From the sequence record OZ346175.1: a DNA stretch of 64,000 nt; one strand, 5' to 3'. The notes under the pieces are model-generated. The model saw nothing but the letters and a program-made list of their open reading frames with translations, had not been told where the DNA came from and made no database searches. This document shows positions 1-64,000 of the stretch, piece after piece. The position numbers and the translations under genes were made by a program. Position 1 is the first letter of the stretch; the number at the start of each line of letters is the position of its first letter. The DNA comes from a phage.

Positions 1-1602
1 ATGGACTTAAATGCTGTTAAGCAGAAGCGAGTGGAAGATGTTAGGAAAGTCCTAGCTGGAGAGTTGGGGCTTTCTGATGAAGTAAAAGAAATTATCAAAT
101 CATTCGGTAAAGACCCCTCTAAATTCCTTCCAACTCAAATTCTGACTTTATTAAGATACACACCAGACCAAGTTCGCCTTATCTTTAAATTGATGACTGA
201 TAAGAACTATGTAGCCCCTCAACCGGGTTCTCAAGAGGTCTTTTTAAACACTAATGCTGACTTGGTTCTTTATGGTGGTGCTGCTGGTGCTGGTAAAACT
301 GCTGCATTGTTAATGGACTCTTTAAGATTTATTGAAGACCCTAACTATAATGCTGTATATTTCCGTCGAAATACAACACAGTTACAAGGTGGTTTATGGC
401 CTGCTGCAAAGAAACTATTTGGTAAGTTTGGTGGGATTCCTCATGAGCAGAAAATGACTATCACATTCCCTTCTGGGGCGACTATCAAGTTTACCTATCT
501 AGAACTTGAAAAGCACGCTGAAGGCCATCAGGGTATTGAATACTCAGCTATTTACTTTGACGAAGGTACACACTTCTCTGCTTCACAGATTTCATACCTA
601 CAAACCCGTCTACGTTCTGGTGCTGAAGGTGATTCATACATGAAGATTTCCATGAACCCAGATAGAGACCACTTTATTTACGATTGGGTAGAACCATTCT
701 TAGATGAAGAAGGTTACCCAGACCCTGAAAAGTGTGGTCGTATTCGTTGGTATGTAATGAATGATGGTGTGATGGTTTCTGATTGGGAGAGAGACAAGAT
801 TCTTGAAATGTTCCCTCTTGAGATTCCTCAAACATACACCTTCATCTCTGGTACGATTGATGATAACCCAATTCTTGACTTCTTAGAACCAAAGTATCGC
901 GGTAAGCTTGAAAACAACACCCCTGTAAACGTTGCAAGACTTCGTTTCGGTAACTGGAAGGCTCGTGCAGAAGGTTCAAACTACTGGCAAAGACAATGGT
1001 GTGAGATTGTTGATTCACTCCCAGAAGATATATTTGATGTTAGAGCATGGGACTTAGCAGCAACTTTACCATCTGAGGTTAACCCTAATCCAGACTGGAC
1101 AGCAGGTGTTAAGATGGGTAAATCTAAAAAAGACGGTTGCTATTATATCATTGATGTAGTAAGATTTAGAGATAGACCCTCTGGAGTTGAAACACAAATT
1201 AATTTGACTGCTGAAAGTGACGGTAAGCGAACTGGTATTTTTATCCCTCAAGACCCAGGCGCTGCTGGTAAATCCTACGCAACATCCCTCATCAGGAAAC
1301 TTGCCGAGAAAGGCTATCGTGCAAGAGCTAAACCAACAAATAAAGATAAAGTTACCCGATTTGCGGGGTTTTCTGCTGCTTCTGAAGCTGGACTTGTAAA
1401 AGTCTTGAGAGGTAGTTGGAATGAAGCTTACTTCCAAGAGCTTGAAGGCTTTTGTGGTGATGGCAAAACTAAAGATGACCAAGTGGATGCTACCAGTGAT
1501 GCTTTCAACAGTCTTAACGAAGTTAAATTATTCAAGCCACCATCAATGGGTGCTCACACAGACTTAGTGAGAGGAAACCCATATGAGGGGCTTAGACGTT
1601 GA
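1..1602 (+). CDS. terminase large subunit; start may be truncated by window edge
   Basis: Walker A-like VLYGGAAGAGKT ATPase motif, 533 aa, immediately upstream of portal gene. Confidence 0.85.
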   Translation: MDLNAVKQKRVEDVRKVLAGELGLSDEVKEIIKSFGKDPSKFLPTQILTLLRYTPDQVRLIFKLMTDKNYVAPQPGSQEVFLNTNADLVLYGGAAGAGKTAALLMDSLRFIEDPNYNAVYFRRNTTQLQGGLWPAAKKLFGKFGGIPHEQKMTITFPSGATIKFTYLELEKHAEGHQGIEYSAIYFDEGTHFSASQISYLQTRLRSGAEGDSYMKISMNPDRDHFIYDWVEPFLDEEGYPDPEKCGRIRWYVMNDGVMVSDWERDKILEMFPLEIPQTYTFISGTIDDNPILDFLEPKYRGKLENNTPVNVARLRFGNWKARAEGSNYWQRQWCEIVDSLPEDIFDVRAWDLAATLPSEVNPNPDWTAGVKMGKSKKDGCYYIIDVVRFRDRPSGVETQINLTAESDGKRTGIFIPQDPGAAGKSYATSLIRKLAEKGYRARAKPTNKDKVTRFAGFSAASEAGLVKVLRGSWNEAYFQELEGFCGDGKTKDDQVDATSDAFNSLNEVKLFKPPSMGAHTDLVRGNPYEGLRR

Positions 1603-1619
1603 TAGCTAGGTGAAGAAGA

Positions 1620-3086
1620 ATGGCAGATATTACAGAAACACAAGAAAGCTTACCACCATTTAGAATGGGTGAAGTAGGTTCTTTGGGTCTGAAGGTTAAG
1701 AATGGAAGAATCTATGAAGAACCTCGTCAGGCACTAAGGTTCCCTGAAAGTATTAAAACTTTCCAATTAATGATGCGTGACCCTGCTGTAGCAGCATCTG
1801 TAAATATTATTAAGATGTTTGTCAGAAAAGTCAACTGGAGATTCGTACCTCCAAAGGGAAAAGAGCAAGACCCTAAAATGCTTGAAAGAGCAGACTTCTT
1901 TAATTCTTTAATGGATGACATGGAGCATGATTGGGCAGATTTTATTAATTCTGTAATGTCATTCTGCACTTATGGGTTCTGTGTTAATGAAAAAGTTTAT
2001 AAGAAGCGTCAGGGTAAGAAAGGGAAGTACCAATCGAAATTCGATGATGGTTTAATCGGATGGGCTAAATTGCCAATCAGAAACCAGTCAACGCTTGATA
2101 AGTGGTACTTTGACGAAGACTTTAGAAAAGTTACTGGTGTTAGACAGAATCTGAGAAATGTTTCACATATTGCTGGAGCAATTAATCTTGGAGAAAGACC
2201 ACTAACAAGAAAACTTCCACGAGCTAAATTCATGCTGTTCAAGTATGACGATGAATATGGAAACCCAGAAGGTCGTTCACCATTACTTAATGCTTATGTA
2301 CCGTGGAAATATAAAGTACAGATTGAAGAGTATGAAGCTGTTGGTGTTTCAAGAGACTTGGTTGGTATGCCAAAGATTGGTTTACCACCAGATTATTTGG
2401 ATGAAAATGCAGAACCTGAAAAGAAAGCTTTCGTACAATACTGCAAAACTGTTGTTAACGATATGATTGCTAATGATAGAGCGGGTTTAATCTGGCCTAG
2501 ATATATCGACCCAGATACTAAAGAGGATATTTTCGAGTTCTCATTAGTTTCTAGACAGGGTGCTAAAGCATACGATACAGGTTCTATTATTGACAGATAT
2601 TCCAAGCAGATTATGATGGCATTTATGTCAGATGTTCTTGCTATGGGTCAGTCAAAATATGGTTCATTCTCTCTTGCAGATTCTAAGACAAGCTTACTAG
2701 CAATGTCAGTAGATATTCTGCTGAAGCAAATTAAGAACGTAATTAACCGTGATTTGGTTGCACAGACTTATGCTCTTAATATGTGGGATGATGAAGAACA
2801 TGTGCAAATCACATATGATGATATCGAAACTCCAGACCTTGAAGCAATTGGTTCTTATATTCAGAAGACTGTTGCAGTAGGTGCTTTGGAAGTTGACAAA
2901 GAACTATCTAACAAGCTTAGAGAGCATATTGGTCTTCCTCCTGCTGATGAGTCTCAGCCAGTATCTGAAAAGCTTTCTCCAAATAGCCAAAGCCGCTCAG
3001 GAGATGGTTATAAGACCGCTGGAGAAGGTACTGCAAAGACACCTTCAGCGAAAGACCCAAGCACAGCAAATAAGGCAAATAAATAA
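1620..3086 (+). CDS. portal protein (putative)
   Basis: 488 aa ORF directly after terminase and before prohead protease; position and size typical of portal. Confidence 0.65.
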   Translation: MADITETQESLPPFRMGEVGSLGLKVKNGRIYEEPRQALRFPESIKTFQLMMRDPAVAASVNIIKMFVRKVNWRFVPPKGKEQDPKMLERADFFNSLMDDMEHDWADFINSVMSFCTYGFCVNEKVYKKRQGKKGKYQSKFDDGLIGWAKLPIRNQSTLDKWYFDEDFRKVTGVRQNLRNVSHIAGAINLGERPLTRKLPRAKFMLFKYDDEYGNPEGRSPLLNAYVPWKYKVQIEEYEAVGVSRDLVGMPKIGLPPDYLDENAEPEKKAFVQYCKTVVNDMIANDRAGLIWPRYIDPDTKEDIFEFSLVSRQGAKAYDTGSIIDRYSKQIMMAFMSDVLAMGQSKYGSFSLADSKTSLLAMSVDILLKQIKNVINRDLVAQTYALNMWDDEEHVQITYDDIETPDLEAIGSYIQKTVAVGALEVDKELSNKLREHIGLPPADESQPVSEKLSPNSQSRSGDGYKTAGEGTAKTPSAKDPSTANKANK

Positions 3087-3586
3087 TGGCTGAAGTTATC
3101 TCTATTTCAAATGCTACACGAGTGCATTCGTATAGAGGTGTTCTTATTATCACTGACAAATTATCTGTAGGGGCTGGCTCAAGGGTCAGCCTTTCAGGTT
3201 ATGTAAGTGATGGTGGAACCTCTGACGTTTTCACTATTTGCAGGTTACTTGATGCACCAATGAGTGGAAAACCGTTTATTTCAGGAAATTGTAGTGAAAT
3301 TGTTAAAATTCCATTTGACAGTTCATGCCTTTTGGGTGTAAAGTTATATAACTGCGAGAATAAACGTATCAATGTTAATAGCATTGAAGCCGCTTTCATT
3401 ACCCTCGACACTGCATTTCAATCTCCAATGACAGTTAATAAAGAAACAAACAGACTTGAATACATTTTTTCACAAAATGATTACAAAGTACTTGTCAAAG
3501 GCAAAGTATATGATATGATTGTAAATGTGGTAGATGAATCTGGTAACCATTCAACAGTCCTTAAACAAAAAGTAAGGTTTAATTAA
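3086..3586 (+). CDS. hypothetical protein (head module)
   Basis: 166 aa ORF, start overlaps portal stop (ATAATGG), co-directional. Confidence 0.5.
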   Translation: MAEVISISNATRVHSYRGVLIITDKLSVGAGSRVSLSGYVSDGGTSDVFTICRLLDAPMSGKPFISGNCSEIVKIPFDSSCLLGVKLYNCENKRINVNSIEAAFITLDTAFQSPMTVNKETNRLEYIFSQNDYKVLVKGKVYDMIVNVVDESGNHSTVLKQKVRFN

Positions 3587-3918
3587 TGGGAACATTAACT
3601 ATTGATGGTAAGAATAAAATCCTCGCCACGCTAACCCCAACGACTATTATTTTACACAATGTAGACCCAACGGCAGACCCTACAGCAAATAAGGTTACTC
3701 AGCCAGTGGCTATTTATTTTTCTGAACCGGATAATGGCTTAATTGCCTCAGAAGACACAGTTAATATCGCTGTTCCAGCTTCTGCAACGGTCTCACACTA
3801 TAGCTTGTGGGATGCTAACGATAAATGCGTGGCAACTGGTGCTCTTAGCAAACCTCAATTCTTTGCTGAAGAAGGTATCTATGTTATCTCTTCAGTCTCT
3901 GTAGATTTAAACAAATAG
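3586..3918 (+). CDS. hypothetical protein (head module)
   Basis: 110 aa ORF tightly packed between neighbours. Confidence 0.45.
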   Translation: MGTLTIDGKNKILATLTPTTIILHNVDPTADPTANKVTQPVAIYFSEPDNGLIASEDTVNIAVPASATVSHYSLWDANDKCVATGALSKPQFFAEEGIYVISSVSVDLNK

Positions 3919-3929
3919 GGTGAGTAAAA

Positions 3930-5276
3930 ATGAGTTCGAATATCTTCAGACTTGCTGATAGATTATTCAACCAACCTTTACTAGCCACTGAATCGTTAGC
4001 TCACTCAGCAGCAACTTATGTGAATAACAGATTGCTGGGTGATGTCCAAGCAGCAGTAAACTTTGATAAACCCAAAGGTGAAGCAAGAAGTCTTTTAAAA
4101 GTGAAAGATGACATTGCTATTATCCCTATTATGGGTGGTTTAACCCATCGTATGACATTCATTGATGCAATGTGTACAGGTGGATTAAGCTCTTATGAAG
4201 GTTTGCGTAGAGGCTTTGACGAAGCTTTAGCAGATGAGTCAATCAAGACTATTGTTCTGCACATCGATTCTGGTGGTGGTGAAGCTTCAGGTTGCTTTGA
4301 ATTAGCACGTCACATTATGGCTTCAAGAGGCCAAAAGAAAATTATTGCTTATGTAGATGAGTTCGCTTGTTCCGCTGCATACGCTCTTGCATCTTCTGCT
4401 GAAGAAATTATTGCATCACCAGATGCAGATGTTGGTTCTATCGGTGTAATCATGGTTCATCAGGAATTAACTAAGGCATTTGAAAAGAATGGCGTAACAA
4501 TTAACGTCATCAAAGCTGGTGAGTTTAAAGGTATGGGTTCACCATTCCAAGCACTCTCAGAAGAAAGCAAAGAAAGACTTCAAAAGAGAATTAATGATAC
4601 CTACGCAACCTTTACAGGTTTTGTAGCTGAATCTCGTAAACTCTCTGAAGAAGCTGTAAAGAATACTGAGGCGAATGTTTATTCTGCTCAGGAAGCTCTT
4701 GAACTTGGTTTAATTAACTCAATCATGTCTCAAGATGATTTCTTAAATTACTTACAAGGTTCTGAAGAGGCTCCTGTAAGTTTAAACGTTAACAATTCAG
4801 GTGAAGAAATGACTGAACAAGAAAAGCAAGAACTAGAAGCTTTGCGTCTTCAGGTTGCTCAAATGAAAGCTAAAGAACAGGAAGCTGCTTTGTCAGATTT
4901 GACTAATAAGATTTCTGCTTCTGCTGAAGCTTTTGGATTTGATGCAAAAGAAGCTGCAACGACTATTTTAGGTGCTGGTCTTGATAACCCTCTGAGCGTT
5001 CTGTTTATGAATGCTATGGAAGGTGCTAACCAGAAACTTAATGAAACTATCGCGTCCCATGCTTCTGCAATGGAAGAAAAAGAATCAGAAATTACCAAGC
5101 TGAAAGAAACTGCTGGTGCTGTTCTTGAACATTCCAACGCTATGGAAGAAGTGGGTAATGACGGCGAAGCTGATTTGGTTGAAGAAGAAAAAGAACCAGC
5201 TAAGAATGCTTCCGAAGACACCGCTGAACAACGCAAACTGGCTCTCCAGAATGCTCTAAAATCTCTTATCAAATAA
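3930..5276 (+). CDS. prohead protease (S49/ClpP-like) fused to scaffold-like C-terminal region
   Basis: S49-type motifs IVLHIDSGGGEASG and FACSAAYALASSA; acidic/coiled-coil C-terminal half; precedes capsid gene. Confidence 0.8.
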   Translation: MSSNIFRLADRLFNQPLLATESLAHSAATYVNNRLLGDVQAAVNFDKPKGEARSLLKVKDDIAIIPIMGGLTHRMTFIDAMCTGGLSSYEGLRRGFDEALADESIKTIVLHIDSGGGEASGCFELARHIMASRGQKKIIAYVDEFACSAAYALASSAEEIIASPDADVGSIGVIMVHQELTKAFEKNGVTINVIKAGEFKGMGSPFQALSEESKERLQKRINDTYATFTGFVAESRKLSEEAVKNTEANVYSAQEALELGLINSIMSQDDFLNYLQGSEEAPVSLNVNNSGEEMTEQEKQELEALRLQVAQMKAKEQEAALSDLTNKISASAEAFGFDAKEAATTILGAGLDNPLSVLFMNAMEGANQKLNETIASHASAMEEKESEITKLKETAGAVLEHSNAMEEVGNDGEADLVEEEKEPAKNASEDTAEQRKLALQNALKSLIK

Positions 5277-5287
5277 GGAACACAATA

Positions 5288-5665
5288 ATGGCATATCAAG
5301 GTTTTACTAAGTTAGGTAACAGAGAACCTCTGAATGATATCATTCTTTGGGAACAGATTACCCCAACAGGCCACTCTCGTAAAGAGTACACTCCGGTTGC
5401 TTCAACAGAATACCGTGTAGGTGAAGTTCTGAAAGCAGATGGTACTAAGGTACAAGCTGGAGAAGAAGCCCAAGCAGACTCTGTATGTATCGTTAATTTC
5501 TACGCAGACCTGCAACTGTCTTATCATGGTCAGTTGAAAGTGGTAGGTATCCACCGTGATGCAGAACTAAAAGACCTGCTGACTCTTGAATCAAGCGTTA
5601 ATGCTGCTGAAGTCAAGAAAGCTCTGGCTGCTAAAGGTATTGATTTCGTACCAACTGGCCTGTAA
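5288..5665 (+). CDS. hypothetical protein, possible head decoration protein
   Basis: 125 aa ORF between protease/scaffold and major capsid gene. Confidence 0.45.
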   Translation: MAYQGFTKLGNREPLNDIILWEQITPTGHSRKEYTPVASTEYRVGEVLKADGTKVQAGEEAQADSVCIVNFYADLQLSYHGQLKVVGIHRDAELKDLLTLESSVNAAEVKKALAAKGIDFVPTGL

Positions 5666-5698
5666 TAACAATAATAAGACATTCTGGAGAATTTTACA

Positions 5699-6805
5699 AT
5701 GTTGACTAATTCTGAAAAAAGCAGATTTTTACTTGCTGACCTGACTCGTGAAGTCCAGTCTATCCCAAACACTTATGGGTATATTTCCAACTTAGGTCTG
5801 TTCCGTTCAGCACCACAAACTCAGACAACCTTCCTGATGGACTTGACAGATTGGGATATCAGCTTGCTTGATGCTGTAGACCGCACTAGCCGTAAAGCTG
5901 AAACAAGTGCTCCTGAGCGTGTTCGTCAAATCAGCTTCCCAATGATGTACTTCAAGGAAGTTGAAAGCATTACTCCTGATGAGATTCAGGGTGTACGTCA
6001 GCCAGGTACTGCAAATGAACTAACCACTGAAGCTATCGTTCGTGCTAAGAAGCTGATGAAGATTCGCACCAAGTTCGATATTACTCGTGAGTTCTTGTTC
6101 ATGCAAGCTCTGAAGGGTAAAGTTATCGACGCTAATGGTGTTCTGTACGCAGACCTGTACAAACAGTTCGATGTAACTAAGAAGACTATCTACTTCGACC
6201 TTGACAATCCGAACTCTGATATTGATGCTCACATCGAAGACCTACGTATGCACATGGAAGACGAAGCTAAGACTGGTACTGTAATCAACGGTGAAGAGAT
6301 TCACGTAGTTGTTGACAGAGCTTTCTTCAGTAAACTTACCAAGCATCCGAAGATTCGTGACGCATACCTTGCACAGCAGACTCCGCTGGCATGGCAACAG
6401 ATTACTGGCTCTCTGAGAACTGGTGGTTCTGATGGTGTTCAGGCTCATATGAACACGTTCTACTACGGTGGTGTTAAGTTTGTCCAGTACAACGGTAAGT
6501 TCAAAGACAATCGCGGTAAGACCCATACTCTGGTTAGCATCGATGGTGTTACTCAGGATGGAACTGTAGGTGTAGGGCACGCTTTCCCTAACGTTTCTAT
6601 GCTTGGTGAAGCAAACAACATCTTTGAAGTAGCTTACGCTCCATGTCCGAAGATGGGCTACGCAAATACTCTGGGTCAGGAGTTGTACGTATTTGAATAC
6701 GAAAAAGACCGTGATGAAGGTATTGACTTCGAAGCTCACTCTTACATGCTGCCATACTGCACACGTCCTCAACTGCTGGTTGACGTTCGCTCAGACTCTG
6801 AGTAA
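5699..6805 (+). CDS. major capsid protein (putative)
   Basis: 368 aa ORF following protease/scaffold; strong SD; position typical of HK97-fold capsid gene. Confidence 0.7.
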   Translation: MLTNSEKSRFLLADLTREVQSIPNTYGYISNLGLFRSAPQTQTTFLMDLTDWDISLLDAVDRTSRKAETSAPERVRQISFPMMYFKEVESITPDEIQGVRQPGTANELTTEAIVRAKKLMKIRTKFDITREFLFMQALKGKVIDANGVLYADLYKQFDVTKKTIYFDLDNPNSDIDAHIEDLRMHMEDEAKTGTVINGEEIHVVVDRAFFSKLTKHPKIRDAYLAQQTPLAWQQITGSLRTGGSDGVQAHMNTFYYGGVKFVQYNGKFKDNRGKTHTLVSIDGVTQDGTVGVGHAFPNVSMLGEANNIFEVAYAPCPKMGYANTLGQELYVFEYEKDRDEGIDFEAHSYMLPYCTRPQLLVDVRSDSE

Positions 6806-6827
6806 TGATAGGTAAGGAGGGTTATGA

Positions 6828-7277
6828 ATGTGTTATACAGGCGACCCAGCCAATAACCCTCTTGATAGAGTAAGAATCCTCTGCACAGACACTAATAATG
6901 ATGAAATTCTTATTGAGCAGTCTGTGCTAGAGTGGTTCTATCTAGAATCTGGAAAGGATGAAAAGAAAGCAGCCATCAAAGCTCTTAAATATTTACTCTT
7001 TCAAGTAGCCAAGATGGGAGATGAGAAGGTTGGTGGTGTTTATTTACGTAACTCTTCCAGATTCAAGTCTCTGAAAGCTGTTTATGACGACCTTGTTAAA
7101 AGCTCTGTTTCAGGACTACCCTATGCAGGTGGTATTAATCAGTGTGATATTGACATGCGTCGTCAGAATCCTTGCTCTGTCAAGAAATACACAGAATATG
7201 GTGATGCTGCCAGATACGAAGGCAGAGATTACTGCAACCGTGTTAATGGCGTATTTATTATCGAGCGAGATGAATAA
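6828..7277 (+). CDS. hypothetical protein (head-tail joining region)
   Basis: 149 aa ORF, SD AAGGAGGG upstream. Confidence 0.5.
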   Translation: MCYTGDPANNPLDRVRILCTDTNNDEILIEQSVLEWFYLESGKDEKKAAIKALKYLLFQVAKMGDEKVGGVYLRNSSRFKSLKAVYDDLVKSSVSGLPYAGGINQCDIDMRRQNPCSVKKYTEYGDAARYEGRDYCNRVNGVFIIERDE

Positions 7278-7759
7278 TGGTTAAAAGGGTTATTCACCCC
7301 GCTAGAGCAAAATTAGTCGGGGCTATGAAGAACTTGCAAACGGCTAATGCTCAAGTTGGGTATTTTCAAGAACAAGGTCAACATAGCTCTGGTTTTTCTT
7401 ATCCTGCTTTAATGTATTTACAAGAAGTTATTGGGGTTCCTTCAGCTTCTGGTAAAGTATATCGTAGGTTGTTTGAAATCACTATGATGCTAAACAAACA
7501 GACCTTGTTAGAGCAGACTAAGAAGAATCTATATAAGCAACTTAGCAGTCTCAACACAGACCCTTCAAATACCTTAGAAGCATTTGCAAAGAATGCTCAA
7601 AAGGCAATTAAAAGAGGTTTTGGTAATTCTGCTATCCTCCCTCCTAACGCACCTTCCACAGTCAAGAAAAAAGGCTTTAACGCACCTCTTGTTGAGACAG
7701 GTGACTTAAGAGATAACCTTGCTTATAAAATTTCTACTAAGAAGGGTATTAAGAAATGA
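7277..7759 (+). CDS. hypothetical structural protein
   Basis: 160 aa ORF, overlapping start/stop with neighbours. Confidence 0.5.
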   Translation: MVKRVIHPARAKLVGAMKNLQTANAQVGYFQEQGQHSSGFSYPALMYLQEVIGVPSASGKVYRRLFEITMMLNKQTLLEQTKKNLYKQLSSLNTDPSNTLEAFAKNAQKAIKRGFGNSAILPPNAPSTVKKKGFNAPLVETGDLRDNLAYKISTKKGIKK

Positions 7760-8157
7760 GACTCTTAAACAGACACAGCTTTGTAGTAAAGCGTAAAGTC
7801 TCTGAAGACGGTTATTATAATGATGATGGTGATTGGGTAGCTTCACAAGATATTGTAGAGGTTAACTGTAAAGGTAATATCCAACCATATATCAAAGGTT
7901 CTGTAAAGAATGGTACACAGATTGCTTTACCGGAAGGTATCAGGCTTACCGATACAAGAATCCTGTACACCACATATAAACTTAGAACTTCAGATGATGT
8001 AGAGTGGAATGAGTCTGATATTGTTATGATTGATGGTCATGAGTATGAAGTATTTATGACTATGGATTGGTCACAGCAATTAGCCCATACATCCCATTAT
8101 GAATATATCATTATTAGAAGGGATAAAATGAATGCAGTTAGAAACAGCAGAACTTGA
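7756..8157 (+). CDS. hypothetical structural protein
   Basis: 133 aa ORF, translationally coupled. Confidence 0.5.
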   Translation: MRLLNRHSFVVKRKVSEDGYYNDDGDWVASQDIVEVNCKGNIQPYIKGSVKNGTQIALPEGIRLTDTRILYTTYKLRTSDDVEWNESDIVMIDGHEYEVFMTMDWSQQLAHTSHYEYIIIRRDKMNAVRNSRT

Positions 8158-8731
8158 AAAAGGTCTAGTTAGAGCCTTAGTGGGTGTTATTGGTCACAGA
8201 CTAGCTCGTGATAAAAATAATAGACCAAATGTAATTAGAGCTTACCCTTCTGATAACTCAAATGACAAAGGTTTAAAACCTGACCAGCCATTTATTACCG
8301 TATATTGTCAAGATGCTGCAACACCTTATGGTTGGGTTCTTGATAAGTTTGTTGAGGATGATGTAGTTTGCTACAGAATTGCTTTTCAGATTCCAGTATT
8401 AATTACGGTGAATGGTAAAGGTGCTCACAGTATTATGCTTGAGCTTAAACAACGATTAGAGATGAGTTCAGTCAGAGATTTAATCCTTGAAGAAACAGGA
8501 GCTACAGTACTAGACACTGGAGCTATCCCGAATGACTATACTTATCTCAATACAGATTTCGAAAATTCTGCACCTCTTGTTGTAACTCTTGTAAAAAACT
8601 CAGTCCTGAAGGATGAACGTGGAAGTATTATTGAGCGTGTCATTGTTGATGGTGAGTTGGTTTATGAAGAAGGACAAGAGCCACCAGAATATACTATCCA
8701 TCTAGATGTAGACTCCAAAGGGGTAAAATAA
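8132..8731 (+). CDS. hypothetical structural protein (tail completion?)
   Basis: 199 aa ORF immediately upstream of putative sheath. Confidence 0.45.
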   Translation: MQLETAELEKGLVRALVGVIGHRLARDKNNRPNVIRAYPSDNSNDKGLKPDQPFITVYCQDAATPYGWVLDKFVEDDVVCYRIAFQIPVLITVNGKGAHSIMLELKQRLEMSSVRDLILEETGATVLDTGAIPNDYTYLNTDFENSAPLVVTLVKNSVLKDERGSIIERVIVDGELVYEEGQEPPEYTIHLDVDSKGVK

Positions 8732-10084
8732 ATGTGGAATCCAATTGTTAATGTAGATATTACATTGAACACCGCAGGAACTACAAGAGAAGGTTTTGGT
8801 TTGCCACTATTCTTAGCTTCAACAGATAACTTTGAAGAAAGAGTACGTGGTTACACTTCCTTAACTGAAGTTGCTGAAGATTTCGATGAGAATACTGCTG
8901 CATATAAGGCTGCTAAACAACTTTGGAGTCAGACTCCTAAAGTAACTCAGCTTTATATCGGTAGACGCGCTATGCAGTACACTGTATCAATTCCTGATGC
9001 CGTTACCGAAAGTACAGACTACTCAATTACTGTAGCTGTTGGCGGTGGAATTTCTCAACCATACCAGTACACAGCACAAGATTCAGACACTGCTGAGGTA
9101 GTGTTGCAACAGTTTAAAACACAGATTGAAGCTGACCCAACAATCAAAGATAAGGTTTCTGTGAATGTAACTGGTAGCAATGGCTCTGTCACAATGATTA
9201 TTACCAAAGCTGGTGATAATGACTTTGTGAAAGTAACAACCACAGCACAGACTGTATATATTGCAAGTACAACTGCTGATACAGCAGCAACTGCTCTGGC
9301 AGCTATCGAAGCTTACTCTACTGACTGGTATTTCATTGCAGCAGAAGACAGAACTCAACAGTTTGTCTTAGCAATGGCTTCTGAGATTCAGGCTCGTAAG
9401 AAAATCTTCTTTACGGCTAACTCCGATGTAACAGCCCTACAAGGTACAGAATTAGCCAGTGCAAATGATGTTCCAGCACAGCTTGCTAAGAATATGTACA
9501 CTCGTACAGTTTGCTTGTGGCATCACGCAGCAGCAGAAGATTATCCAGAGATGGCATACATTGCTTATGGTGCTCCATATGATGCAGGCTCAATTGCTTG
9601 GGGTAATGCTCAGCTAACTGGCGTAGCAGCTTCTCTACAACCATCTAATCAGAGACCTCTGACAAGTATTCAGAAGTCTGCTTTAGATGTACGTCACTGT
9701 AACTTTATTGACCTTGATGGTGGTGTTCCAGTGGTTCGTAGAGGGATTACTTCTGGTGGGGAATGGATTGATATCGTCCGTGGTGTTGACTGGTTAGAAT
9801 CAGACCTGAAAACTTCTCTGAGAGACTTGCTAATTAACCAGAAGGGTGGTAAGATTACTTATGATGATACTGGTATTACCCGTATTCGTCAAGTCATTGA
9901 AACCTCTCTGCAAAGAGCAGTCAACAGAAACTTCCTGTCATCTTACACAGTTAATGTTCCTAAAGCCTCTCAAGTTGCTTTAGCAGACAAGAAAGCACGT
10001 ATCCTGAAAGATGTTACCTTCGCAGGTATCTTAGCAGGGGCTATCTTGGATGTTGACTTGAAAGGTACAGTGGCTTACGAATAA
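8732..10084 (+). CDS. tail sheath protein (putative)
   Basis: 450 aa ORF followed by ~148 aa tube-like ORF, chaperone pair and tape measure; Mu/P2-like order. Confidence 0.5.
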   Translation: MWNPIVNVDITLNTAGTTREGFGLPLFLASTDNFEERVRGYTSLTEVAEDFDENTAAYKAAKQLWSQTPKVTQLYIGRRAMQYTVSIPDAVTESTDYSITVAVGGGISQPYQYTAQDSDTAEVVLQQFKTQIEADPTIKDKVSVNVTGSNGSVTMIITKAGDNDFVKVTTTAQTVYIASTTADTAATALAAIEAYSTDWYFIAAEDRTQQFVLAMASEIQARKKIFFTANSDVTALQGTELASANDVPAQLAKNMYTRTVCLWHHAAAEDYPEMAYIAYGAPYDAGSIAWGNAQLTGVAASLQPSNQRPLTSIQKSALDVRHCNFIDLDGGVPVVRRGITSGGEWIDIVRGVDWLESDLKTSLRDLLINQKGGKITYDDTGITRIRQVIETSLQRAVNRNFLSSYTVNVPKASQVALADKKARILKDVTFAGILAGAILDVDLKGTVAYE

Positions 10085-10099
10085 TAGAGGTAAATTGGA

Positions 10100-10546
10100 A
10101 TGGCTATGTATCAGCAATATTCCCCTAAAGACGTTGTATGTAGCTGGAACGGCATTGCTATTGAAGGCTTTGCTCCAGACTCATTCTTGCGTCTACAGAG
10201 AACATCACCACTTGTGACACCAGTTGTTGGTGCAGGTGGTCAGGTTGCTCTGACACGAAATGCAGACAAGACAGGTACTATTGAGATTGAGCTAATGCAG
10301 ACTTCTCTCTCTAACCAGATGCTTTCTGCAATTCAAGCTAAACAAGACAATATGGAACTTGAAGAAGATATCTCTTCTAACTTCGTAATCTACGACCCAT
10401 CAGGCTCTGTTCTGGCAACTGGTATTAACGCTTGGTTGCAGGAGTTACCACAGATTGAACTTGGTCGTGACCAGAACTCTAAAACTTGGATTTTTGGTTG
10501 TGAGAAGTTAGACTACACTTCTACAATTCCAGCGTCAAGTGTTTAA
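10100..10546 (+). CDS. tail tube protein (putative)
   Basis: 148 aa ORF after sheath candidate, followed by terminator. Confidence 0.45.
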   Translation: MAMYQQYSPKDVVCSWNGIAIEGFAPDSFLRLQRTSPLVTPVVGAGGQVALTRNADKTGTIEIELMQTSLSNQMLSAIQAKQDNMELEEDISSNFVIYDPSGSVLATGINAWLQELPQIELGRDQNSKTWIFGCEKLDYTSTIPASSV

Positions 10547-10558
10547 TAAATCCTATAA

Positions 10559-10590
10559 GGGGGAGACTTTAAAAGGTCTTCCCCTTTTTT
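10559..10590 (+). terminator. rho-independent terminator
   Basis: GGGGGAGAC-loop-GTCTTCCCC hairpin followed by TTTTTT. Confidence 0.6.
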
Positions 10591-10618
10591 GTTTCTTTTA
10601 AAGTATTAAGGAATCACA

Positions 10619-11017
10619 ATGAAAACAGAATCTAGAGTAATTAATGGTAAGAAAGTAAATATCGTTCTGCTTGGGGCAAGAGATGGTATTAAGATGTCTA
10701 TGAAGTTGGGTAAGATTGTTGTCCCAACCTTTGCACAGATGCTATCAAGTCTGACTGACAAGGGTAAGAAAGAAGCTCCAATGGTTCCATTTAAAGAACT
10801 TGTTGAAGCTTGTTTTGACAGAATTGAAGAAATTAACCTTGAAGAGATGGCTACCCTGCTGTTTCAAGGGGCAACTGTTGATGACTTCCCACTTAATATT
10901 GATACGTACTTCCAAGCAAACTACGGTGAGTTTATTGATTACTTAGCATTTGCGCTGGAGGCAAACTTCGGAAGTTTTTTCGAAGCAAGCATTTTCAAAA
11001 GCCTAACTTCTCAGTAA
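10619..11017 (+). CDS. tail assembly chaperone (putative)
   Basis: 132 aa acidic ORF immediately upstream of tape measure. Confidence 0.4.
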   Translation: MKTESRVINGKKVNIVLLGARDGIKMSMKLGKIVVPTFAQMLSSLTDKGKKEAPMVPFKELVEACFDRIEEINLEEMATLLFQGATVDDFPLNIDTYFQANYGEFIDYLAFALEANFGSFFEASIFKSLTSQ

Positions 11018-11019
11018 AC

Positions 11020-11258
11020 ATGGGTAACACTCTACAGACACCACTAACTGATGCTGCTGTAGAGGCAACCTATGAAGAAGCAGACGAGATGAAATTTGTG
11101 CTTGCTATTTATGGTATGGAAGGGTGTAAAGAAACACTTGACCAACTCTTTGCTATGACATTCTCTGATTTATTATCATTGAGACAATTTCTTGAGATTC
11201 AGAGGTCGTATAAAGAGGAAATTGCTTACAACGAACTTAGAAGAGCAGGAAAAATGTA

Positions 11259-11259
<1 letters not shown>
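11020..11259 (+). CDS. tail assembly chaperone (putative)
   Basis: 79 aa ORF between chaperone candidate and tape measure. Confidence 0.4.
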
Positions 11260-19275
<8,016 letters not shown>

Positions 19276-19277
19276 TA

Positions 19278-20426
19278 ATGGCAGTAGGTGAAATTCAAAT
19301 TAGTGCCTTGCCTCAAGCAGCCTTACCAATTGACCTTAGTGATATCTTCCATCTTAAACAGGGTATCGAGGATAAGAGATGCACTCTTGAGCAATTACTT
19401 GCTCCACACTCAAGCCTAAGAAATAACCCTCATGGTGTTACTAAGACACAAATTGGTTTAGATAACGTTATTAATGCTCTCCAGTTAGTTGCTGAAAATA
19501 ACTTATCAGACATTGTTAATGTAGCTGAGGCAAGAGCAAATCTACAGATTATGTCTTCAGAAGAGGTTAATAATCTTATTCAACAACATATTGATGATAA
19601 GAGCAACCCACACAATACCACTAAGGCACAGGTTGGGTTAAGTAATGTTCAGAACTGGGTGACATCTAACCTTTATAACGAGGATGCAGATAAGTATGCT
19701 ACAGCAAGAGCAGTAAATAACTTGTACAAGGCTGTTCAGGCTTCTTATCCAGTAGGTACTATCCATCTCTCTATGAATCCTGCAAACCCTTCTACATATT
19801 TAATTTGTGGAGGTACTTGGGAGTTAGTTTCAAAAGGAAGAGCACTTGTAGGTTATGATAGTGCTTCTAGGCCAGTTGGTTCAACGTTTGGTTCGCAGAC
19901 TACTGCACTGACAGTTAACAACATTCCTGCACATACTCACTCAGTATACGTCACTGGTGGTGGTCACACACACGGTGCAACGGCCTCTATCAGTGCTTTT
20001 GACTACGGTACTAAAGGGACTACAACGTTTGACTATGGAACAAAGACTGTATCTACTTATGACTATGGTAACAGAACAACCAGTGCTGCTGGTTTAACAC
20101 AAACAACATTCATTAATCGTGGTTATGCTGATGGTGGTTGGAGAGGTTTATCAGTTGAGGGGGCAAGCTATGACCCAAGAGCTACGCTGACAACAGCTAA
20201 CAACCACACTCACTCTGTAGCAATTGGCGCGCATAATCACACAGTTGGGATTGGTGCTCACAACCATTCTGTTGCAATTGGTTCCCACAACCACTCAGCA
20301 ACAGTAACAGTAACCGGAGCAGGTGAGCATTCGCACTCTGGCACAACTGGCACAACTGGTTCTGGTCAAGCATTTAGCGTTGAACAGCCATCCTTCGTAT
20401 TGTATGTATGGCAGAGAACAGCTTAA
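19278..20426 (+). CDS. tail fiber / receptor-binding protein with His-x-His metal-binding repeats
   Basis: Collar-like segment (VGTIHLSMNPANPSTYLICGGTWELV) then six HxH motifs (HTHS, HTHG, HNHT, HNHS, HNHS, HSHS) and C-terminal ...GSGQAFSVEQPSFVLYVWQRTA. Confidence 0.8.
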   Translation: MAVGEIQISALPQAALPIDLSDIFHLKQGIEDKRCTLEQLLAPHSSLRNNPHGVTKTQIGLDNVINALQLVAENNLSDIVNVAEARANLQIMSSEEVNNLIQQHIDDKSNPHNTTKAQVGLSNVQNWVTSNLYNEDADKYATARAVNNLYKAVQASYPVGTIHLSMNPANPSTYLICGGTWELVSKGRALVGYDSASRPVGSTFGSQTTALTVNNIPAHTHSVYVTGGGHTHGATASISAFDYGTKGTTTFDYGTKTVSTYDYGNRTTSAAGLTQTTFINRGYADGGWRGLSVEGASYDPRATLTTANNHTHSVAIGAHNHTVGIGAHNHSVAIGSHNHSATVTVTGAGEHSHSGTTGTTGSGQAFSVEQPSFVLYVWQRTA

Positions 20427-20436
20427 TTTCTTTACA

Positions 20437-20456
20437 GGGGCTGTATAGCCCCTTTT
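20437..20456 (+). terminator. rho-independent terminator (weak, intercistronic)
   Basis: GGGGCT-GTAT-AGCCCC hairpin followed by TTTT. Confidence 0.5.
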
Positions 20457-20472
20457 AAGAGGAAAATTTATA

Positions 20473-22818
20473 ATGGCAGATTACAAGTTGAGTGAATTAA
20501 ATTCAATTGATACAATTTGTTCAGACGACCTCCTTCATATCAGGGTTAAAAAGAGACCTGAAATGCTGGGTGATGAAGACCGTCGAATGACCTATCAAGA
20601 TTTCTTAGCATCTTTTAAACTTGAAAGATTTGTTCAGATTGCTGGCAGCACTATGACTGGTGACTTAGGGATTGTTAAGTTACTTTATGGTGGTAAGGCA
20701 GTCTTTGACCCAACAGGCTCTTCTGAGATTACTATTGGGGATGTTTTAAAGACTTTTAAAATTAACGCAAATGGTCTTAAACTAACTATTGCAGATGCTT
20801 CAAGGTCGGCAACTGTTTATCATACTCTGAATAAGCCAAGCCCTAATGAGCTTGGGATGAGAACTAATGAAGAGAATGATGCAAGATATGCAAGGTTGGC
20901 TGTTACAAACACATTTAACTCTAAACAGACCATTGTAGCAAATGGGGAACAGTTAACACTAAGGTCTCCTGTGAGTGGGGATAGTGCATACTCTGCTATT
21001 GTAGGTAGGGATGCAAGTAATGAAAAAACTTGGGCTATTGGGAACCTGATTAGGGGTAGTCTTGATGTTCAAATCGAGAGTAAATTAGGTTCCATCCTCA
21101 CTCTAGGCACGGCTGCTTCTTTTAATAGGTCTTTATCAATCAATGGTCAAGTGCAACCCTCTGACTTCTCTAACTTAGATGCTAGATATTTTACTCAGAC
21201 AGCAGCTAATCGGAGATTTGCACAGTTAACTGGTAATAATACCTTTAGTGGTGCAAATGTGTTTAATGGCTTTAACACAATTAAACGTAATGGTGAAGTG
21301 TTAAGGTTGCAAAATTCATCAGTTAGCCAGCCATTGTACATCAAGGCTATTGACTCTTCTGGTGCTAACAGGTGGTATGTTGGATGCGCCAACGGCGGTG
21401 ATGATGTATCACTAGAGAATTACAAAACTGGTGGTAAACTCACTATTGGTTCAAATGCCGCTATCAATACAACACTAAAAATCACTGGTCAAGTTCAACC
21501 TACAGATTGGACTAACATTGACTCTAGATACATTCCAGCAGCAACATTAAGTACAATTGCAAGAACTAATGCAAGTAACACGTTCACTGCAAAGCAGGTT
21601 ATTAAAACTGATGGTGAAGCTCTTATGTTACAAGGAAAGACAACCGCAGCACTTTACATTAGAGGTAAGGACTATGATGGAACGAATAGGTGGTATGTTG
21701 GTAATAACAGTGAGAGTGACACTCTTAATGTATATAACTATAAAACTGGTAAAACCCTAAGCATTGGTTCCCAAGTAGAAATTAATGCAACACTAAAAAT
21801 CACTGGTCAAGTACAACCTAGCAACTGGTCTAACTTAGATGCTAGATACTTCACTCAGGCAGCAGCTAATCGGAGATTTATGTATGCAGGTTCTACAGGA
21901 GAAGCTACAGAGCAGAATGCAGATGGTGTGGCATGGAACGCTAAAACAGGCTTATATAATGTAACCTCAACAAATGCTGGTTACACAGCACTTGTGTTTC
22001 AAATGTATCAGGGGGTGACCTCTTCTACTGCCTGTGCGCAATTAAAGTTCCAGTATAAAAACGGTGGAATGTGGTACAGAACATCTGTAGATAGTAAAGG
22101 TTTTGAAGCTAAGTGGTCTAAGGTTTACACAGAGGCTCAGAAACCAACCCCTTCAGAGCTTGGTGCATACACTAAAGCAGAAACTAACCAGAAGATTGCA
22201 CAGGCAGTAAGTGACTCTACAGACCTTAACAAAATCTATCCAGTAGGCATTGTAACGTGGTTTAACAGTAATGTTAACCCTAATACAGTACTGCCTGGTC
22301 TAACTTGGACGTACCTCAACAATGGTGTTGGTAGAACTATCAGAATTGCAGCAGCAAATGGTTCAGATGTTGCTACAACTGGTGGTTCAGACTCTGTGAC
22401 GTTAGCTGTTGGTAACTTACCTTCGCACACGCACAGTTTTTCTGCGACTACCTCATCGTTTAACTACGGAACAAAAAACACTAACACGACTGGTGCTCAC
22501 GCTCACTCTGTAAGTGGCTCTACTTCATCTGCTGGTAACCACAACCATTCCATTTCGTGGATTGGTCAGAACTCTACACACTACTCTGGTGGTGGTGGTG
22601 GTAGAATTGGTGTGGGGCCGGGGTACACTGATGCAGGTGGTGCTCACACCCACACAATCTCTGGTACTGCTGCTTCTGCTGGTAACCATGCTCACAGTGT
22701 AGGTATCGGTGCTCACACTCATACAGTTAGTGGTAACACTGGTGGTACAGGTTCTGGTTCAGCATTTAGTGTTACTAACCAGTTCTACAAGTTAATGGCT
22801 TGGGTAAGAACTGCTTAA
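20473..22818 (+). CDS. long tail fiber protein with internal tandem repeats and His-x-His C-terminal domain
   Basis: 781 aa; three ~110 aa repeats; collar-like segment; six HxH motifs; C-terminus ...[22 protein letters not shown] paralogous to upstream fiber. Confidence 0.8.
20908..21900 (+). repeat. intragenic tandem repeats (3 units of ~330 bp) within tail fiber gene
   Basis: Near-identical 49-mer TAACTTAGATGCTAGATA(T/C)TT(T/C)ACTCAG(A/G)CAGCAGCTAATCGGAGATTT at 21171-21219 and 21831-21879; AAAAATCACTGGTCAAGT(T/A)CAACCT at 21476 and 21795. Confidence 0.7.
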
Positions 22819-22825
22819 TCCCTTG

Positions 22826-22854
22826 TTGACTGATTGTTAAGATGGTGTTAATAT
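22826..22854 (+). promoter_or_regulatory. sigma70-like promoter TTGACT-N17-TAATAT
   Basis: -35 TTGACT 22826-22831, 17-nt spacer, -10 TAATAT 22849-22854; upstream of 22898 ORF. Confidence 0.5.
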
Positions 22855-22897
22855 TCTTTATGGGTATTCTCACCATCTTGGCTGATGAGGTGATTAA

Positions 22898-23092
22898 ATG
22901 CCTACAATCCTAGCAATTCTTCTAAAAAATCTAGGTAGCTTCTTCTGGAAACTCATTTTATCCCTTCTAAGTGAATACATGATTGAGAAAGTGTTCTTTA
23001 AGCTTGCAAGATACCTTGCGAGTAAAACAGACACACCTATTGATGATGAGTTCGTAGATAACTTAGAAAAAGCTTTTAAGGGGGAGAAATAA
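22898..23092 (+). CDS. small membrane protein (holin-like?)
   Basis: 64 aa, hydrophobic N-terminal helix, SD GAGGTGA 7 nt upstream. Confidence 0.5.
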   Translation: MPTILAILLKNLGSFFWKLILSLLSEYMIEKVFFKLARYLASKTDTPIDDEFVDNLEKAFKGEK

Positions 23093-23464
23093 ATGAAGTG
23101 GCTAGAGGAAGCTTTTAAAAATAATATTGGTGCAATTGTAGTTGGTATTTTTAGTGTTATTGGGATGTATACCACGATGCAAGTTTCGGATGGTAAACAA
23201 GAAGTGTCTATCACAACAAAGTTACAGCAGCTAGATAATTATTCCAAAAGTAATTATTCAGCTATTCGTGATTTACAGTCTGATATGAGGCTGCTTCAGC
23301 TAGGGATGGAGAACCAGAAAGTCCAGTTAGAGAATGTTAAGGGAGAGAACGCAAAACTTACTAAGACTCTTGATAAATTCTCTGATAGTGTGAACAATCT
23401 GGCTCAATCAGTATCAGCCCTCCAAGCTATTACTGAGAAGAACACAAAGAATACTGAAAAATAA
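23093..23464 (+). CDS. membrane-anchored coiled-coil protein
   Basis: 123 aa, N-terminal TM segment IGAIVVGIFSVIGMY then heptad-rich helical domain; SD AAGGGGGAG. Confidence 0.5.
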   Translation: MKWLEEAFKNNIGAIVVGIFSVIGMYTTMQVSDGKQEVSITTKLQQLDNYSKSNYSAIRDLQSDMRLLQLGMENQKVQLENVKGENAKLTKTLDKFSDSVNNLAQSVSALQAITEKNTKNTEK

Positions 23465-23471
23465 AATTTTA

Positions 23472-23498
23472 AGGCTCCTTTTTACGGGAGCCTTTTTT
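23472..23498. terminator. bidirectional rho-independent terminator at convergent junction
   Basis: AGGCTCC-loop-GGGAGCCT hairpin with TTTTTT on + strand and A/T run on - side, between convergent gene blocks. Confidence 0.65.
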
Positions 23499-23502
23499 GT
23501 TT

Positions 23503-24402
23503 TTACTTACCTACTGATAAAGGTGCTTCAATCTTCCCTGCATGTTGGTAGTTGTTAATGCCACCAATAAAATCACTTGCAGTAAGGTGTTTTAGGTCAC
23601 TTAAAGTATTAAGTTGTAGACCAATCTCAAAAGTTGGTGCATGGAACTCTTCATTGTTCATCAGTTCATAAACCTGCTTCATATGATTCTGATAAATCTG
23701 AGTATCTCCAAAGACACCTATCAAGTACCGTGGAGTGTATCCAGTCATCTTACAAAGAACTTCCAGAATAAAACCATAAGATGCAATATTAAACGGAAGT
23801 CCTAAAAAGGTGTCTACTGAACGCTGATACCACTGTAAGTCAACTTCACCCTCGTTAGTAATATAAATCTGAAACAGAACATGGCAAGGTGCTAGAGCCA
23901 TTGAGTTTGCTGCAATATCTGCTGCATTCCAAGCATTCACAAGCATGTAACGGTCTGTGATATCACCCTTCATCTTCGTTACTAAGGTCTCTAGCTGGTC
24001 TACAACACAACCGTTATGACCTTCAAAGTTTCTCCACTGAACTCCGTAGATTCTTCCACCTGCATCTTCTAACCAATCTTGTTCAGAGGAATAGTTAGAG
24101 CTTAACCAACGTTTAAAATCATCTGACCAGATAGTCCAGCGTTCCCCATCATTTTCACCCCAAGTACGGTAACGGAGTTCGCCAAGTTTATTCTCACCAT
24201 TCAGGAACCATAAAGCTTCCCCAATAACTTGCCGCGTAAACACCTGTTTAGAGGTTAAGAGTGGGAAACCAGTTCTCATATCAAAACGAAACTGTGGTGG
24301 AGCAAATGCAGAGATAACATCCCCAGTTCGTGTAGTACGCAGTTCACCAACAGATAGAACATGGTTCAGGATATTTTTGTAACTCAAATCAGCTTGTGAC
24401 AT
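23503..24402 (-). CDS. thyA: thymidylate synthase
   Basis: ThyA signatures: FPLLTSK, GVQWR, APCH active-site Cys, YQRSVDTFLGLPFNIASY, GDTQIYQNH. Confidence 0.9.
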   Translation of the reverse strand: MSQADLSYKNILNHVLSVGELRTTRTGDVISAFAPPQFRFDMRTGFPLLTSKQVFTRQVIGEALWFLNGENKLGELRYRTWGENDGERWTIWSDDFKRWLSSNYSSEQDWLEDAGGRIYGVQWRNFEGHNGCVVDQLETLVTKMKGDITDRYMLVNAWNAADIAANSMALAPCHVLFQIYITNEGEVDLQWYQRSVDTFLGLPFNIASYGFILEVLCKMTGYTPRYLIGVFGDTQIYQNHMKQVYELMNNEEFHAPTFEIGLQLNTLSDLKHLTASDFIGGINNYQHAGKIEAPLSVGK

Positions 24403-24403
24403 A

Positions 24404-24949
24404 TCAAAAGTGTCCTTTTACTTGTGGAACATAAATCTCAAAGGTTGCTTTACCATCATCTGAGGGTCTTGACTGCACCTTTGCAAATACACGGTTATCA
24501 TACAGTTTATCGAAGAAGTTTTCAAAAGGTAAATACACAGTGGCCTCTTCAGTGACTTTATGGAAAACTGTATGGAAAACTACACCAGCATACGGTAAAG
24601 CATTGACAAGGACACCTGCACCACCAATTACAAAGACATCTTCATCAATAGAGCTATCAAGATACTTCAAAAATGCTCCAAATGACTCTTTACTGGCTTT
24701 AGCATACATTACATCATCTTTGCCAAAGTCTATGCCTAAGTATGGTACAGAATTTGTTAAGATGAGGTTTGCACGTTCTGGTAAAGGTTTACTACCCAGA
24801 GTCTTAAAAGTCTCATTACCCATGACTACTAAGTTATTTTTAGTGAGTCTCTTAAACTCTTGCATGTCCTGTTTATGTCGAGGCCACGGCATACCAGTTG
24901 GAGTACCAAATTCACCGTTTTCACCACTTGCAAATATTAGCTTAATCAT
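24404..24949 (-). CDS. folA: dihydrofolate reductase
   Basis: DHFR motifs GMPWPRH, VVMGNETFKTL, LPERANLILT; adjacent to thyA. Confidence 0.85.
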   Translation of the reverse strand: MIKLIFASGENGEFGTPTGMPWPRHKQDMQEFKRLTKNNLVVMGNETFKTLGSKPLPERANLILTNSVPYLGIDFGKDDVMYAKASKESFGAFLKYLDSSIDEDVFVIGGAGVLVNALPYAGVVFHTVFHKVTEEATVYLPFENFFDKLYDNRVFAKVQSRPSDDGKATFEIYVPQVKGHF

Positions 24950-25206
24950 TTTGTAAACCCTCTCTTAATGAACCAGTTGATGACACTCTTCACAACTTTA
25001 CTACGATGGTAGATAAAATGTGGAGAGTGTTGGTATGAACCATAAGCCCAGAAAGCGATAATTTCATTACACCCTGTGCATCGGGTACTTTCTTCAGCAA
25101 TATGACCGTTGACTATTTCACTTACTTCACCTTGTAAGTCTGTACACCCACAATGTGGACATCGGATAGGTGTTCCATCAGACTCATAGCAGTGTTCAAT
25201 TTTCAT
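24946..25206 (-). CDS. small zinc-ribbon protein
   Basis: 86 aa with CPHCGC...CTGC cysteine pairs. Confidence 0.5.
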   Translation of the reverse strand: MKIEHCYESDGTPIRCPHCGCTDLQGEVSEIVNGHIAEESTRCTGCNEIIAFWAYGSYQHSPHFIYHRSKVVKSVINWFIKRGFTK

Positions 25207-25659
25207 CTATTTAACCTCAAAAACTGGTTCAAGAACCAATATAAAGTCTACACAGTAATCTTCTTCATCCAGAATACCATCAAAGTTCTTAGGAACGAAG
25301 TCGAAGAGGCTCATAACAAAACAGTCAGAAGTGACCTTGATAGTTCCTCCCATGTTTTCTACAGTTAATATTGTACGGCTTTCTGTTACCTCCCTCAGAA
25401 GATTACCCACAAAGTCATCTAAGAAGTACTTCATTAGCGACTTGAAACCTTTAGGGTAATCTGTACCAGAGTATGTTTCAATCTGTGGTACAAGTTTAAC
25501 ATTTATACTAGTCTTTGTTAAGAACGTTTTAGAGAACATACTATCAGGTAGCTTACAAACAGTCTTTCCAGTACCTTCATGCTCAATCTCAACAAAACCA
25601 GCTTCATCGCCACATGTAACTATTTTAAAAGATGCTTCATTCTCATACTGTGAAGCCAT
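25207..25659 (-). CDS. hypothetical protein
   Basis: 150 aa ORF in leftward early block. Confidence 0.5.
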   Translation of the reverse strand: MASQYENEASFKIVTCGDEAGFVEIEHEGTGKTVCKLPDSMFSKTFLTKTSINVKLVPQIETYSGTDYPKGFKSLMKYFLDDFVGNLLREVTESRTILTVENMGGTIKVTSDCFVMSLFDFVPKNFDGILDEEDYCVDFILVLEPVFEVK

Positions 25660-25721
25660 AAACTTTTAAGCATTTCTTTAAGGAAGTCTGCATGAGCATC
25701 TTGTAAGAAGATATCAATCAT
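25620..25721 (-). CDS. possible small ORF (33 aa)
   Basis: ATG preceded by AGGTGA SD at 6 nt spacing; overlaps downstream gene start; below ORF-track size cutoff. Confidence 0.25.
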   Translation of the reverse strand: MIDIFLQDAHADFLKEMLKSLWLHSMRMKHLLK

Positions 25722-25734
25722 AGTTAATCACCTA

Positions 25735-26094
25735 TTATGGGAACAAACACTTAATGTCATCGTTTTTGAAAACAAAACTTGTGTAATTATGACCATCAAC
25801 ATCCAGCCAAACAGCCTGAACATCTACACCATCAAGATTTTGGTAAAGCTCTTTGATGAAGTGGTCTTTCACAATCTGACTGCTAGTTGTTTCCAGCTTA
25901 ATGTTCGAGATTGCTGAACCTACAGCCATATAGCCCATGACACGTTTCTTCTCAGTATGCTTAATCTTACCATCTTTGTAAGCCATAATGAGATTGGAAA
26001 GAATCTTTACACCATAATACTTTTCAAGGTGAGTAGGTACACCATAAAAGCCTAATGCGAAGTTTTCAGAGTGGATAATGTTTTCACGTTTCAT
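25735..26094 (-). CDS. hypothetical protein
   Basis: 119 aa ORF, tightly packed. Confidence 0.5.
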   Translation of the reverse strand: MKRENIIHSENFALGFYGVPTHLEKYYGVKILSNLIMAYKDGKIKHTEKKRVMGYMAVGSAISNIKLETTSSQIVKDHFIKELYQNLDGVDVQAVWLDVDGHNYTSFVFKNDDIKCLFP

Positions 26095-26095
26095 A

Positions 26096-26395
26096 TTAGT
26101 CTGCCAACCTTAAATTGAAATTAACACCAAATTTTTCACATACTTCCAACATATACTCAAGTGAAACATTCCCAGTGAGGTGGATTATGTTGGATACACG
26201 AGCTTGAGAGATACCACAAATTTTAGCAACTTGCTCTTGAGAAAGACCTCTGGATTTAATCTCTCTCTTAAAACGATGTGCAACGAAGTCTCTCATTTCG
26301 TCTACATCCATTGGACAAATATAACTCTCCATTTCAGCCTCTCTATCAGCCTCCCAATCATCTTGTGGGGCATAAGGGTCAAAAACCTCATTCAT
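26096..26395 (-). CDS. XRE-family helix-turn-helix DNA-binding protein
   Basis: HTH segment LSQEQVAKICGISQARVSNI; start set at internal ATG 26395 (track start 26425 is TTG). Confidence 0.6.
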   Translation of the reverse strand: MNEVFDPYAPQDDWEADREAEMESYICPMDVDEMRDFVAHRFKREIKSRGLSQEQVAKICGISQARVSNIIHLTGNVSLEYMLEVCEKFGVNFNLRLAD

Positions 26396-26600
26396 CTTTC
26401 TTCTTCCGTTTGCGTGAAGTGTCAATCAATGAATCTATGTTTGTAGCTCTAACCTTTTCACGTTCATCGTTAAGATAATCATCAAGAGCCTTTTCAATCT
26501 GTGAATCATCTTGACAGATGACTGTAAAGACTGTAAAGCCATCTGTATCATCAATTATCTTACCATAACCGCTTCTGGGATGTAACTTTTTAAGAGCCAT
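26388..26600 (-). CDS. hypothetical protein
   Basis: 70 aa ORF, co-directional. Confidence 0.4.
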   Translation of the reverse strand: MALKKLHPRSGYGKIIDDTDGFTVFTVICQDDSQIEKALDDYLNDEREKVRATNIDSLIDTSRKRKKKDE

Positions 26601-26985
26601 ACCAAATACCTGTGCAGCTTCTGTTTTCTAAGAAATACTCAACACCGTACATAGCTTTTTGCATCAAATCTTCTTTAAACTGGATACGATGATTTAGCAT
26701 AGCCTGTACATCAATATCTTCATGGTGCTTCTCTTTAATGTTTGCAGATTGCAGGAAATACTCTGCAAGAACACGATACTGATAGTCAGTTACTTTATCA
26801 GTCATCTCTGTCAAAGACTCTTCAGAGATTGGTTTAAGTAGCTCACCATTAGCTAGAGCAACACCTTTAACAATCTGGCAAGTGTCTTCTGGAACACCTG
26901 ATAAGTCCACATTTGGAAGTTCTGTTGCATTAACTGGTAAATTCATTGCCATAACCATTGCAGCAGCTAATAAAACCTTTTTCAT
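26590..26985 (-). CDS. secreted/periplasmic protein with signal peptide
   Basis: N-terminal MKKVLLAAAMVMAMNLPVNA signal-peptide-like sequence; SD AGGTT upstream. Confidence 0.55.
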   Translation of the reverse strand: MKKVLLAAAMVMAMNLPVNATELPNVDLSGVPEDTCQIVKGVALANGELLKPISEESLTEMTDKVTDYQYRVLAEYFLQSANIKEKHHEDIDVQAMLNHRIQFKEDLMQKAMYGVEYFLENRSCTGIWYGS

Positions 26986-27385
26986 AATAACCTCAAAGTT
27001 ATATTAAATTTTGTATTACATTGAGTATAAAAATAAGCTATAACACCTGACTTGTCAACAGATTTTATAGCTTATTTGGCAGATTTTTTATAAGGCTACT
27101 GCCATCCTTCCATACCCTACCTTACCACACCCAACCATACCTAACCAAACTACACCATACAATACCTTATTAAAAGACCCTCTTAAAGACCTTTTAAAAA
27201 GGTAAGTCTCATTTTAATGTAGATGAGACTAACTACCCATACCAAACAGCACCGCACTATGCCTTACCCCACCTCACCGAGCCTCGCCCCACATCACTTA
27301 AAAAACCCTTTTCAAAGACTCTTAAGTGATGTTGGTGAGTACCCGTTGGTTTATGCTGCTCAGTATACTCACCAAATTTTCTATG
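26986..27385. other. ~400-bp non-coding island with hairpins and CA-rich degenerate repeats
   Basis: 11-bp inverted repeat ATAAGCTATAA/TTATAGCTTAT (27033-27075); palindrome CCTTTTAAAAAGG; inverted repeat CATCACTTAA/TTAAGTGATG (27289-27334); CA-rich tracts 27103-27172 and 27230-27290. Confidence 0.5.
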
Positions 27386-27574
27386 TCAACAACTTTCTAA
27401 TAAAGTTTTATGAAGATTTTGCTTAACAACCCGCCTCACATGCCTGTGCTCTTTCTTAATAAAGAGTGACCTCTTCTTGACAGAGCGCCTATTCTTGTAA
27501 GTATTACTAGGATACTTATCATGAACCGGACAACAGCTACCCGGATTGGTAAACTTGATAATCTCTCTTTTCAC
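27386..27574 (-). CDS. small basic protein
   Basis: 62 aa, K/R-rich, start overlaps ligase stop. Confidence 0.4.
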   Translation of the reverse strand: MKREIIKFTNPGSCCPVHDKYPSNTYKNRRSVKKRSLFIKKEHRHVRRVVKQNLHKTLLESC

Positions 27575-28707
27575 TATTCATAATCCCTAATAACTAGCCC
27601 AACAGGGAACTGTAAAGACCCCTTACGAGTCATCTTCTGGAACTGAACCGTTAAAGGCTTCCCGATAAACTCTTCAGGGTGTTCAGCAAGATACTGTTTC
27701 TTCTCATGAGTAGTCTTCCATGAGACATCTACAAAGACGTTAGGAAGAGTCTCTACAACGAACTTACCATGACCACGCTTATCGGTCTTTACACCAGTCA
27801 CTTTAAACTCTTCAGTGTGCATCTTCTTGTGCTTAATCAAGAAGTATGAACGGTGACAACACTCATAGAAGGAGTCTTCAGAGATTGAACGGTACATTGC
27901 ACCTTCAAACTTAGCTTCAACCCACTTATCATGGGCTTCATCAAACTCTTCCCAAGAATTTACACGGATAGTCTGTACAGGAACAACTCTACAGGTATCC
28001 CCAAGCTCAACAATAGGTGAGTTATCAATAACTTCACGACGTTCAGGCCAAGATTTTGAATTGTCGCAGATATCATACCAGTAGAATTTAAGAAGGTGAC
28101 GGTCTGGATTGTCAGCATTCTTAATCATAGATACAATATCTTCTAAGTCCCAACCATGAGCATAAATCTCTCCATCAAAGTCTTCAACTTGCGGATGTAA
28201 TTTAAGCAACAAAAGCAAATCTGGAATTAGTTCTGCTGGAACGTTGTAAACAGTATTCTCACGAGAATAAGCTGTGAAACCGACTGAATCAGCATCTCTT
28301 GAAATTCTACAACGGACACCATCAAGCTTTGGTTGAGCATCAGCAGGGAACTTCAGATACTTTGCATGGCTAACCTTTGCAGCATCATGAGCAAGCTGTA
28401 CACCTACTTTCTCAGTATTCTTTGCAGACTCTTTTGTGTAAGCGTAGCCTTTACGGTCAACTTGCTTTTTATACTTAGCAGCAACTTCAAAGAGAGCTTG
28501 CTGTTCAGCGTTACGCTCATTCTTTTTACCGATGTTTTTCGGTTCTGCTGTGTACTCTTCAAACATCATCTTGCCATTTTCTTTACCATAGGTTGTAATA
28601 ACTTTGTCACCTACAGCAACGCATGACCAGACGTTGAAAGAGCCATCTTTATTTTGTTTGTATAGGATTGTCATTTTTATTCCTCTGAGTGATACCAAGT
28701 ATTGCAA
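27574..28707 (-). CDS. ATP-dependent DNA ligase
   Basis: Adenylation motif I KLDGVRC (KxDGxR); 377 aa. Confidence 0.85.
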   Translation of the reverse strand: MQYLVSLRGIKMTILYKQNKDGSFNVWSCVAVGDKVITTYGKENGKMMFEEYTAEPKNIGKKNERNAEQQALFEVAAKYKKQVDRKGYAYTKESAKNTEKVGVQLAHDAAKVSHAKYLKFPADAQPKLDGVRCRISRDADSVGFTAYSRENTVYNVPAELIPDLLLLLKLHPQVEDFDGEIYAHGWDLEDIVSMIKNADNPDRHLLKFYWYDICDNSKSWPERREVIDNSPIVELGDTCRVVPVQTIRVNSWEEFDEAHDKWVEAKFEGAMYRSISEDSFYECCHRSYFLIKHKKMHTEEFKVTGVKTDKRGHGKFVVETLPNVFVDVSWKTTHEKKQYLAEHPEEFIGKPLTVQFQKMTRKGSLQFPVGLVIRDYE

Positions 28708-28868
28708 GCATTACATGCGTAAAGCTCTAAGTCATTTTTATCTGGTTTATGAAAACAGTTTGCTCCGCAGTGGCAACGAAATGGCTTTCCACCAACTGTC
28801 AGGACGAAGGACTGAATCTTTCCATCAGGAGTCCGTACAGCATTTTTATGCTTATCTTCTTTGTTCAT
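28677..28868 (-). CDS. small zinc-ribbon protein
   Basis: 63 aa with CHCGANC...CNACN cysteine clusters. Confidence 0.45.
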   Translation of the reverse strand: MNKEDKHKNAVRTPDGKIQSFVLTVGGKPFRCHCGANCFHKPDKNDLELYACNACNTWYHSEE

Positions 28869-29071
28869 TTCCTCTTGCCACCAATTTCTACGTCAATAAC
28901 TTGAACATCACCAGCAACATCAAACTTATGAATGATGCTTTCCACAGTGTAAGTCCAACCATCAATGCGAACCAACTCACCTTCTCGTGGGACGATTGGG
29001 TTACGTTGAGCTACCGTTGTAGTAGAGTGAACAACATCATAACAATAGATATAGTTTACTAGGACTTCCAT
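28865..29071 (-). CDS. hypothetical protein
   Basis: Start set at internal ATG 29071 (SD GAGGG 8 nt upstream), avoiding overlap with upstream gene; track start 29170. Confidence 0.4.
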   Translation of the reverse strand: MEVLVNYIYCYDVVHSTTTVAQRNPIVPREGELVRIDGWTYTVESIIHKFDVAGDVQVIDVEIGGKRK

Positions 29072-29081
29072 CGTGAAACCC

Positions 29082-29342
29082 TCACTCAATAACCGTAGTG
29101 TGTGATTGACCATTTTTGCCATAGCTATAAGATGTTGTTGTTTGGGAGTTTGGACATCTGACAACAACAATATCTCTGCTTATAGCATCACCATGTAACT
29201 TGTATACTCTGCAATCTTGCATCTCTGGTGGGAGGCTGTAAGAAGCATTTTTATCTTCATAAGAAGGGTTGCAGCCAGATAGAAAAATAACACCAAGCGC
29301 AATTACTGATTTCCACATAATACACCCCTGTTTACTGTTCAC
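29082..29342 (-). CDS. putative lipoprotein
   Basis: Signal peptide with lipobox-like VIFLSGC. Confidence 0.5.
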   Translation of the reverse strand: MNSKQGCIMWKSVIALGVIFLSGCNPSYEDKNASYSLPPEMQDCRVYKLHGDAISRDIVVVRCPNSQTTTSYSYGKNGQSHTTVIE

Positions 29343-29487
29343 GATGCTCTACTTCTCTGTATGTACGTCGATAATGAATGATAAGTGGTGCTAATTCATT
29401 GCTTTTAACATTTGAGCGTAACAGTTGCCAGTCAAAACCTTTACCAACTCTTCCATATAAATTAAAAAACTTAACTTTGCGTTTCAT
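29332..29487 (-). CDS. possible small basic protein (51 aa)
   Basis: ATG with GGAGA SD 9 nt upstream; fills gap between flanking leftward genes; below ORF-track cutoff. Confidence 0.3.
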   Translation of the reverse strand: MKRKVKFFNLYGRVGKGFDWQLLRSNVKSNELAPLIIHYRRTYREVEHREQ

Positions 29488-29505
29488 TTTCGGTATCTCC
29501 AATAT

Positions 29506-29733
29506 TCAGAGGTTAATATTAATACGTTCGCCCTTAAGGACTCCAGTACGGTCCCTTGCAATCTTACCATCAACAATAAGGATATGCGCAGACCTTAAAG
29601 AGTCATTATTAAAACCTTTTACGAACTTACTAGGCATCACTACAATAAGCATCTCCTGAATCAACTCTGGAGTATAGCAGTTATCATGAAGTTGTTGGAT
29701 AACGTCTGCAAGTGTCATTTTTGATGTCTCCAA
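29506..29733 (-). CDS. hypothetical protein
   Basis: 75 aa ORF, co-directional. Confidence 0.45.
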   Translation of the reverse strand: METSKMTLADVIQQLHDNCYTPELIQEMLIVVMPSKFVKGFNNDSLRSAHILIVDGKIARDRTGVLKGERININL

Positions 29734-29924
29734 TACTCAATGTCAATAAGTTCTTGTGCAATGCTTTTCAGATTACCTTTCAAGAAAACCTTCTCAGAAC
29801 CTGAAAGAGATGAATTGTCAATTAACCTGTTCATTCTCTCAAACAACTTCTGCTTACGGTTCTTGATAGTTTCCTTTGAAGCGCCTTTCATCATCGCTGC
29901 ATGGGTTCTTCCACGATGGCTCAT
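29715..29924 (-). CDS. hypothetical protein
   Basis: 69 aa ORF with AGGAGG SD; TTGACAAGGTG motif ~50 nt upstream. Confidence 0.5.
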   Translation of the reverse strand: MSHRGRTHAAMMKGASKETIKNRKQKLFERMNRLIDNSSLSGSEKVFLKGNLKSIAQELIDIEYWRHQK

Positions 29925-29975
29925 AAGTCCTCCTATACAAGATATTGTATAAGGTACTCTTCCCTGAGCACCTTG

Positions 29976-30503
29976 TCAACTTAGTTTTGCAAACTCTCCG
30001 TGGAGTTTAATAGCAGCTTCACAGTAAGCTTTATGGGCTTCTTCAGGTGTGTCATGGTAACCTAAAAACATCTTCTTACCTTTATAACTTATCTGTGCGA
30101 CCCACTTACCAGACTTCTTCTTCAGGCTTACACCCTTATAGCCTGATTTATTGGTGGATAGTTTGCTTTTATTCCAAGCACTTTGGTAGTCATCTGCTTC
30201 TCTTAAGTTTACAATCCTGTTATCAAGGGAGTCTCCATTAATATGGTCAATAACACCTTTCGGCAACCTACCATACATGTACAGCCATGCGAGTCTGTGT
30301 GCTTTATGTGCTTTCTTGTCAAAATAGATAGTAATCTGCTTATGACCAGTTGAGTCAATCTGGATGCTCCCCGCTACCTGTCCTGCGTACTGACTATTAA
30401 AAACTTTAACAGCCTTTGAGTCGCCCTCTCTACGAAGCCAAGTAAAGACCCCTGTTTCGGGGTCATAGTGTAGTAGTTCCTTTAAACGTTCTTTTGTAAT
30501 CAT
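29976..30503 (-). CDS. HNH homing endonuclease with AP2-like DNA-binding domain
   Basis: HNH segment VIDHINGDSLDNRIVNLREA; AP2-like SGYKGVSLKKKSGKWVAQISYKGKKMFLGYHDTPEEAHKAY; start set at ATG 30503 by conservation with paralog at 40374. Confidence 0.8.
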   Translation of the reverse strand: MITKERLKELLHYDPETGVFTWLRREGDSKAVKVFNSQYAGQVAGSIQIDSTGHKQITIYFDKKAHKAHRLAWLYMYGRLPKGVIDHINGDSLDNRIVNLREADDYQSAWNKSKLSTNKSGYKGVSLKKKSGKWVAQISYKGKKMFLGYHDTPEEAHKAYCEAAIKLHGEFAKLS

Positions 30504-30513
30504 TTTGTCACCA

Positions 30514-31070
30514 TTAATGCACTTCCAACCACGATTTACCAACCTTTGCTGTACCAGTTACAAGTGTTTCTTTCCTCAAACCTAAGTTTTTTGAAGCTTG
30601 TCCATACATCCAGTCAGCAATTGCTTTCATATCATGTGTCATACCCTCTGGACATTCCCAACTATTTTCATCGTGATATGCCAGAAGTAACCTTGCTCCG
30701 ATAGCTGGTTTTCGAGCATTCAGTTTTGTCAGGCCATCTTCACAGGCTTTTCTTGCTGCTAGGTTGATGGCCTCATTCTGAATCTGTGCTTCCGAACTCA
30801 TCAGGAGGTAGTTCAGTAGTTTATGTGGAGATTTGCACCATATCCATGCTCCAGCGACCCTGATATAACCACCTTTAGCAATTGAAGAATTCTTCCCAAA
30901 AACCTCTTCCAGAGCCTTTTTAGACGCCTTAAAATCGGCTTCTAAGCTATCAAGTAACTTCTTAATCTTTGGCAGACGCATATAGTAAGTTTGTTTAGTT
31001 AATGCACCTTCCTCTGTAGAAGCTGCCTTAATGGTTTTGGCAAACTTCTCATCACCTGCACCGAACAATA
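30514..31070 (-). CDS. DNA polymerase (family A) exon 2, C-terminal portion
   Basis: Begins LLFGAGDEK (motif B continuation, cf. T7 YGFLYGAGDEK) and contains motif C LLAYHDENSWECP; in-frame TGA 3 codons upstream of first sense codon. Confidence 0.8.
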
Positions 31071-31338
31071 CATCTGGTCAATACACTCGCAAGGTGTACC
31101 AGTTCTCTTATGAACTTCTCCGCATTTCTACGGAGTGTCGGACTATATCACGTAGTAGTAATACTACCGTTGCACTTGGGAATGGTCATTGGCTTACCAC
31201 CCTACTCTACTCAGTTCATACGTTAAGTATGCTTTTCGATAGTCTCTGAACGTTCCTCTTAAGAGGCTTCGCTGCTGATTACCATATCTTTACAGACTTA
31301 GGCTTCCAGCAATTCACAACGTTTTACATGCGCCACTG
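31071..31338 (-). ncRNA. group I self-splicing intron (ORF-less) within DNA polymerase gene
   Basis: On - strand RNA: 5' exon ends ...AUGCGU pairing with IGS GCGCAU (U.G at splice site); core elements P-like UUGCUGGAAG, Q AAUCAGCAGCG, R GUUCAGAGACUA, S GAUAUAGUCC; terminal G; splicing restores ...AKNGIYA-LLFGAGDEK. Confidence 0.75.
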
Positions 31339-33481
31339 ACGCATAAATGCCATTTTTGGCTTTCTTACGACCTTTTGTAATCTCGTGGAGAAGTTCCTCA
31401 TCCTGTGTCTCCCTACAACGAACAATATCTTCTTCCTTGTTCAGACCAAAGTAAATACTGTTCAGTGTATGCGCATCAGTCCCTGTGTAGACTTCATAGA
31501 GGTCGTTCTCAGCATCATAACGAAGATACTTGTCAGTTTCTGGATTAAGGTGCTTATCAAGATGTTTGCAATAATATCTCCCATCTTCTTGCTTGGTAAA
31601 TTCTACTGACTCTTTACCTTCAGTTACTGCTTTAGTGAACTCTTTATCACCCATAAAGTTACACAGTAAAACAAGCTGTGCAGAGTTCTGGTCAACAGAA
31701 ACAATGTTAGTCCCCTCTTCACAAATCCACACTGCCCTCATAGGTGCTCCATAGACAGCAGCACCAGACGGTACGTTTACAATACCATATTGTGTCATAC
31801 GTCCAGTTGAAGTACCAAACACCATTGCACCAGCACTAAGGCGACCATCAGGACGAATCTGGTTCAACCAACCTTTTTCATCATCCTTTGAGTTCTCAAT
31901 AGTTCTGCGTCGGTGCATCAAAGTATAGTACTTAGCAATCTTCTGTCCAAGCTCACCTTCAATCGTATCATAAGATGATTCAGTAAGTTTTGGTGAAGTA
32001 CGGATTAAGCAAGGCTCAAGCAAATCTGTGTACTTCTTCACAGACCAGTTATGCTCAATGTACTGTACACCTTCATGTTCAACATAACTCAAACCACACC
32101 GCTCAACCATTTCCTGCCACTTAGGATGTTTTGTAATCATCTTTTTATTGTCTTTGAAACGACAAACTTTGACAGGGCGACCATCTGAATCTTTCTTGTA
32201 GTTCCAGTCATCTGGAATCCAACCAACTGATTTCAAGTAGTCTTTAACAACTGCTACCTGAGTCATATGAGAAACTTCAAACTCAATTGGTGTATATGGT
32301 GCATCAATCAAACCTGTGTAGCGACTTGACTCAAGTTCAAAGTGATTGACAACGTGACTGTTATAGTACTTCACAGTCTTGACTGTTTTTACTGGTTTCC
32401 AGTCTTTGCATTTTTTGCCAATCTTTGCATTCAACTCGTTGCAGATTGCACGAGCATCCTTCATCGCTACAAAACCCTCTTTGTACTCTTCACCAGTTAC
32501 AGAGTTGGTTGGTGTATAGCAATTTCTCTTTTCAATGTTAAAAATCTTTGTAGTTGGCTTACCAAATGGCTTGATTTCATATGTCTGCATCTCACCATTA
32601 CGTACCTGCTGACGATACTTTGTCTTAGGGTACTTGGTAATTCTTTTCAGTCCATCTGCATGACCAAATGCTTCAACATACTCATTCCAAGCTTTTGCAA
32701 ACTCTTCTCCAGTGACTTTACCTTTGGTCTTAATAGTTGGAGGTAGATGTGGTTCAACCTCTGAAGCAAGCTCATTAGTCAACTTGTCAAGCTCCTTTAC
32801 ATGGAACTCCATAAGCTCTTTATCAGCTTTCCAACCATTGATAGCTTGTTGACTCATCCAGAAAGATGTTTCTTTAGCTCGCATGTAAGTTTCATAAGTG
32901 TCTATGCCACACTTCTTAAGCTTGAGATACTCGTTATCAAGTGCCCGTTTAGTTTTGGCGTTAATACGGATATCTTCTACAACACGAGTGAAGATTTCTG
33001 CATTCCACACACCCCAATGCTCAATCTCTGGCTTACGAACACCAACACGAGCACCCCATGCAGCCAAGCCATGAGCACCTTTATAACCCTTTGGAGTTGG
33101 TCTATCCATCCACTGAACACGAGACTGGATAAGAGAATCCTGAAAGAAATTACTCCACGGCTTACACTTTGGATTATCAAAGTTCCATAAATCAGGTGCA
33201 ATGTGATTAAAAACCCACCAGTCATAACCGAGACCGTTATGGATGCAAAGACGTTTTGCCTTTAACGCAAATTCAACACCTTCACGTAAGCCACCCTTAA
33301 TGTACTTGGTATACTTGTGACCGAGGATAGGTTCATCCGTAAAGACCCATACAGGTGGCTCTTCATCGTCAGATTTATAGTCTGCGAAAGCCATTACGTG
33401 CACTTTAGTGAACTCAAGGAGTAAACCATCAGTTTCTGTATCACCAACTAAATGTAAGTTTTTAAAATCTACGTTTTCCAT
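31339..33481 (-). CDS. DNA polymerase (family A) exon 1, 3'-5' exonuclease and N-terminal polymerase domains
   Basis: Exo I motif LVGDTETDGL; ends in motif B start GRKKAKNGIYA; start set at ATG 33481 with GAGGGAG SD (track start 33511). Confidence 0.85.
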
Positions 33482-33738
33482 TTTTACTCCCTCTAAAATC
33501 ATTAACCTCATACATTACTGCAAAAAATTATAAAAAGCAAGTTGACAATGCACTTGACAAGGTGTTAATCTTTGCGAAGTGGGTTTTTACTTAAAAGGTT
33601 ACTTAACAGTTTAACTATACAGATACTTTAAAACTCTTAAAAGATTATTTAATAGCTTTTAAAAAGCTTTAAAGTATAACGTATAGAATACGTTAAGATA
33701 AAAGATTAAAACTTAATAGTTACTTAAAAGAGGCTTAC

Positions 33739-34161
33739 ATGCAGAAAATGTTTGTTCACCCAGACATAGCTGACTTTGTTAGAGCTTTGCAGAAGTTGGA
33801 AGAACTTGACATTGCTGCTCAACGGGAATATGCTCACCATCACAGGAGAATGGTTGATATACAACATGAAATAGAGTTATCTGAAAACTATGAAGATGAC
33901 TTAAAATGCTCTGTGTTTGAGCATATGAAAGATGTTGCTACAGCGAGACGTAAAGCTAAAGACACAGTTGCTTTACTAGACTCTCTTAAAAAGAGGTTGC
34001 AAAGTGGTACAGACCTGTGTAATCTAGCGTCACTGATTAACGATGTTGAAACTTCTTGGGATAGGCACTATTATCCACGTTCTGAAAAGACACTTGACTT
34101 TTCTTCATCCGAAAACTTAAAATGTTCTAGAAAGAAACTTAACCAACTGAGAGAGAAATAA
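33739..34161 (+). CDS. hypothetical protein
   Basis: 140 aa ORF, SD AAAAGAGG, first gene of rightward block. Confidence 0.55.
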   Translation: MQKMFVHPDIADFVRALQKLEELDIAAQREYAHHHRRMVDIQHEIELSENYEDDLKCSVFEHMKDVATARRKAKDTVALLDSLKKRLQSGTDLCNLASLINDVETSWDRHYYPRSEKTLDFSSSENLKCSRKKLNQLREK

Positions 34162-34162
34162 T

Positions 34163-34963
34163 ATGAATATCAATGTAGAAAAGATGCTTGAAGAAAAAGG
34201 TATTGACGAAGCATTTTTAATCAATGCCGTAGAAAGCATGGCTATGATTCTTCGTGGGAACAACTACACAGAACAGTTTATGCCTTCAAGCTATAACTTG
34301 CCTGAAGACAAGTCTGATAATGGTGCTTTTGCAGAACAGGTTAACATGATGTTGACAGACACTACACTTGCTTTAGCATCTATAGTCGTAGGTGTTGATG
34401 CTCTTGCAGAGTTCATTTTTAAGGAGATGCAGAAAAATGACTATATCTCCCTTAACTCTGAAGAAAAGGACTTATTACTGTCATTAGGTAATAATGAGTT
34501 AATTTCCATGATAATTTCATCAACAAGTGCTGTTATGGCTGCTCTTGAGAAGCGAATGGGAGAGAAGCTGTCACGATATGAAAAACTTGATTGGGGGGTA
34601 GAAGAACTAAACCCACGAATCCAAGAAATTATCCAGCAAACCAAAGATTCTTTGGAAGAAGCTGTTGAAAATGACTCTGTAGCTGATATAGAACCACTTC
34701 AGGTGAAAGTTGCACTGATGATTCCAGCTATCTCTACAATGATGAATATCGTTGCACTAATCCAACTTTCACAGATGATGGGTGTAAGTATTGAGTTCAT
34801 TGAGGAGATGACTGGTGGCGTTAGTATGCAAGCAATCAATGATGTTTTGGTGAATATTGGTGCTTCAATCATTGAAGAGAAACTACGCATTAACTTCGGT
34901 GATGATTTTGTGAAGCAAATCTCAGCTATGGCTGAAAAAGAGTCTGCTGAGCAACTGCACTAA
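34163..34963 (+). CDS. hypothetical protein
   Basis: 266 aa acidic ORF. Confidence 0.55.
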   Translation: MNINVEKMLEEKGIDEAFLINAVESMAMILRGNNYTEQFMPSSYNLPEDKSDNGAFAEQVNMMLTDTTLALASIVVGVDALAEFIFKEMQKNDYISLNSEEKDLLLSLGNNELISMIISSTSAVMAALEKRMGEKLSRYEKLDWGVEELNPRIQEIIQQTKDSLEEAVENDSVADIEPLQVKVALMIPAISTMMNIVALIQLSQMMGVSIEFIEEMTGGVSMQAINDVLVNIGASIIEEKLRINFGDDFVKQISAMAEKESAEQLH

Positions 34964-34980
34964 GTCTTTATAAATCTTAC

Positions 34981-35005
34981 AAGCCTCCTTAGTTGGGGGC
35001 TTTTT
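34981..35005 (+). terminator. rho-independent terminator
   Basis: AAGCCTCC-TTAGTT-GGGGGCTT hairpin plus TTTTT. Confidence 0.6.
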
Positions 35006-35024
35006 AGTAATTAAGGGAGATAAA

Positions 35025-35768
35025 ATGAGTAATATTATCGCATTTACTGGAAAGGCACGTTCTGGAAAAGACACCTCATGTTCTATTGTGAAGAACATCT
35101 TAGAGGATGAGTACGGCTACAATGTTGCTGTAATGGCCTTTGCAGACAACCTTAAACTGTCTGCATCAAAGATATTTGACCTGACTTGGAATGACCTGTA
35201 TGGTGAAACTAAAGAGACTCCACGGGTATTTAACTTATCATATCCTGAACTGATGTTTAAAGTTACGGAAGCCATGAAGTTCACCTTCAGAGATGAACGT
35301 TACCATATGGACTTCAAGCTTATGTCAGAGTTAACCGGACGATTAATCATGGAGCTTAAGAAGGTTGCTAAACCGACTCTATTGACACGTCTGGGGTTTA
35401 GCAAAAAGTATAAATTCTCATCAAGACAAATTCAACAGGTTTGGGGCACTGAAGTTGTCCGTAAAGTAATGGGCGACAAGTTCTGGTCTAAAGACCTTGA
35501 AAAAAGAATGGTTAGATTCCATGAAATGTGCTCACTTAGAAATCAATATGGTTTTGTATTAATCAGTGATTTAAGATTTGACTCTGAAGCTGAATGGCTG
35601 AGTAGATTTGCACACCAAACTATTGAAGTAAAAAGAGACAATGTGGACAAAGTTTCATCACATGTTTCAGAAAATGGGATTTCTACAAAATATGAGCGTG
35701 ACATTATTCATAATAATGGTACTCTTGCAGACCTTGAGAACAAGCTAAGAGCCATCATTAAAGTTTAA
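35025..35768 (+). CDS. deoxynucleoside monophosphate kinase
   Basis: N-terminal P-loop IIAFTGKARSGKDT resembling T4 gp1 (LSGVKRSGKDT); ISDLRF segment. Confidence 0.7.
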   Translation: MSNIIAFTGKARSGKDTSCSIVKNILEDEYGYNVAVMAFADNLKLSASKIFDLTWNDLYGETKETPRVFNLSYPELMFKVTEAMKFTFRDERYHMDFKLMSELTGRLIMELKKVAKPTLLTRLGFSKKYKFSSRQIQQVWGTEVVRKVMGDKFWSKDLEKRMVRFHEMCSLRNQYGFVLISDLRFDSEAEWLSRFAHQTIEVKRDNVDKVSSHVSENGISTKYERDIIHNNGTLADLENKLRAIIKV

Positions 35769-35776
35769 AAGAGAGA

Positions 35777-35977
35777 ATGAAGATGAGAGTAAAAGACAAT
35801 TTTAAAGTTATTGACCACCGTTTAGTGGAACTCTCATCTCTTTCCAGTGAGGTAATGATTGAACGTCTTAAGAGAGTTGAATCACGAAGGAAAGAGATTG
35901 CAGATGAAATTCATGAACTGGACAAGATTGAAAATGGATTGAAGGCAGAACTACAACGAAGAGGTGCTAATGTCTAA
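35777..35977 (+). CDS. hypothetical coiled-coil protein
   Basis: 66 aa ORF. Confidence 0.45.
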   Translation: MKMRVKDNFKVIDHRLVELSSLSSEVMIERLKRVESRRKEIADEIHELDKIENGLKAELQRRGANV

Positions 35978-37955
35978 AGGTCGTAAATTGAAAGAGGCTG
36001 GTCAGTTTGTTGGTCATTGCGCATGTCCACGTTGTGGTTCATCAGATGCTGGTTCAATCTATCACCATGACGATGATTCTTATTCAATGACTTGCTTTAG
36101 TTGTAACAAAGGTTTCCCAGAGTGGGATTTTGATAAAGGACAAATCGTGAGCACTTATTCTACTGGTTCAGACAATAAAAACCGTACTTTCCGTGGAATG
36201 GATTTAGACGATGTAAAAGAAAACCTAGAAGCAATGGACTTGAAAGATAGGAAGATTCCTGCAAAAGTTCTTGAGCGTTTGGGTATTAAGGTTGACATTG
36301 ACAGTGATGGTGAAATTGACGCACATTTCTACCCAACTTACAAACGTAATGAAGATGGTAAGCTAGAACATGTTGGCTACCGTGTTCGTCACCGTTACCC
36401 AGAAGACCATCCAAAAGAGCACCTACGTGGTAAGCTAAAAGACTTTTCTGGTGGTGTTGGAGACATTAAAGGTGAACTGGCAATGTTTGGTTCATGGATT
36501 GCTCCAGAAGGTGGTAACCGTCTATTCATCTGGGAAGGTGAGATGGAATGTGCGACAGCAATCTACATGACCTCTTTGGCGATTAAAGATAAGTCTCGTC
36601 GTAAGAATTACTGTCACGTATCTGTCCCATCGGGTGCAAACATTAAGTCTATCAAAGACAACTATCAGTACATCACATCATTTGATGAGATTTACTTGTG
36701 CTTTGATAATGATGAAGCAGGTGCTAAAGCTACCAAAGAGGCTGCTGGCATTCTCCCTATCGAGAAGGTTCGTTTATTCCAGTATCCAGAAGGTGTAAAA
36801 GACCTTAACGAATGGTGGACAAAGTTCTATAAAGAGAAAGATACAGTTCTGGAAGGATTTAAGCAGCGTATCTACAATGCACCTCGTTACTGTCCTGCTG
36901 GTATCAAGAACTTCGCAGATGGTTTTGAGGCAATGAAGAATCGTGGTCAGATTCCATTGATTCCTTTCCCAGAATCATTCGGAGATTTGAACAGACTGAC
37001 TTATGGTGGTTATGGACTAGGTGAGATTACAACTCTGGCAGCACCATCTTCAGTGGGTAAATCAGCATACACTCGTGAAATGATTTACACAGCTTGGAAA
37101 GAAACCGATTACAATATTGGTGTAATTCCTGTAGAAGATACCTATGAAGAGTTGATGGAGATGCTCTGTGCAATCCACCTGAGCAAGCAGATTTCTGAGA
37201 TTCCTTATGACGAACGTGATTGGGATGAATTGAAGGGAGCGCACGCAGAACTATCTAAAGGTCGTCGTATCCACATCGTAGACCATCAAGGGGCAATTGA
37301 CCAAGATAACTTACTGGAGTTTGTTGACTATCTTGTTAATAGCTTAGACTGTAAGATTATTATTCTTGACCCTATTACGTTGGCTCTGTCACGTTCAGAT
37401 ACGGATGAAGAGGAAGTTTTGTCTGAGCTATTGCGTCGTTGCAAACGCTACCAGTATGCACAAGTGAACGTCTGTCACGTTCGTAAGAGTGCAGGTGGTC
37501 AGAAGGCTAACTCTGAAGGTGGAGATATCTCTGAAGAGGATATTAAAGGCTCTGGTGCGTATTTCCAGATTTCTATGAACAACATTCTGTTAATGCGTAA
37601 CAAGGTTGACCCAGACCCTGTTAAGAAAAACTTGACAAAAATCAAGCTAACTAAATGTCGTCGTCACGGTAAGTCAACGGGTATTGCTGGTCATACTTGG
37701 TACAATCCAGATACAGGACGCCTCATCAAAGCATCTGGTTGCGGAGTTGACATTGATGGTGCAGCAGAAAATATTCGCCAACAGTTTGGTATTGGTGAAG
37801 CTGAAGACCATTACGATGACTCTTTGCCACATTATGAGGATGAAGTGTTTGACCGTGAGACTGGTGAAGTCTATACTGAAGAGCAGCGTCAAAGCTCAAC
37901 GATTCCACCTGTATTAAGTGAGGATGCAGATGACTGCCCATTCGAAACTGAGTGA
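35964..37955 (+). CDS. DNA primase/helicase (T7 gp4-like)
   Basis: N-terminal zinc ribbon CPRCGSSD...CFSCN, central primase region, C-terminal helicase Walker A AAPSSVGKSAYT. Confidence 0.85.
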   Translation: MLMSKGRKLKEAGQFVGHCACPRCGSSDAGSIYHHDDDSYSMTCFSCNKGFPEWDFDKGQIVSTYSTGSDNKNRTFRGMDLDDVKENLEAMDLKDRKIPAKVLERLGIKVDIDSDGEIDAHFYPTYKRNEDGKLEHVGYRVRHRYPEDHPKEHLRGKLKDFSGGVGDIKGELAMFGSWIAPEGGNRLFIWEGEMECATAIYMTSLAIKDKSRRKNYCHVSVPSGANIKSIKDNYQYITSFDEIYLCFDNDEAGAKATKEAAGILPIEKVRLFQYPEGVKDLNEWWTKFYKEKDTVLEGFKQRIYNAPRYCPAGIKNFADGFEAMKNRGQIPLIPFPESFGDLNRLTYGGYGLGEITTLAAPSSVGKSAYTREMIYTAWKETDYNIGVIPVEDTYEELMEMLCAIHLSKQISEIPYDERDWDELKGAHAELSKGRRIHIVDHQGAIDQDNLLEFVDYLVNSLDCKIIILDPITLALSRSDTDEEEVLSELLRRCKRYQYAQVNVCHVRKSAGGQKANSEGGDISEEDIKGSGAYFQISMNNILLMRNKVDPDPVKKNLTKIKLTKCRRHGKSTGIAGHTWYNPDTGRLIKASGCGVDIDGAAENIRQQFGIGEAEDHYDDSLPHYEDEVFDRETGEVYTEEQRQSSTIPPVLSEDADDCPFETE

Positions 37956-38211
37956 TAGTTATAAAAGAGAGGGGTTCACACCCTTCTTTGAAGAAAAAAG
38001 TTTAAATAAATTTCAGGAAGAGTGTTTGACAAAGATTGATAGATTCTATAGAATGCTCCTCATGAAATGCGATGGAGAGGTTGAGATAAAAGAAGATTTT
38101 CACCAGAGCATGATTACAGTCATCATTGCGCTGCCTCAGCATAATATTAGTTGGCTGTTTATAATTAAAGAAAATGTGTTTGAATATCAAGTATATCGGA
38201 GAATATCATGA
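37918..38211 (+). CDS. hypothetical ORF (uncertain)
   Basis: 97 aa ORF overlapping primase 3' end; contains an internal promoter-like element, so coding status doubtful. Confidence 0.25.
   Translation: MRMQMTAHSKLSDSYKREGFTPFFEEKSLNKFQEECLTKIDRFYRMLLMKCDGEVEIKEDFHQSMITVIIALPQHNISWLFIIKENVFEYQVYRRIS
38026..38054 (+). promoter_or_regulatory. sigma70-like promoter TTGACA-N17-TAGAAT
   Basis: -35 TTGACA 38026-38031, -10 TAGAAT 38049-38054. Confidence 0.5.
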
Positions 38212-38357
38212 AACACTCTAAAGCATTTGAAAAAGTTTTTGGGGATTCCTTAAAAGCCACTGCTGGAAAACCAGCAAAATACTATGAAGAAAAACGTGTA
38301 AGAACTGGAAAAACTGCACGTAAAGCAGCTTCTAAAGATAAGCACAACTTCCAGTAA
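38208..38357 (+). CDS. possible small basic protein (49 aa)
   Basis: ATG with GGAGA SD; K/R-rich; below ORF-track cutoff. Confidence 0.35.
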   Translation: MKHSKAFEKVFGDSLKATAGKPAKYYEEKRVRTGKTARKAASKDKHNFQ

Positions 38358-38364
38358 TTAGTAT

Positions 38365-38393
38365 TTGACAATAGAGTATCAACAAATTAGAAT
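38365..38393 (+). promoter_or_regulatory. sigma70-like promoter TTGACA-N17-TAGAAT
   Basis: -35 TTGACA 38365-38370, -10 TAGAAT 38388-38393, ~35 nt upstream of SSB gene. Confidence 0.55.
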
Positions 38394-38429
38394 TGGTACT
38401 CTTCATAAATTGAGATAGAGGTTTAAATA

Positions 38430-39287
38430 ATGTCTAAAGTTGTTAAAATGAAAGCTCCGGTAGAGAAGTACAACGGTACTGAACGTCAAACTCTGCGTTA
38501 CCTGCTGAAAGATGTCTGGTTTTATTACCTGAACACTTCACCACGTCCGGGAAAAGGTAAGTCTATTGATAAAAAATTCCCAGGAAAAGATTGTAACTAC
38601 AGCGTATCAATTCTGGCAGAAGACGGTAACAAACTCTTTAAAGAGTTTACTAAGTCTAAGAAAAATCCAGAAGGCTGGGATAAAGTTACTACTGAAGCAG
38701 TTGACGCAGATGACTTTGAAGAGAAGTTTGGTTGTAAGCCACCTTTTGAAGCAGACACTTACTACATCTTGAAAGTAAGTCGTGCAGCAGCTTATAAAGA
38801 TGGTGCTGTATGGACAGCTAAACAGTCATTCCCTGTAATGCTGATTGAAGAAGTGAATGGTAAGCGTGTAGCTGTTAAGCAGCCGATGAAGAAAATCAAA
38901 GCTCAAGCATCTGATAAACATGAAGATGACAAGAACTATGATGTAATTCATCCAGATATCGCAGTTGGTAACGGTTCTTTTGGTAGTGTGATTCTTTCTA
39001 CTCACTTCTACACTTTTGAGAACAATGTTCTGACAAAACCTATTCAGGAACAGTTTATCATCGATACCCTTGTACCTTACACTGGTGGTAACGGTGCTAA
39101 TGGTGAACCTGAACTGGATGAAGATGAACTGGCTATGCTTGGTCTTGATGGTGTCGAAGATAACGGTGAAATCACTGAAGAAGACGCAACAGACCATAAA
39201 TCTTCGAATGATTCTGATGATGGTGATGATGAAGATTTGCCAGACCCAGATGACGAAGAAGATGAAGACTTCGATACAGAAGACTAA
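38430..39287 (+). CDS. single-stranded DNA-binding protein (T7 gp2.5-like) with acidic C-terminal tail
   Basis: 285 aa; highly acidic C-terminus DEDLPDPDDEEDEDFDTED; position between primase-helicase and 5'-3' exonuclease. Confidence 0.55.
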   Translation: MSKVVKMKAPVEKYNGTERQTLRYLLKDVWFYYLNTSPRPGKGKSIDKKFPGKDCNYSVSILAEDGNKLFKEFTKSKKNPEGWDKVTTEAVDADDFEEKFGCKPPFEADTYYILKVSRAAAYKDGAVWTAKQSFPVMLIEEVNGKRVAVKQPMKKIKAQASDKHEDDKNYDVIHPDIAVGNGSFGSVILSTHFYTFENNVLTKPIQEQFIIDTLVPYTGGNGANGEPELDEDELAMLGLDGVEDNGEITEEDATDHKSSNDSDDGDDEDLPDPDDEEDEDFDTED

Positions 39288-39305
39288 TCTCTAAAAGTTA
39301 CTTTA

Positions 39306-39333
39306 AAGCCCTGTACTTAGTATGGGGCTTTTT
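39306..39333 (+). terminator. rho-independent terminator
   Basis: AAGCCC-loop-GGGGCTT hairpin plus TTTTT. Confidence 0.55.
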
Positions 39334-39349
39334 CATATGGAGAGCCATA

Positions 39350-40396
39350 ATGGAGAAGTACACATTAACAAAGCTTCCCGATTCAGTTACACATGTCTTT
39401 ATTGACTCTGACAGTATTGCCTATAAAGGTGCTTGTGTAGTTGAGAAAGCAAAATATAAATATGTCAATAAACTCACAGCAGAAGAATCTGATTCGTTTG
39501 ATAATGCGAAAGATGCTGCAAGATGGTTAGCAGACCAGAGAATCCTTGTGGAAGAACTTGGCCTGACATTTGATGAAGATGAATGGGAAAGACAGACTTG
39601 GAAAGAAGCTAAGAGTGAAAAAGAAGCTATCATGGCTACTCAACAGGTTCTTCAGGAATGGCTTAAGGTTGTTGGTAAAGAGAGAACTTGGGTAGGCTAT
39701 TTAACAGAGAAAGGTGTGCATAAGCATAAAGACATTAAAGGTCTTGAGCACCAATATCAAGGTAACCGTAAAGATGCTGTCACACCAACACACTTAGTTG
39801 CTTGTCGTGAGTATCTTCTGTCAAGACCAGAGTTCAAACTAATTCTTGATGGATTTGAAGCCGACTCTATCGTTATTGCTAAAGCTGAAAAGATGGGTAA
39901 AAAGGCTGCCTTAATGAGTATTGATAAAGACCTTCGCCAAGCTGAAGGGACTTACTGCATTGATATGACCTATGAAAAGTCACCTTTGATTTTCATTGCT
40001 GATAACAACGTTGGTGAAATTTGGGATTGCCCAATAAAATCGACACCAAAAGCTAAGAAGACAGTTGGGGTAGGTTTTAAATTTCTTTGTTACCAAGCTG
40101 TGGCTGGTGATAATGCTGATAATTATTTTGGTTTAAAGGGCGTTGGTAAGGCTACTGTAATGAAAGCTCTTGAAGGTAAAACCACCTACAAAGAGTGTCT
40201 TGATGCAATTTATGAGCTTTATGCTAAGAAAGAGTCATACACTTATGTCTCGTGGGATGGTCAAACAATTACCAGAACACCTTTAGAGTTAATGCAGCAA
40301 CACTTTTTCTTAGCTTATCAGGAAAGAAACAAGAAAGACGATTTTACTTTTGATAAGTATGGGTGGACACCAAATGTTAACTCAACAAACTCTTAA
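39350..40396 (+). CDS. 5'-3' exonuclease / flap endonuclease
   Basis: PIN-like N-terminus (VFIDSDSIAYKGA), H3TH-like GLKGVGKATVMKAL. Confidence 0.7.
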   Translation: MEKYTLTKLPDSVTHVFIDSDSIAYKGACVVEKAKYKYVNKLTAEESDSFDNAKDAARWLADQRILVEELGLTFDEDEWERQTWKEAKSEKEAIMATQQVLQEWLKVVGKERTWVGYLTEKGVHKHKDIKGLEHQYQGNRKDAVTPTHLVACREYLLSRPEFKLILDGFEADSIVIAKAEKMGKKAALMSIDKDLRQAEGTYCIDMTYEKSPLIFIADNNVGEIWDCPIKSTPKAKKTVGVGFKFLCYQAVAGDNADNYFGLKGVGKATVMKALEGKTTYKECLDAIYELYAKKESYTYVSWDGQTITRTPLELMQQHFFLAYQERNKKDDFTFDKYGWTPNVNSTNS

Positions 40397-40865
40397 AGAG
40401 TACCTACATTATGACCCCGAAACAGGGGTCTTTACTTGGATTAAGAAATCTGCTAGACACACAAAAATTGGCTCTGTTGCAGGTACAAACTTAAGAGGGT
40501 ATACCAGAATTTATTTGTTTGGTAAGGGCTATTATGCACATACCCTAGCCGTTCTGTATATGGATGGATACCTACCTGAGTGTGTTGACCATAAAAATCA
40601 TGTAACACTAGACAATCGCTGGGTAAATCTTAGGGCATGTACGTTATCAGAGAACCAATGTAATAGGTTGCTCAATAAGAACAATAAATCAGGTGTTAAA
40701 GGTGTGTACTACAAAAAACAGTATGGTAAGTGGTCTACACAGATAACTTTTAAGAAGAGGGTCTACTTCTTCGGCAACTATGACACTATTGATGAAGCAG
40801 CAGAGGTTGTAAATAGGGAACGTCAACGTTTACACAAAGAGTTTGCTAATAAAGGTGATGAATGA
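40374..40865 (+). CDS. HNH homing endonuclease with AP2-like domain (paralog of 29976-30503)
   Basis: Shared N-terminus with paralog (LKEYLHYDPETGVFTW), HNH segment VDHKNHVTLDNRWVNLR, AP2-like SGVKGVYYKKQYGKWSTQI. Confidence 0.8.
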   Translation: MLTQQTLKEYLHYDPETGVFTWIKKSARHTKIGSVAGTNLRGYTRIYLFGKGYYAHTLAVLYMDGYLPECVDHKNHVTLDNRWVNLRACTLSENQCNRLLNKNNKSGVKGVYYKKQYGKWSTQITFKKRVYFFGNYDTIDEAAEVVNRERQRLHKEFANKGDE

Positions 40866-41362
40866 GAAAAATAAAAGGTTTTGGCAATTGCCCTGAATAT
40901 GGACATTGGGTTTCACTATGTGGTGAAGTTGACCCAGCAAAGCACTTTGGTTTTGTCTACCTAGTGTACTGCAAAAAGACTGGACAGTACTATTTGGGTA
41001 AGAAACAGTTTAACAGTGTGACCAAAAGAAAAGTTGCTGGGAAGACTCGGAAGAAGATAGTCACTAAGGAAAGTGATTGGATGACTTATGAGACTTCTTC
41101 TGAGTATATTAAAAAAGATATTGAGAGTTTTGGAAAAGAATTTTTTGACTTTTACATTATTCAGACCTACTACACAAAAGGTGGCCTAGCCTATGGTGAA
41201 GCAAACCTTCAACATAAATTCGATGTAATGACAAAAAGGATTGACTCTAAGCTCAGACTCTTCTACAATGCCAATATTGCAGCAATTAAGTTTATCACTA
41301 AAGAAACTTATGAAGATGCTGAAAAAAGAATCCATAAGGTCATGAAAGCAAATTGTGCTTGA
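40862..41362 (+). CDS. GIY-YIG domain protein (putative nuclease)
   Basis: GFVYLVYCKKTGQYYLGKK resembles GIY-(X10)-YIG motif. Confidence 0.45.
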   Translation: MRKIKGFGNCPEYGHWVSLCGEVDPAKHFGFVYLVYCKKTGQYYLGKKQFNSVTKRKVAGKTRKKIVTKESDWMTYETSSEYIKKDIESFGKEFFDFYIIQTYYTKGGLAYGEANLQHKFDVMTKRIDSKLRLFYNANIAAIKFITKETYEDAEKRIHKVMKANCA

Positions 41363-41368
41363 TAACTA

Positions 41369-41632
41369 TTGAGAGAGAATAAAATGTTTAACAAAAGTAA
41401 AGCTGTGAGTCATGTAGCAAAAGTTGACAGCAAGATTGAAGAACTTGAGCGCGTTCTTACAAATGCCAGAGAGTCAATAATTAAAGAGGTTGAAGCTGTT
41501 GAATCTCAAATGCAGCACCTAATGCTTAAACGTCAAGAGCTACGTGAGCATCTAGAATATATTGAAACACGAGAGCTAAAGGTTAACAAATATTTTAAGG
41601 AGTCCGAATGTTTAACTCAAGAGAATCAGTAA
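41369..41632 (+). CDS. hypothetical coiled-coil protein
   Basis: 87 aa ORF. Confidence 0.45.
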   Translation: MRENKMFNKSKAVSHVAKVDSKIEELERVLTNARESIIKEVEAVESQMQHLMLKRQELREHLEYIETRELKVNKYFKESECLTQENQ

Positions 41633-42363
41633 AAAACTGGAACCTTCGTTGTGGAAACACTCAAAAGCAACCTTACAGTGATGAGTATTGGGAATCTTTA
41701 AAATCTCAATCTCTGTGTATGCTTGAAGAAGCAAAAGAGCTTGTAAAAGCAATTGAAGAGAAAGACCCCATTGAGACACTGGATGCTCAGGCAGATTTGC
41801 AATATGTTCTTGACGGTTTGATTTACCTGTCACAACATGACCATAACGGTGCTATGAAAGCTGTTTGCCATAATAATGACCTGAAATACACAGATGACTA
41901 TGAAGAGGCTTTAAAACGTCTTGCAGACATTGAAAAGCGTACTGGTCAAGAGTGTATTATCAGAATGTCAGTAGTTGATGGTAAAGAGTGGTATGCGATT
42001 GTTCGTGCAGCCGATGGGAAGATTATGAAGCAATCAAATCTCCCTAAAGTACAGCTTGGTGAATACATTGTAGAACTTGAAAGCCAAGAACTTTTTGTGG
42101 TAGTATCTGAGACATGCGTTATCTGCAAAGGTATTGTAGGTAGCTTAAAGGATTTGGGTGTAGATGGTTTTGTAGAAGTTAATCCAATTACCTCTAAAGC
42201 AGATAAAGACTTCTGTAAAGAGAACGGACTATGGATTGCAGATATTGTCTACTATGATGGTGAGCAGTTCCATGTAACCTCATACCCGAAACTGAATTAT
42301 GATGCTAATAACCTGAAGTGCTGGTTAAAAGGGGTTGGTTATAATGGATTCACAGAACATTAA
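41608..42363 (+). CDS. MazG-like nucleotide pyrophosphohydrolase domain protein (putative)
   Basis: LEEAKELVKAIEEKDPIETLDAQADLQYVLDG resembles MazG EExxE...D motif; SD TAAGGAG. Confidence 0.4.
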   Translation: MFNSRESVKNWNLRCGNTQKQPYSDEYWESLKSQSLCMLEEAKELVKAIEEKDPIETLDAQADLQYVLDGLIYLSQHDHNGAMKAVCHNNDLKYTDDYEEALKRLADIEKRTGQECIIRMSVVDGKEWYAIVRAADGKIMKQSNLPKVQLGEYIVELESQELFVVVSETCVICKGIVGSLKDLGVDGFVEVNPITSKADKDFCKENGLWIADIVYYDGEQFHVTSYPKLNYDANNLKCWLKGVGYNGFTEH

Positions 42364-42667
42364 TAAAGAAGGCGTGGCTCAAAAGAGCCACTTCTCAAAC
42401 TACAATATCTCTATGACGGTGTTTATGAATGACCCGTTACTTGAGAAGTATGGTGAGACTCCAGATACACTTCTGGATAATGAACAAGTTTTAAAAGCAG
42501 TTCTGTACAAATACGGGATTGATATTGAGAAAGAGTATTCTTTTGAAATCTGCCAACACAGAAATACTTTCGGTAAAGTTGTGATGGCTCCGCTCTTTAT
42601 GGGTGTAGAAAGGACTGACTATGGTTGGTTGTATCTGAAAAGAAACTTGGAGAAATACCGTGTCTAA
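42344..42667 (+). CDS. hypothetical protein
   Basis: Start set at ATG 42344 (track uses TTG 42335). Confidence 0.45.
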   Translation: MDSQNINKEGVAQKSHFSNYNISMTVFMNDPLLEKYGETPDTLLDNEQVLKAVLYKYGIDIEKEYSFEICQHRNTFGKVVMAPLFMGVERTDYGWLYLKRNLEKYRV

Positions 42668-42995
42668 AGCAAAAAAGCTATCTTATGATGACATTATCTC
42701 AGGTGCTAAGTTAGGTGTTGATAGTATCGGACAAGATGTTAAGCACGGAGACACAGTCATGTACTGTGATGACCGAAGAGGTAGAAGTGCAATCTTGTTT
42801 GGAAGAATTGTTTGCAAGATGAGAGGTAATTACGTTGTTGCAGACATGGATGTGAACGTTACACAAAAACTTGAAGCAATTATGGATGCTAGCGCACCAT
42901 CATGGTTCCTAAATTGTATGCACACCTCGTCAGTCACAAAAGTAAGTGATAAGTTTTACGATATGTGGCAGAATGAGCAAATTTTCAAGATTTAA
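42660..42995 (+). CDS. hypothetical protein
   Basis: 111 aa ORF. Confidence 0.45.
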   Translation: MSKAKKLSYDDIISGAKLGVDSIGQDVKHGDTVMYCDDRRGRSAILFGRIVCKMRGNYVVADMDVNVTQKLEAIMDASAPSWFLNCMHTSSVTKVSDKFYDMWQNEQIFKI

Positions 42996-43000
42996 ACTAG

Positions 43001-43024
43001 GGAGCCTCTTCGGAGGCTCTTTTC
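43001..43024 (+). terminator. rho-independent terminator
   Basis: GAGCCTC-TTCG-GAGGCTC hairpin plus TTTT. Confidence 0.65.
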
Positions 43025-43041
43025 ATCTGTAGGATTCAAAA

Positions 43042-45276
43042 ATGATTAAGACAATTAAAAAATCAAACGGTACAGTAGTAAACTTTGACCCAGAAAGACT
43101 GAATAAGTGGGCATCATGGGCAGATAAGCGTGGGATTATCTGGTCAGAAGTCACTATGGAAGCTATGAAACGTGTCTATGAAGGTTGCACTACAAAAGAG
43201 ATGCACCAAGCCATGATTGATGTTTGTGTTGATAAACAAACTCAAGAGTACTCAGACATGGCTGGACGGCTACTTCTGGGGATTATCTACAAAGAAGCCT
43301 TTGGAGGCTTTACTAAGGTTCCTATGCTGGTTACCTTCGTTAAAAATATGGAGAGAGCAGGACTTTGGGAGAAGATGGATTATTCACAGGAAGAGCTTGA
43401 ATACCTGCAAGGTTACATCGTACACTCAAAAGATATCTCTTACGGTTATGCAGTCTTGAAACAGTTCAGAGACAAGTATGGTATCCGTGATATTAAAACG
43501 GGAAGACTTTTTGAGTCACCACAATTTATGTTTATGGGTATGGCTATGAAAGCTTTTGAGAAGCAACCAAAGCACCGTAGACTGCAAGATGTTATCAAGC
43601 TGTACACTTATCTATCTGACCTGAAGATTAATGCTCCCACACCTTATTTAAACGGTTTAAGAGCTACTAAATCAGGTTATGCGTCATGCTGTTTGATTAA
43701 GGCGAACGATACTGCTGAATCTCTAGGTATTGCTGCAAAGGTTGCCTATGACATGACCACAAAGCAAGCTGGTATTGGGATGCTGATGGAGACTCGCACT
43801 ATTGGTGATGGCATCCGTCAAAATACTATTGAACACATGGGTAAGCTGCCTTATTATAAGCTTGTACGTTCATCTGTAGAGGCAAACAAACAGAAGAGTC
43901 GTGGTGGTTCAGCTAATAACTTCTACACTGCTCTAGACCCGCAGATTGAAGATTTACTGCGTTTGAAGCACCCTACAACGGTTCCTTCTAAACGTATTAA
44001 TGAGATGGACTACTCATTCGGCACAAACGATTATTTCTGGCAGTGTGTTCAGTATGATACAGATTGGTTGCTATTCTCTTACAAAGATGCACCAAAACTC
44101 TATGACATGTTCTACACAGCATCTGCTGATGAGTTTGCTATGGCAGTTGGTCACGCAGTACATACAGGAGTTAAGCACAGACGAGTAAAGGCTCGTGAAA
44201 TTGCTAAGCTGTTTATTCAACAGCGTTATGCTACAGGTCGTGTGTATCCATTCTTCACTAACAATGCAAACACACATACACCATTTAAAGAACCATTGAA
44301 GATGTCAAATCTTTGTATGGAAATTGTATTGCCAGTGTATGGTTTTGAGAAAGAGACAGACCTTTACAGAGACGATGCTGTGAAAGAGGATGGTGAGGTG
44401 GCTCTTTGCTTCCTAGCTAGTTTGGTTGCAGGGAGAATTTCAGAAGATGAATACGCTGACGTTGCTTATTATGCTCTTGCAATGGTTGACTCCGTTATTG
44501 ACCTTATGGATTATCCGTATCCGTCGATGTGTAACCATGTTCAGAAGCGTCGTTCTGTTGGGATTGGCCTTACAAATGTGGCTCATTACCTTGCGAAGAA
44601 CTACGTGAACTACTCTTCACGAGCAGGTAAAACGAAACTTCATGAACTTGCAGAGATGCACTCTTACTATCTGCATGAAGCCTCTCTGAGACTTGCTAAA
44701 GAGCGTGGCGTTCCAGAGTACATGAAGTTCACTAAGTATCCTGAAGGCTGGGTTCCTCCAAAGACAGCTAACAAGAAGATTGATGAAAAGCATGATGCAA
44801 AACTACGATATGATTGGGATGACTTAGCACAACGTATCAAAGAAAATGGTGGAATCCGAAACTCTGTATTAGAAGCTTACATGCCTAATGAGAGTTCTTC
44901 ACTAGCAACTAATACGACAAACGGCTTGTACCCAATTCGTGACTTTATTTTAACTAAAAAGTCTGCAACCGGTAACGTACTGTTTATTGTTCCAGATTAT
45001 GAAGAACTGAAGTATGTCTATGAAATTGCTTGGGATATTGACACCTTTGATATGATTGATTGTTATGCAATTGTTCAAAAGTTCACTGGTCAGGCTATCT
45101 CTTCAGACTTCTATGTTGACTATGCAAAGTCTAAGAAGGTATCATTGGCTCAAGCTTTGAAGTACATGATTTATGCCAACTCGGTAGGTATGAAAACCAT
45201 GTACTACCTTAACAGTCGCATTGGTGTAGGTAAATCTGCACTGCAAGATGCTTATTGCGAGGGTTGTGGTGTTTAG
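43042..45276 (+). CDS. nrdA: ribonucleoside-diphosphate reductase alpha subunit (class I)
   Basis: N-terminal ATP-cone-like region, active-site NLCMEIVLP, C-terminal cysteine pair YCEGCGV. Confidence 0.9.
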   Translation: MIKTIKKSNGTVVNFDPERLNKWASWADKRGIIWSEVTMEAMKRVYEGCTTKEMHQAMIDVCVDKQTQEYSDMAGRLLLGIIYKEAFGGFTKVPMLVTFVKNMERAGLWEKMDYSQEELEYLQGYIVHSKDISYGYAVLKQFRDKYGIRDIKTGRLFESPQFMFMGMAMKAFEKQPKHRRLQDVIKLYTYLSDLKINAPTPYLNGLRATKSGYASCCLIKANDTAESLGIAAKVAYDMTTKQAGIGMLMETRTIGDGIRQNTIEHMGKLPYYKLVRSSVEANKQKSRGGSANNFYTALDPQIEDLLRLKHPTTVPSKRINEMDYSFGTNDYFWQCVQYDTDWLLFSYKDAPKLYDMFYTASADEFAMAVGHAVHTGVKHRRVKAREIAKLFIQQRYATGRVYPFFTNNANTHTPFKEPLKMSNLCMEIVLPVYGFEKETDLYRDDAVKEDGEVALCFLASLVAGRISEDEYADVAYYALAMVDSVIDLMDYPYPSMCNHVQKRRSVGIGLTNVAHYLAKNYVNYSSRAGKTKLHELAEMHSYYLHEASLRLAKERGVPEYMKFTKYPEGWVPPKTANKKIDEKHDAKLRYDWDDLAQRIKENGGIRNSVLEAYMPNESSSLATNTTNGLYPIRDFILTKKSATGNVLFIVPDYEELKYVYEIAWDIDTFDMIDCYAIVQKFTGQAISSDFYVDYAKSKKVSLAQALKYMIYANSVGMKTMYYLNSRIGVGKSALQDAYCEGCGV

Positions 45277-45289
45277 TTTTAATAACTAT

Positions 45290-45309
45290 GAGGGTCGTAA
45301 AAGACCCTC
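45290..45309 (+). other. stem-loop without U-tract between nrdA and downstream ORF
   Basis: GAGGGTC-GTAAAA-GACCCTC inverted repeat. Confidence 0.4.
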
Positions 45310-45331
45310 TAAAAATAACTTTGGAGAGACC

Positions 45332-45589
45332 ATGAAAGATTTAATAGAAAAACATGAGCGACCTATATACTTGCTCCACAAGCCTCGGAAAACGATGTAC
45401 TATGTGAGTAGCACAGACATGATGATAAAACAAAAGGATGACTCATGGGTTGCTGGTATATCTTACATCTCTACAGCAGATGGTAAAATCTACGCAAGAC
45501 CTTATGAGATGTTCAATGAAGAAAATTGGGAAGTTTTAGACAGAAAACAAGCCTTAGAAATGATAAAGAAAGGAGAAATCACACTATGA
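45332..45589 (+). CDS. hypothetical protein
   Basis: Start set at ATG 45332; stop overlaps nrdB start (ATGA). Confidence 0.45.
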   Translation: MKDLIEKHERPIYLLHKPRKTMYYVSSTDMMIKQKDDSWVAGISYISTADGKIYARPYEMFNEENWEVLDRKQALEMIKKGEITL

Positions 45590-46659
45590 TTAACCAGTAC
45601 CCAATCTTTTTAGGCGGTGAGAGAAAAACTTTTGACTCACTTAATAAGCACTACCCAAAAATCTTTGAACTTTATAAACAACAAAAAGCACAAGACTGGT
45701 CAGAAGATGAGTTCCCTTTTGAGCAATCACGTCTTGATTTTGAGAGTGTGCCAGCATCAATGTCAGGTGTAATGCTTGAGATTCTTAAGTGGCAGTGGGA
45801 AGCAGATACCCAAGTTGCTAAGAGCTTGGCATTCGCCTTTGCACCATTCATCTCTGATGATATTTATGCAACTGCAATTATGAAGCAGTCTGAGATTGAA
45901 AACCTACATGCTCTAACTTACTCGGAGATTGTAAGGCAATGTATTAAAAATCCTGAAACAATCTTAGATGAGATTAACCAGAACGTTGCTGTACAAGACC
46001 GATTAAAAACTGTGAATCGTGTTCTTGAAGAATTACTAGATGAAGGTATAAACTACCGACTGAGTTATGTCCGTGGCTCACTTCTGGACAAAGACCCTTT
46101 ACACTTCCATAAAGTGATTCTGAAAGGTCTATTTGCAGTGACTGCACTGGAAGGTATATCTTTTATGGCATCCTTTGCATGTACTTTTGCACTTGATGCT
46201 CAAGATAAATTTCAGGGTATTGCTCAAGCGGTACAGAAAATTATGCTTGACGAAATCCTTCACACTAAAATTGATATTGAAGTTTTAAAAGAAACTTTAA
46301 GAGATGATGAGTGGCAGAAAGCTTTTCAACAAATTCTTCCAGAGATTAAAGTAATCTTAGATGAAGTAGTTGAAAGTGAAGAGAAATGGTCGTATTATAT
46401 CTTCTCCGAAGGACGTGCTGTAGTTGGCTTAAATACAAAGCTTCTTCATGAGTGGGTTTACTATAATGCTGCCCCGCTGTATGACATGTTTGGCATTCAA
46501 AGAGATTTTGTAGCTCCTAAAGAACCACCTTTGAAGTACATGATTAAGAAGATGGAAATTGATAAAGAGCAGAATGCTAATCAGGAGCAACAGAACGGTG
46601 CGTACCTGTTGAATACTGTTGTAGACGATTTGAATAGTGGATTTTTAGAGGTTCCTTAA
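45586..46659 (+). CDS. nrdB: ribonucleoside-diphosphate reductase beta subunit (class I)
   Basis: Ferritin-like diiron segment LEGISFMASFA; start set at ATG 45586 with AAGGAG SD (track start 45526). Confidence 0.8.
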   Translation: MINQYPIFLGGERKTFDSLNKHYPKIFELYKQQKAQDWSEDEFPFEQSRLDFESVPASMSGVMLEILKWQWEADTQVAKSLAFAFAPFISDDIYATAIMKQSEIENLHALTYSEIVRQCIKNPETILDEINQNVAVQDRLKTVNRVLEELLDEGINYRLSYVRGSLLDKDPLHFHKVILKGLFAVTALEGISFMASFACTFALDAQDKFQGIAQAVQKIMLDEILHTKIDIEVLKETLRDDEWQKAFQQILPEIKVILDEVVESEEKWSYYIFSEGRAVVGLNTKLLHEWVYYNAAPLYDMFGIQRDFVAPKEPPLKYMIKKMEIDKEQNANQEQQNGAYLLNTVVDDLNSGFLEVP

Positions 46660-46901
46660 TGACTTATGTAATTTACTCCAAAACTGGATGCCCTCAGTGT
46701 GAGACTGCAAAGAATTTTGCAAAAGTTCGTGGTATTGACCACGTTGTGAGAATGTTAGGGCAGGATTATGAGCTATCAGACCTGATGGATATTGCACAGA
46801 TGCCAGTTCGTCAGATGCCATTCATCATGAAAACTGATGGACAAAACCTAAAACCTGTTGGTACGCTACAGAATTTTATGGCAGAGGTGAATAATGCTTA
46901 A
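46659..46901 (+). CDS. glutaredoxin/NrdH-like redoxin
   Basis: CPQC active site in SKTGCPQCETAK; 80 aa; adjacent to nrdAB. Confidence 0.7.
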   Translation: MTYVIYSKTGCPQCETAKNFAKVRGIDHVVRMLGQDYELSDLMDIAQMPVRQMPFIMKTDGQNLKPVGTLQNFMAEVNNA

Positions 46902-47100
46902 ACGCCTTTGGGAAGGTTTGGTTGTTGATGCACCAGCTATTGTGATTGGTATGCTTATTGTTAACCTATTTACTGACTTTGAACAAGGTTCATTGTTTGG
47001 AGCCATGTTACTATGGGTTATCTTTGAAATATTAGAGATACAGTTAGGTATCACTGAAAAACTAAGAGAACTCTTTGCGAAGTTTTCTAAAAAGATTTAA
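46894..47100 (+). CDS. small membrane protein
   Basis: 68 aa with hydrophobic helices. Confidence 0.4.
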   Translation: MLKRLWEGLVVDAPAIVIGMLIVNLFTDFEQGSLFGAMLLWVIFEILEIQLGITEKLRELFAKFSKKI

Positions 47101-47106
47101 AATGAA

Positions 47107-47129
47107 AGGGTCTCTTCGGAGACCTTTTT
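47107..47129 (+). terminator. rho-independent terminator
   Basis: GGGTCTC-TTCG-GAGACC hairpin plus TTTTT. Confidence 0.65.
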
Positions 47130-47148
47130 AGCATGTAAAGGGGCAATA

Positions 47149-49293
47149 ATGAACAAAGTACAGATTATTAAAAAGAATGGCTCACTCGAAGAACCTGATA
47201 TCAAAAAAGTTTTAGCAGCAGTCACAAAGTCAGCTAATAGGGTTGGGTATAAAGAACTTCCACCAGATGTTACCCAAGCTCTTGAGTCAGCATTTATGAG
47301 GATTCTGGTAAAATCTACTAAGCAGAATAATTTACTCATTTCAGTAAATGATATTCACAGTATTGTTGAGGGTGCTTTGGCAGAAGTCAATCACGAGATT
47401 TATGAGTCTTACTCAACATATAGAAATTACCGTAAAGAGGTTGCTCAAAATTGGGACGAGCTTTACCAAAAGACTAGGGATACACTCTTCTTAGGTGACC
47501 GTGAAAATGCTAACTTTGACAGTAGTTTAATTTCTACAAAAGGCTCAATTATTCGTGGTTACTTGACTAAAGAAATCTTTAAACAGTACCATTTAACACC
47601 AGAGGAACTTGAAGCCATTGAAAAAGGGTTTATCTACATCCATGACTTAAGAGACCTAATTTTTGGTGGTATCAACTGTTGCCTGTTTGACATCGGCAAA
47701 GTACTGAAAGGTGGCTTTGAAATGTCTGGTATCGAATATTGTGAACCAAAGTCTGTGCTGTCAGCCTTACAGGTTATTGGTGATGTAGTTCTTTCAGCAA
47801 CTGCACAGCAATTTGGTGGCTTTACTTTAGCAGAGATTGATAAGGTACTTGTGCCGTATGCTAAAAAATCTTTAGTGTACCACTCAGAGAAAGCTGAAGA
47901 GTACGGAATCCCTAAAGAGCAACACTATAATTACGTAATGGAGCAATTACAGAATGAGTTAACACAAGGTTTCCAATCTCTTGAAATGAAACTCAACACT
48001 GTTCCTTGCAGTCGCGGTGATTTTGCATTTACTACTCTGACATTTGGCCTGTTGGAACCAGATATGCACAATGAAGATAACCGTCTTCAGTTTATGATTG
48101 CTAATACAATCCTTAATGTAAGGATGAACGGGCAAGGGAAAAGCAAAAAACCTGTTGTTTTTCCTAAACTTGTGTATATCTATGAAGAGACAAGACATAA
48201 ACTTGATGTATGCCAAGCAAGGTTGTTTGAAAAAGCTATTGAGTGTTGCTCTAAAGCGATGTATCCAGATTTCTTAAGTGTATCTGGTCATGGTGCTGTA
48301 GCAGATGCTTTTGAGCGTTCTGGTAAGGTGATTTCACCGATGGGTTGCAGAGCTTTCTTGTCTCCATATCTTAACGAGAATGGGGAAGAGTTCTATGTAG
48401 GTCGTGCTAACATTGGTGCTGTATCTTTGAACTTGCCAATGATTTACCAGTATTCTAAAGAGAATGGTTTAGATTTCTGGAAAGAGCTTGATAAGTACCT
48501 AGAGATGATTCGCAGCTTCCACAAGAAACGCTACGAAATGATTGCTAATATGCCAGCAAGCTCTAACCCTCTTGCATTCACACAAGGTGGCCTGTACAAA
48601 GGGACTAAGAAATCTACCGACAAGGTTGGCTGGGATATCGTGAAGTCCTTCACAGCTTCTTTTGGAGTTACTGCGCTTGATGAGCTATCTGTTCTTGCTG
48701 AAGGTAAACGACTTCATGAAGTTGGGAGCTATAGTTTTGCATACGATGTTCTGGCATACATCAACATGAAGACTGAAGAGTTTAAAAATGAAGATGGCTT
48801 CTTATATGCAGTCTATGGCACTCCAGCAGAATCACTTTGTGGAACTCAGCTAAAACAGTTCAGAGATATGTTTGGCGTTATCAAAGGCGTTTCTGACAAG
48901 GAATACTTTACAAACAGTTTCCATATGAATGTTGCAGCAGATATTACACCATTTGAGAAGCAGGACTTAGAAGAGCCATTCTTCCATATCTGTAGAGGTG
49001 GCAGAATCCAGTATGTCAGGGTAGCTAACCCAGAAAACTTAACAGCACTTAAGAGTTGTATTACAAGAGGGATGTTGAAAGGTTTTTATCAGGGACTTAA
49101 CTTTGACCTAGCAATTTGTGAGCATTGTGGTAGCAGACCAAAGGCTGATGTTGAAGAATGTGAGGTTTGCCATTCACATGATATCTCTGTGATTAACAGG
49201 GTGTGTGGGTATCTTGGGTGGACTAAGATTAAAGGTGAATCACGAATGAACGATGCAAAAATTGCTGAGATTCGTGATAGAGTCTCTATGTAA
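47149..49293 (+). CDS. nrdD: anaerobic ribonucleoside-triphosphate reductase (class III)
   Basis: C-terminal glycyl-radical motif RVCGYLGW and zinc-ribbon-like CEHCG...CEVCH; 714 aa. Confidence 0.9.
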   Translation: MNKVQIIKKNGSLEEPDIKKVLAAVTKSANRVGYKELPPDVTQALESAFMRILVKSTKQNNLLISVNDIHSIVEGALAEVNHEIYESYSTYRNYRKEVAQNWDELYQKTRDTLFLGDRENANFDSSLISTKGSIIRGYLTKEIFKQYHLTPEELEAIEKGFIYIHDLRDLIFGGINCCLFDIGKVLKGGFEMSGIEYCEPKSVLSALQVIGDVVLSATAQQFGGFTLAEIDKVLVPYAKKSLVYHSEKAEEYGIPKEQHYNYVMEQLQNELTQGFQSLEMKLNTVPCSRGDFAFTTLTFGLLEPDMHNEDNRLQFMIANTILNVRMNGQGKSKKPVVFPKLVYIYEETRHKLDVCQARLFEKAIECCSKAMYPDFLSVSGHGAVADAFERSGKVISPMGCRAFLSPYLNENGEEFYVGRANIGAVSLNLPMIYQYSKENGLDFWKELDKYLEMIRSFHKKRYEMIANMPASSNPLAFTQGGLYKGTKKSTDKVGWDIVKSFTASFGVTALDELSVLAEGKRLHEVGSYSFAYDVLAYINMKTEEFKNEDGFLYAVYGTPAESLCGTQLKQFRDMFGVIKGVSDKEYFTNSFHMNVAADITPFEKQDLEEPFFHICRGGRIQYVRVANPENLTALKSCITRGMLKGFYQGLNFDLAICEHCGSRPKADVEECEVCHSHDISVINRVCGYLGWTKIKGESRMNDAKIAEIRDRVSM

Positions 49294-49301
49294 AACTTGA
49301 C

Positions 49302-49342
49302 AAGGTGGTGTGGGTCTTGGTAGGCTTACATCACCTTTTTAT
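49302..49342 (+). terminator. putative terminator / stem-loop after nrdD
   Basis: AAGGTG...CACCTT inverted repeat followed by TTTTTATT. Confidence 0.4.
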
Positions 49343-49446
49343 TGGGTGTTAGATATGGCAGATAGTATTGTTGGGTTGTTCATAGGTTCTGTCTTACTAG
49401 GGTTCTTTTTAGGACTCTCCTATTGTGAGTTGAGAGATAAGTTAAA

Positions 49447-49647
49447 ATGTTTAAAATACCAAAAACGTTGATACACATACTCCACATACTAATCTTCTTC
49501 TTTGGGGTTAGTGTTATGGTATGGGGTTTTTCAGACCCACAATGGAGTTTCGCATATCATGGTCAGATGGATTTATGGTCATGCTTCAAACCATTTTTAG
49601 GGTTAGCTATAGCATTCAGTGCATTGCCAACTAAGGTGAAATTATGA
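49447..49647 (+). CDS. small membrane protein
   Basis: 66 aa with hydrophobic segment ILHILIFFFGVSVMVWGF. Confidence 0.45.
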   Translation: MFKIPKTLIHILHILIFFFGVSVMVWGFSDPQWSFAYHGQMDLWSCFKPFLGLAIAFSALPTKVKL

Positions 49648-50039
49648 TTAAGTTGAACAAAAAACAGTTAGAGTGGATTAAAGATTACGCCTCAGAGTGT
49701 GGCTCTTGCGAAAAGAGTCACGTAAGATATTCAATATTCCATACAACCTTCACATTGTATATCAGTGACAACGTTCTAAGTGATTCCGTAGAAGACGGTG
49801 TAGCATTAACTAATGAGTTACTTGATAAACTAGCTGTAGTCACTGGAACTTGGTCTGAAGAAGACGGTCATGAATTATCTGACAATGTTGTCTTCTACAC
49901 CATTGAAAACATTATGAACCCAGAGTATATTGCACTCATGACTTGTGCACAAGACTGTGTGCTCTTACAAGACTTCATTAAAGAGCACTGTGAAGAGTTT
50001 ATTACTAAATATGTTCCTTGTCAGGTGGTGTTTGAATGA
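49644..50039 (+). CDS. hypothetical protein
   Basis: 131 aa ORF. Confidence 0.5.
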   Translation: MIKLNKKQLEWIKDYASECGSCEKSHVRYSIFHTTFTLYISDNVLSDSVEDGVALTNELLDKLAVVTGTWSEEDGHELSDNVVFYTIENIMNPEYIALMTCAQDCVLLQDFIKEHCEEFITKYVPCQVVFE

Positions 50040-50335
50040 GTAAAACAATTCGAAGAAAAGGTTTAAAGAACGTTCACGGACTCTATGAGTGGAGAAATGA
50101 GGTACGTAACAGAGAAAATGCTTCAGATGTCTACTTCCATTCTGATATGATGTCCAGAAAAGGTGGCTCTTATGACTTTACAAGTCAGCCTTGTAGAGAG
50201 ATTAAGAAGGTTACTAAACGTCTTACAAGAACACAAATCAGGCAGCTTTCTAAGACATCCTTCTTAGATGAGGACTTTGACATTGACAGCAAGTCTCCAA
50301 AGAAAGCTGCTCAGAACACTTATATGTATTGGTGA
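50036..50335 (+). CDS. hypothetical protein
   Basis: 99 aa ORF. Confidence 0.5.
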   Translation: MSKTIRRKGLKNVHGLYEWRNEVRNRENASDVYFHSDMMSRKGGSYDFTSQPCREIKKVTKRLTRTQIRQLSKTSFLDEDFDIDSKSPKKAAQNTYMYW

Positions 50336-50344
50336 GGTAACTAG

Positions 50345-50830
50345 ATGAATTACATGGAGATTAGGCCATTTGACACAGCTAATGGTGAAGGGGTTCGTGT
50401 AAGCCTCTTTGTAGCTGGTTGTAAGCATCACTGTGAAGGCTGCTTCAACAGGGAGTCTTGGAAGTTTAATGCTGGTAAAGAGTTTACTTATGCAAACCTC
50501 TACGGCATCATTAAGTTAATGGATGATGAGGCCATAAGTGGATTATCAATACTCGGTGGAGAACCTCTGGATGATAGAAATATTCGAGAGGTCACCAACA
50601 TTTGTAAACGTATTAAAACTGTTTACCCAGAAAAGTCTATCTGGCTCTGGACAGGTTTTCAGTTACACGAAAAAATTCACTTAGATGTGATGAAATATGT
50701 TGACGTAGTGATTGATGGTAAGTATGATTCATCTAAACCAACAGTTAAACCTTATCGTGGTTCTGATAACCAAACCCTCTGGAGAAAAGAGTATGGGTGG
50801 CAAGGTGATTGTCAATGGCGAGCAGAATGA
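50345..50830 (+). CDS. nrdG: anaerobic ribonucleotide reductase activating protein (radical SAM)
   Basis: CKHHCEGC (CX3CX2C) radical-SAM cluster motif; 161 aa; near nrdD. Confidence 0.8.
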   Translation: MNYMEIRPFDTANGEGVRVSLFVAGCKHHCEGCFNRESWKFNAGKEFTYANLYGIIKLMDDEAISGLSILGGEPLDDRNIREVTNICKRIKTVYPEKSIWLWTGFQLHEKIHLDVMKYVDVVIDGKYDSSKPTVKPYRGSDNQTLWRKEYGWQGDCQWRAE

Positions 50831-51068
50831 TTATTCTGGCAAGTGGACTTACGACATCAACAAGTTAGATGCTTGGATGATTTATACAAGAGAAAAATTT
50901 GGCGAACGTTCATTATGTGCTCTTGCAACAATGGTGAAGAACGTTACCTTTGTCATTCATGAATCAGATAAGTTTGGAGACTTCTACAGGATTCAAAACA
51001 TTAGAGAAGGTATAACTCCAATCGGTATCACTGAAGAAGAACTCCATAAGTTCTGTATTAAACTTTAA
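50793..51068 (+). CDS. hypothetical protein
   Basis: Start set at ATG 50793 with GGAGAA SD (track start 50712 overlaps nrdG). Confidence 0.45.
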   Translation: MGGKVIVNGEQNDYSGKWTYDINKLDAWMIYTREKFGERSLCALATMVKNVTFVIHESDKFGDFYRIQNIREGITPIGITEEELHKFCIKL

Positions 51069-51083
51069 TGAGAGAGACTAAAA

Positions 51084-51350
51084 ATGGGAATTTTAGGTAA
51101 TATGAAAGCTGGCTTCTTGAAGGCACTGGCAAAAGCAGCAGCAATCATTTCTATGACTGGAAAGCAGGTTGGTGTAGATGCTTCAGCAATTGCACAGGTT
51201 CTTGCAAGCCAAATTGAACAGCAGCCTTACATCCACGTTGGACGTGGCAAAGGTGGTAAGAAACAAGCACATCGACCAACTGGTGCAGCAGCAATTAAAC
51301 GTGCAGCTAAAAAAGCTCGTAACCGTAAACGTAATAAGAAGGCTAAATAA
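51084..51350 (+). CDS. hypothetical protein with basic C-terminal tail
   Basis: 88 aa; C-terminus KRAAKKARNRKRNKKAK. Confidence 0.5.
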   Translation: MGILGNMKAGFLKALAKAAAIISMTGKQVGVDASAIAQVLASQIEQQPYIHVGRGKGGKKQAHRPTGAAAIKRAAKKARNRKRNKKAK

Positions 51351-51352
51351 TC

Positions 51353-51673
51353 ATGAGCAAAGTTTATAACACTCGTAAATTACAGATTTTCGTACTGTGC
51401 CAGTTTATGGCTAAAGAGTATAACTACTACTACTGTGGTACAGGGTTCATCAGCGATGATGACGGTTCATACCTACCATTTAAAGAAGCTGTGAAGCTCT
51501 TTAATGAAGAGAAAAACTCTAAGAAAGATATTGAAAAGGTTAAGCTAACCTACAGCAAGAAAGATAAGAAGATTATCTGCCTAGATAACTTTGTAAAAGT
51601 TACTGGAGAAGCAAAAGAGTTTATGGATGAGAGTGAGATTTCATTCACAAGCATCTTGAAAGTAGCTCAGTAA
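51353..51673 (+). CDS. hypothetical protein
   Basis: 106 aa ORF. Confidence 0.5.
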   Translation: MSKVYNTRKLQIFVLCQFMAKEYNYYYCGTGFISDDDGSYLPFKEAVKLFNEEKNSKKDIEKVKLTYSKKDKKIICLDNFVKVTGEAKEFMDESEISFTSILKVAQ

Positions 51674-51685
51674 ACAGATACTATA

Positions 51686-51710
51686 AGGGAACTGTAAAGG
51701 TTCCCTTTTT
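51686..51710 (+). terminator. rho-independent terminator
   Basis: AGGGAAC-TGTAAA-GGTTCCCT hairpin plus TTTTT. Confidence 0.65.
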
Positions 51711-51724
51711 ATTTTGGAGATAAT

Positions 51725-52240
51725 ATGTACCTGTCAAATCTGAAACGTTCTGCTGCAATGTCAGTGTTAAGACTCAGTTTTGAGGAACGTCAAGAGTTCA
51801 TTGACTCCCACCAATACGACCCTTCTAACTCCAATCACATGATTCTCTGGAATCGTGACAGTACTCGTGAAAGAGCACTATTCCGTTACTACCCACATTA
51901 CACCATAGACAAATTGTATGAATGTTTTGTTGTGAAGAACACCATTACAGTACTCAATAAACTTTGCAGATACACAGGTAGTCAATCCTTCACATTAGGC
52001 CACCACAAACCCGTTACAAAGGGTGGTGAGCATCACTGTGCAAACTGGTTTATCCAGACTAAACTTGATAACCAGAAGCAAGGGGATAACCTCCTAAGCA
52101 CACCTAAGATGACCTATGAAGAGCAAGAGAAATATATCAAAAATAATATGCCAGATGTGCTTGACAACAACTATACAGATTTGGCAATATCTCTCCTGTT
52201 GAAGTTCGAGACAGTTTATAGGGCAACTTACAATGGCTAA
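51725..52240 (+). CDS. HNH-like nuclease domain protein (putative)
   Basis: LGHHKPVTKGGEHHCANWFIQTKLDNQ resembles HNH core. Confidence 0.45.
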   Translation: MYLSNLKRSAAMSVLRLSFEERQEFIDSHQYDPSNSNHMILWNRDSTRERALFRYYPHYTIDKLYECFVVKNTITVLNKLCRYTGSQSFTLGHHKPVTKGGEHHCANWFIQTKLDNQKQGDNLLSTPKMTYEEQEKYIKNNMPDVLDNNYTDLAISLLLKFETVYRATYNG

Positions 52241-52511
52241 AGAGAAGTGGGAGATTTTACCATTAGTCAGTGAAGGCGGTAATGGTTGTGAAATGTACAT
52301 GATACGTGGGCATGTTCCAGAACCAATTGCACTTGAGATGGTAAACAACTTTACAGATGGCTCTTACAAAGACTTAGGGGAGCCAAATATAAAGCAGCAA
52401 TGGGTAAAGCCTGTACCAGACAGCACAGGTAACTGTAGTGTACTTTATCACGTTGTAGACCCTGCAAAATGCAAATCTGCAATGGCAGTAACAAACGTAA
52501 CTTTTGATTGA
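52233..52511 (+). CDS. hypothetical protein
   Basis: 92 aa ORF translationally coupled to downstream PRS-like gene. Confidence 0.5.
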   Translation: MAKEKWEILPLVSEGGNGCEMYMIRGHVPEPIALEMVNNFTDGSYKDLGEPNIKQQWVKPVPDSTGNCSVLYHVVDPAKCKSAMAVTNVTFD

Positions 52512-53404
52512 GAGAGAAAACTATGAAAACTGTTATTGAAGCCGTCGTCACCGCTCAAGAGAAATTCTTCCACACAGAAAAATTTAATATCATTCAATTC
52601 CCATCTGGAGAGATTGGTGGAAACTTCTCTGAAGATTTTGTTAAGTTTACTGAGCGTAATGCTGGTAAGATTGATAATGTTATAATTACTGTACAGGGAT
52701 ATGACAAAGATACACTGTTTGCATTAGCTTTGGCTAAGGATGCCGTTGACAGTCTTGTTCCCCAGAAATCAGCGATGAAAACCGTTGTTTTCGGGTTCTT
52801 ACCAAATGCTCGATATGACCGCCACATGTTCAAAGGTGATGCAGCAGCACTGAAAGTCTTTGCCAACCTAGTTAATGCAATGGGTTTTGATGCAGTATGT
52901 GCTCTTGACCCTCACAGTAATGTTGCAGAAAACTTATTTAAGTGCTTTCAAAGCATGAAGCAAAAAGATGTGGCAGTACACTTTGCAAGTGACCCACGCA
53001 TTGATTTCTTGGTAGCCCCAGATGCAGGTGCAGCTAAGAAGACTGAAGATACCGCTAAAGAGGTGGATAAACCGTATATCACAATGTCTAAGGTGCGCAA
53101 TCTTAAGACTGGAGAAATCACTGGTATGCGAATCCTTGACGATGTTGATTTGACCGATAAAACTGTCATGATTCTTGATGATATCTGTGATGGTGGTCGA
53201 ACCTTCGTAGAGGCAGCTAAACACCTACGTGAAGCAGGTGCAAAACGTGTGGAACTCTATGTAACTCATGGTATTTTCTCTAAAGGTGTTGAAAACTTGC
53301 TTGACAACGGTATTGACCATATCTACACTACAAACACTTTAGGTGAAGCTAAAGACCGTGGCTTAACACATTACGCCCAAGTTACTGTAGCAACCATTGA
53401 TTGA
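52508..53404 (+). CDS. PRPP synthetase-family protein (ribose-phosphate pyrophosphokinase-like; candidate ADPR-PP synthetase Adps)
   Basis: Phosphoribosyltransferase-type motif VMILDDICDGGRT; 298 aa; adjacent to NAMPT-family gene. Confidence 0.8.
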   Translation: MREKTMKTVIEAVVTAQEKFFHTEKFNIIQFPSGEIGGNFSEDFVKFTERNAGKIDNVIITVQGYDKDTLFALALAKDAVDSLVPQKSAMKTVVFGFLPNARYDRHMFKGDAAALKVFANLVNAMGFDAVCALDPHSNVAENLFKCFQSMKQKDVAVHFASDPRIDFLVAPDAGAAKKTEDTAKEVDKPYITMSKVRNLKTGEITGMRILDDVDLTDKTVMILDDICDGGRTFVEAAKHLREAGAKRVELYVTHGIFSKGVENLLDNGIDHIYTTNTLGEAKDRGLTHYAQVTVATID

Positions 53405-53413
53405 AACTTTATA

Positions 53414-53434
53414 GGGGCTTGAAAGCCCCATTTT
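53414..53434 (+). terminator. weak terminator/attenuator hairpin
   Basis: GGGGCT-TGAA-AGCCCC hairpin followed by ATTTT. Confidence 0.45.
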
Positions 53435-53449
53435 GAGAGAGATTAAAAG

Positions 53450-55231
53450 ATGACTAAATCGCTTTACGCAGTACCAGCAGGTTTAAACGCAGATGCTTAC
53501 AAATCTGGTCATGTTTACCAGTACCCTAGTGCAACAGAATACTTGATGTTCAACCTGACACCACGTAGTGACAAATGGTTTAACAGCCCCTTAGCAATTG
53601 ATGGTGTAGTAGCTTTTGGTATTCAACGTTTCGTTAAAGATTACCTGATAGACCACTGGAACGCCACTTTCTTTGAACGTGATAAAAAAGAAGCAGTTGA
53701 CGAAATCTTAGAAGTCATGAATGGTGTTCTGGGTAAAGATGCTATTGGTCGAGAGCATTGGGAAGCACTTCACGATTTAGGCTATCTACCAGTTGAAGTA
53801 TACGCTGTAGAAGAAGGTACAGTTGTTCCTATGCGTGTTCCAATGATTGTCTTCCAGAACACTGTTTCAGGTTTCCATTGGGTAGCAGGTTATCTGGAAG
53901 ATGCTTTCTCTGCTGAGATTTGGAAGACTTGCACCATTGCAACTATTGCATTGCACTACAAACGTATCTGTAAGAAGTGGGCTGACCTTACTTGCGACAA
54001 TGACTTACATTTACCTTATCAGTGCCATGACTTTGCTATGCGTGGTATGTCCGGCTTTACCGATGACGCATTTAATGCTGTAGGTCACTTAACCAGCTTT
54101 AAAGGAACTGATAGCTTCCCTGCTGTATACACGGCTAAACGCATCTATGGACAGTCTTACCCAATTTCTGATATTGGTAGTTCTGTACCAGCCACTGAAC
54201 ACTCTGTAATGTGTGCAAACATTGCTTGGGAAGGTGGTAATGAATTGATTGAAGAGGAAAGACGCTTTAAAGGTGAGTTGCAAACCTTCCGTCGTTTCTT
54301 AACAGAAACTTACCCAACTGGTATTGCAAGTATTGTTTCAGATACTTATAACTTCTGGAGAACTGTGTCAGAAATCTTACCAGCACTTCGTAAAGAAATT
54401 ATGGAACGTGATGGTAAGCTGGTAATTCGCCCTGACTCTGGAGACCCTGTACATATTGTCACAGGCTATAAAGCAATCCACTTAGAGTGTGCTAAGAAGG
54501 CTTATTATGAGCACATAAGCAAGCTGGAAGCTAGTGACACAATGTTGAATGCTGTTCTGAACATGAAGCTTGAAAACATCAACTATGGTATTGCTGGATG
54601 GCTACTGTCAGAAGGCTACGAAATGGTTGTTGACAGAGAAGACTTTGAAGTTGCTGATACAGTGATGTTGAAAAATGCTTATATGGTTGGCTCTGCAAAC
54701 GTTGTAACACGTCCTGTAGCAGAGATTGATGGAGCTATTAAGACCCTGTACAACATCTTCGGAGGGACTATTAACTCTAAAGGGTTTAAGGTACTGGATG
54801 AGCACATCGGCCTTATCTATGGTGACTCTATCACGCTGGAACGTGCAAACGAAATCCTGAAGCGTCTGTATGAAATGGGTTTTGCAAGCTCTAACGTAGT
54901 GTTTGGTGTAGGCTCTTACACTTACCAGTACATGACTCGTGACACCTTTGCATTTGCTGTCAAAGCAACTCTTGCAAGCATTGGTGGTAAAGAGATTATG
55001 CTTGCAAAAGACCCTAAAACAGATAGTGGTGTTAAGAAATCTGCCTTTGGTGGTGTAGCACCTATGTGGGATGGTGATAAGCTGAAAGCTGTAGATGGCT
55101 ATGGATTCCAGAGTTTTGCAGATGTACTTGACCACCAAGCTTGTGCTTTACGTTTAGTCTTTAGCGACTCTGAGCAGTTCGGTTATACAACTCTTGGAGA
55201 TATTCGAAATAATATTGACAAGCAGCTTTAA
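53450..55231 (+). CDS. nicotinamide phosphoribosyltransferase-family protein (NAMPT-like; candidate Namat)
   Basis: N-terminal DAYKSGH (cf. NAMPT DSYKVTH); 593 aa. Confidence 0.8.
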   Translation: MTKSLYAVPAGLNADAYKSGHVYQYPSATEYLMFNLTPRSDKWFNSPLAIDGVVAFGIQRFVKDYLIDHWNATFFERDKKEAVDEILEVMNGVLGKDAIGREHWEALHDLGYLPVEVYAVEEGTVVPMRVPMIVFQNTVSGFHWVAGYLEDAFSAEIWKTCTIATIALHYKRICKKWADLTCDNDLHLPYQCHDFAMRGMSGFTDDAFNAVGHLTSFKGTDSFPAVYTAKRIYGQSYPISDIGSSVPATEHSVMCANIAWEGGNELIEEERRFKGELQTFRRFLTETYPTGIASIVSDTYNFWRTVSEILPALRKEIMERDGKLVIRPDSGDPVHIVTGYKAIHLECAKKAYYEHISKLEASDTMLNAVLNMKLENINYGIAGWLLSEGYEMVVDREDFEVADTVMLKNAYMVGSANVVTRPVAEIDGAIKTLYNIFGGTINSKGFKVLDEHIGLIYGDSITLERANEILKRLYEMGFASSNVVFGVGSYTYQYMTRDTFAFAVKATLASIGGKEIMLAKDPKTDSGVKKSAFGGVAPMWDGDKLKAVDGYGFQSFADVLDHQACALRLVFSDSEQFGYTTLGDIRNNIDKQL

Positions 55232-55245
55232 AAGTATATGATAAG

Positions 55246-55267
55246 AGGCTCCTACGGGAGCCTTTTT
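55246..55267 (+). terminator. rho-independent terminator
   Basis: AGGCTCC-TACG-GGAGCCT hairpin plus TTTTT. Confidence 0.7.
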
Positions 55268-55284
55268 AATTTCTGGAGAAGATT

Positions 55285-55620
55285 ATGAAAATCAAAGAAA
55301 TGAACATTAACGTTGTCCTAGAAGAACGTTGGGAGAACATTAAGAAACCTGAAGATGGTAAAAAGTTCCTTAACAAAATTTTAGTAGCAGCTAAAGAAGA
55401 ACTGACTGGCAAGATTGCAGCAGCAATCACAATAAAAATCTGTGTAAAAGGTCTTCCACAACATCACCAATTTGCACTTGACGAGTTTAAAGGAAGCTTC
55501 TACAATCCAAACAAACAGATGCTTGAAAGTAACTTTGCAGTGTCTACAAGTATCGTTCATGACAGAAGCTTTATCCTTTACAAGAATATGAGAGGTGAGT
55601 CATGCAAGCATATTGGATAG
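55285..55620 (+). CDS. hypothetical protein
   Basis: 111 aa ORF. Confidence 0.5.
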   Translation: MKIKEMNINVVLEERWENIKKPEDGKKFLNKILVAAKEELTGKIAAAITIKICVKGLPQHHQFALDEFKGSFYNPNKQMLESNFAVSTSIVHDRSFILYKNMRGESCKHIG

Positions 55621-55778
55621 AAATTTTACTGTCACTCGGTAGTGTAGCAGTCCTTGTTTATCTTCTTTGTAAGTACTTTGCAGAACACAAGAAGTGTGAC
55701 TACTGTAACGGAGAAGGGTATACAAGAGCAGGTTGTTGCCCTATGTGTGGTGGTTCTGGTAAAATGTTTAATAAGTAA
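55602..55778 (+). CDS. small membrane protein with DnaJ-type zinc-finger repeats (58 aa)
   Basis: SD GAGGTGA; hydrophobic N-terminus ILLSLGSVAVLVYLL then two CxxCxGxG motifs (CDYCNGEG, CPMCGGSG); below ORF-track cutoff. Confidence 0.45.
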   Translation: MQAYWIEILLSLGSVAVLVYLLCKYFAEHKKCDYCNGEGYTRAGCCPMCGGSGKMFNK

Positions 55779-55806
55779 TTTAACAGTAAACTAAGAGGAA
55801 AGTATT

Positions 55807-56553
55807 ATGCGCATGGTAAATGACCACGCAGAAGTGATTAAGAGTTCAACTTCTTTAGAGACGTCTCAAGCACAGATTACAATGACACCTGAGATGTTCA
55901 GCCTTTTGAGTTCTGGTGTATACACCTTTAAAGAAAGGGCAGTGATTCGTGAACTGTCATGTAACGCAGTAGATGCTCAGAAAGAAGCTGGAAAAGAGAA
56001 CATCCCATTCCATGTGCATTTACCTACTCGTTTTGAGCCTTACTTCGAAGTTCGTGATTTTGGAACTGGATTGACTCATGATAAAGTAATGAGTTTGTAT
56101 CTGAACTATGGGGCTTCTACGAAGAATGACTCCAATGATTACATTGGTGCAATGGGTATCGGCTCAAAATCCCCATTTGCAATTGCTCAGTCATTCACAG
56201 TATCTAGCTATGTTGATGGTGTTGTTAATAAGTACTCTGTTTACCTTGAGAATGGTATCCCTCAAGTAACTAAGCTTACTACCAACCCAACAAATGAACC
56301 CAATGGTTTAGCTGTACGTGTGGCAGTTGCTGACCATCGTATTTCAAAGTTCTTTGAAGAGGCTGGTCACGTATACTCATACTTTGCTGTAAAACCAGAA
56401 AGTAACATTGTATATGATGATGTATTAGCAGATATGAATGTCATTGCCCGTGAAGAGGGTGTTTATGATGCTATGATTCATAAGCAAAGCTGGCGTTCTA
56501 GTGGCAACAGGACAGAGTTTAATGTGGTGATGGGTAATATTGCCACCCAGTGA
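55807..56553 (+). CDS. rIIA: rIIA-like protein, N-terminal GHKL ATPase part
   Basis: Bergerat-fold motifs: N-box ELSCNAVDAQ, G1 VRDFGTGL, G2 GAMGIGSKSPF; 248 aa ending in TGA. Confidence 0.5.
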   Translation: MRMVNDHAEVIKSSTSLETSQAQITMTPEMFSLLSSGVYTFKERAVIRELSCNAVDAQKEAGKENIPFHVHLPTRFEPYFEVRDFGTGLTHDKVMSLYLNYGASTKNDSNDYIGAMGIGSKSPFAIAQSFTVSSYVDGVVNKYSVYLENGIPQVTKLTTNPTNEPNGLAVRVAVADHRISKFFEEAGHVYSYFAVKPESNIVYDDVLADMNVIAREEGVYDAMIHKQSWRSSGNRTEFNVVMGNIATQ

Positions 56554-58172
56554 ACATGGAAGCATTACTTGGTGATGATTTCTTCAAAGTCTTGCCAGAG
56601 TTTTTCCGTAGGAGCGTAGACCTTGTAAACATCTACATGCCTATTGGTTCAGTTGCTATTGCAGCTTCTCGTGAAGCATTGCAGATGAATGACACGACAA
56701 AAAATGTTATCATTGAGGCTACTAAAAAGATAACTGAAGCCATTACAAAGGATGTTATCAAGAAAGTTAATAGCCAACCTACACTCATGGATGCTGCACA
56801 GGCTTATGCTGAGTTACGTTTGAACTCACGAGAGATGTTTAATGCTGTGTGTCCAAAGCTAGAGTGGGGTGGCGTTAAGCTTGATTCTCTGGAAGAAGAA
56901 TTGCTAAACATTCGTCGTGGAATTATCTACGCAGAAGACGGCTCAGTCATTTACGAACGTGACGGTAAAGGTAATATTAAGGTTGATAGGAACGGGAACA
57001 ATATCCCTAAAGTAGATTATCTTTATGACCCAGTTGCTTATGTCAAGTTTAACTCTTTAGAGAGTAAGATTCGTGCAACAGCACTATCCTACACTCAAGA
57101 GGCGAGCATGTTCAACATCTTTGGTGCAATGCGCAAAAGCCAGATTGGACAGTTTTTGTTCGTGATTAATGACCGTCGAAATAAAAATGGCACTGAGAAG
57201 ACTGTTGGGCGTAACCAAATCTTGCGTGGTGCATGTCGAGACTATGCAAGTGAGTCTAGTCTGTTTCACAGATACAATGGTATTGTCTTTGTATTCTCGA
57301 CTGAAAAAGAGTTAGATGACTTAATCAATCTGCACAAACTTGATAAAAGCTTGCTAAAGATTGTGAAAATGTCTGATAAGGAACACCATTACCAGCGTAA
57401 AGAAGCTGTAAGAGGTGTTGTAAAACTCTGGAAAGCTGTTCCAGCAGAAGGTGTAGCCTCCTACAAAGAGGTGTCAGAGGACTTAGACACAATTGAAGAA
57501 CCTCAGCTTTACATTAAGGCAATTGGTGACACAGTTGATGGCGAATGTTTTTGCTCATCTCCAGAAGATGTAGCTAAGTCAGTTGCCAATGTCATTGAAA
57601 AGACAGTCTATGTTTTCCGAAAAGCAAATTGGAAAAAGATACCAGAAGACTGGATTGAAGTAGATGAGAAGCTCTTGAGCAACAGCTTAACTAATGTTCA
57701 CTGGATTAATCATAACAGGTATATGACACGTATCTATATGAATGGTGTCCTAGACCTGACAAGCAGTTGGATTATTGCCAGAAACTTTACGTTCAATAAC
57801 AGGAAGATTTCTCGTGGCTATTGCTATTCACGGGATACAAACAAAACTATCTTCCTAGAAGGTAATGAAGAGGCTGTAGAGGCAATGTTTGGTAAAATCC
57901 AGTATGTTGCTGCACCATTTGCATACACTTACACTATTAGTGTGTTGAAAACTTTGAAAGATTGTCTTGACAACGATACAAAGCTTTACAAGAAAATTAA
58001 GAAAGCTGGTGACCGTATGGTTATTAAGGTGACAAACTACCTTTCAAAAAGAAAACAAGAAAACTTCTTGCTTTCCCATTTAGATTGGAATAAAGTGTCA
58101 CCCATCGAAGTGAGTAAGTTCTTAGGTTTTGATGTGAAGTGTGTTCCAGAAGGAACTACAGTTTACGATTAA
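56550..58172 (+). CDS. rIIA-like protein, C-terminal part (separate ORF in -1 frame)
   Basis: 540 aa ORF starting GTG 56550 / ATG 56556, immediately after stop of GHKL ORF. Confidence 0.45.
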   Translation: MNMEALLGDDFFKVLPEFFRRSVDLVNIYMPIGSVAIAASREALQMNDTTKNVIIEATKKITEAITKDVIKKVNSQPTLMDAAQAYAELRLNSREMFNAVCPKLEWGGVKLDSLEEELLNIRRGIIYAEDGSVIYERDGKGNIKVDRNGNNIPKVDYLYDPVAYVKFNSLESKIRATALSYTQEASMFNIFGAMRKSQIGQFLFVINDRRNKNGTEKTVGRNQILRGACRDYASESSLFHRYNGIVFVFSTEKELDDLINLHKLDKSLLKIVKMSDKEHHYQRKEAVRGVVKLWKAVPAEGVASYKEVSEDLDTIEEPQLYIKAIGDTVDGECFCSSPEDVAKSVANVIEKTVYVFRKANWKKIPEDWIEVDEKLLSNSLTNVHWINHNRYMTRIYMNGVLDLTSSWIIARNFTFNNRKISRGYCYSRDTNKTIFLEGNEEAVEAMFGKIQYVAAPFAYTYTISVLKTLKDCLDNDTKLYKKIKKAGDRMVIKVTNYLSKRKQENFLLSHLDWNKVSPIEVSKFLGFDVKCVPEGTTVYD

Positions 58173-58177
58173 AGTGT

Positions 58178-58207
58178 TTGACAAGGGGCTTCAAAGCCCC
58201 TTAGAAT
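58178..58207 (+). promoter_or_regulatory. sigma70-like promoter TTGACA-N18-TAGAAT with palindrome in spacer
   Basis: -35 TTGACA 58178-58183, spacer AGGGGCTTCAAAGCCCCT (inverted repeat), -10 TAGAAT 58202-58207. Confidence 0.5.
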
Positions 58208-58251
58208 ATCCTCAAAAAATGATTTATTAACTAACAAGAGAGAGTAATAAG

Positions 58252-59334
58252 ATGACTACTAAAACTAAAGCACAGATTGACGCAGAAATTTACAAACTGG
58301 TTAAAGAAGGTAAGCTGACTAAAACAGCTATTGCACAGAAATTTAATACTTCAACCCGTTCAGTCGGTCGTGCTGTAGAGCGTCATGAAGCAATATTAAA
58401 AGGGAATAAGAAGGTAACTTCTACACCAGCTACGAAGACTTTGAAGCAAGTTGCTAAGACCTTTAAAAAGAAAGCTGACAAACCAGTTGAAAAGGTTGTT
58501 AAAGATTCTGTACAGAAAGCTCCAGTAAATAAACTGCACGAAGCTATGCAGAAAGATGACAAGATTGAGTACATGATTACTGGTGACTCTGTAATTATGA
58601 CTTACGGTTCAGAATCTGAAATTGTTGAGTCTACTCATCCGAACTATCAAGAGATTGTAGTTCATGTTGTGAAAGGTGAGTTCAAGAAAGCCTTTGAACT
58701 GATGAACATTCGTAAGTCTATCGAAAACTTCACGCAGGGAGCTATCACAATCAAAGGTGATAAGCTATTCTACGGTGCTGTTGAGATGCGTTCTACTCTG
58801 GTTGACCGTATACTTCACATGATGAAAACTGGTGATAAAGGTTTTGAACGACTTGTAATGTTCTTCGAAAAACTGATGGAAAACCCATCTAAAGATTCTG
58901 TAGAACAACTTTGGGGATTCATATCTCACCTTGATGTTGAAATTGATGAAGAAGGCTACATCATTGGTTGGAAGAAAGTCTCTACTCGTGAAGGCAAGCT
59001 GGTTGACTCCCGCACCTGCAAAGTACCTAATGATTTGGGTAACATTGTAGAAATGCCACGTTGGATGGTTGATAATAACCGTAACGTGACTTGCTCTCAA
59101 GGTCTTCACGTTGGTGCTTGGGATTATGTTCGTTACTTCTCAGGTGATACAATTCTGAAGGTTCGTGTCCATCCACGAGACGTTGTATCCGTACCAACTG
59201 ATTACAACGATATGAAGATGCGTTCGTCTCGTTATGAAGTTGCAGCAATCGTTGATAATCAACGTAAAGTGCTGAAAGAATGGGATGGCAAGACTGAAGC
59301 TTTGCATGACGTAAACGTGAAATCTAATAAGTAA
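58252..59334 (+). CDS. hypothetical protein, possibly rIIB-like
   Basis: 360 aa with HTH-like N-terminus; position after rIIA-like ORFs; assignment from synteny only. Confidence 0.35.
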   Translation: MTTKTKAQIDAEIYKLVKEGKLTKTAIAQKFNTSTRSVGRAVERHEAILKGNKKVTSTPATKTLKQVAKTFKKKADKPVEKVVKDSVQKAPVNKLHEAMQKDDKIEYMITGDSVIMTYGSESEIVESTHPNYQEIVVHVVKGEFKKAFELMNIRKSIENFTQGAITIKGDKLFYGAVEMRSTLVDRILHMMKTGDKGFERLVMFFEKLMENPSKDSVEQLWGFISHLDVEIDEEGYIIGWKKVSTREGKLVDSRTCKVPNDLGNIVEMPRWMVDNNRNVTCSQGLHVGAWDYVRYFSGDTILKVRVHPRDVVSVPTDYNDMKMRSSRYEVAAIVDNQRKVLKEWDGKTEALHDVNVKSNK

Positions 59335-59343
59335 TTTCTTAAA

Positions 59344-59366
59344 AGGCTGCTTCGGCGGCCTTTTTT
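59344..59366 (+). terminator. rho-independent terminator
   Basis: GGCTGC-TTCG-GCGGCC hairpin plus TTTTTT. Confidence 0.7.
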
Positions 59367-59368
59367 AT

Positions 59369-59396
59369 TTGTATTTTGTGCAGAGTGCTGTATAAT
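59369..59396 (+). promoter_or_regulatory. sigma70-like promoter TTGTAT-N16-TATAAT
   Basis: Perfect -10 TATAAT 59391-59396, -35-like TTGTAT 59369-59374. Confidence 0.45.
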
Positions 59397-59427
59397 TGTT
59401 GTCACGATAAACTAAACAGGAGAACCA

Positions 59428-59976
59428 ATGAAGAAATTGATTCTAGGTTTGTGCTTAATGTTTACAGCACACTTATCTTATGCAGTTGACTGCCCAGAGC
59501 TATCAATTAGCCAAAAAGTAAACATGTTAAAAGCTTACCAGTATGGTGAGAATAACATGGGTAAAGGTTGGGGTATCACTCTAGCTGCTATAGCCTTACA
59601 AGAGTCAGAGTTAGGTCTGAAGGTAGAGAATAAAAAGACACATGATTATGGTATCTTCCAGAATCACTTGAAGACTGTTGTAAAGCGTAACAAAATCAGT
59701 CCTAATGTGGCTAAAAAGAAACTCTTAAAAGACTTTGACTATGCTGCTAAGGAAACTCACAAAGAGCTTGAGTTTTGGACAAAGGTGCATGGTCAGCCAA
59801 AGTCAAAGAAGACTTTACAAAAAGTCTTAGCATCATATAATGCTGGGTATTCGTACAGAATCCCTAAAGCTAAGAAATATTCTCAAGATGTTTATAACAA
59901 TATGAAAGTAATTGCTCAATGTGAATTTGCAACAAACATTTCTAAGGTAAACCATGAAAAAATTAAGAAAGTCTGA
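59428..59976 (+). CDS. lytic transglycosylase (SLT domain) with signal peptide; candidate endolysin
   Basis: Signal peptide MKKLILGLCLMFTAHLSYA; SLT-like catalytic region AAIALQESELG. Confidence 0.55.
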   Translation: MKKLILGLCLMFTAHLSYAVDCPELSISQKVNMLKAYQYGENNMGKGWGITLAAIALQESELGLKVENKKTHDYGIFQNHLKTVVKRNKISPNVAKKKLLKDFDYAAKETHKELEFWTKVHGQPKSKKTLQKVLASYNAGYSYRIPKAKKYSQDVYNNMKVIAQCEFATNISKVNHEKIKKV

Positions 59977-60649
59977 TGAAGTATTGTGCCATGCTTATGA
60001 CTTACATCCTCATGAGTTAGTTCTTGATTCCTGTGTATGGACTCCAGAACAGTGCAGGGATTTTGAAGACACCGCAAGAGAAGTTGTATGTTCACTTGAA
60101 GAGTTCCACACATCAGAGCCAATTGTGAATGTTGTAGATAAAGAGACTGGACAAACTATAGGTGTAAGTCGTGATAGCTTAGTCATAGTCAATAAAGACC
60201 TTGTAGAAAAAGGTAACCTCATCTTAGCAGATATTGATGGTGTTCTTACAAATTTTAATCACGAAGATTGCTCAACGGAATTGACTGATGGGTCATTCTC
60301 ACAGTACACTAATCTTCTTGACTCTGTAAGAGCAAAACCAACGTATGTCTTTAGTATTATTGATGCAATTACTAATCATGCTGCCATTGGACTCTTGACA
60401 GCGAGAGGTGAATCTCAGAGAATACCTACTGAGATGTTTTTAAGGCACAATATAGAGCATGATTACTTGCTTTTTATGCGTGGTTTTGGAACTAACTCTA
60501 TAAGTGCAGAAAGTTTGAAAGTGAGGATGATTCAATCTTGCATTCTTCCTTACTTTAATATAGTATGTTTTATAGAAGATACAGAGAAGAATGTTCAGAA
60601 GGTAAACAGAATACTTCCACACATCAAAACCATGTTAGTTAAACATTGA
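59954..60649 (+). CDS. HAD-superfamily hydrolase, 5'(3')-deoxyribonucleotidase-like (putative)
   Basis: HAD motif I ILADIDGVLTNF. Confidence 0.45.
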   Translation: MKKLRKSDEVLCHAYDLHPHELVLDSCVWTPEQCRDFEDTAREVVCSLEEFHTSEPIVNVVDKETGQTIGVSRDSLVIVNKDLVEKGNLILADIDGVLTNFNHEDCSTELTDGSFSQYTNLLDSVRAKPTYVFSIIDAITNHAAIGLLTARGESQRIPTEMFLRHNIEHDYLLFMRGFGTNSISAESLKVRMIQSCILPYFNIVCFIEDTEKNVQKVNRILPHIKTMLVKH

Positions 60650-60659
60650 GAGAAAACTT

Positions 60660-61124
60660 ATGAACAATATCATTACGGTAGCACTGGATGTTACGGCAAA
60701 CAAATCTGAAGTAGTTCGTAACATTATCAAGAGCAACTTTGAGGGTAAAATTTTCCGTGCTGTCAACGTAAAAGCAGACGGTAACATCCGAGAGTATCGT
60801 GCTCTTTTGAATGTTAAGAAACACGTAAAAGGTTCTGGCTCAACCACAGCACACAAAGAAAACCTGATGACTATCTATGATATGGGGATGGCTTCAGAAT
60901 TAGGTGCTGAAGGTATCGTTAAAGAAGGTGCTCCGTATCGCTCTTTCAATCTGGAAACTGCTCTTATGCTTTCCTTTACAAGTGGTTCTAAAACAACTAC
61001 TTATCTCTTTACTGATGCTGCAACGGTATCTGCTATCAAGGATAGCACTGTCAAAGCTGGGGTAGCTGCTGCTGCAAAAGCTTCTTCGATGGCTGCAAAT
61101 GTCCTTGCTAAAGTCCTCGGTTAA
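60660..61124 (+). CDS. hypothetical protein
   Basis: 154 aa ORF, Ala-rich C-terminus. Confidence 0.5.
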   Translation: MNNIITVALDVTANKSEVVRNIIKSNFEGKIFRAVNVKADGNIREYRALLNVKKHVKGSGSTTAHKENLMTIYDMGMASELGAEGIVKEGAPYRSFNLETALMLSFTSGSKTTTYLFTDAATVSAIKDSTVKAGVAAAAKASSMAANVLAKVLG

Positions 61125-61135
61125 GGTTAAGATAC

Positions 61136-61157
61136 AGGCTCCTTCGGGAGCCTTTTT
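61136..61157 (+). terminator. rho-independent terminator
   Basis: AGGCTCC-TTCG-GGAGCCT perfect hairpin plus TTTTT. Confidence 0.75.
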
Positions 61158-61176
61158 CATTTCAGGAGATTGTTAA

Positions 61177-61524
61177 ATGACATTTAAAGAGTTCTGTCAA
61201 GCTACTTTCATAATTGTTTTCTTAGTTGGGGCAGGTGTCTGGGGAGGATACTCTTACAGAGACTATCAAGTTGCTGAAGCTGAGCTAAATAATGAGAAAC
61301 TAATAAGTGTTGCCAAAGATGCTTATCAGGAAGGTTTAGCCACACTGAGCACCAATTACAAAAATGATTTGAAAGATGTGCTTGCTAAGAATAAGCATAC
61401 AAAAGAGGTACTAACGTATGAAAAGACTAAGCCAGAGTTTTATAATGTTTGTGTTACTGATAATTATGTCAGGGTGTTCAACGAACAAAGTGAGCAGTAC
61501 ATTCAAAAACTCCCAAGTAAGTGA
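61177..61524 (+). CDS. i-spanin-like protein (N-terminal TM plus periplasmic helical domain)
   Basis: TM segment FIIVFLVGAGVWGGY followed by charged helical region; overlapping lipoprotein ORF at 3' end. Confidence 0.45.
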   Translation: MTFKEFCQATFIIVFLVGAGVWGGYSYRDYQVAEAELNNEKLISVAKDAYQEGLATLSTNYKNDLKDVLAKNKHTKEVLTYEKTKPEFYNVCVTDNYVRVFNEQSEQYIQKLPSK

Positions 61525-61687
61525 GAGTGATAAGTACACTCAAGAAGAATCACGGTATAGCATCAAAGGCAACACAGGTAGTGATGTAGCAGCAGCACTT
61601 GAGTTCTACCGTGACGGATTTTACCAGTGTACAATCAAAGCTAATAACCTTATTGACATGATTTTATTAGGGAATAAGCAGCAATGA
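61418..61687 (+). CDS. o-spanin-like lipoprotein, overlapping i-spanin in alternate frame
   Basis: Signal peptide with lipobox-like IIMSGC; starts inside upstream ORF in different frame. Confidence 0.45.
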   Translation: MKRLSQSFIMFVLLIIMSGCSTNKVSSTFKNSQVSESDKYTQEESRYSIKGNTGSDVAAALEFYRDGFYQCTIKANNLIDMILLGNKQQ

Positions 61688-61953
61688 CAGAGAACGAAGA
61701 TACTTTCTATGTAGAAGGGTACTTACTGCTACCACGACCAAAAGAAACTTATATGCGGGTTGATTTCTCACCAACCATTATGGATAACGTGATGTGTCAT
61801 ATCTTTATGCAAGGTGTCACAGCACAACTTAAGCATGTTGGTAAAGAGTGCAAAATAAAGGTTGACACTCATCCAGAAATCAAAGAGAATCACTACACAT
61901 GGTTCTTACCAGACTCTAAAGAAATCTTAGCAGTTCTTAAAACGAGGAAGTAG
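61684..61953 (+). CDS. hypothetical protein
   Basis: 89 aa ORF. Confidence 0.45.
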   Translation: MTENEDTFYVEGYLLLPRPKETYMRVDFSPTIMDNVMCHIFMQGVTAQLKHVGKECKIKVDTHPEIKENHYTWFLPDSKEILAVLKTRK

Positions 61954-61955
61954 CT

Positions 61956-62210
61956 ATGCAGATTAATGGAAGAGACTTTGTAGCCGTTTACTATGATAAC
62001 GATAAAGAAGTTGGTGTAGCACAGGTAACCTATGGCAATGGTAAGTGGCTATATGGAACAATCGCAGTAGTAGGAACAAGAAGTGATACAAAAACTTTTA
62101 AAGATTGTGTTGACCTTCTTGAAGAATCCATCCACAATCATTGGTGTCTGATATGGATGACTGACAATGAAGTGATGGAACGTTTCAAAAAAAAATTGAT
62201 ATCAACATAG
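61956..62210 (+). CDS. hypothetical protein
   Basis: 84 aa ORF. Confidence 0.45.
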   Translation: MQINGRDFVAVYYDNDKEVGVAQVTYGNGKWLYGTIAVVGTRSDTKTFKDCVDLLEESIHNHWCLIWMTDNEVMERFKKKLIST

Positions 62211-62258
62211 ACAGCATTGAGCATGTTGACTTGTATGAACTGACTGAGAAGGTAAATT

Positions 62259-62486
62259 ATGAAAGTAATTCTAGCCAGAGATAAAAAGACACGGAAAATT
62301 ATCCGGTCAGCAGTATTTATTGGAAGAAATGAAGTGATTCCTTTTACAGCAAATGATGCGATAGTCTACAGGAAAAAATTAGCATTCAGTTATTGCTTAC
62401 GTGGCTTTATCTCCCAGCCATTGGAAGACTTTAAAAGTCGTTGTGGTAAAGGTATCATCATTCAAGAGGCAATTATCAATGGCTGA
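62259..62486 (+). CDS. hypothetical protein
   Basis: 75 aa ORF. Confidence 0.4.
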   Translation: MKVILARDKKTRKIIRSAVFIGRNEVIPFTANDAIVYRKKLAFSYCLRGFISQPLEDFKSRCGKGIIIQEAIING

Positions 62487-62679
62487 CTTCTGCAAAGACT
62501 GTTCTATCGAAATGTTTGGACGTGATACAGGTGACTTAAAAGGTCTTATCACTGAAGACGACTTTAAAGCTGGTTATGCAATGCCAGTAATCTGTGAAGG
62601 TTGTGGGTGTATCTGGGTAGACCACGAAGGGCAACGTGTAAAACCTTCAGAGGATAAAGAATCTTGGGAGAGATGTTAA
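62479..62679 (+). CDS. small cysteine-rich (zinc-binding?) protein
   Basis: Start set at ATG 62479 with SD; CKDC...CEGCGC cysteine clusters. Confidence 0.4.
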   Translation: MADFCKDCSIEMFGRDTGDLKGLITEDDFKAGYAMPVICEGCGCIWVDHEGQRVKPSEDKESWERC

Positions 62680-63465
62680 ATGGGTATTGTAAAAATCATC
62701 AATGGGGATATCTTCTCAGCATTTGATAAAGGTAAGTTTGATATTATTGGTCACGGTTGTAACTGTATGAACTTAATGGGTGCAGGTATCGCTGATAAGA
62801 TTTCTAAACTTTACCCAAAAGCATATGAGACCGATACAGAAGTTTATCTGTATGCAGGTGGTATAAGTCACAAACCCTGTGAAAATTTGCTAGGCAATTT
62901 CTCTGTAGCACGTTTAAAACAAGGCCGTATAGCCAATCTTTACACTCAGCTTAAGACTGGTAAAGATGCCCGATACAGTGATTTAGAGTCATCTTTGAAG
63001 CAACTTAACAGATACTGTGAAGTTAATCAGTTGAAGAAAGTTGGCTTACCTATGATTGGTGCAGGTATCGGCGGACTAGACCCTCAAGCCGTCACAGTTA
63101 TCATTAATCAGGTGATGAAGAGTGTAGATGTTTATCTGTATGTCTACGAAGGAGAGATGTACCACAAGTTACGCTCAGGTTGGAAGAATTACTGTGAACC
63201 AGAATACTTTGCAGGTGTAGTAGTGTTCATAGACGACACAGTTACCCTCTTCAGACGAAGAAAAGGTAAGGTACATCAAAGTAACCCTCCGGTTGAAAAG
63301 ATGTCTCTAAGTAACGCTCTAGTTACCCACCTGTCGAAGAGCAATCACAGGATTGCAGTAACATTTGGCAGTGATGCAGATACATATATCTATGCAAGAA
63401 CTGATGAGGATATCGAGTTAATCTTCTCTTCACCAGAGCTTACCTTCTTAGACGCAAAGAACTAA
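62680..63465 (+). CDS. macro-domain protein (ADP-ribose binding/processing) with C-terminal extension
   Basis: N-terminal GDIFSAFDKGKFDIIGHGCNCMNLMGAGIA and LPMIGAGIGGLDP resemble macro-domain binding loops. Confidence 0.55.
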   Translation: MGIVKIINGDIFSAFDKGKFDIIGHGCNCMNLMGAGIADKISKLYPKAYETDTEVYLYAGGISHKPCENLLGNFSVARLKQGRIANLYTQLKTGKDARYSDLESSLKQLNRYCEVNQLKKVGLPMIGAGIGGLDPQAVTVIINQVMKSVDVYLYVYEGEMYHKLRSGWKNYCEPEYFAGVVVFIDDTVTLFRRRKGKVHQSNPPVEKMSLSNALVTHLSKSNHRIAVTFGSDADTYIYARTDEDIELIFSSPELTFLDAKN

Positions 63466-63495
63466 GAAACTTCGTAGTAAATTCACAATAGACTA

Positions 63496-63539
63496 AGCCT
63501 TTCTTATCTGGTAAATTTTTCAGGTAAGGAGGGCTTTTT
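63496..63539 (+). terminator. terminator-like hairpin with G.U pairs
   Basis: AAGCCTTTCTTATCTG / CAGGTAAGGAGGGCTT arms followed by TTTTT. Confidence 0.4.
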
Positions 63540-63735
63540 CATTTCAGATTTGTGCAGGTAGAGTTCTGTAGAGAAATCTATAGAGAAAATTTTGAACTCC
63601 AAAGAGAAAATTCATTCTCAAACTGTGCAGGTAATCTCCAAAGAGCTTTTTCATTTTCAAAACGTGCAGACCCCGCTCAGGTCGGGCAAGAAAAATCATT
63701 TTAGAATTGTGCAGGTAGGTGGGTGCAGGTGGGGA
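63537..63735 (+). repeat. array of four direct repeats sharing TGTGCAGGTA core
   Basis: Exact TGTGCAGGTA at 63551, 63624, 63708; degenerate copies at 63663 and 63723; flanking TTCATTYTCARA conserved; spacing 73-84 bp. Confidence 0.6.
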
Positions 63736-63893
63736 TGTCGCCATTTCTCACAAGGCTACCACATCTGGAAATAAAAGTCAACAGAAAAATTTGTAGCGGA
63801 TTGAAAAATAATTCTTGATTGTAGTTCTGTTTTGTGGTAGTCGTGCGCGCCCGTTTCATTCCATTTTTGCCAAAAATATTTTAAAAATTTTTA

Positions 63894-63922
63894 TTGACTC
63901 TTTGAACGGGTTTTTATAGTAT
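63894..63922 (+). promoter_or_regulatory. sigma70-like promoter with AT-rich UP-like element
   Basis: -35 TTGACT 63894-63899, -10 TATAGT/TAGTAT ~63915-63922, upstream A/T tract; precedes SD AGGAGAA and ATG 63976. Confidence 0.45.
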
Positions 63923-63975
63923 TTGCATCAGACGGGGCGACAAGCTCACTACCTTAAACTAGGAGAATCTAAAAA

Positions 63976-64000
63976 ATGCTTTACAGTCGTGAATTGATGG
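63976..64000 (+). CDS. 5' end of ORF truncated by window edge
   Basis: ATG 63976 preceded by AGGAGAA SD; reads MLYSRELM to window end. Confidence 0.4.

Follow-up and report, generated by a model that had tools for sequence, protein, structure and literature searches.

NAD+ reconstitution by phages

The NARP1 pathway was defined by deletion and metabolomics of two genes of the E. coli phage Bas63 (Escherichia phage JohannRWettstein), bas63_0079 and bas63_0080, which encode Adps and Namat (Osterman et al., bioRxiv 10.1101/2024.02.11.579819). It is an important recent discovery, in which a metabolite destroyed by immunity is rebuilt by viruses. In this pathway, NAD+ is split into ADP-ribose and nicotinamide by host defences, of which SIR2-HerA, type I Thoeris, DSR1/2 and SEFIR are examples. 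Adps then moves the beta-gamma pyrophosphate of ATP to the distal ribose of ADP-ribose, yielding ADPR-PP, from which nicotinamide displaces the pyrophosphate on Namat to give NAD+ directly, without an NMN intermediate or an NMN adenylyltransferase (NMNAT).

Deletion of bas63_0079/0080 sensitised Bas63 to SIR2-HerA, and ADPR-PP was seen solely in wild-type infection of defence-carrying cells; the same work includes NAD+ measurements (bioRxiv 10.1101/2024.02.11.579819). Homologous operons counter Thoeris I, DSR1/2 and SEFIR. The in vitro chemistry has been published for homologues from SpbetaL1 and ICP1; SpbetaL1 proteins took the place of the protein of Bas63, which "did not purify well". Sequence signatures are available for both enzymes, namely the clamp helix and clamp loop of Namat, including the K42-W43 arrangement of Bas63 (PMC12774641), and the signatures of Adps (PMC13586617). 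A phage-specific Adps clade with 97% Namat adjacency has been described, and Bas63 Adps is one of the query sequences behind the Prs/Adps tree.

A NARP1 operon in a relative of Bas63

The window analysed here, 64,000 nucleotides of record OZ346175.1, belongs to the genome of a Felixounavirus (Felix O1-like) phage. Its DNA is 96.9–99.1% identical to Felixounavirus genomes including Bas63, with 99% identity to phages LNA1 and Andreotti and 97% to Bas63/JohannRWettstein. The initial annotation had described two co-directional genes encoding a Prs-family and a Nampt-family protein, and both are indeed present on the plus strand, with the peptides VMILDDICDGGRT and DAYKSGH in their translations. 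The first, adps (52523–53404), encodes a Prs-like putative ADP-ribose pyrophosphate synthetase of 293 aa, and the second, namat (53450–55231), a Nampt-like putative nicotinamide ADP-ribose transferase of 593 aa. The two genes are adjacent and 45 nt apart, which corresponds to the architecture of NARP1. Pfam and PHROGs agree on the family of both ORFs: Adps contains Pribosyltran/Pribosyl_synth domains and matches ribose-phosphate pyrophosphokinase (E 2e-99), and Namat contains NAPRTase and NAMPT_N domains and matches nicotinamide phosphoribosyltransferase (E 3e-202).

The start of adps was originally set at 52508. The ORF itself stands, but the TTG at this position is merely a mechanical ORF start and overlaps the stop codon of the upstream ORF. 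The ATG at 52523 is preceded by GAGAGAGAAAAC and is annotated as the start in both Bas63 and Andreotti, and it is probably the real one.

Adps is identical to bas63_0079 at 291 of 293 positions and Namat to bas63_0080 at 585 of 593, and all ten substitutions fall outside catalytic, specificity and other functional residues. We are thus almost certain that the gene pair constitutes a Felixounavirus NARP1 operon for NAD+ reconstitution. Owing to this near-identity to the pair that first defined NARP1, the initial proposal of an Adps/Namat module proves correct but not new; only its novelty was overstated, since the locus re-identifies the founding example of NARP1 in a sibling phage. The activities predicted for the two enzymes (ADPR and ATP to ADPR-PP; ADPR-PP and nicotinamide to NAD+) are those published for the Bas63 genes in vivo, by detection of ADPR-PP, and for the SpbetaL1 and ICP1 homologues in vitro. 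The module would be expected to counter NAD+-depleting defences, as published for Bas63 and the homologous operons.

Transcription unit and intergenic hairpin

Two further plus-strand ORFs precede adps. A 171-aa ORF (51725–52240; homologue of bas63_0077, phrog_3500, with a weak HNH-like match) is the first gene of a bracketed four-gene block, and it overlaps by 8 nt a 92-aa ORF (52233–52511; homologue of bas63_0078, phrog_4726), which ends 11 nt upstream of the adps ATG. The block is delimited on the plus strand by two composite elements that probably mark the boundaries of the unit. In each, a promoter-like site directly adjoins a terminator-like hairpin that carries a T-run: TTGAAA-17-TACTAT in the upstream element (51656–51707), and TTGACA-16-TATGAT (11/12), with a hairpin of 10 bp, in the downstream element (55215–55266). 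This arrangement suggests that adps and namat are cotranscribed with the two upstream ORFs as one unit. Beyond the block, at about position 56545, rIIA carries a possible frameshift.

The 171-aa ORF (gp77) is syntenic in all related Ounavirinae loci. As general NARP1 partners, the two upstream ORFs, gp77 and gp78, were rejected; their synteny is confined to Ounavirinae, and the ICP1 stretch holding its adps contains no match. The nine neighbouring ORFs were also searched for accessory Macro/Adpp and RyR/RyDEP genes. Apart from a single weak HNH-like match, they gave only DUFs and unknown PHROG families, with no Macro domain in Pfam at E ≤ 1 or in PHROGs at E ≤ 0.001. Since neither a Macro-domain (Adpp) nor a RyR-domain gene lies nearby, the locus represents a plain two-gene NARP1.

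The hairpin with a short U-tract that had been noticed between the two genes is real. It comprises GGGGCU-UGAA-AGCCCC (53414–53429, plus strand), followed by an A and then UUUU at 53431–53434, downstream of which a GAGAGAGA ribosome-binding tract precedes namat. It is predicted to fold with a free energy of -12.6 kcal/mol (z = -2.8), a stability matched by 3 of 200 shuffled sequences. The hairpin is found in 22 of 28 related loci; the stem GGGGCT/AGCCCC is unchanged in 20 of the 28 and weakened in L019 and L020. A permissive Rfam scan of positions 50000–58000 gave only chance-level matches to known RNA families.

It is possible, if doubtful, that this element works as an intrinsic terminator or attenuator, so that Adps is expressed more strongly than Namat. 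The GC-rich 6-bp stem with a T-run after it would fit such a role, as would the conservation of the stem among relatives in which the loop varies. However, the T-run comprises just 4 T, too short for the hairpin to pass a terminator consensus scan, and the pathway needs both enzymes. Furthermore, an HNH homing endonuclease gene occupies the place of the hairpin in 6 of the 28 relatives, where adps and namat are intact, which means that the hairpin is dispensable. We infer that it acts in RNA stability or attenuation and is not a full terminator.

Adps and Namat signatures

The initial annotation had called for a comparison of Adps with housekeeping Prs and of Namat with Nampt, and both comparisons favour the NARP1 enzymes. 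In NCBIfam, Adps passes only the cut-off of the broad TIGR01251 subfamily. Its scores against Prs equivalog and PRK-subfamily models range from 49 to 114 bits, compared with cut-offs of 296–536, and even the best equivalog, NF002095, reaches 114 bits where 296 would be required. ICP1 Adps residues F18, R87, H121, D161 and K185 correspond to conserved F16, R97, H131, D167 and K190, and ICP1 D212–D216 and F221 to conserved D219–D223 and F228, including the donor-site motif DDICD. Comparison with ICP1 K185, R87, H121, D161, D212/D213 and C215–S220 thereby recovers the catalytic lysine, the acceptor residues and the remodelled PP loop. Differences are seen at two sites: F92, an aromatic ADPR contact of ICP1, aligns to M102, which is adjoined by F103, and PP-loop positions 218–220 read GRT, compared with AAS in ICP1, where these contacts were assigned to backbone amides (PMC13586617). 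Judged from its sequence, the Prs-like protein belongs to the Adps clade and not to housekeeping Prs, in line with the published Adps signatures.

By both sequence and fold, Namat finds its best PDB matches in the crystal structures of SpbetaL1 Namat (9w5w/9w5x; E 1e-128; TM-score of 0.95 on the target for an AF2 model with a mean pLDDT of 91.9). Its selectivity-clamp loop, S40-D41-K42-W43 (53567–53578, plus strand), has a Lys in third and an aromatic residue in fourth position, as described for Bas63 Namat. K42-W43 aligns to SpbetaL1 R40 and agrees with the adenine-stacking pattern of an Arg at position 3, or a Lys/Tyr followed by a stacking residue. The selectivity-clamp helix GSYTYQYMTRD (residues 488–498; 54911–54943, plus strand) fits the published consensus GS-X-phi-X-phi-X-phi-TRD, with aromatic X. 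The Nampt-like catalytic core is complete, with F195, R198, D221, H251, R327 and D329 (reference residues in SpbetaL1: F189, R192, D215, the catalytic His, R306 and D308), and these residues are invariant in 25 homologues.

Alternative routes to NAD+

An alternative reading is conventional salvage, in which a true PRPP synthetase and a true Nampt would make NMN and host NadR or PncC would finish NAD+. The protein names in Pfam, PHROGs, NCBIfam and GenBank imply this route, and Namat homologues can still convert PRPP to NMN in vitro, as does that of SpbetaL1 (PMC12774641); the Namat described here may share this side activity. Nevertheless, deletion of both pncC and nadR from the host did not prevent Bas63 from overcoming SIR2-HerA (bioRxiv 10.1101/2024.02.11.579819), and the persistence of the effect in this host rules out the NMN route for Bas63, in whose infected cells ADPR-PP was detected. 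In addition, a Prs-type assay of the SpbetaL1 enzyme yielded no product, and Namat preferred ADPR-PP to PRPP. The adenine-clamp signature of Namat and the Adps scores far under the Prs equivalog cut-offs also argue against salvage at this locus, so that this reading, which the published work on Bas63 has already refuted in large part, is very improbable.

The initial annotation had also stated that no NMNAT is visible in the window, and had named such a gene elsewhere in the genome as evidence against NARP1. At the level of motifs rather than of profile searches of every ORF, six-frame scans of the window and of all 87.1 kb of the Bas63 genome revealed no (H/T)xGH motif or Nudix box, and searches of both for an NMNAT/NARP2 or NadR/NARP3 partner with HxGH, ISSTxxR and Nudix patterns gave nothing credible; nor does the annotation of the complete Bas63 genome list an NMNAT. 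A NARP2-type pathway, with Nampt and an NMNAT as in Vibrio phage KVP40, is hence scarcely conceivable: about 24 kb of the genome falls outside the window and could encode the second enzyme, but this part consists mostly of tRNAs and small ORFs, the complete Bas63 genome shows neither such a motif nor an annotated gene of this kind, and the Nampt-like gene has a Prs-like partner, the defining trait of the Namat clade. The preferred reading is that of a NARP1 operon.

A lineage-specific domain in Namat

A further feature of the locus is an inserted domain of Namat. This lineage-specific, small alpha/beta domain of about 85 residues (approximately 340–426; 54467–54727, plus strand) lies between RPDSGDPV and GAIKTLYNIFGG and is confidently folded in the predicted structure. 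Searches for structural and sequence relatives detected none outside Felix O1-like Namats, and the insert is the one feature of the locus that we did not see discussed in the published NARP1 studies examined. Its position is an insertion hot spot, at which other lineages carry unrelated inserts that add about 20 to 80 residues. We consider it unlikely that the domain is more than passive decoration and adds a function lacking in the crystallised SpbetaL1 enzyme. If it does, candidate roles would be docking of Adps to channel labile ADPR-PP, regulation of activity, or a shield against a host counter-measure.

Comparison with known systems

The pair shares its protein superfamilies with NARP2 (NadV and NatV of KVP40) and with housekeeping Prs/Nampt. 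At the motif level, it lacks the NMNAT partner of NARP2; its Namat carries the Namat signature in the clamp helix, where Nampt has its own sequence, and its Adps, unlike housekeeping Prs, falls below the equivalog cut-offs. With NARP1-AP of Vibrio phage Gary (Adps-Adpp-Namat; bioRxiv 10.64898/2026.01.28.702374) it shares the Adps and Namat core, whereas the Macro-domain phosphatase of that system is absent from the operon and its neighbourhood. The product of aRES defence is ADPR-1''-phosphate (bioRxiv 10.64898/2026.01.28.702374) and, by the published logic, a phage without Adpp, such as this one, should stay sensitive to aRES. A plain NARP1 of this type would be predicted to confer resistance to SIR2, TIR and SEFIR NADases, but not to aRES.

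Folds and catalytic residues are shared with SpbetaL1 Namat (9w5w/9w5x) and ICP1 Adps (UniProt F1D1Q1; NrsA/NrsB), as are the adenine-clamp signature, the DDICD donor loop and the catalytic lysine. Nonetheless, Adps is just 32% identical to its ICP1 counterpart, and the Namat model 37–39% identical to the SpbetaL1 chains in Foldseek. Namat has K42-W43 in the clamp loop instead of a stacking Arg, and it contains, beside the ~85-residue insert that Bas63-type Namats have and SpbetaL1 Namat lacks, another one of some 15 residues (approximately 258–272).

Bas63 carries an additional 345-nt ORF (bas63_0081) downstream of namat, which has no counterpart in the window. Both phages belong to one genus, and their NARP1 loci agree in gene order, gene lengths, the hairpin between the genes and the genes on either side; the proteins are 99% identical, differing by two (Adps) and eight (Namat) conservative substitutions. 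As the published founding example in a sibling phage, the locus adds one more member to NARP1 but nothing new to its biology. It is of practical use for annotation, where the database labels ribose-phosphate pyrophosphokinase and nicotinamide phosphoribosyltransferase mislead.

Gene pair and its phage relatives

Both co-directional genes of the initial annotation, encoding PRPP-synthetase-like and NAMPT-like proteins, were recovered on the plus strand, with the quoted peptides present in their translations. The first, adps (ADP-ribose pyrophosphate synthetase), matches Pfam Pribosyltran/Pribosyl_synth and the PHROGs ribose-phosphate pyrophosphokinase family (E 2e-99); the second, namat (nicotinamide ADP-ribose transferase; 53450-55231), matches Pfam NAPRTase and NAMPT_N and the PHROGs nicotinamide phosphoribosyltransferase family (E 3e-202). 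The first reading frame (52508/52523-53404) is real, but the start assigned to it at 52508 is a TTG that is only the first possible one and shares bases with the preceding ORF's stop codon. In the closest annotated relatives, the start is placed at the ATG at 52523, which has GAGAGAGAAAAC ahead of it and yields a product of 293 residues. Both genes share a purine-rich tract, (T)GAGAGAGA, located 6-12 nt 5' of each ATG (52508-52522 and 53435-53449).

Megablast comparison of 52000-56000 retrieved 259 phage genome records, nearly all Felix O1-like (Felixounavirus), and the matching Felixounavirus phages infect Escherichia, Salmonella, Shigella, and Citrobacter. DNA identity over this interval is 99.1% with LNA1, 98.9% with Andreotti, and 96.9% with JohannRWettstein (Bas63). 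The window and Bas63 share the order nrdD, nrdG, small ORFs, bas63_0077, 0078, 0079, and 0080, small ORFs, rIIA, and rIIB. Adps is identical to bas63_0079 at 291/293 positions and Namat to bas63_0080 at 585/593, and none of the ten substitutions falls on a functional residue. Together with the retained clamp and catalytic residues, this identity supports the proposed NARP1-type module, in which Adps and Namat rebuild NAD+.

Signatures of Adps and Namat

Adps shares 32% aligned identity with ICP1 Adps, whose structures are known (PMC13586617). It retains the catalytic lysine K190 and the acceptor residues F16, R97, H131, D167, D219, and D220, and its donor loop opens with DDICD, as in the ICP1 enzyme. 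One aromatic contact of the ICP1 enzyme, F92, corresponds to M102, with F103 adjoining. Among NCBIfam models, the broad TIGR01251 subfamily cut-off is the only one that Adps reaches; it scores far below every Prs equivalog cut-off.

The "selectivity clamp" was defined with the structure of SpbetaL1 Namat (PMC12774641). Residues 488-498 of the window's Namat (GSYTYQYMTRD; nt 54911-54943) fit the clamp-helix consensus GS-X-phi-X-phi-X-phi-TRD, where X is aromatic, and the clamp loop, S40-D41-K42-W43, has the same "Lys then stacking residue" arrangement as Bas63 Namat in the structure paper. The Nampt-like core retains F195, R198, D221, H251, R327, and D329, which are invariant among 25 diverse homologues. 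The AlphaFold2 model (mean pLDDT 91.9) best matches the Namat crystal structures 9w5x/9w5w (target TM-score 0.95), with Haemophilus NadV and human NAMPT ranking lower.

Other NAD+ pathways

Three related pathways were considered. NARP1-AP, which adds the Macro-domain phosphatase Adpp, was rejected, as none of the nine neighbouring ORFs carries a Macro or RyR domain, and the pathway is therefore the plain two-gene one. The defence product of aRES is ADPR-1''-phosphate, and by published logic plain NARP1 is predicted not to rescue the phage from this system. The absence of an NMN adenylyltransferase (NMNAT) from the window, already proposed, was borne out: neither an NMNAT (H/T)xGH motif nor a Nudix box turned up when the window and the entire 87.1-kb Bas63 genome were scanned in all six frames, and no NMNAT or Nudix gene is annotated in Bas63. 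On this motif-level and annotation evidence, neither NARP2 (Nampt plus NMNAT) nor NARP3 (NadR/PnuC; PMC13464706) applies.

Probable transcription unit and spacer

A strong plus-strand hairpin with a T-run lies upstream (51685-51707) and another downstream (55243-55266) of a block of four genes: a 171-aa ORF, a 92-aa ORF, adps, and namat. Each directly abuts a sigma-70-like promoter match (0 nt; 9/12 upstream, 11/12 downstream), and these were the only two plus-strand hairpins to do so in a whole-window scan; a third also scores 9/12, with its -10 box 5 nt upstream. Each composite (51656-51707 and 55215-55266) combines a sigma-70-like promoter, terminator-like hairpin, T-run, and ribosome-binding site, and presumably resembles the promoter/stem-loop cassettes of T4-type phages. 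The 171-aa and 92-aa ORFs are syntenic throughout Ounavirinae and have no counterparts in the ICP1 stretch holding its adps; on this sequence comparison, we treat them as probable lineage neighbours rather than pathway components.

The hairpin noted between the two genes is genuine (-12.6 kcal/mol, z = -2.8 against shuffles). Within the 45-nt spacer, GGGGCT-TGAA-AGCCCC (53414-53429) is followed by ATTTT and then by the other GAGAGAGA tract, which precedes the namat ATG; the terminator consensus requires a longer T-run than this. The hairpin occurs in 22 of 28 related viral contigs, with an unchanged stem in 20 of these and a variable loop. In the other six (L009, L010, L014, L016, L018, and L021), the spacer is taken up by a gene for a 163-aa HNH_3 + AP2 homing endonuclease (4891-5382 in those contigs), inserted precisely between the two genes; the hairpin is lost, and the GAGAGAGA tract before namat is kept. 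The hairpin, though conserved, is thus dispensable, suggesting a role in RNA stability or mild attenuation at most. In other relatives, the site just 3' of namat also varies: LinBro and ekra carry an HNH gene there, and Bas63 has an additional ORF of 345 nt.

Other features of the window

Downstream, loss of a single base near 56545 (GCC-ACCC versus GCCTACCC) breaks rIIA (55807-58172) into ORFs of 248 and 540 aa. The gene is intact, at 788 aa, in every one of the 26 relatives that matched here, among them LNA1 with its 99% identity; the split is either a genuine frameshift mutant or a sequencing error. A group I intron on the minus strand (31118-31401; Rfam RF00028, 64.2 bits, E 6e-14) is flanked by 737-aa and 184-aa ORFs, which appear to be the two halves of the DNA polymerase gene; the Bas63 polymerase is a single uninterrupted 909-aa CDS. 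Regions 30082-30513 and 40364-40753, on opposite strands, share 72-79-nt segments with 72-76% complementarity, among them a hairpin, GACCCCGAAACAGGGGTC, that is the same in both. These regions probably represent small paralogous genes, and the Bas63 counterpart of the one at ~30 kb is a putative homing endonuclease.

Comparison with published NARP1 systems

NARP1 was discovered as Bas63 genes 79-80 (Osterman et al., bioRxiv 10.1101/2024.02.11.579819). On SIR2-HerA cells, Bas63 lacking these genes plates ~20-fold less and NAD+ depletion is deeper; the effect persists in a host lacking both pncC and nadR, so the route does not pass through NMN, and ADPR-pyrophosphate (m/z 720.010) appears only when wild-type phage infects defence-carrying cells (bioRxiv 10.1101/2024.02.11.579819). 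Poor purification of the Bas63 protein meant that the chemistry had to be demonstrated with SpbetaL1 homologues: Adps converts ADPR and ATP to ADPR-PP and gives no product in a Prs-type assay, and Namat joins ADPR-PP, preferred over PRPP, to nicotinamide to form NAD+. The pathway is effective against type I Thoeris, DSR1, DSR2, SIR2-HerA, and SEFIR and occurs in 4.3% of phage genomes, with Namat neighbouring 97% of Adps-clade genes.

Unlike SpbetaL1 Namat, ICP1 Namat, and ~496-aa bacterial homologues, the window's Namat contains an insert of ~85 residues (~340-426; nt 54467-54727), flanked by RPDSGDPV and GAIKTLYNIFGG. It is common to Ounavirinae-type Namats down to ~46% identity, and at this position other lineages carry unrelated inserts that add ~20 to 80 residues. 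Modelled in the full protein or alone, it is predicted with high confidence to form a small alpha/beta domain. It has no Pfam match and no detectable structural or sequence relatives outside Ounavirinae-type Namats; among 1.84 billion representative proteins, a profile search found it only in Namat-length proteins or a fragment. PMC12774641 aligns and models Bas63 Namat, and searching its text by term turned up no reference to the insertion. That Bas63 NARP1 functions in vivo shows the insert to be compatible with activity. The locus represents, in a sibling phage, the founding NARP1 operon that has already been published, and what remains new is only the orphan insert domain in Namat.

Follow-up and report, generated by a model that had tools for sequence, protein, structure and literature searches.

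The rIIA-rIIB locus

The window, the whole 64,000-nt stretch of DNA analysed here, belongs to a Felixounavirus (Felix O1-type) genome whose nearest relative was found to be Escherichia phage vB_EcoM_LNA1 (LNA1). It shares the locus order of Felixounavirus phages, which runs from NAMPT through two small ORFs to rIIA, rIIB and a terminator, with rIIA lying at 55807-58172 on the + strand as a frameshifted gene of 2366 nt (2367 nt, or 788 codons, in relatives). The authentic rIIA start, ATG at 55807, stands 3' of a Shine-Dalgarno-like AAGAGGA (55793-55799, + strand) whose duplex with the 16S 3' end, at -6.0 kcal/mol, is comparable to those of neighbouring genuine starts. From this ATG, the 248-aa ORF1 (55807-56553, +) encodes authentic rIIA residues 1-246, the Hsp90-like GHKL ATPase part, with 100% identity to LNA1 rIIA, followed by an out-of-frame Thr-Gln and a TGA at 56551-56553. 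ORF2 (56550-58172, +), equivalent to authentic rIIA residues 249-788, lies in the -1 frame relative to ORF1, with a TAA at 56535-56537 and an open frame from 56538 onward. The earlier note had described two ORFs of 248 and 540 aa, the second in the -1 frame, and these coordinates were confirmed with one minor slip: 540 aa is the length from a GTG at 56550, which overlaps the ORF1 stop as GTGA, whereas the 3-nt gap that it placed after the stop belongs to an ATG at 56556, from which ORF2 has 538 aa. No + strand promoter-like site was detected between 55884 and 58178.

Downstream lies rIIB, the functional partner gene (58252-59334, +; PHROG 609 RIIB, E 9.4e-89), and the rIIA-rIIB unit is closed by a terminator-like hairpin with a T run (59341-59364, +), which has an annotated terminator as its counterpart in phages Barry and Meda. 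The rIIB gene carries a 34-nt deletion after 59308 that replaces its last 17 aa by 8 others; of 214 matching records, the 30 best that were listed all lack this deletion (spanning 175 nt where the query has 141). We considered whether rIIA and rIIB had both been knocked out, as a sign of rII decay, and down-weighted this idea; the rIIB loss is limited to a tail with no conservation beyond the genus, and so gives no independent sign of lost rII function. The exact ORF1, ORF2 (538 aa) and rIIB proteins had no identical entry on record.

Both ORFs were found to belong to the rIIA family, as the earlier note had proposed. ORF1 matched positions 1-239 (E 3.6e-112) and ORF2 positions 249-716 (E 4.2e-66) of the PHROG 612 'RIIA' profile, and as these matches are collinear and non-overlapping they are not due to chance. 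Together they follow the whole family profile with rIIB directly downstream, and a single rIIA CDS is annotated at the corresponding gene in phages FSL SP-107 and UAB_Phi87. The single polypeptide of about 600-800 aa expected of the family is present here as 248 + 540 aa, and is recovered once one missing T is restored. A protein search with ORF1, whose hits were all short or partial proteins (136-420 aa), had first hinted that stand-alone N-terminal modules are common; this was overturned by an exhaustive search of representatives, in which full-length proteins dominate (141 of the 150 best representatives, drawn from 14,405 homologues, are 587-816 aa long with this region at the N terminus). 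By sequence comparison, ORF1 and ORF2 are thus the two parts of one normal, already known Felixounavirus rIIA gene, the same gene at the same locus as in LNA1 (MZ311863), UAB_Phi87 (YP_009150114.1) and Bas63/JohannRWettstein (gene 85); it is one 788-codon ORF in those records, whereas here it is broken at codon 247.

The GHKL/Bergerat motifs noted earlier in ORF1 are present and fall on conserved columns of the family. ELSCNAVDAQ (aa 49-58), DFGTGL (aa 84-89) and GAMGIGSKSPF (aa 114-124) supply the N (ExxxNxxD), G1 (DxGxG) and G2 (GxxGxG) boxes, and residues E49, N53, D56, D84, G86, G88, G114, G117 and G119 were invariant or nearly invariant among 80 homologues. With the rIIA family profile, the N box (RELxxNxxDA) and G1 box (DxGxG) aligned to TRAP1 (E 1.9e-5); a phmmer search of PDB sequences with ORF1 gave no match, the family profile alone reaching Hsp90. 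As a stand-in for rIIA, an AlphaFold model was made of the 790-aa homologue P0042, which is not this phage's protein but is 80% identical to it over the N-terminal part (pLDDT 89.5). This model aligned to full-length TRAP1/Hsp90 over approximately 600-700 columns (Foldseek E 7.5e-19, probability 1.00). The likeness to the Hsp90 family (TRAP1, HtpG, Hsc82) lies in the N and G1 boxes and the modelled fold; the differences are a sequence identity of just 11-17%, low global TM-scores (0.3-0.4) and Pfam domain models that stay below threshold, with no family found for ORF1 or ORF2 at E <= 0.01. We know of no chaperone activity of rIIA. The GHKL signature of rIIA is genuine and, as modelled, belongs to an Hsp90-like fold, in keeping with the N-terminal GHKL ATPase of T4 rIIA (PMC7824862), a member of the same family (PHROG 612, 'RIIA lysis inhibitor').

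A missing base in the Tyr247 codon

Alignment with six relatives placed the break at a single T. Where the relatives read GCC-TAC-CCA, with TAC as the Tyr247 codon, this phage reads GCC-ACC-CAG-TGA, the T being absent between 56544 and 56545. The earlier note had suspected an indel near a CCACCC run; an indel was indeed found there, within CCACCC, although this string lies at 56543-56548 and not at 56544-56550. The missing T belongs between a C and an A, outside any homopolymer, and the site has neither a GATC nor a CCWGG motif; it is therefore not an indel within a simple-sequence repeat or homopolymer of at least 6 nt, as a contingency locus would have.

The surrounding sequence is otherwise that of an intact gene. 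The missing T was the sole gap in the 8,079-nt block that blastn aligned with LNA1, and nucleotide identity to LNA1 was 98.8% over 55600-58400. Re-insertion of the T gave a 788-aa protein with 100% amino-acid identity to LNA1 rIIA, all 13 nucleotide differences between the two genes being synonymous, and ORF2 showed no secondary decay. Of 205 matching phage records, the 60 best that were listed all had the T (each spanning 122 nt where the query has 121), and the pattern of the intact form had 12 matches in IMG/VR, while the deleted form had no exact match in IMG/VR, metagenome contigs or genome contigs. As the deletion is absent from all other sequences searched, it points to a recent knock-out or a sequencing error, rather than to a divided gene or programmed frameshifting.

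The position of the break is itself telling. Tyr247 was invariant and Gly243 nearly invariant among 80 rIIA representatives, and in the P0042 model residues 245-249 form a beta-strand within a 10-residue block of pLDDT 94. Judged from this conservation and the predicted structure, the break hits a conserved, structured motif (the MGNIAYP strand) and not a linker. We are highly confident that a gene which is normally undivided has lost one base here, and that neither an evolved split nor a recoding site is involved. This agrees with the expectation of the earlier note that in T4-type rIIA the two regions form one polypeptide; aligned to rIIA homologues across the break, both halves match the family and the relatives have a single uninterrupted ORF.

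Other rIIA genes annotated or called as two ORFs, each with a one-base deletion when compared with its nearest relatives, were found in Escherichia phage MET-P1-301 (PV700625), vB_EcoM_ULIM9 (OQ850288) and Logan contig SRR27009557_3065 (L026). Their breaks fall at different positions, after approximately codon 309 in MET-P1-301, 503 in ULIM9 and 290 in the Logan contig, as against 247 here, and two of the three lie in A5 runs. The Logan contig, the closest 'split' match, was rejected as a natural split, since by comparison with phage ESh21 it too has lost one base. These splits are independent events and do not represent a common arrangement.

Origin of the two-frame layout

The reading that we favour, at about an even chance and as judged from sequence comparison, is that the deletion is physically present in the phage DNA as a real, very recent mutation of the stock. 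The chief competitor, quite possible although short of an even chance, is that the T is missing only from the consensus, through an error of sequencing or assembly, and that the phage has an intact rIIA of 788 aa. The sequence alone does not decide between the two. The absence of the deletion from every other sequence searched is consistent with an error, and the identity of the repaired protein to LNA1 rIIA, with an undecayed ORF2, is what an artefact would equally predict. Frame-breaking homopolymer indels private to one sequence are the usual mark of read errors, and the window holds two such indels, a T5 to T4 change near 25663 and an A9 run near 62187, neither of which was shared by any of the 12 best relatives listed. 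One-base rIIA losses at A5 runs also occur in other records (two within 3.2 kb in MET-P1-301, one in ULIM9), and the closest record is flagged UNVERIFIED, carries no annotation and has the same arbitrary start coordinate. Against an artefact, the T was lost between C and A, away from any homopolymer and from GATC or CCWGG. Just two of the 238 homopolymer runs of at least 5 nt in the 64,000-nt window broke a frame relative to two relatives, the other 236 showing no frame-breaking difference, so that the assembly is not broadly error-prone at homopolymers and its consensus is otherwise good. The 34-nt rIIB deletion is likewise absent from the relatives listed but is unlike a base-calling error, which suggests that some of these indels are real. 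An apparent 'split' of the DNA polymerase gene was also examined as a frameshift error, and this was ruled out, as the gene contains a group I intron.

It is very unlikely that the deletion is real and that ribosomes, terminating at TGA 56551-56553, re-initiate at the GTG or ATG to produce fragments that assemble into an active rIIA. A shade less probable again is that a phage with the real deletion would keep rII function in this way, its Hsp90-like ATPase and C-terminal modules assembling non-covalently after re-initiation. The geometry would permit termination-reinitiation, as the stop adjoins both candidate starts (GTGA, with the ATG 3 nt on), the 540 codons of ORF2 are fully open, and gene calling gives two ORFs at a few rIIA-like loci that are more distant (e.g. 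L025, with 354 + 343 aa before rIIB). In the intact gene, however, the GTG and ATG are simply internal codons, for Val249 and Met251, and all relatives have them. ORF2 has no Shine-Dalgarno match, its calculated 16S duplex being +0.7 kcal/mol for the ATG and -3.7 kcal/mol, with poor spacing, for the GTG, as compared with -5 to -7.4 kcal/mol in six of seven annotated-type starts tested and -3.9 kcal/mol in the seventh; nor was a promoter-like site detected on the + strand over 55884-58178. The invariant Tyr247, together with Pro248, is missing from both chains, and the cut falls inside the predicted beta-strand. The layout was seen in no other sequence searched, which gives no sign of selection keeping it. 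Established T4 genetics also speaks against two chains: in Benzer's cis-trans test rIIA behaves as one cistron, so that its parts do not complement in trans. None of the features of an evolved split (a conserved split, its own ribosome-binding site, a break at a domain boundary) was found, and the earlier suggestion of a genuine split with coupled translation is thus disfavoured. Were a two-chain rIIA nonetheless to exist, rIIA would tolerate a cut within the conserved MGNIAYP strand, and this phage would offer a natural form for dissecting which half contacts rIIB or the defence system.

The least probable reading, to which we give almost no weight, is the programmed -1 ribosomal frameshift also raised by the earlier note, or a transcriptional slippage, fusing ORF1 to ORF2: ORF2 does lie in the -1 frame with a short overlap, as in the tail assembly chaperone (G/GT type) frameshifts, but those have a conserved slippery heptamer and conservation across relatives, whereas the overlap here (56538-56553, about 13 nt; TATTGCCACCCAGTGA) contains no X XXY YYZ heptamer or tRNA re-pairing site, its longest run (CCC) is too short for slippage, the downstream fold is unremarkable (56520-56640, 121 nt; -27.5 kcal/mol, while 200 shuffled sequences averaged -26.8 and 78 of them were at least as stable; z = -0.19), and every relative examined has one frame with the extra T and hence no conserved recoding signal.

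Consequences for rIIA function

If the deletion is a real mutation, loss of the T in the Tyr247 codon would cut rIIA into two reading frames. Ribosomes would end two codons past the shift, freeing a 248-aa N-terminal fragment, and the C-terminal 540 codons, having no ribosome-binding site of their own, could be translated only through inefficient re-initiation at the GTGA/ATG, if they are translated at all. Given the truncated N-terminal product, the poor ORF2 start and the predicted loss of Tyr247-Pro248 from either product, the rIIA allele is most likely null or strongly hypomorphic. Such a mutation would be tolerated, as rII is dispensable on ordinary laboratory hosts. In the Felixounavirus Bas63, in which rIIA acts with rIIB in counter-defence, knock-outs of rIIA and rIIB are viable and both genes are required only against QatABCD (bioRxiv 10.1101/2024.10.10.617714).

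A one-base indel with a truncated product is also the classic type of T4 rII mutant. Null frameshifts of T4 rIIA, which are viable and long established as mutants, grow on permissive hosts but fail on RexAB lysogens, against which rIIA protects; they have a hot spot at an A6 run, which serves as a reversible contingency locus (bioRxiv 10.1101/2025.10.21.683753). The T lost here lies in no repeat, and fast reversion is therefore not expected. The protection of T4 and Bas63 against membrane-acting or abortive defence is taken from the literature, the Felixounavirus phenotype coming from Bas63 against QatABCD only.

For annotation, 55807-58172 is best treated as one frameshifted rIIA (a pseudogene, or 'frameshift; possible sequencing error'), and as neither two genes nor a recoding site. 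In other respects the feature is a commonplace defect of a gene already well known. If the deletion is real, the isolate would represent a naturally occurring rIIA-defective Felixounavirus, predicted by analogy with Bas63 to fail on QatABCD-type hosts, which would bear on its host range and therapeutic use.

Layout of the rIIA locus and its one-base lesion

The window is the genome of a Felix O1-like phage (Felixounavirus), its first base coinciding with the start of the record of Escherichia phage vB_EcoM_LNA1 (MZ311863; LNA1), which was also the top match (98.8%) among the 256 phage records matched by a 55600-58400 query. As the earlier note described, the ORF list gave two ORFs, with ORF1 (248 aa; 55807-56553, + strand) running from an ATG to a TGA stop and ORF2 (540 aa; 56550-58172, + strand) following in the -1 frame from a GTG that overlaps this stop as GTGA; an alternative ATG at 56556, 3 nt past the ORF1 stop, gives 538 aa. 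The three ATPase motifs quoted in that note do lie in ORF1 (residues 49-58, 84-89 and 114-124), with small slips in its coordinates (the CCACCC string is 56543-56548). Both ORFs matched successive stretches of the same PHROGs profile, phrog_612 'RIIA lysis inhibitor' (ORF1, positions 1-239, E 3.6e-112; ORF2, positions 249-716, E 4.2e-66), confirming the rIIA identity, and the next ORF (58252-59334) is RIIB by PHROG match. A Pfam search gave no match at E 0.01 or better. Terminator-like hairpins (55243-55266 and 59341-59364) flank a unit that comprises two small ORFs together with rIIA and rIIB, with a sigma-70-like site (11/12; 58178-58207) between rIIA and rIIB and a nicotinamide phosphoribosyltransferase gene (53450-55231) just upstream of the rIIA locus.

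In the annotated relatives FSL SP-107 and UAB_Phi87, rIIA is a single CDS of 2367 nt (788 codons). Alignment with six relatives revealed one length difference within the gene, a T absent from the window between 56544 and 56545, so that the suspected indel near the CCACCC run was indeed found. Relatives read ATT GCC TAC CCA GTG AAC ATG (I A Y P V N M) at the junction and the window reads ATT GCC ACC CAG TGA. Over an 8,079-nt block aligned to LNA1 there is no gap other than the missing T, whose restoration in silico gave a 788-aa protein without a single amino-acid difference from LNA1 rIIA, all 13 nucleotide differences between the two genes being synonymous; the break is therefore either very recent or not real.

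Position of the break and the Hsp90-like fold

Across 80 aligned rIIA representatives, Tyr247 was invariant and Gly243 nearly so, in the motif MGNIAYP. Structure was considered on an AlphaFold model of P0042, a 790-aa homologue whose numbering equals that of the window protein over residues 1-246 (mean pLDDT 89.5, pTM 0.73). Here residues 245-249 are predicted as a beta-strand paired with 237-242 (block pLDDT 94), which, with the conservation of Tyr247, places the cut inside a conserved structural element rather than a linker. Both the ORF1 and ORF2 products lack Tyr247 and Pro248.

The GHKL signature proved real and specifically Hsp90-like. The family profile matched TRAP1 and other Hsp90 proteins (E 1.9e-5), its N-box-type and DxGxG-type stretches aligning to theirs (RELsCNAvDA with RELISNGSDA; vRDyGtGL with IQDTGVGM), and the P0042 model matched full-length TRAP1, Hsp90 and HtpG structures (Foldseek E 7.5e-19, about 600-700 columns). 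The whole model, not the N-terminal domain alone, aligned to full-length Hsp90/TRAP1, at 11-17% identity, which suggests that rIIA shares the N-middle-C layout of Hsp90. A published comparative analysis likewise described rIIA as an N-terminal GHKL ATPase with a variable C-terminal region (PMC7824862).

Mutation or artefact

We give about an even chance to the missing T being a real mutation; it may quite possibly be an artefact in the deposited sequence. The deleted form was found nowhere else: a 121-nt junction query matched 205 phage records, all 60 of those listed spanning 122 nt and therefore containing the T (five being identical to the window apart from it), and a degenerate deleted-form pattern had no exact match in IMG/VR, metagenome contigs or genome contigs, the T-containing pattern occurring in 12 IMG/VR contigs. 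An artefact is also favoured by an ORF2 free of decay, by the UNVERIFIED flag on the record nearest to the window, and by two more frame-breaking indels in the window, both in homopolymers and neither shared with any of the 12 best relatives listed. The first (T5 to T4 near 25663) frameshifts, at codon 19/20, a conserved 171-aa hypothetical gene homologous to UAB_Phi87 Phi87_113 (about 25210-25721, - strand), whereas each of the 12 best records listed, out of 195, has T5. The other is an A9 run at about 62187-62195, where every relative listed has two bases fewer; no other homopolymer in the 64-kb window exceeds 6. This run frameshifts a 107-aa ORF whose LNA1 counterpart is intact, and either a hypermutable tract or an error in the reads could account for it.

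Against an artefact, however, the lost T lies outside any homopolymer, and in a comparison with two relatives 236 of the 238 homopolymer runs of at least 5 in the window showed no difference that breaks a frame. Furthermore, rIIB (58252-59334) carries a 34-nt deletion at 59308/59309, near its 3' end, which is not a base-calling error and is not in the relatives listed (each of the 30 best listed, out of 214 records, has the 34 nt); no microhomology was found at its junction. It exchanges the last 17 aa (VIVGTAGELISQRKREI) for 8 others (DVNVKSNK), in a tail whose conservation does not extend beyond the genus (comparison with a Mooglevirus-like rIIB), so this loss is no proof of decay of the rII pair. 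Laboratory growth, too, does not require the rII genes: in Bas63, a Felixounavirus, plating falls on deletion of either rIIA or rIIB only if the host carries qatABCD, and then by 10^4-10^5 (bioRxiv 10.1101/2024.10.10.617714), and in T4, phages with rIIA null frameshifts are viable, RexAB alone selecting against them (bioRxiv 10.1101/2025.10.21.683753).

Elsewhere in the window, the DNA polymerase gene is interrupted by a group I intron (31118-31401, - strand; Rfam RF00028, E 3.6e-15, 64.2 bits where the gathering score is 50). In a tblastn comparison, residues 1-724 of the UAB_Phi87 polymerase align as far as 31340, and the alignment picks up again at 31071, in a different frame, with residues 725-909. 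The insert of 268 nt between them (31072-31339) leaves no room for a homing endonuclease ORF; as 97 phage records have it and UAB_Phi87 does not, it is a presence/absence polymorphism within the genus.

Split genes, coupling and recoding

That rIIA works here as a functional two-chain protein is very unlikely. Among 1.84 billion representatives, searched exhaustively, ORF1 had 14,405 homologues, and 141 of the best 150 were of 587-816 aa with the ORF1 region at the N terminus; a split rIIA is not normal in the family. A word-indexed search gave short proteins only, and four on contigs of at least 8.8 kb were examined. In a close relative, Logan contig SRR27009557_3065, rIIA was called as 293 + 496 aa, but one base is missing relative to phage ESh21 (99% identical), so this is another independent frameshift. 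One-base losses in A5 runs, at other positions, split rIIA in MET-P1-301 (PV700625) and ULIM9 (OQ850288). The deletions in these three Ounavirinae sequences are independent and at different codons, two of them in A5 runs; in MET-P1-301 the gene upstream of rIIA carries a second loss, also in an A run. Such splits occur sporadically and independently of one another and do not form a conserved architecture, and deposited sequences seem to contain a broken rIIA time and again, whether the cause is error or loss in the course of propagation. Together with the predicted position of the break, this speaks against the genuinely split gene that the earlier note had entertained. The GTG and ATG of ORF2 are the Val249 and Met251 codons of the intact protein and pair poorly with the anti-Shine-Dalgarno sequence (ATG, +0.7 kcal/mol; GTG, -3.7 kcal/mol at 16-nt spacing; neighbouring gene starts, six of seven at -5.1 to -7.4 and one at -3.9). 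No + strand promoter-like site was found between 55884 and 58178, and an ORF2 product could arise only through inefficient termination-reinitiation.

Recoding that joins ORF1 and ORF2 is highly improbable. A TAA at 56535-56537 closes the -1 frame and so limits the overlap to 56538-56553 (16 nt, TATTGCCACCCAGTGA), where there is no X XXY YYZ heptamer (longest run CCC), and the predicted folding of the downstream 121 nt is no more stable than that of shuffled sequences (z = -0.19), leaving the proposed programmed frameshift unsupported.

The rIIA locus of the window is a known gene, the rIIA of T4-type phages and Felixounavirus, with a known kind of lesion and no new gene arrangement. This one-base frameshift is of the classical rII mutant type, although it does not lie at a homopolymer hot spot, and in annotation 55807-58172 should read as one frameshifted rIIA.

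Follow-up and report, generated by a model that had tools for sequence, protein, structure and literature searches.

An overlapped spanin pair and a Vs.1-like secreted SLT-domain protein in predicted separate transcription units of a Felixounavirus genome

The spanin pair of phage Felix O1 has been listed in the 'overlapped' class of two-component spanins (Kongari et al., 2018, PMC6139136). Two-component spanins carry at least one periplasmic cysteine for intermolecular disulfides, and o-spanins with non-consensus lipoboxes are on record (PMC6139136). The lysis genes of Felix O1-like phages have been described as scattered, with no cassette (PMC4319497, PMC3185647), as they are in T4. In the literature, no experimental work on spanin function in the Felix O1 family was found. 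Searches for the function of T4 Vs.1, to which a further protein of the present locus is related, returned only a 2006 comparative-genomics remark and no published function. The T4 vs.1 gene has been classed as early RNA, middle protein (PMC9697503 supplement).

The window analysed here, a stretch of 64,000 nucleotides of record OZ346175.1, was found to be of Felixounavirus origin (a Felix O1-like myovirus), with 95–97% identity to many GenBank records and a gene order colinear with that of phage LinBro. Three ORFs which a sequence-only reading had grouped as a candidate lysis cassette, namely a secreted SLT-domain lysin (59428–59976) and an overlapping i-/o-spanin-like pair (61177–61524 and 61418–61687), were all found at these positions (Table 1). 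With a probability of roughly 0.8, the locus holds two independent, previously recognised features: a spanin pair with a lytic role and a Vs.1-like enzyme that would be accessory and not the endolysin. The spanin pair already has GenBank annotation and is already catalogued, the copy in the window being that of one more isolate, and there is nothing surprising or new in the locus itself. A Pfam search brought no meaningful match to the spanins, the PNK-like ORF or ORF5, and an NCBIfam search with seven proteins gave only noise, far under the cut-offs.

Table 1. Features of the region, in coordinates of the window.
Feature	Coordinates	Strand	Basis
Intrinsic terminator after rIIB; 10-bp stem, UUCG loop, T-run	59341..59364	+	Terminator scan
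Sigma-70-like promoter candidate, TTGTAT / 16 nt / TATAAT	59369..59396	+	Read from sequence
Vs.1-family secreted GH23/SLT-fold predicted peptidoglycan glycosidase, 182 aa	59428..59976	+	
HAD-type phosphatase, 'polynucleotide kinase' in databases	59954..60649	+	PHROG 3970/415/505 matches, annotation of relatives
Conserved ORF, Felix O1 ORF5, PHROG 2267; final gene before terminator	60660..61124	+	
Intrinsic terminator in ORF5/i-spanin gap; 7-bp stem, UUCG loop, T-run	61136..61153	+	Terminator scan
Predicted i-spanin, 115 aa	61177..61524	+	PHROG 1152, TMD, conservation
Predicted o-spanin, 89-aa precursor, +1 frame relative to i-spanin	61418..61687	+	Lipobox, tblastn, PHROG
Dual-coding overlap of i- and o-spanin, 107 nt	61418..61524	+	Variation among 7 Felixounavirus sequences
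Predicted terminator	63495-63536		Terminator scan

By its sequence and by analogy, the region 61177–61687 is a predicted overlapped two-component spanin of the Rz/Rz1-like type. The i-spanin ORF is preceded by the ribosome-binding site AGGAGA (61164–61169) and has a 19-residue uncharged stretch at residues 9–27 (the N-terminal TMD), with the rest of the protein being polar; its topology would be N-in. The protein matches PHROG 1152 'Rz-like spanin' at 9e-42 and possesses a conserved C-terminal motif, EK..P.F.N.C..D.Y...FNE, which includes Cys92; both this cysteine and the FNE are invariant across four lineages. In a single-sequence AlphaFold model (pLDDT 51), residues 27–71 are helical and short strands follow. 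The sequence-only reading had described an N-terminal TM protein with a helical periplasmic domain; the TM segment agrees with the uncharged stretch, and the helical domain is at most hinted at by this low-confidence model.

The o-spanin ORF starts inside the i-spanin gene, 9 nt 3' of a GAGG motif, and runs 163 nt past the i-spanin stop. It encodes the signal MKRLSQSFIMFVLLIIMSG directly followed by CST, the lipobox Cys20 (codon 61475–61477) being the predicted first residue of a mature protein of 70 aa. The −3 residue is Met, which is not in the strict [LVI] consensus. Ser is found at +2, therefore no inner-membrane retention signal is present, and outer-membrane sorting is predicted. The conserved motif LE[FYW][YW]..(4 residues)..C....N.L includes Cys71, giving one periplasmic cysteine per partner (Cys92 in the i-spanin, Cys71 in the o-spanin). 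The best PHROG match is 4180 (unnamed), with a further match to PHROG 456 'Rz-like spanin' (5e-5). One frame of the overlap encodes the conserved C-terminal i-spanin motif, the other the o-spanin signal peptide and lipobox.

The o-frame is missing from many GenBank records or is given varying starts, as would be expected if the lipoprotein ORF were an untranslated chance ORF in an alternative frame and the TM protein alone were real. However, overlapped o-spanins are systematically missed by gene callers (PMC6139136), and the frame is preceded by the GAGG motif and conserved by tblastn in 341 phage records, down to ~29% identity. Its M1, K2, L4, C20, S21, T22 and C71, and with them the start, the lipobox Cys and the C-terminal Cys, are invariant among Felixounavirus, Mooglevirus, Kolesnikvirus, Bas89 and a Proteus siphovirus, and Cys20-Ser-Thr is invariant in six divergent sequences. 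Among seven Felixounavirus sequences only, variable columns amount to 3 of 107 in the overlap, 19 of 241 upstream and 27 of 163 downstream, and in the o-only part of these same seven 22 of the 27 are third codon positions of the o-frame. Purifying selection is visible in both frames, and a chance ORF is extremely improbable. The earlier proposal of an Rz/Rz1-like overlap, in which a lipoprotein ORF with a lipobox starts inside the TM ORF in another frame, is upheld by these data as well as by the i-/o-spanin annotation in relatives and the published catalogue (PMC6139136). Spanin homologues overall were found in about 340–400 records. In Proteus phage Isfahan, a homologous spanin pair lies directly after a TIGR02594 hydrolase gene and small ORFs, a classical cassette context.

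The spanin complex and the membrane fusion step are proposed by analogy with lambda Rz/Rz1 and T4 PseT.3/PseT.2. The i-spanin would be anchored in the inner membrane via its N-terminal TMD. The o-spanin, after export, would receive its lipid at Cys20, lose its signal peptide to signal peptidase II and end up in the inner leaflet of the outer membrane. The conserved Cys-containing C-terminal segments of both proteins would pair across the periplasm. Once a separately encoded holin and GH24 endolysin had cleared the peptidoglycan mesh, spanin complexes would fuse both membranes and so complete lysis.

The SLT ORF has an AGGAGA ribosome-binding site 4 nt 5' of its ATG. Its N-terminus, MKKLILGLCLMFTAHLSYA followed by VD, has a hydrophobic core of 11 residues and a −3/−1 site after residue 19 (S-Y-A before V fits the −3/−1 rule), defining a signal peptide of aa 1–19, and a signal-like N-terminus is retained in every lineage of the family. 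Because the core is of 11 residues only and is accompanied by a cleavage site, this N-terminus is not a SAR anchor; a SAR endolysin, which has an uncleaved, weakly hydrophobic TMD of ~16–20 residues, was thus ruled out. The active-site residues are Glu59 (catalytic), D73, Q78, Y137-N138-G140 and Y151, with Glu59 lying in the sequence ALQESELG. In the family alignment E59, G75, Q78, Y137-N138-G140 and Y151 are invariant and S60 is nearly so. Cys22 and Cys165 are either both present or both absent across family members, and a disulfide between them is likely. The protein alone scores 19.2 bits against the Pfam SLT (PF01464) gathering threshold of 21.3; Pfam SLT matches were obtained for all 11 of 11 diverse family members (E ≤ 0.01, best 8e-12).

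The AlphaFold model of the SLT protein has a pLDDT of 84.7, and every Foldseek match to it is a GH23 fold, with a probability of 1.00 for goose-type lysozymes, EtgA and the catalytic domain of Slt Cj0843 and TM-scores of 0.66–0.76 for small phage SLT proteins. A phmmer search of PDB sequences with the protein itself gave no match; PDB entries were reached only with the family profile, EtgA being the best (8urn, E = 7e-4), followed by goose-type lysozymes. Residues E59, Q78, Y137-N138-G140 and Y151 align with EtgA E42, Q65, Y116-N117-G119 and Y133, and D73 aligns with EtgA D60 (PMC10880428), the equivalent of lysozyme D52. Because D73 is present, muramidase chemistry, as opposed to that of a lytic transglycosylase, may apply. 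These results confirm the sequence-only description of a signal-peptide-bearing protein with an SLT-like motif (ALQESELG), and the product is best described as a predicted Sec-exported, soluble periplasmic GH23/SLT-fold protein with an EtgA-like active site.

EtgA, IpgF and IagB of type III secretion are likewise small, Sec-exported GH23 enzymes of a single domain, and EtgA shares with the SLT protein the aligned active-site E, D, Q, Y-N-x-G and Y and a disulfide (predicted here). However, identity is only ~17% in the structural alignment, and EtgA has a secretion-system partner such as EscI, whereas the SLT protein is phage-encoded without such a partner. An EtgA-type secretion-associated glycosidase was ruled out, the neighbours being rIIB, the HAD phosphatase gene and phage ORFs. 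All SLT homologue contexts examined were phage genomes.

Sequence comparison identifies the SLT ORF as an orthologue of T4 Vs.1. By tblastn the protein matches the RB7 CDS annotated as vs.1 (31.6% identity over 85% of length, E = 4e-9), and homologues were found in 2,128 phage records; these include the vs.1 position of Tequatrovirus, adjoining regB. The record note of Felix O1 ORF3 also cites the T4 'vs-regB 20.7 kDa protein'. Both proteins are of ~181–182 aa, have an N-terminal signal-like segment and keep all the SLT motifs (E-S, G-x-F-Q, S-Y-N-x-G and Y). T4 Vs.1 differs in having Ala at the D73 position (EtgA D60/lysozyme D52) and in being without the Cys22/Cys165 pair, and its neighbours are regB and vs instead of rIIB and a PNK-like gene. 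The family is distributed among T4-like, Felix O1-like, Vi1-like and other large phages, with a canonical endolysin present alongside.

The HAD phosphatase gene has a 23-nt overlap with the SLT gene; its PHROG matches are confined to the phosphatase part of Pnk profiles, and it is no lysis gene. The terminators flanking this group of genes (after rIIB and after ORF5) are annotated at matching places in ASO1A and Michonne, and the first of them is the predicted upstream limit of the SLT transcription unit. The promoter candidate next to it is annotated as a promoter in ASO1A, with 3 mismatches, and is a weak candidate here because it scores under the threshold of the scan tool. A consensus promoter scan gave no convincing promoter for the spanin unit, and a TTGCTA-N17-TAAGAT match, spotted by eye a little 5' of the terminator, was rejected as too weak. 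Because the SLT promoter is weak by consensus and a spanin promoter is not evident, the proposed transcription units are delimited by the predicted terminators only, which place the SLT gene and the spanins in different units.

This arrangement bears on the lysis cassette of the sequence-only reading, in which the Sec-secreted SLT protein would be the endolysin, holin-independent as in signal-peptide/SAR systems, and the spanins would finish lysis. The muralytic fold, conserved catalytic residues and export signal of the SLT protein are in keeping with such a role, its gene lies 1.2 kb upstream of the spanins and some GenBank records name it 'putative lysin'. Gel-based RT-PCR of Felix O1 also placed ORF3, ORF4, ORF6 and the lysin gene ORF35 in one 25-min class (PMC3185647), and because of this shared class timing gives no distinction between the SLT gene and lysis genes; a literature search for a Felixounavirus transcriptome gave nothing relevant. 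However, between the SLT gene and the spanins there are two unrelated genes as well as a conserved terminator, the 11-residue core with its cleavage site provides no SAR anchor, and the published papers deny a cassette (PMC4319497, PMC3185647). The annotated lysin of the group is a separate GH24 Phage_lysozyme endolysin (Felix O1 gp35, PMC3185647; LinBro 75587–76051), located ~14 kb from the SLT ORF, on the opposite strand and beyond the window, and on this account the SLT protein was rejected as the endolysin of the phage; no counterpart of the GH24 lysin was found in the window. T4-like phages have vs.1 in addition to the endolysin gene e, at a great distance from their spanin genes.

In other phages the SLT and spanin modules occur independently of each other. 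One distant phage contig has a Phage_lysozyme gene as well as an SLT homologue. On the distant SLT-bearing contig L012 a simple lipobox scan detected no lipoprotein ORF of spanin type in the vicinity of the SLT gene, a weak negative result because the scan is a crude filter. The cassette is very unlikely and its proposal was not sustained, although the SLT protein may contribute to lysis. The accompanying remark that the interval from the SLT gene to the spanins contains no holin was correct: holin candidates are ~36 kb away, and the ORFs at 46894 and 49447, named as holin alternatives, match PHROGs described as 'membrane protein' or of function unknown.

For the SLT protein, fold, export signal, conserved catalytic residues and Vs.1 orthology are results of the analysis, and its enzymatic activity and biological role are inferred. 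The gene would be transcribed from its own promoter together with the HAD phosphatase gene and ORF5, and the enzyme would get to the peptidoglycan without a holin. Most likely its part in the infection would be accessory and non-essential, as a muralytic or remodelling enzyme, and not that of a lysis-driving endolysin. Many phage SLT/GH23 domains, including some among the structure-search matches, are found in tape-measure or tail proteins, and a virion-associated peptidoglycan hydrolase for DNA entry might be considered. The small size and cleavable signal peptide speak against this, as do the position of the gene in the early/middle region beside rII, outside the morphogenesis block, and the absence of the protein from the structural proteome list of Felix O1 (PMC3185647), and a virion role is exceedingly unlikely.

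For the accessory enzyme, a more specific but doubtful suggestion is early, holin-independent export and a pre-lysis periplasmic role apart from lysis itself. Possible examples, which are equally tentative, are a local remodelling of peptidoglycan with effects on superinfection or 'lysis from without', and muropeptide release that changes host physiology. This suggestion is in line with Sec export independent of the holin, with a sigma-70-like promoter of its own directly after rIIB, with the early RNA and middle protein of T4 vs.1, with the retention of the family in >2,000 large virulent phages which all have another endolysin, and with the absence from the Felix O1 virion (PMC3185647). Against it, Felix O1 ORF3 falls in the RT-PCR 25 min class with the lysin, and no Vs.1 function has been published in the searchable literature. 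That Vs.1-family enzymes are, in general, periplasmic glycosidases of large virulent Gram-negative phages, deployed well before lysis with a role distinct from endolysis, is accordingly a conjecture on the unlikely side. The same modest odds apply to particular forms of this role, such as sacculus remodelling that would control superinfection, lysis timing or spanin readiness. Once found, the role of the family would fill a small, long-standing gap in T4-type phage biology, and it might matter for phage engineering or enzybiotic mining.

As regards annotation, the SLT ORF is better labelled a Vs.1-like secreted SLT-domain protein than 'lysin' or 'endolysin', and the o-spanin should start at 61418, the MKRL codon. 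In several GenBank records the o-spanin gene is left out or has a truncated start that loses the signal peptide.

Among described spanins, T4 PseT.3/PseT.2 resemble the pair of the window in being encoded at a distance from holin and endolysin and near a pseT-type (PNK/phosphatase) gene, in being transcribed with early/middle genes and in size (117/98 aa compared with the 115/89-aa precursors here). The T4 genes are 'separated', however, whereas those of the window are 'overlapped', and the T4 i-spanin has 0 cysteines and the o-spanin 2 (PMC6139136), in contrast to one periplasmic cysteine each. Homology to this tested T4 pair was rejected because BLASTP detected no similarity of the Felix-type pair to PseT.3/PseT.2 (E = 16 and 9.3). 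Lambda Rz/Rz1 and P2 LysB/LysC share with the window pair a type II inner-membrane protein and an outer-membrane lipoprotein, overlapping frames and periplasmic cysteines. Both differ in that the window pair lies outside any holin-endolysin cassette. In lambda, Rz1 is wholly embedded in Rz, whereas the window o-spanin extends beyond the i-spanin stop, like that of P2. Lambda Rz1 is also a short proline-rich peptide, unlike the mature o-spanin of the window with its 70 aa and conserved, probably structured C-terminal motif. With Felix O1 ORF6/ORF7, the window pair has no difference of substance: overlap architecture, lipobox position and flanking genes are alike, and protein identity is 95–100% within Felixounavirus and about 77–79% with Michonne.

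The three open reading frames (ORFs) taken in the sequence-only reading for a lysis cassette, namely a secreted SLT-domain lysin and an overlapped pair of i-spanin- and o-spanin-like proteins, were all found to be present as described. That reading was right about the spanins and about the fold and export of the SLT-like protein, and wrong about the cassette and the lysin. Every feature had already been annotated or published in close relatives. Nucleotide comparison of the surrounding 5.5 kb gave matches in more than 200 records of Felixounavirus, the Felix O1-like myoviruses, at 95–97% identity, and Escherichia phage LinBro is colinear with the whole window, from the terminase gene to just beyond the macro-domain gene.

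Gene order and terminator-like hairpins in the rII to macro-domain region (window coordinates)
Feature	Felix O1 numbering	Coordinates
rIIA	ORF1	55807-58172
rIIB	ORF2	
Hairpin, UUCG loop and T-run		59341-59364
SLT-like gene	ORF3	59428-59976
Gene labelled 'polynucleotide kinase'	ORF4	59954-60649
Gene between ORF4 and ORF6	ORF5	
Hairpin, UUCG loop and T-run		61136-61153
i-spanin	ORF6	61177-61524
o-spanin	ORF7	61418-61687
Genes between o-spanin and ORF13	ORF8 to ORF12	
Macro-domain phosphatase	ORF13	62680-63465
Hairpin, UUCG loop and T-run		63495-63536

The rIIA gene is present as two ORFs (55807-56553 and 56550-58172), with the break between 56544 and 56545. Residues 1–246 and 243–788 of LinBro rIIA align to different window frames, the split resulting from the loss of one nucleotide compared with LinBro (TTGCC-ACCCAG vs. 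TTGCCTATCCAG) at a site which is not a homopolymer. This represents either a genuine frameshift mutant or an assembly error.

The overlapping ORFs are predicted to be a real spanin pair, and the Rz/Rz1-like reading is borne out by PHROG matches and by an overlap architecture and residues kept across lineages. For the i-spanin, the match is to PHROG 1152 'Rz-like spanin' (9e-42). Its proposed N-terminal transmembrane (TM) segment was located as a 19-residue uncharged stretch (residues 9–27), while the helical periplasmic domain proposed to follow it is only hinted at by a single-sequence structural model (pLDDT 51) with helices from 27 to 71 and short strands thereafter. The lipoprotein ORF does start inside the i-spanin ORF, in the +1 frame with 107 nt in common. 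It has a GAGG motif 9 nt 5' of its start and the N-terminus MKRLSQSFIMFVLLIIMSG/CST; its stronger match is to PHROG 4180, which is unnamed, and a weaker one is to PHROG 456 'Rz-like spanin'. Of 528 two-component spanin systems, 507 carry one or more periplasmic cysteines (PMC6139136), a rule to which Cys92 of the i-spanin and Cys71 of the o-spanin conform.

By tblastn, the o-frame was detected in 341 phage records at identities as low as ~29%, and the i-frame in 403 records, phiEco32-like podoviruses among them. Pairs were extracted from Citrobacter phage Michonne (Mooglevirus), two Kolesnikvirus genomes, E. coli phage Bas89 and Proteus siphovirus Isfahan, and in each case the lipoprotein ORF begins within the 3' portion of the gene for the TM protein and extends beyond that gene's stop. 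Alignment across lineages identified M1, K2, L4, Cys20, Ser21, Thr22, Gly54, Leu61, Cys71, Asn76 and Leu78 as invariant in the o-spanin, with Glu82, Lys83, Asn90, Cys92, Tyr97 and Phe101-Asn-Glu among the invariant residues of the i-spanin. In a small sample of seven Felixounavirus sequences, the o-only part has 27 variable columns, 22 of them at third codon positions of the o-frame, and the 107-nt overlap has just three, the pattern to be expected if two frames are translated and under selection. As the MKRL start is invariant, 61418 is taken to be the true o-spanin start. GenBank relatives differ on this point, with starts equivalent to 61418, 61466 or 61490 or with the CDS omitted; with the 61466 and 61490 equivalents, the signal peptide and the context of the lipobox are lost.

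Proteus phage Isfahan supports the function assigned to this family, as its pair lies in a conventional lysis cassette, directly 3' of small ORFs and a gene for a cell-wall hydrolase of the TIGR02594 family. In the VB_PmiS-Isfahan record, region 1196-2740 holds two small ORFs, the hydrolase gene, the i-spanin gene (2323-2616) and the overlapped o-spanin gene (end 2740, with several candidate starts from 2465 to 2501). These genes are labelled hypothetical or are absent from the record, and the region looks like a complete lysis cassette that has escaped annotation.

The spanin pair was already known, as both proteins are annotated in relatives and the 'overlapped' spanins of Kongari et al. (2018) include the groups (Felix01, FO1a, UAB_phi87), (FSL_SP-010, FSL_SP-012) and (phiEa104, PhiEa21-4) (PMC6139136). 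The same paper explains why overlapped o-spanins often escape gene callers. Since BLASTP detected no similarity between the Felix-type pair and the tested T4 pair PseT.3/PseT.2, and no experimental test of the Felix-type family was found in the literature, the mechanism is drawn by analogy with lambda and T4: the two proteins would form a periplasm-spanning complex which, once the peptidoglycan is gone, would drive membrane fusion.

The o-spanin stop and the start codon of the ORF that follows (61684-61953) share an ATGA, which suggests that the two are translationally coupled; the following ORF encodes a conserved 89-aa protein of PHROG 4391, whose function is not known. Related sequence was also noted in records MG065664.1, GU169904.1 and OK283618.1. 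'Campylobacter phage A132' (93% protein identity in the o-spanin tblastn) and 'Staphylococcus phage SA1' (98% nucleotide identity) carry near-identical Felix O1-like sequence, pointing to contamination or to wrongly assigned hosts; for 'Listeria phage LPML1' there is a distant o-spanin match only (47% protein identity).

The SLT-like motif noted in ORF3 belongs to a GH23-type fold with an invariant E59, as indicated by profile searches and an AlphaFold model. Alone, the window protein scores 19.2 bits against Pfam SLT, just below the cut-off of 21.3, and each of 11 diverse family members (11/11) matches individually (best E = 8e-12). The nearest solved structures by family profile are EtgA (PDB 8urn, E = 7e-4) and goose-type lysozymes. 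The model (15 homologues; pLDDT 84.7, core >95) had Foldseek matches only to GH23 folds, namely g-type lysozymes, a GH23 chitinase, EtgA, the catalytic domains of Slt Cj0843 and MltF, and phiKZ gp144; in a viral library it matched small phage 'SLT domain-containing' proteins (TM-scores 0.66–0.76). Family-invariant residues are E59, G63, G75, Q78, S136, Y137, N138, G140 and Y151, of which E59, Q78, Y137-N138-G140 and Y151 align with EtgA E42, Q65, Y116-N117-G119 and Y133. In addition, D73 aligns with EtgA D60, a catalytically important residue equivalent to lysozyme D52 (PMC10880428). D73 is kept in Ounavirinae, whereas T4-type Vs.1 has Ala at this position, as does Slt70. From these residues, the Felix-type enzyme may be either a lytic transglycosylase or a muramidase.

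The proposed signal peptide was likewise recovered (MKKLILGLCLMFTAHLSYA/VD), with a hydrophobic core of 11 residues, two basic residues and a small-x-small site that would place cleavage after residue 19, and an AGGAGA motif lies 4 nt 5' of the ATG. A signal-like N-terminal segment is retained in every lineage of the family. Cys22 and Cys165 are co-present or co-absent throughout, which fits a disulfide formed in the periplasm. A SAR anchor was ruled out, the hydrophobic core being too short.

The region is not a lysis cassette. The records of ASO1A and of the ~78%-identical Michonne place the first two hairpins at corresponding positions, and the terminator signals would place the SLT gene, the HAD phosphatase gene (ORF4) and ORF5 in one transcription unit, with the spanins opening the next. 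The two intervening genes are unrelated to lysis by PHROG matches, and by tblastn the SLT and spanin modules differ in phylogenetic distribution; in T4-like phages they lie ~70 kb apart. ORF4 itself aligns with Pnk profiles over their HAD phosphatase part alone (PHROG 505 positions 158–282 of 295), has a DIDGV motif and no P-loop seen by eye, and is probably a phosphatase-only protein.

Nor is the SLT-like protein the lysin, which in this group is a separate 154-aa GH24 Phage_lysozyme, Felix O1 gp35 (PMC3185647). It is encoded at 75587-76051 on the minus strand in LinBro and, as tblastn found no counterpart within the window, lies beyond its end. Holin-lysin cassettes are absent according to the Felix O1 genome paper (PMC3185647), and the Moogle paper describes the endolysin, spanins and putative holin of Felix O1-like phages as spread over the genome (PMC4319497). 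Gel-based RT-PCR of Felix O1 assigned ORFs 1, 3, 4, 6 and 35 to a 25-min class and ORFs 2 and 5 to a 10-min class (PMC3185647). Such classes are too coarse to tell the units apart and leave room for a contribution of the SLT-like protein to lysis. Gp3 was not among the detected virion proteins (PMC3185647).

For the holin, the alternative ORF offered earlier (22898-23092) adjoins a 123-aa ORF (23093-23464), both after the tail-fibre genes and both matching PHROG families of unknown function. The latter has one TM domain at ~12–29 and then a long polar, coiled-coil-like domain; it is the 'putative holin' of UAB_69. In many records, one or the other of these two ORFs is called 'holin'. Five putative candidates were listed for Felix O1 (PMC3185647).

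The remaining interest lies in the role of the widespread Vs.1 family, to which the SLT-like protein belongs. The Felix O1 record already notes ORF3 as similar to the T4 '20.7 kDa protein in the vs-regB intergenic region', and tblastn identified the family in 2,128 phage records, including Tequatrovirus, other T4-like genera, Ackermannviridae, large Vibrio and Aeromonas phages, and others. In RB7 and Klebsiella phage Mexia the gene sits between regB and vs, under the name vs.1 or 'lytic transglycosylase domain-containing protein'. T4 vs.1 is listed as early RNA, middle protein (PMC9697503 supplement), and no functional work on Vs.1 after Nolan et al. was found in the literature. A distant metagenomic phage contig has a ~37%-identical homologue in the same order, rIIB - SLT - HAD/PNK, and one homologue shares its contig with a Phage_lysozyme gene. 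Another distant homologue lies on a 215-kb contig of the bacterial assembly GCA_053226485.1 ('Campylobacter coli'). As this contig also encodes a chimallin (PF25677), it is probably the genome of a nucleus-forming jumbo phage contained in that assembly.

T4-type early/middle accessory genes form a mosaic in this region, with counterparts of the T4 'non-essential' genes rIIA, rIIB and vs.1, a pseT-like phosphatase, the spanin pair and a tk.4-like macro-domain gene (Pfam Macro match 6.5e-8), whose product corresponds to T4 Tk.4. The likeness to T4 extends to lysis, as its functions are dispersed in both T4 and the Felix O1-like phage, and the spanin pair here lies near the pseT-like phosphatase gene.

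Follow-up and report, generated by a model that had tools for sequence, protein, structure and literature searches.

ADP-ribose chemistry is central to several anti-phage systems, including DarTG, Thoeris, and the SIR2 and TIR NADases. Felix O1-like phages have applications in typing and therapy, for both Salmonella and E. coli. Among described phage macrodomain proteins, knockout of Tk.4 sensitises T4 to DarTG2, and the protein was named AdfM (anti-DarT factor Macrodomain) (preprint 10.1101/2025.11.20.689424). The PhiKZ gp104-type AdfM has been proven biochemically (PMC13309987), while in bacteria SCO6735 is an orphan DarT antitoxin that acts on protein and DNA (PMC9411070). As parallel cases we count the phage NADARs, which likewise neighbour NAD+ salvage genes (PMC9503650) and of which AdfN is an anti-DarT1 DNA hydrolase (PMC11825919). 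In phage Bas63, gp79 and gp80 are the experimentally defined enzymes of NARP1, which has been described as a "two-gene operon" and a "two-enzyme pathway", with gene 95 lying outside the deleted operon (preprint 10.1101/2024.02.11.579819).

Here, we analysed a window of 64,000 nucleotides of a phage genome (OZ346175.1), which proved to be a Felixounavirus (Felix O1-like), and focused on a 261-aa macro protein orthologous to Bas63 gp95. We put the odds at about one in two that this protein is an orphan ADP-ribosyl hydrolase for counter-defence, most likely against DarT2.

The macro gene and its two domains

The gene, its signals and the two domains of its product are located as follows.

62680..63465, + strand: coding sequence of the two-domain macro protein, an intact ORF (ATG, 261 aa, TAA), ortholog of Bas63 gp95
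62666..62672, + strand: Shine-Dalgarno-like GGGAGAG, 7 nt before the macro-gene ATG, read directly from the sequence
63495..63546, + strand: intrinsic terminator, a hairpin at 63495-63536 (17-bp stem, 8-nt loop) followed by a T-run
62680..63150, + strand: macrodomain, residues 1-157 (Pfam Macro, AF2 model, Foldseek, PADLOC/NCBIfam DarG)
63151..63462, + strand: C-terminal domain, residues 158-261 (AF2 model, sequence and fold searches)

The encoded protein is 96.2% identical to Bas63 gp95. The GGGAGAG element falls within the end of an upstream 66-aa ORF whose stop codon is abutted by the macro-gene ATG, and the macro gene is likely translationally coupled to this ORF. The macro gene is the last in a long early/middle rightward block that also contains NARP1, rIIA/B, nucleotide-metabolism genes and a gene annotated "polynucleotide kinase". 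The preliminary description had placed it at the end of a rightward block, and this position is borne out by the strong predicted terminator directly 3' of the gene (dG -25.8 kcal/mol, z -6.6), which closes the rightward transcription block. A search of the repeat region downstream of the macro gene against Rfam returned no match.

An N-terminal macro domain of ~150 aa followed by ~110 aa of unknown function had been proposed from the sequence, and both parts of this division were recovered, with a macro fold at residues 1-157 and a second domain at residues 158-261. Searching macro families with profile models placed the protein above the gathering cut-off of Pfam PF01661 (33 bits versus 22, E 6.5e-8), with a match that spans residues 25-141, corresponding to profile positions 2-117 of 118, and PHROG 335 was matched at E 3e-110. 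Sequence matches in the PDB included TARG1/OARD1, nsp3 Mac1, DarG and Poa1p. The AlphaFold2 model of the 261-aa protein (mean pLDDT 90.3, pTM 0.89) displayed the three-layer alpha/beta/alpha macro fold, and its comparison with the PDB by Foldseek gave 237 matches at E<=1e-3. All 50 of the matches listed were macro-folds, comprising natural macrodomains and designed hydrolases of the OSH55 series; the top of this list also held viral macrodomains, and the nearest solved folds in it were TARG1, the Taq and Mtb DarG proteins, and Poa1p, with TM scores of 0.75-0.85 on the target. These results confirm that the ORF at 62680-63465 encodes a real macrodomain, well beyond chance. A Pfam "AAA ATPase" match at residues 148-224 (E 0.26) was dismissed as noise.

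The C-terminal domain is modelled as a compact 104-aa unit in which one helix precedes a six-strand, beta-rich body and a last helix. Pfam searches with this domain from 16 members gave nothing consistent, a PDB profile search gave only beta-propeller noise at E>0.1, and the sole match in BFVD was a member of the same protein family. When its profile was run against 1.84 billion representative proteins, the relatives recovered were macro-fusion proteins and fragments only; five long repetitive proteins that matched the profile (including a reverse-transcriptase concatemer, YDG, sortilin and a PQQ propeller) were repeat-score artefacts. The domain is thus without detectable sequence or fold relatives outside its own protein family, in keeping with the earlier view that this part, here ~105 aa, has a function that searches do not assign. 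Mimicry of the DarG C-terminal domain by residues 158-261 was also considered and found unsupported by the PADLOC and NCBIfam matches, which cover the macro part only. The C-terminal domain diverges at about twice the rate of the macrodomain. We suggest that it may serve as a non-catalytic module that binds a partner or substrate, is confined to the Ounavirinae-like lineage and evolves fast, a proposal drawn solely from its missing conserved polar residues and its fast divergence.

The putative active site and the counter-defence reading

Three elements of the putative active site were located by alignment.

62752..62793, + strand: HGCNC...MGAGIA, first ADP-ribose-binding loop, including the invariant N28
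62947..62949, + strand: codon of Gln90, in the invariant NLYTQ motif (alignments; PMC9411070)
63049..63075, + strand: PMIGAGIGG, second glycine-rich (diphosphate-binding) loop, followed by LD (compare GGLD in DarG)

The ADP-ribose-binding loops that had been noted from the letters alone, IIGHGCNC...MGAGIA at residues 22-38 and LPMIGAGIGGLDP at residues 123-135, are both in place, and their glycine-rich segments, MGAGIA (33-38) and IGAGIGG (126-132), align with the corresponding DarG and TARG1 loops and are invariant or nearly so. Mapping of the catalytic residues aligned N28 (codon 62761-62763) with N22 of DarG, and Gln90 with the catalytic Lys80 of DarG and Lys84 of TARG1, which it replaces, while Gly131 is aligned with Asp125 of TARG1. 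Gln90 is invariant in 31 homologues, and Tk.4 also has a glutamine at this position. In SCO6735, Gln85 is equivalent to the DarG and TARG1 lysines and is essential, as the Q85A substitution abolishes hydrolysis of thymidine-ADPr DNA (PMC9411070). A direct sequence match between the macro protein and SCO6735 was not found, and the glutamine equivalence is transitive through the TARG1 and DarG alignments. Since N28 and Q90 are invariant in very divergent members, and correspond to residues on which DarG-type enzymes and SCO6735 depend for catalysis, the pattern argues for an enzyme. We found no biochemistry for a Gln-type phage macro in the literature, and phage macrodomains are not among the proteins tested in a JACS 2026 paper on hydrolase specificity.

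Along its whole length, the macrodomain is 34% identical to T4 Tk.4 (E 2e-23; the identity of the tk.4 gene was checked in NC_000866). The only PADLOC match of the macro protein was DarG (E 3.7e-14, profile positions 17-147 of 329), and the only NCBIfam match was antitoxin_DarG NF048014 (E 1e-13, positions 4-154 of 338), although at 51.2 bits it fell short of the equivalog cut-off of 250. Both DarG models score the macro protein higher than T4 Tk.4.

On this basis, we infer that the macrodomain would bind an ADP-ribose adduct and cleave the bond at C1'' of the distal ribose, through a Gln-type active site formed by N28, Q90 and the two glycine-rich loops, with no lysine of the kind used by DarG and TARG1, releasing free ADP-ribose. 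The most likely substrate would be the ADP-ribose that DarT2-type toxins set on thymidines of single-stranded phage DNA, and removal of the adduct would allow replication to proceed in hosts that carry DarTG2, as reported for Tk.4/AdfM. Net charge and pI were examined as a clue to a DNA substrate, but the macrodomain charge ranges from -9 to +5 across the family and is, therefore, uninformative in this respect.

The locus itself displays considerable variation. Two alleles (A and B) of the macro gene occupy the same locus in near-identical Felixounavirus genomes and are only 41% identical, while the flanking proteins are 97-100% identical and the DNA breakpoints are sharp; such divergence may be a sign of an arms race. 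Essentially every Felix O1-like phage carries the gene, in most cases under the label "phosphatase" or "hypothetical", and one homologue has been named "Poa1p_like" by NCBI. It is dispensable on laboratory E. coli: in the supplementary fitness table of PhageMaP, on whose scale essential genes score negative, Bas63 gene 95 knockouts were fit on lab strains (beta 0.62-0.83), like those of the NARP1 genes 79 and 80. The main text of that study mentions neither gene 95, nor macro, nor DarTG, and our literature search found no report on the sensitivity of Felixounavirus to DarTG2.

Taken for the anti-DarT2 reading are the macro fold, the DarG-model matches, the Tk.4 homology, the active-site pattern, the SCO6735 precedent, the allele divergence, the dispensability of the gene and the NADAR parallel. 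Against it we count the absence of the DarG lysine, the score of 51 rather than 250 bits, the assignment of the proven PhiKZ-type AdfM to a different, Lys-type family, and the nature of the Tk.4 evidence, which is genetic and comes from a preprint. A comparative-genomics survey also argued that phage Macro domains target mostly soluble ADPr derivatives (PMC9503650), and the recurrent embedding of macro genes between the NARP1 genes Adps and Namat (below) is more naturally read as suiting a small-molecule ADPR function. If the anti-DarT2 reading holds, a further major group of phages would share the newly described AdfM strategy, by way of a Gln-type active site.

NARP1 linkage and the alternative readings

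Upstream in the same rightward block lie two further genes of ADP-ribose metabolism.

52523..53404, + strand: Adps, the ADPR pyrophosphokinase of NARP1, 99.3% identical to Bas63 gp79
53450..55231, + strand: Namat, the nicotinamide ADPR-transferase of NARP1, 98.7% identical to Bas63 gp80

With these identities, the pair that had been called a candidate NARP1 is a real one. NARP1 lies 7.5-9.3 kb upstream at every Ounavirinae-like macro locus with enough flank, including relatives that are only 35-41% identical. Outside the Ounavirinae, a same-strand macro of this family was found within 10 kb at 16 of 68 NARP1 loci, or in 10 of 38 Namat clusters (lineages, defined at 70% identity). When the neighbours of NARP1 were counted without bias, only a HAD-like hydrolase recurred more often than the macro family among the real neighbours; this hydrolase was compared with the "polynucleotide kinase" of this genome and showed no BLASTP similarity to it. 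In four operon types, represented by Vibrio phage IW18 (gp175-177), L105, L120/L122 and L154, the macro gene sits tightly between Adps and Namat, and the macros of these four types are 19.5-37% identical to one another. We found no paper that mentions the macro-NARP1 linkage, and no mention of a macrodomain occurs in the NARP papers that we consulted. The idea of the preliminary description that this gene provides a second NAD+/ADP-ribose-linked counter-defence activity is now better grounded, as Tk.4, which shares its motifs, is needed for T4 resistance to DarTG2, and as physical linkage between the macro family and NARP1 recurs in many phages that are unrelated. The linkage suggests that removal of ADP-ribose and rebuilding of NAD+ may be deployed jointly.

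The alternative that survives best, possible though on balance improbable, is that the protein acts as an accessory enzyme of NARP1, supplying Adps with its substrate, free ADP-ribose, by hydrolysis of soluble ADP-ribose derivatives that are blocked at C1''. It might act on the 1''-2' and 1''-3' cyclic ADPR isomers that TIR NADases and Thoeris produce, and on the ADPR-1''-phosphate or ADPR-cyclic-phosphate that arise from decay of ADPR-PP; NARP1 would thereby recycle more widely into NAD+, and immune signals might also be destroyed. Besides the linkage described above, this proposal is favoured by the ADPR-cP seen in Bas63-infected cells, likely a breakdown product of ADPR-PP (preprint 10.1101/2024.02.11.579819), by the resemblance of the N-terminal half to Poa1p, an ADPR-1''-phosphatase, and by the soluble substrates predicted for phage Macro domains in the survey cited above. 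However, the pathway and its counter-defence effect have been credited to genes 79-80 alone (preprint 10.1101/2024.02.11.579819), NARP1 is missing from the 10-kb surroundings of about 85% of single-domain macro loci, and T4, which carries the anti-DarTG2 family member, has no NARP1 beside tk.4. In our NJ tree, Tk.4 nests among the NARP1-linked macros, so that no separate "NARP1 subfamily" emerges. In the genome studied here, the macro gene starts 7.4 kb past the end of Namat, about 15 genes away, and lies neither within nor beside the Adps-Namat operon. Clustering of counter-defence genes could, moreover, yield such linkage without a shared pathway.

A broader version, which we advance only tentatively and regard as rather doubtful, holds that the Gln-type phage macro family is an unrecognised third, optional NARP1 module that would open C1''-blocked ADP-ribose derivatives and so provide Adps and Namat with free ADP-ribose, with the Ounavirinae C-terminal domain adding host-specific binding. 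No less speculatively, its substrates could include cyclic ADPR isomers (TIR, Thoeris), ADPR-1''-P, ADPR-cP and ADP-ribose adducts. If it were true, one enzyme would both quench ADPR-based immune signals or lesions and feed NAD+ resynthesis. In Bas63, both knockouts and NARP1 assays exist, which makes the linkage hypothesis directly testable.

It is unlikely that the protein erases other forms of host ADP-ribosylation, that is, RNA or protein marks set by non-DarT2 transferases such as the mRNA-modifying CmdT-type or other toxin ARTs. The TARG1/ALC1-like class, which provides the closest structural neighbours, does act on protein, RNA and DNA adducts, SCO6735 acts on two of these, protein and DNA (PMC9411070), and the strong allelic divergence would fit adaptation to varying host factors; nevertheless, no homologue is tied to such a system, and the only known phenotype of the family is anti-DarTG2.

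We consider it very unlikely that the protein is a housekeeping ADP-ribose-1''-phosphate phosphatase for RNA repair, clearing the by-product of 2'-phosphotransferase-dependent tRNA ligation. The Poa1p similarity and the "polynucleotide kinase" gene in the same block point in this direction, as do RNA ligases, which flank the IW18 operon and turn up repeatedly in the neighbourhood of NARP1 (6 of 38 clusters). Its further support, the "putative phosphatase" label of Bas63 gp95, goes back to the note "contains A1pp phosphatase motif" on T4 Tk.4, and this common database label is a motif-based transfer without direct support. Furthermore, neither a 2'-phosphotransferase nor an RNA ligase was seen near the macro gene in the window, and the sequence matches to the DarG models are stronger than that to Poa1p. 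Finally, a non-catalytic sponge that only binds and sequesters ADPR-derived immune signals is highly improbable given the invariance of N28 and Q90, even though macrodomains are high-affinity ADPR binders and the B allele bears the annotation "high-affinity ADP-ribose binding module" in one record.

With two deeply divergent alleles and an orphan C-terminal domain, the locus bears the marks of diversification driven by the host. It is a good place to seek a new protein-protein or protein-DNA interaction.

Comparison with described systems

Structurally, the best match, also by sequence in the PDB, is human TARG1/OARD1 (PDB 4J5Q/R/S; Foldseek E 6e-10, TM 0.81-0.85 on the target, phmmer E 7e-6), whose Lys84/Asp125 catalytic dyad is absent in the phage protein, where Gln90 and Gly131 are found instead. 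The DarG proteins of T. aquaticus and M. tuberculosis (PDB 5M31, 5M3E, 5M3I) share the macro fold (Foldseek E ~2e-9, TM ~0.8 on the target), the conserved asparagine and the GGLD-type second loop. They differ in having Lys80 in place of Gln90 and a DarT partner, whereas the phage protein has neither a partner nor an adjacent darT, and its C-terminal domain is unrelated to the DarT-binding domain of DarG. Yeast Poa1p (PDB 6LFQ-6LFU) resembles the phage protein in the N-terminal H-x-C-N-C...G-G-I-A region (Foldseek E 6e-9), but the sequence match is weak (E 0.008) and confined to residues 8-56. SCO6735 of Streptomyces coelicolor is likewise ALC1/TARG1-like, with glutamine instead of lysine at the key position, but is a DNA-damage-inducible bacterial housekeeping protein with no second domain.

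Among phage systems, the PhiKZ gp104-type AdfM (PMC13309987) shares the macro fold but is Lys-type (the PA7 ortholog reads FPTKDNWR) and is part of another phage macro family, represented by a separate set of 351 phage records. NARP1 (Bas63 genes 79-80) occupies the same genome and transcription block and also handles ADP-ribose, yet it is defined as a pathway of two enzymes, and the macro protein has not been described as part of it. The closest counterpart is T4 Tk.4/AdfM, a single 155-aa domain that has no NARP1 beside it in T4 and to which the Felixounavirus protein adds its folded 104-aa domain; the anti-DarTG2 phenotype is that of Tk.4, and for the Felixounavirus protein it is predicted. 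Both proteins belong to PHROG 335, carry the HGCNC, NLYTQ (N-x-x-T-Q) and IGAGIG (P-x-I-G-x-G) motifs with glutamine at the position of DarG Lys80, and are encoded by orphan genes without a toxin partner that are expressed from an early region.

Architecture of the macro gene product

The macro gene is the last of the rightward block, as the preliminary description had placed it, since a 17-bp hairpin with a T-run comes after it.

62680-63465, + strand: macro gene ORF, intact, 261 aa
7 nt 5' of its ATG, + strand: GGGAGAG ribosome-binding motif (from sequence)
63495-63546, + strand: 17-bp hairpin terminator with T-run, 3' of the macro gene (dG -25.8 kcal/mol, z -6.6)

The ATG stands directly 3' of the stop codon of a 66-aa ORF (62479-62679), so that translation of the two genes is probably coupled. 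Pfam had no match for this ORF, whose abundant Cys pairs (CxxC ... CxxC) suggest a small zinc-ribbon protein.

The N-terminal macrodomain of the preliminary description was borne out by the HMM search and structure prediction it had proposed, and both motifs it quoted are present. Pfam Macro (PF01661) matched residues 25-141 with 33 bits, above its gathering score of 22, PHROG 335 matched end to end (E 3e-110), and the PDB sequence matches were macrodomains only (TARG1/OARD1, coronavirus Mac1, DarG and Poa1p). The AlphaFold2 model, built from an alignment of 31 homologues, was confident along the whole length (mean pLDDT 90.3, pTM 0.89) and assigned the macro fold to residues 1-157, for which TARG1 was the top Foldseek match (E 6e-10, TM 0.81-0.85 on target), with the T. 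aquaticus and M. tuberculosis DarG macrodomains and Poa1p among the further best matches.

Residues 158-261 were modeled as a separate compact domain, mostly beta, for which the preliminary description had named no function. Consistent with that view, Pfam gave nothing consistent, a profile search of the PDB gave no match, and the sole BFVD match was a Felix-like macro protein. Queried against 1.84 billion representative proteins, a profile retrieved, besides this two-domain family itself, only two fragments and five repetitive proteins, the last rejected as artefacts. In these searches the domain is an orphan, having no relatives outside the two-domain family. Only Pro174 and Gly179 are invariant, Tyr236 nearly so, and no polar residue is conserved among the aligned homologues, which argues for a putative binding or scaffolding role rather than a second enzyme. 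Across 19 two-domain homologues its mean pairwise identity was 30.8% versus 57.6% for the macrodomain, and it evolves about twice as fast. The two-domain form was found only in Ounavirinae-like genomes with the order Namat - rIIA - rIIB - ... - PNK-like - ... - macro.

About 200 Felixounavirus genomes match the region at 92-97% DNA identity, and the protein is 96.2% identical to gp95 of Bas63 (JohannRWettstein), with 8 of the 10 differences falling in the C-terminal domain. The gp95 annotation, 'putative phosphatase', can be traced to the RefSeq note on T4 tk.4 ('contains A1pp phosphatase motif'), A1pp being a former name of the macrodomain; the activity is putative, by annotation transfer.

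Among the neighboring genes, rIIA (55807-58172) is split into ORFs of 248 and 540 aa, as against a single 788-aa gene in Bas63, by a 1-nt deletion near 56544, either a genuine frameshift mutation or a sequencing error. The 59954-60649 product, a 'polynucleotide kinase' by Bas63 annotation, had no Pfam match, and its relatives showed only faint or weak similarity to the PNKP HAD phosphatase domain, which makes the kinase label doubtful.

A predicted glutamine-type active site

Relatives of the protein were found by tblastn in 2,780 phage records. The T4-like matches adjoin vs, whose neighbor in T4 itself is tk.4; Tk.4 is 34% identical to the window protein across the entire macrodomain (E 2e-23). 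The tk.4 gene, named adfM (anti-DarT factor Macrodomain), is reported to be the only one that T4 requires to grow on a DarTG2 host, its clean knockout having sensitised the phage (preprint 10.1101/2025.11.20.689424). PhiKZ gp104, also named AdfM (2026), strips ADP-ribose off DarT2-modified DNA (PMC13309987). The PhiKZ type keeps the DarG motif FPTK, including the catalytic Lys, versus N-L-Y-T-Q in both Tk.4 and the window protein and throughout their relatives; we class the two types, by sequence, as different phage macro families.

The catalytic-residue mapping that had been proposed, using a DarG sequence 100% identical to PDB 5M3I, gave the following correspondences.

DarG Asn22: Asn28 of the window protein, invariant in 31 homologues
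DarG Lys80 / TARG1 Lys84: Gln90, invariant in 31 homologues
TARG1 Asp125: Gly131, not invariant (Ala or Lys in some of the 31)

In S. coelicolor SCO6735, which protects against DarT, Gln85 is equivalent to the DarG and TARG1 lysines, and Q85A abolished thymidine-ADPr DNA hydrolysis (PMC9411070). DarG was also the sole match in PADLOC (E 3.7e-14) and in NCBIfam (51 bits versus an equivalog cut-off of 250), the protein covering only the macro half of either model. It is predicted to be a hydrolase that works in the manner of DarG or SCO6735.

Association with NARP1

The candidate NARP1 pair reported earlier, Adps and Namat of the NAD+-rebuilding pathway, is genuine, being near-identical to the Bas63 proteins that defined NARP1 experimentally (preprint 10.1101/2024.02.11.579819).

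52523-53404: Adps, 99.3% identical to Bas63 gp79
53450-55231: Namat, 98.7% identical to Bas63 gp80

Namat-like or Adps-like genes lay within 10 kb of the macro gene at 8 of 50 non-Ounavirinae macro loci in IMG/VR. Conversely, the non-Ounavirinae Namat loci numbered 68, each with an adjoining Adps gene, and 16 of them had a same-strand Tk.4-type macro gene within 10 kb, corresponding to 10 of 38 Namat clusters built at 70% identity. Independence would predict about 1%, a rough estimate (macro in 5.5% of phage records, 20-kb window, ~100-kb genome) for lineages that are not fully independent. In Vibrio phage IW18 (T5-like Demerecviridae), macro gp176 sits between Adps-like gp175 and Namat-like gp177, and in four distinct phage lineages the three genes overlap or nearly abut.

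Adps-macro-Namat operons, by phage contig locus
L008 (Vibrio phage IW18): 4129-7159
L154: 8719-11698
L105: 4066-7072
L120: 8338-11719 (L122 is of the same type)

The macros of these four operon types are only 19.5-37% identical to one another, and macro seems to be a third, optional member of NARP1 operons. The Asn + Gln signature is present in all NARP1-linked macros; a simple NJ tree places T4 Tk.4 within this group, so they form no separate subfamily. When all ORFs flanking the 68 loci were clustered, with no prior assumptions, the most recurrent real neighbors besides Adps and Namat were a HAD-like hydrolase (12/38 clusters) and the macro family (10/38); a conserved antisense ORF within Namat was dropped. 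RNR subunits, a calcineurin-like phosphoesterase fused to an S4 domain (7/38), RNA ligase (6/38), ATP-dependent DNA ligase (6/38) and a YspA/cpYpsA-type SLOG protein (5/38) also recurred. The census suggests that NARP1 loci are part of a wider NAD+/ADPR and RNA-repair neighborhood.

Our literature search found no paper pairing 'NARP1' with 'macrodomain'; three NARP papers are silent on macro, and we did not find Adps-macro-Namat operons in the papers searched. A 2022 survey reported that phage ADPr-processing domains co-occur with each other and that NADAR domains lie near NAD+ salvage genes; for phage Macro domains, it predicted that the substrates are soluble (PMC9503650). This recurrent, in part operonic, association of the Gln-type family with NARP1 is the most interesting by-product of our analysis and is open to direct testing in Bas63.

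Allelic replacement and predicted function

A divergent allele, 41% identical to the window protein, occupies exactly the same locus in a metagenomic Felixounavirus contig (L007) and 13 phage records, including finno, BPS17L1, Si3, ECML-1 and phiWec172/174/177. The L007 flanking proteins are 97-100% identical to those of the window (PNK-like 97%, Namat 98%, 66-aa protein 100%), and DNA identity falls from 95-98% to ~40-70% some 15 nt inside the macro ORF and rises again, in patches, only at the terminator and beyond. Cassette-like replacement of this kind typifies genes that engage variable host factors. VpaE1 (KM657822 7209-7979) carries the window-type allele and VpaE1_ev035 (LR699048 7158-7931), named as its derivative, the divergent one at the same position, which fits allele exchange through recombination between Felixounaviruses.

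Past the terminator, intergenic 63530-63717 holds 3-4 direct repeats CTTTTTCATTT(N6-9)TGTGCAG(GTA); the exact decamer TGTGCAGGTA occurs three times there and nowhere else within the window. Parts of this region are 100% conserved in a contig with the 41%-identical macro gene, Rfam gave no match, and two small minus-strand ORFs annotated at the equivalent position in Bas63 look spurious.

We consider the protein to be an anti-DarT2 enzyme acting in DNA de-ADP-ribosylation, with a probability of roughly 0.5: its macrodomain would cleave at C1'', freeing ADP-ribose from DarT2-modified DNA. This reading draws on the sole phenotype in the family (that of T4 Tk.4), the DarG-like profile match, the example that SCO6735 sets of a thymidine-ADPr hydrolase of Gln type, the diversification of the locus, and the dispensability of the gene on lab strains: fitness beta is 0.62-0.83 for gene 95 of Bas63, much as for the NARP1 genes, and negative for essential genes. 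NADAR offers a parallel, as this ADPr hydrolase, found near NAD+ salvage genes, proved to be an anti-DarT1 factor (PMC11825919).

A role in support of NARP1, acting on a soluble substrate, seems rather unlikely: the embedding of macro in Adps-Namat operons, the Poa1p-like N-terminus and the observed ADPR-cP by-product (preprint 10.1101/2024.02.11.579819) speak for it, but the same preprint describes NARP1 as a two-gene, two-enzyme pathway with gene 95 outside it, the majority of macro loci are without NARP1, and 7.4 kb separate Namat from macro in the window. Chemically, one reading does not preclude the other: each involves cleavage at C1'' and release of free ADP-ribose. An eraser of other ADP-ribosylation, a true ADPR-1''-phosphatase and a non-catalytic binder share the remaining probability.

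The finding of the preliminary description is therefore real and its reading supported, the function being predicted. The protein represents a new architecture, a macrodomain plus an orphan domain in two deep alleles, within a class of phage counter-defence enzymes that was recognised only recently. As it is without the Lys, the DarT-binding domain and the toxin neighbor of DarG, it does not count as a DarG. Its Gln90 stands where SCO6735 also has Gln, and it shares the N-L-Y-T-Q macro family with T4 Tk.4, unlike PhiKZ gp104, which is of the Lys-type FPTK.
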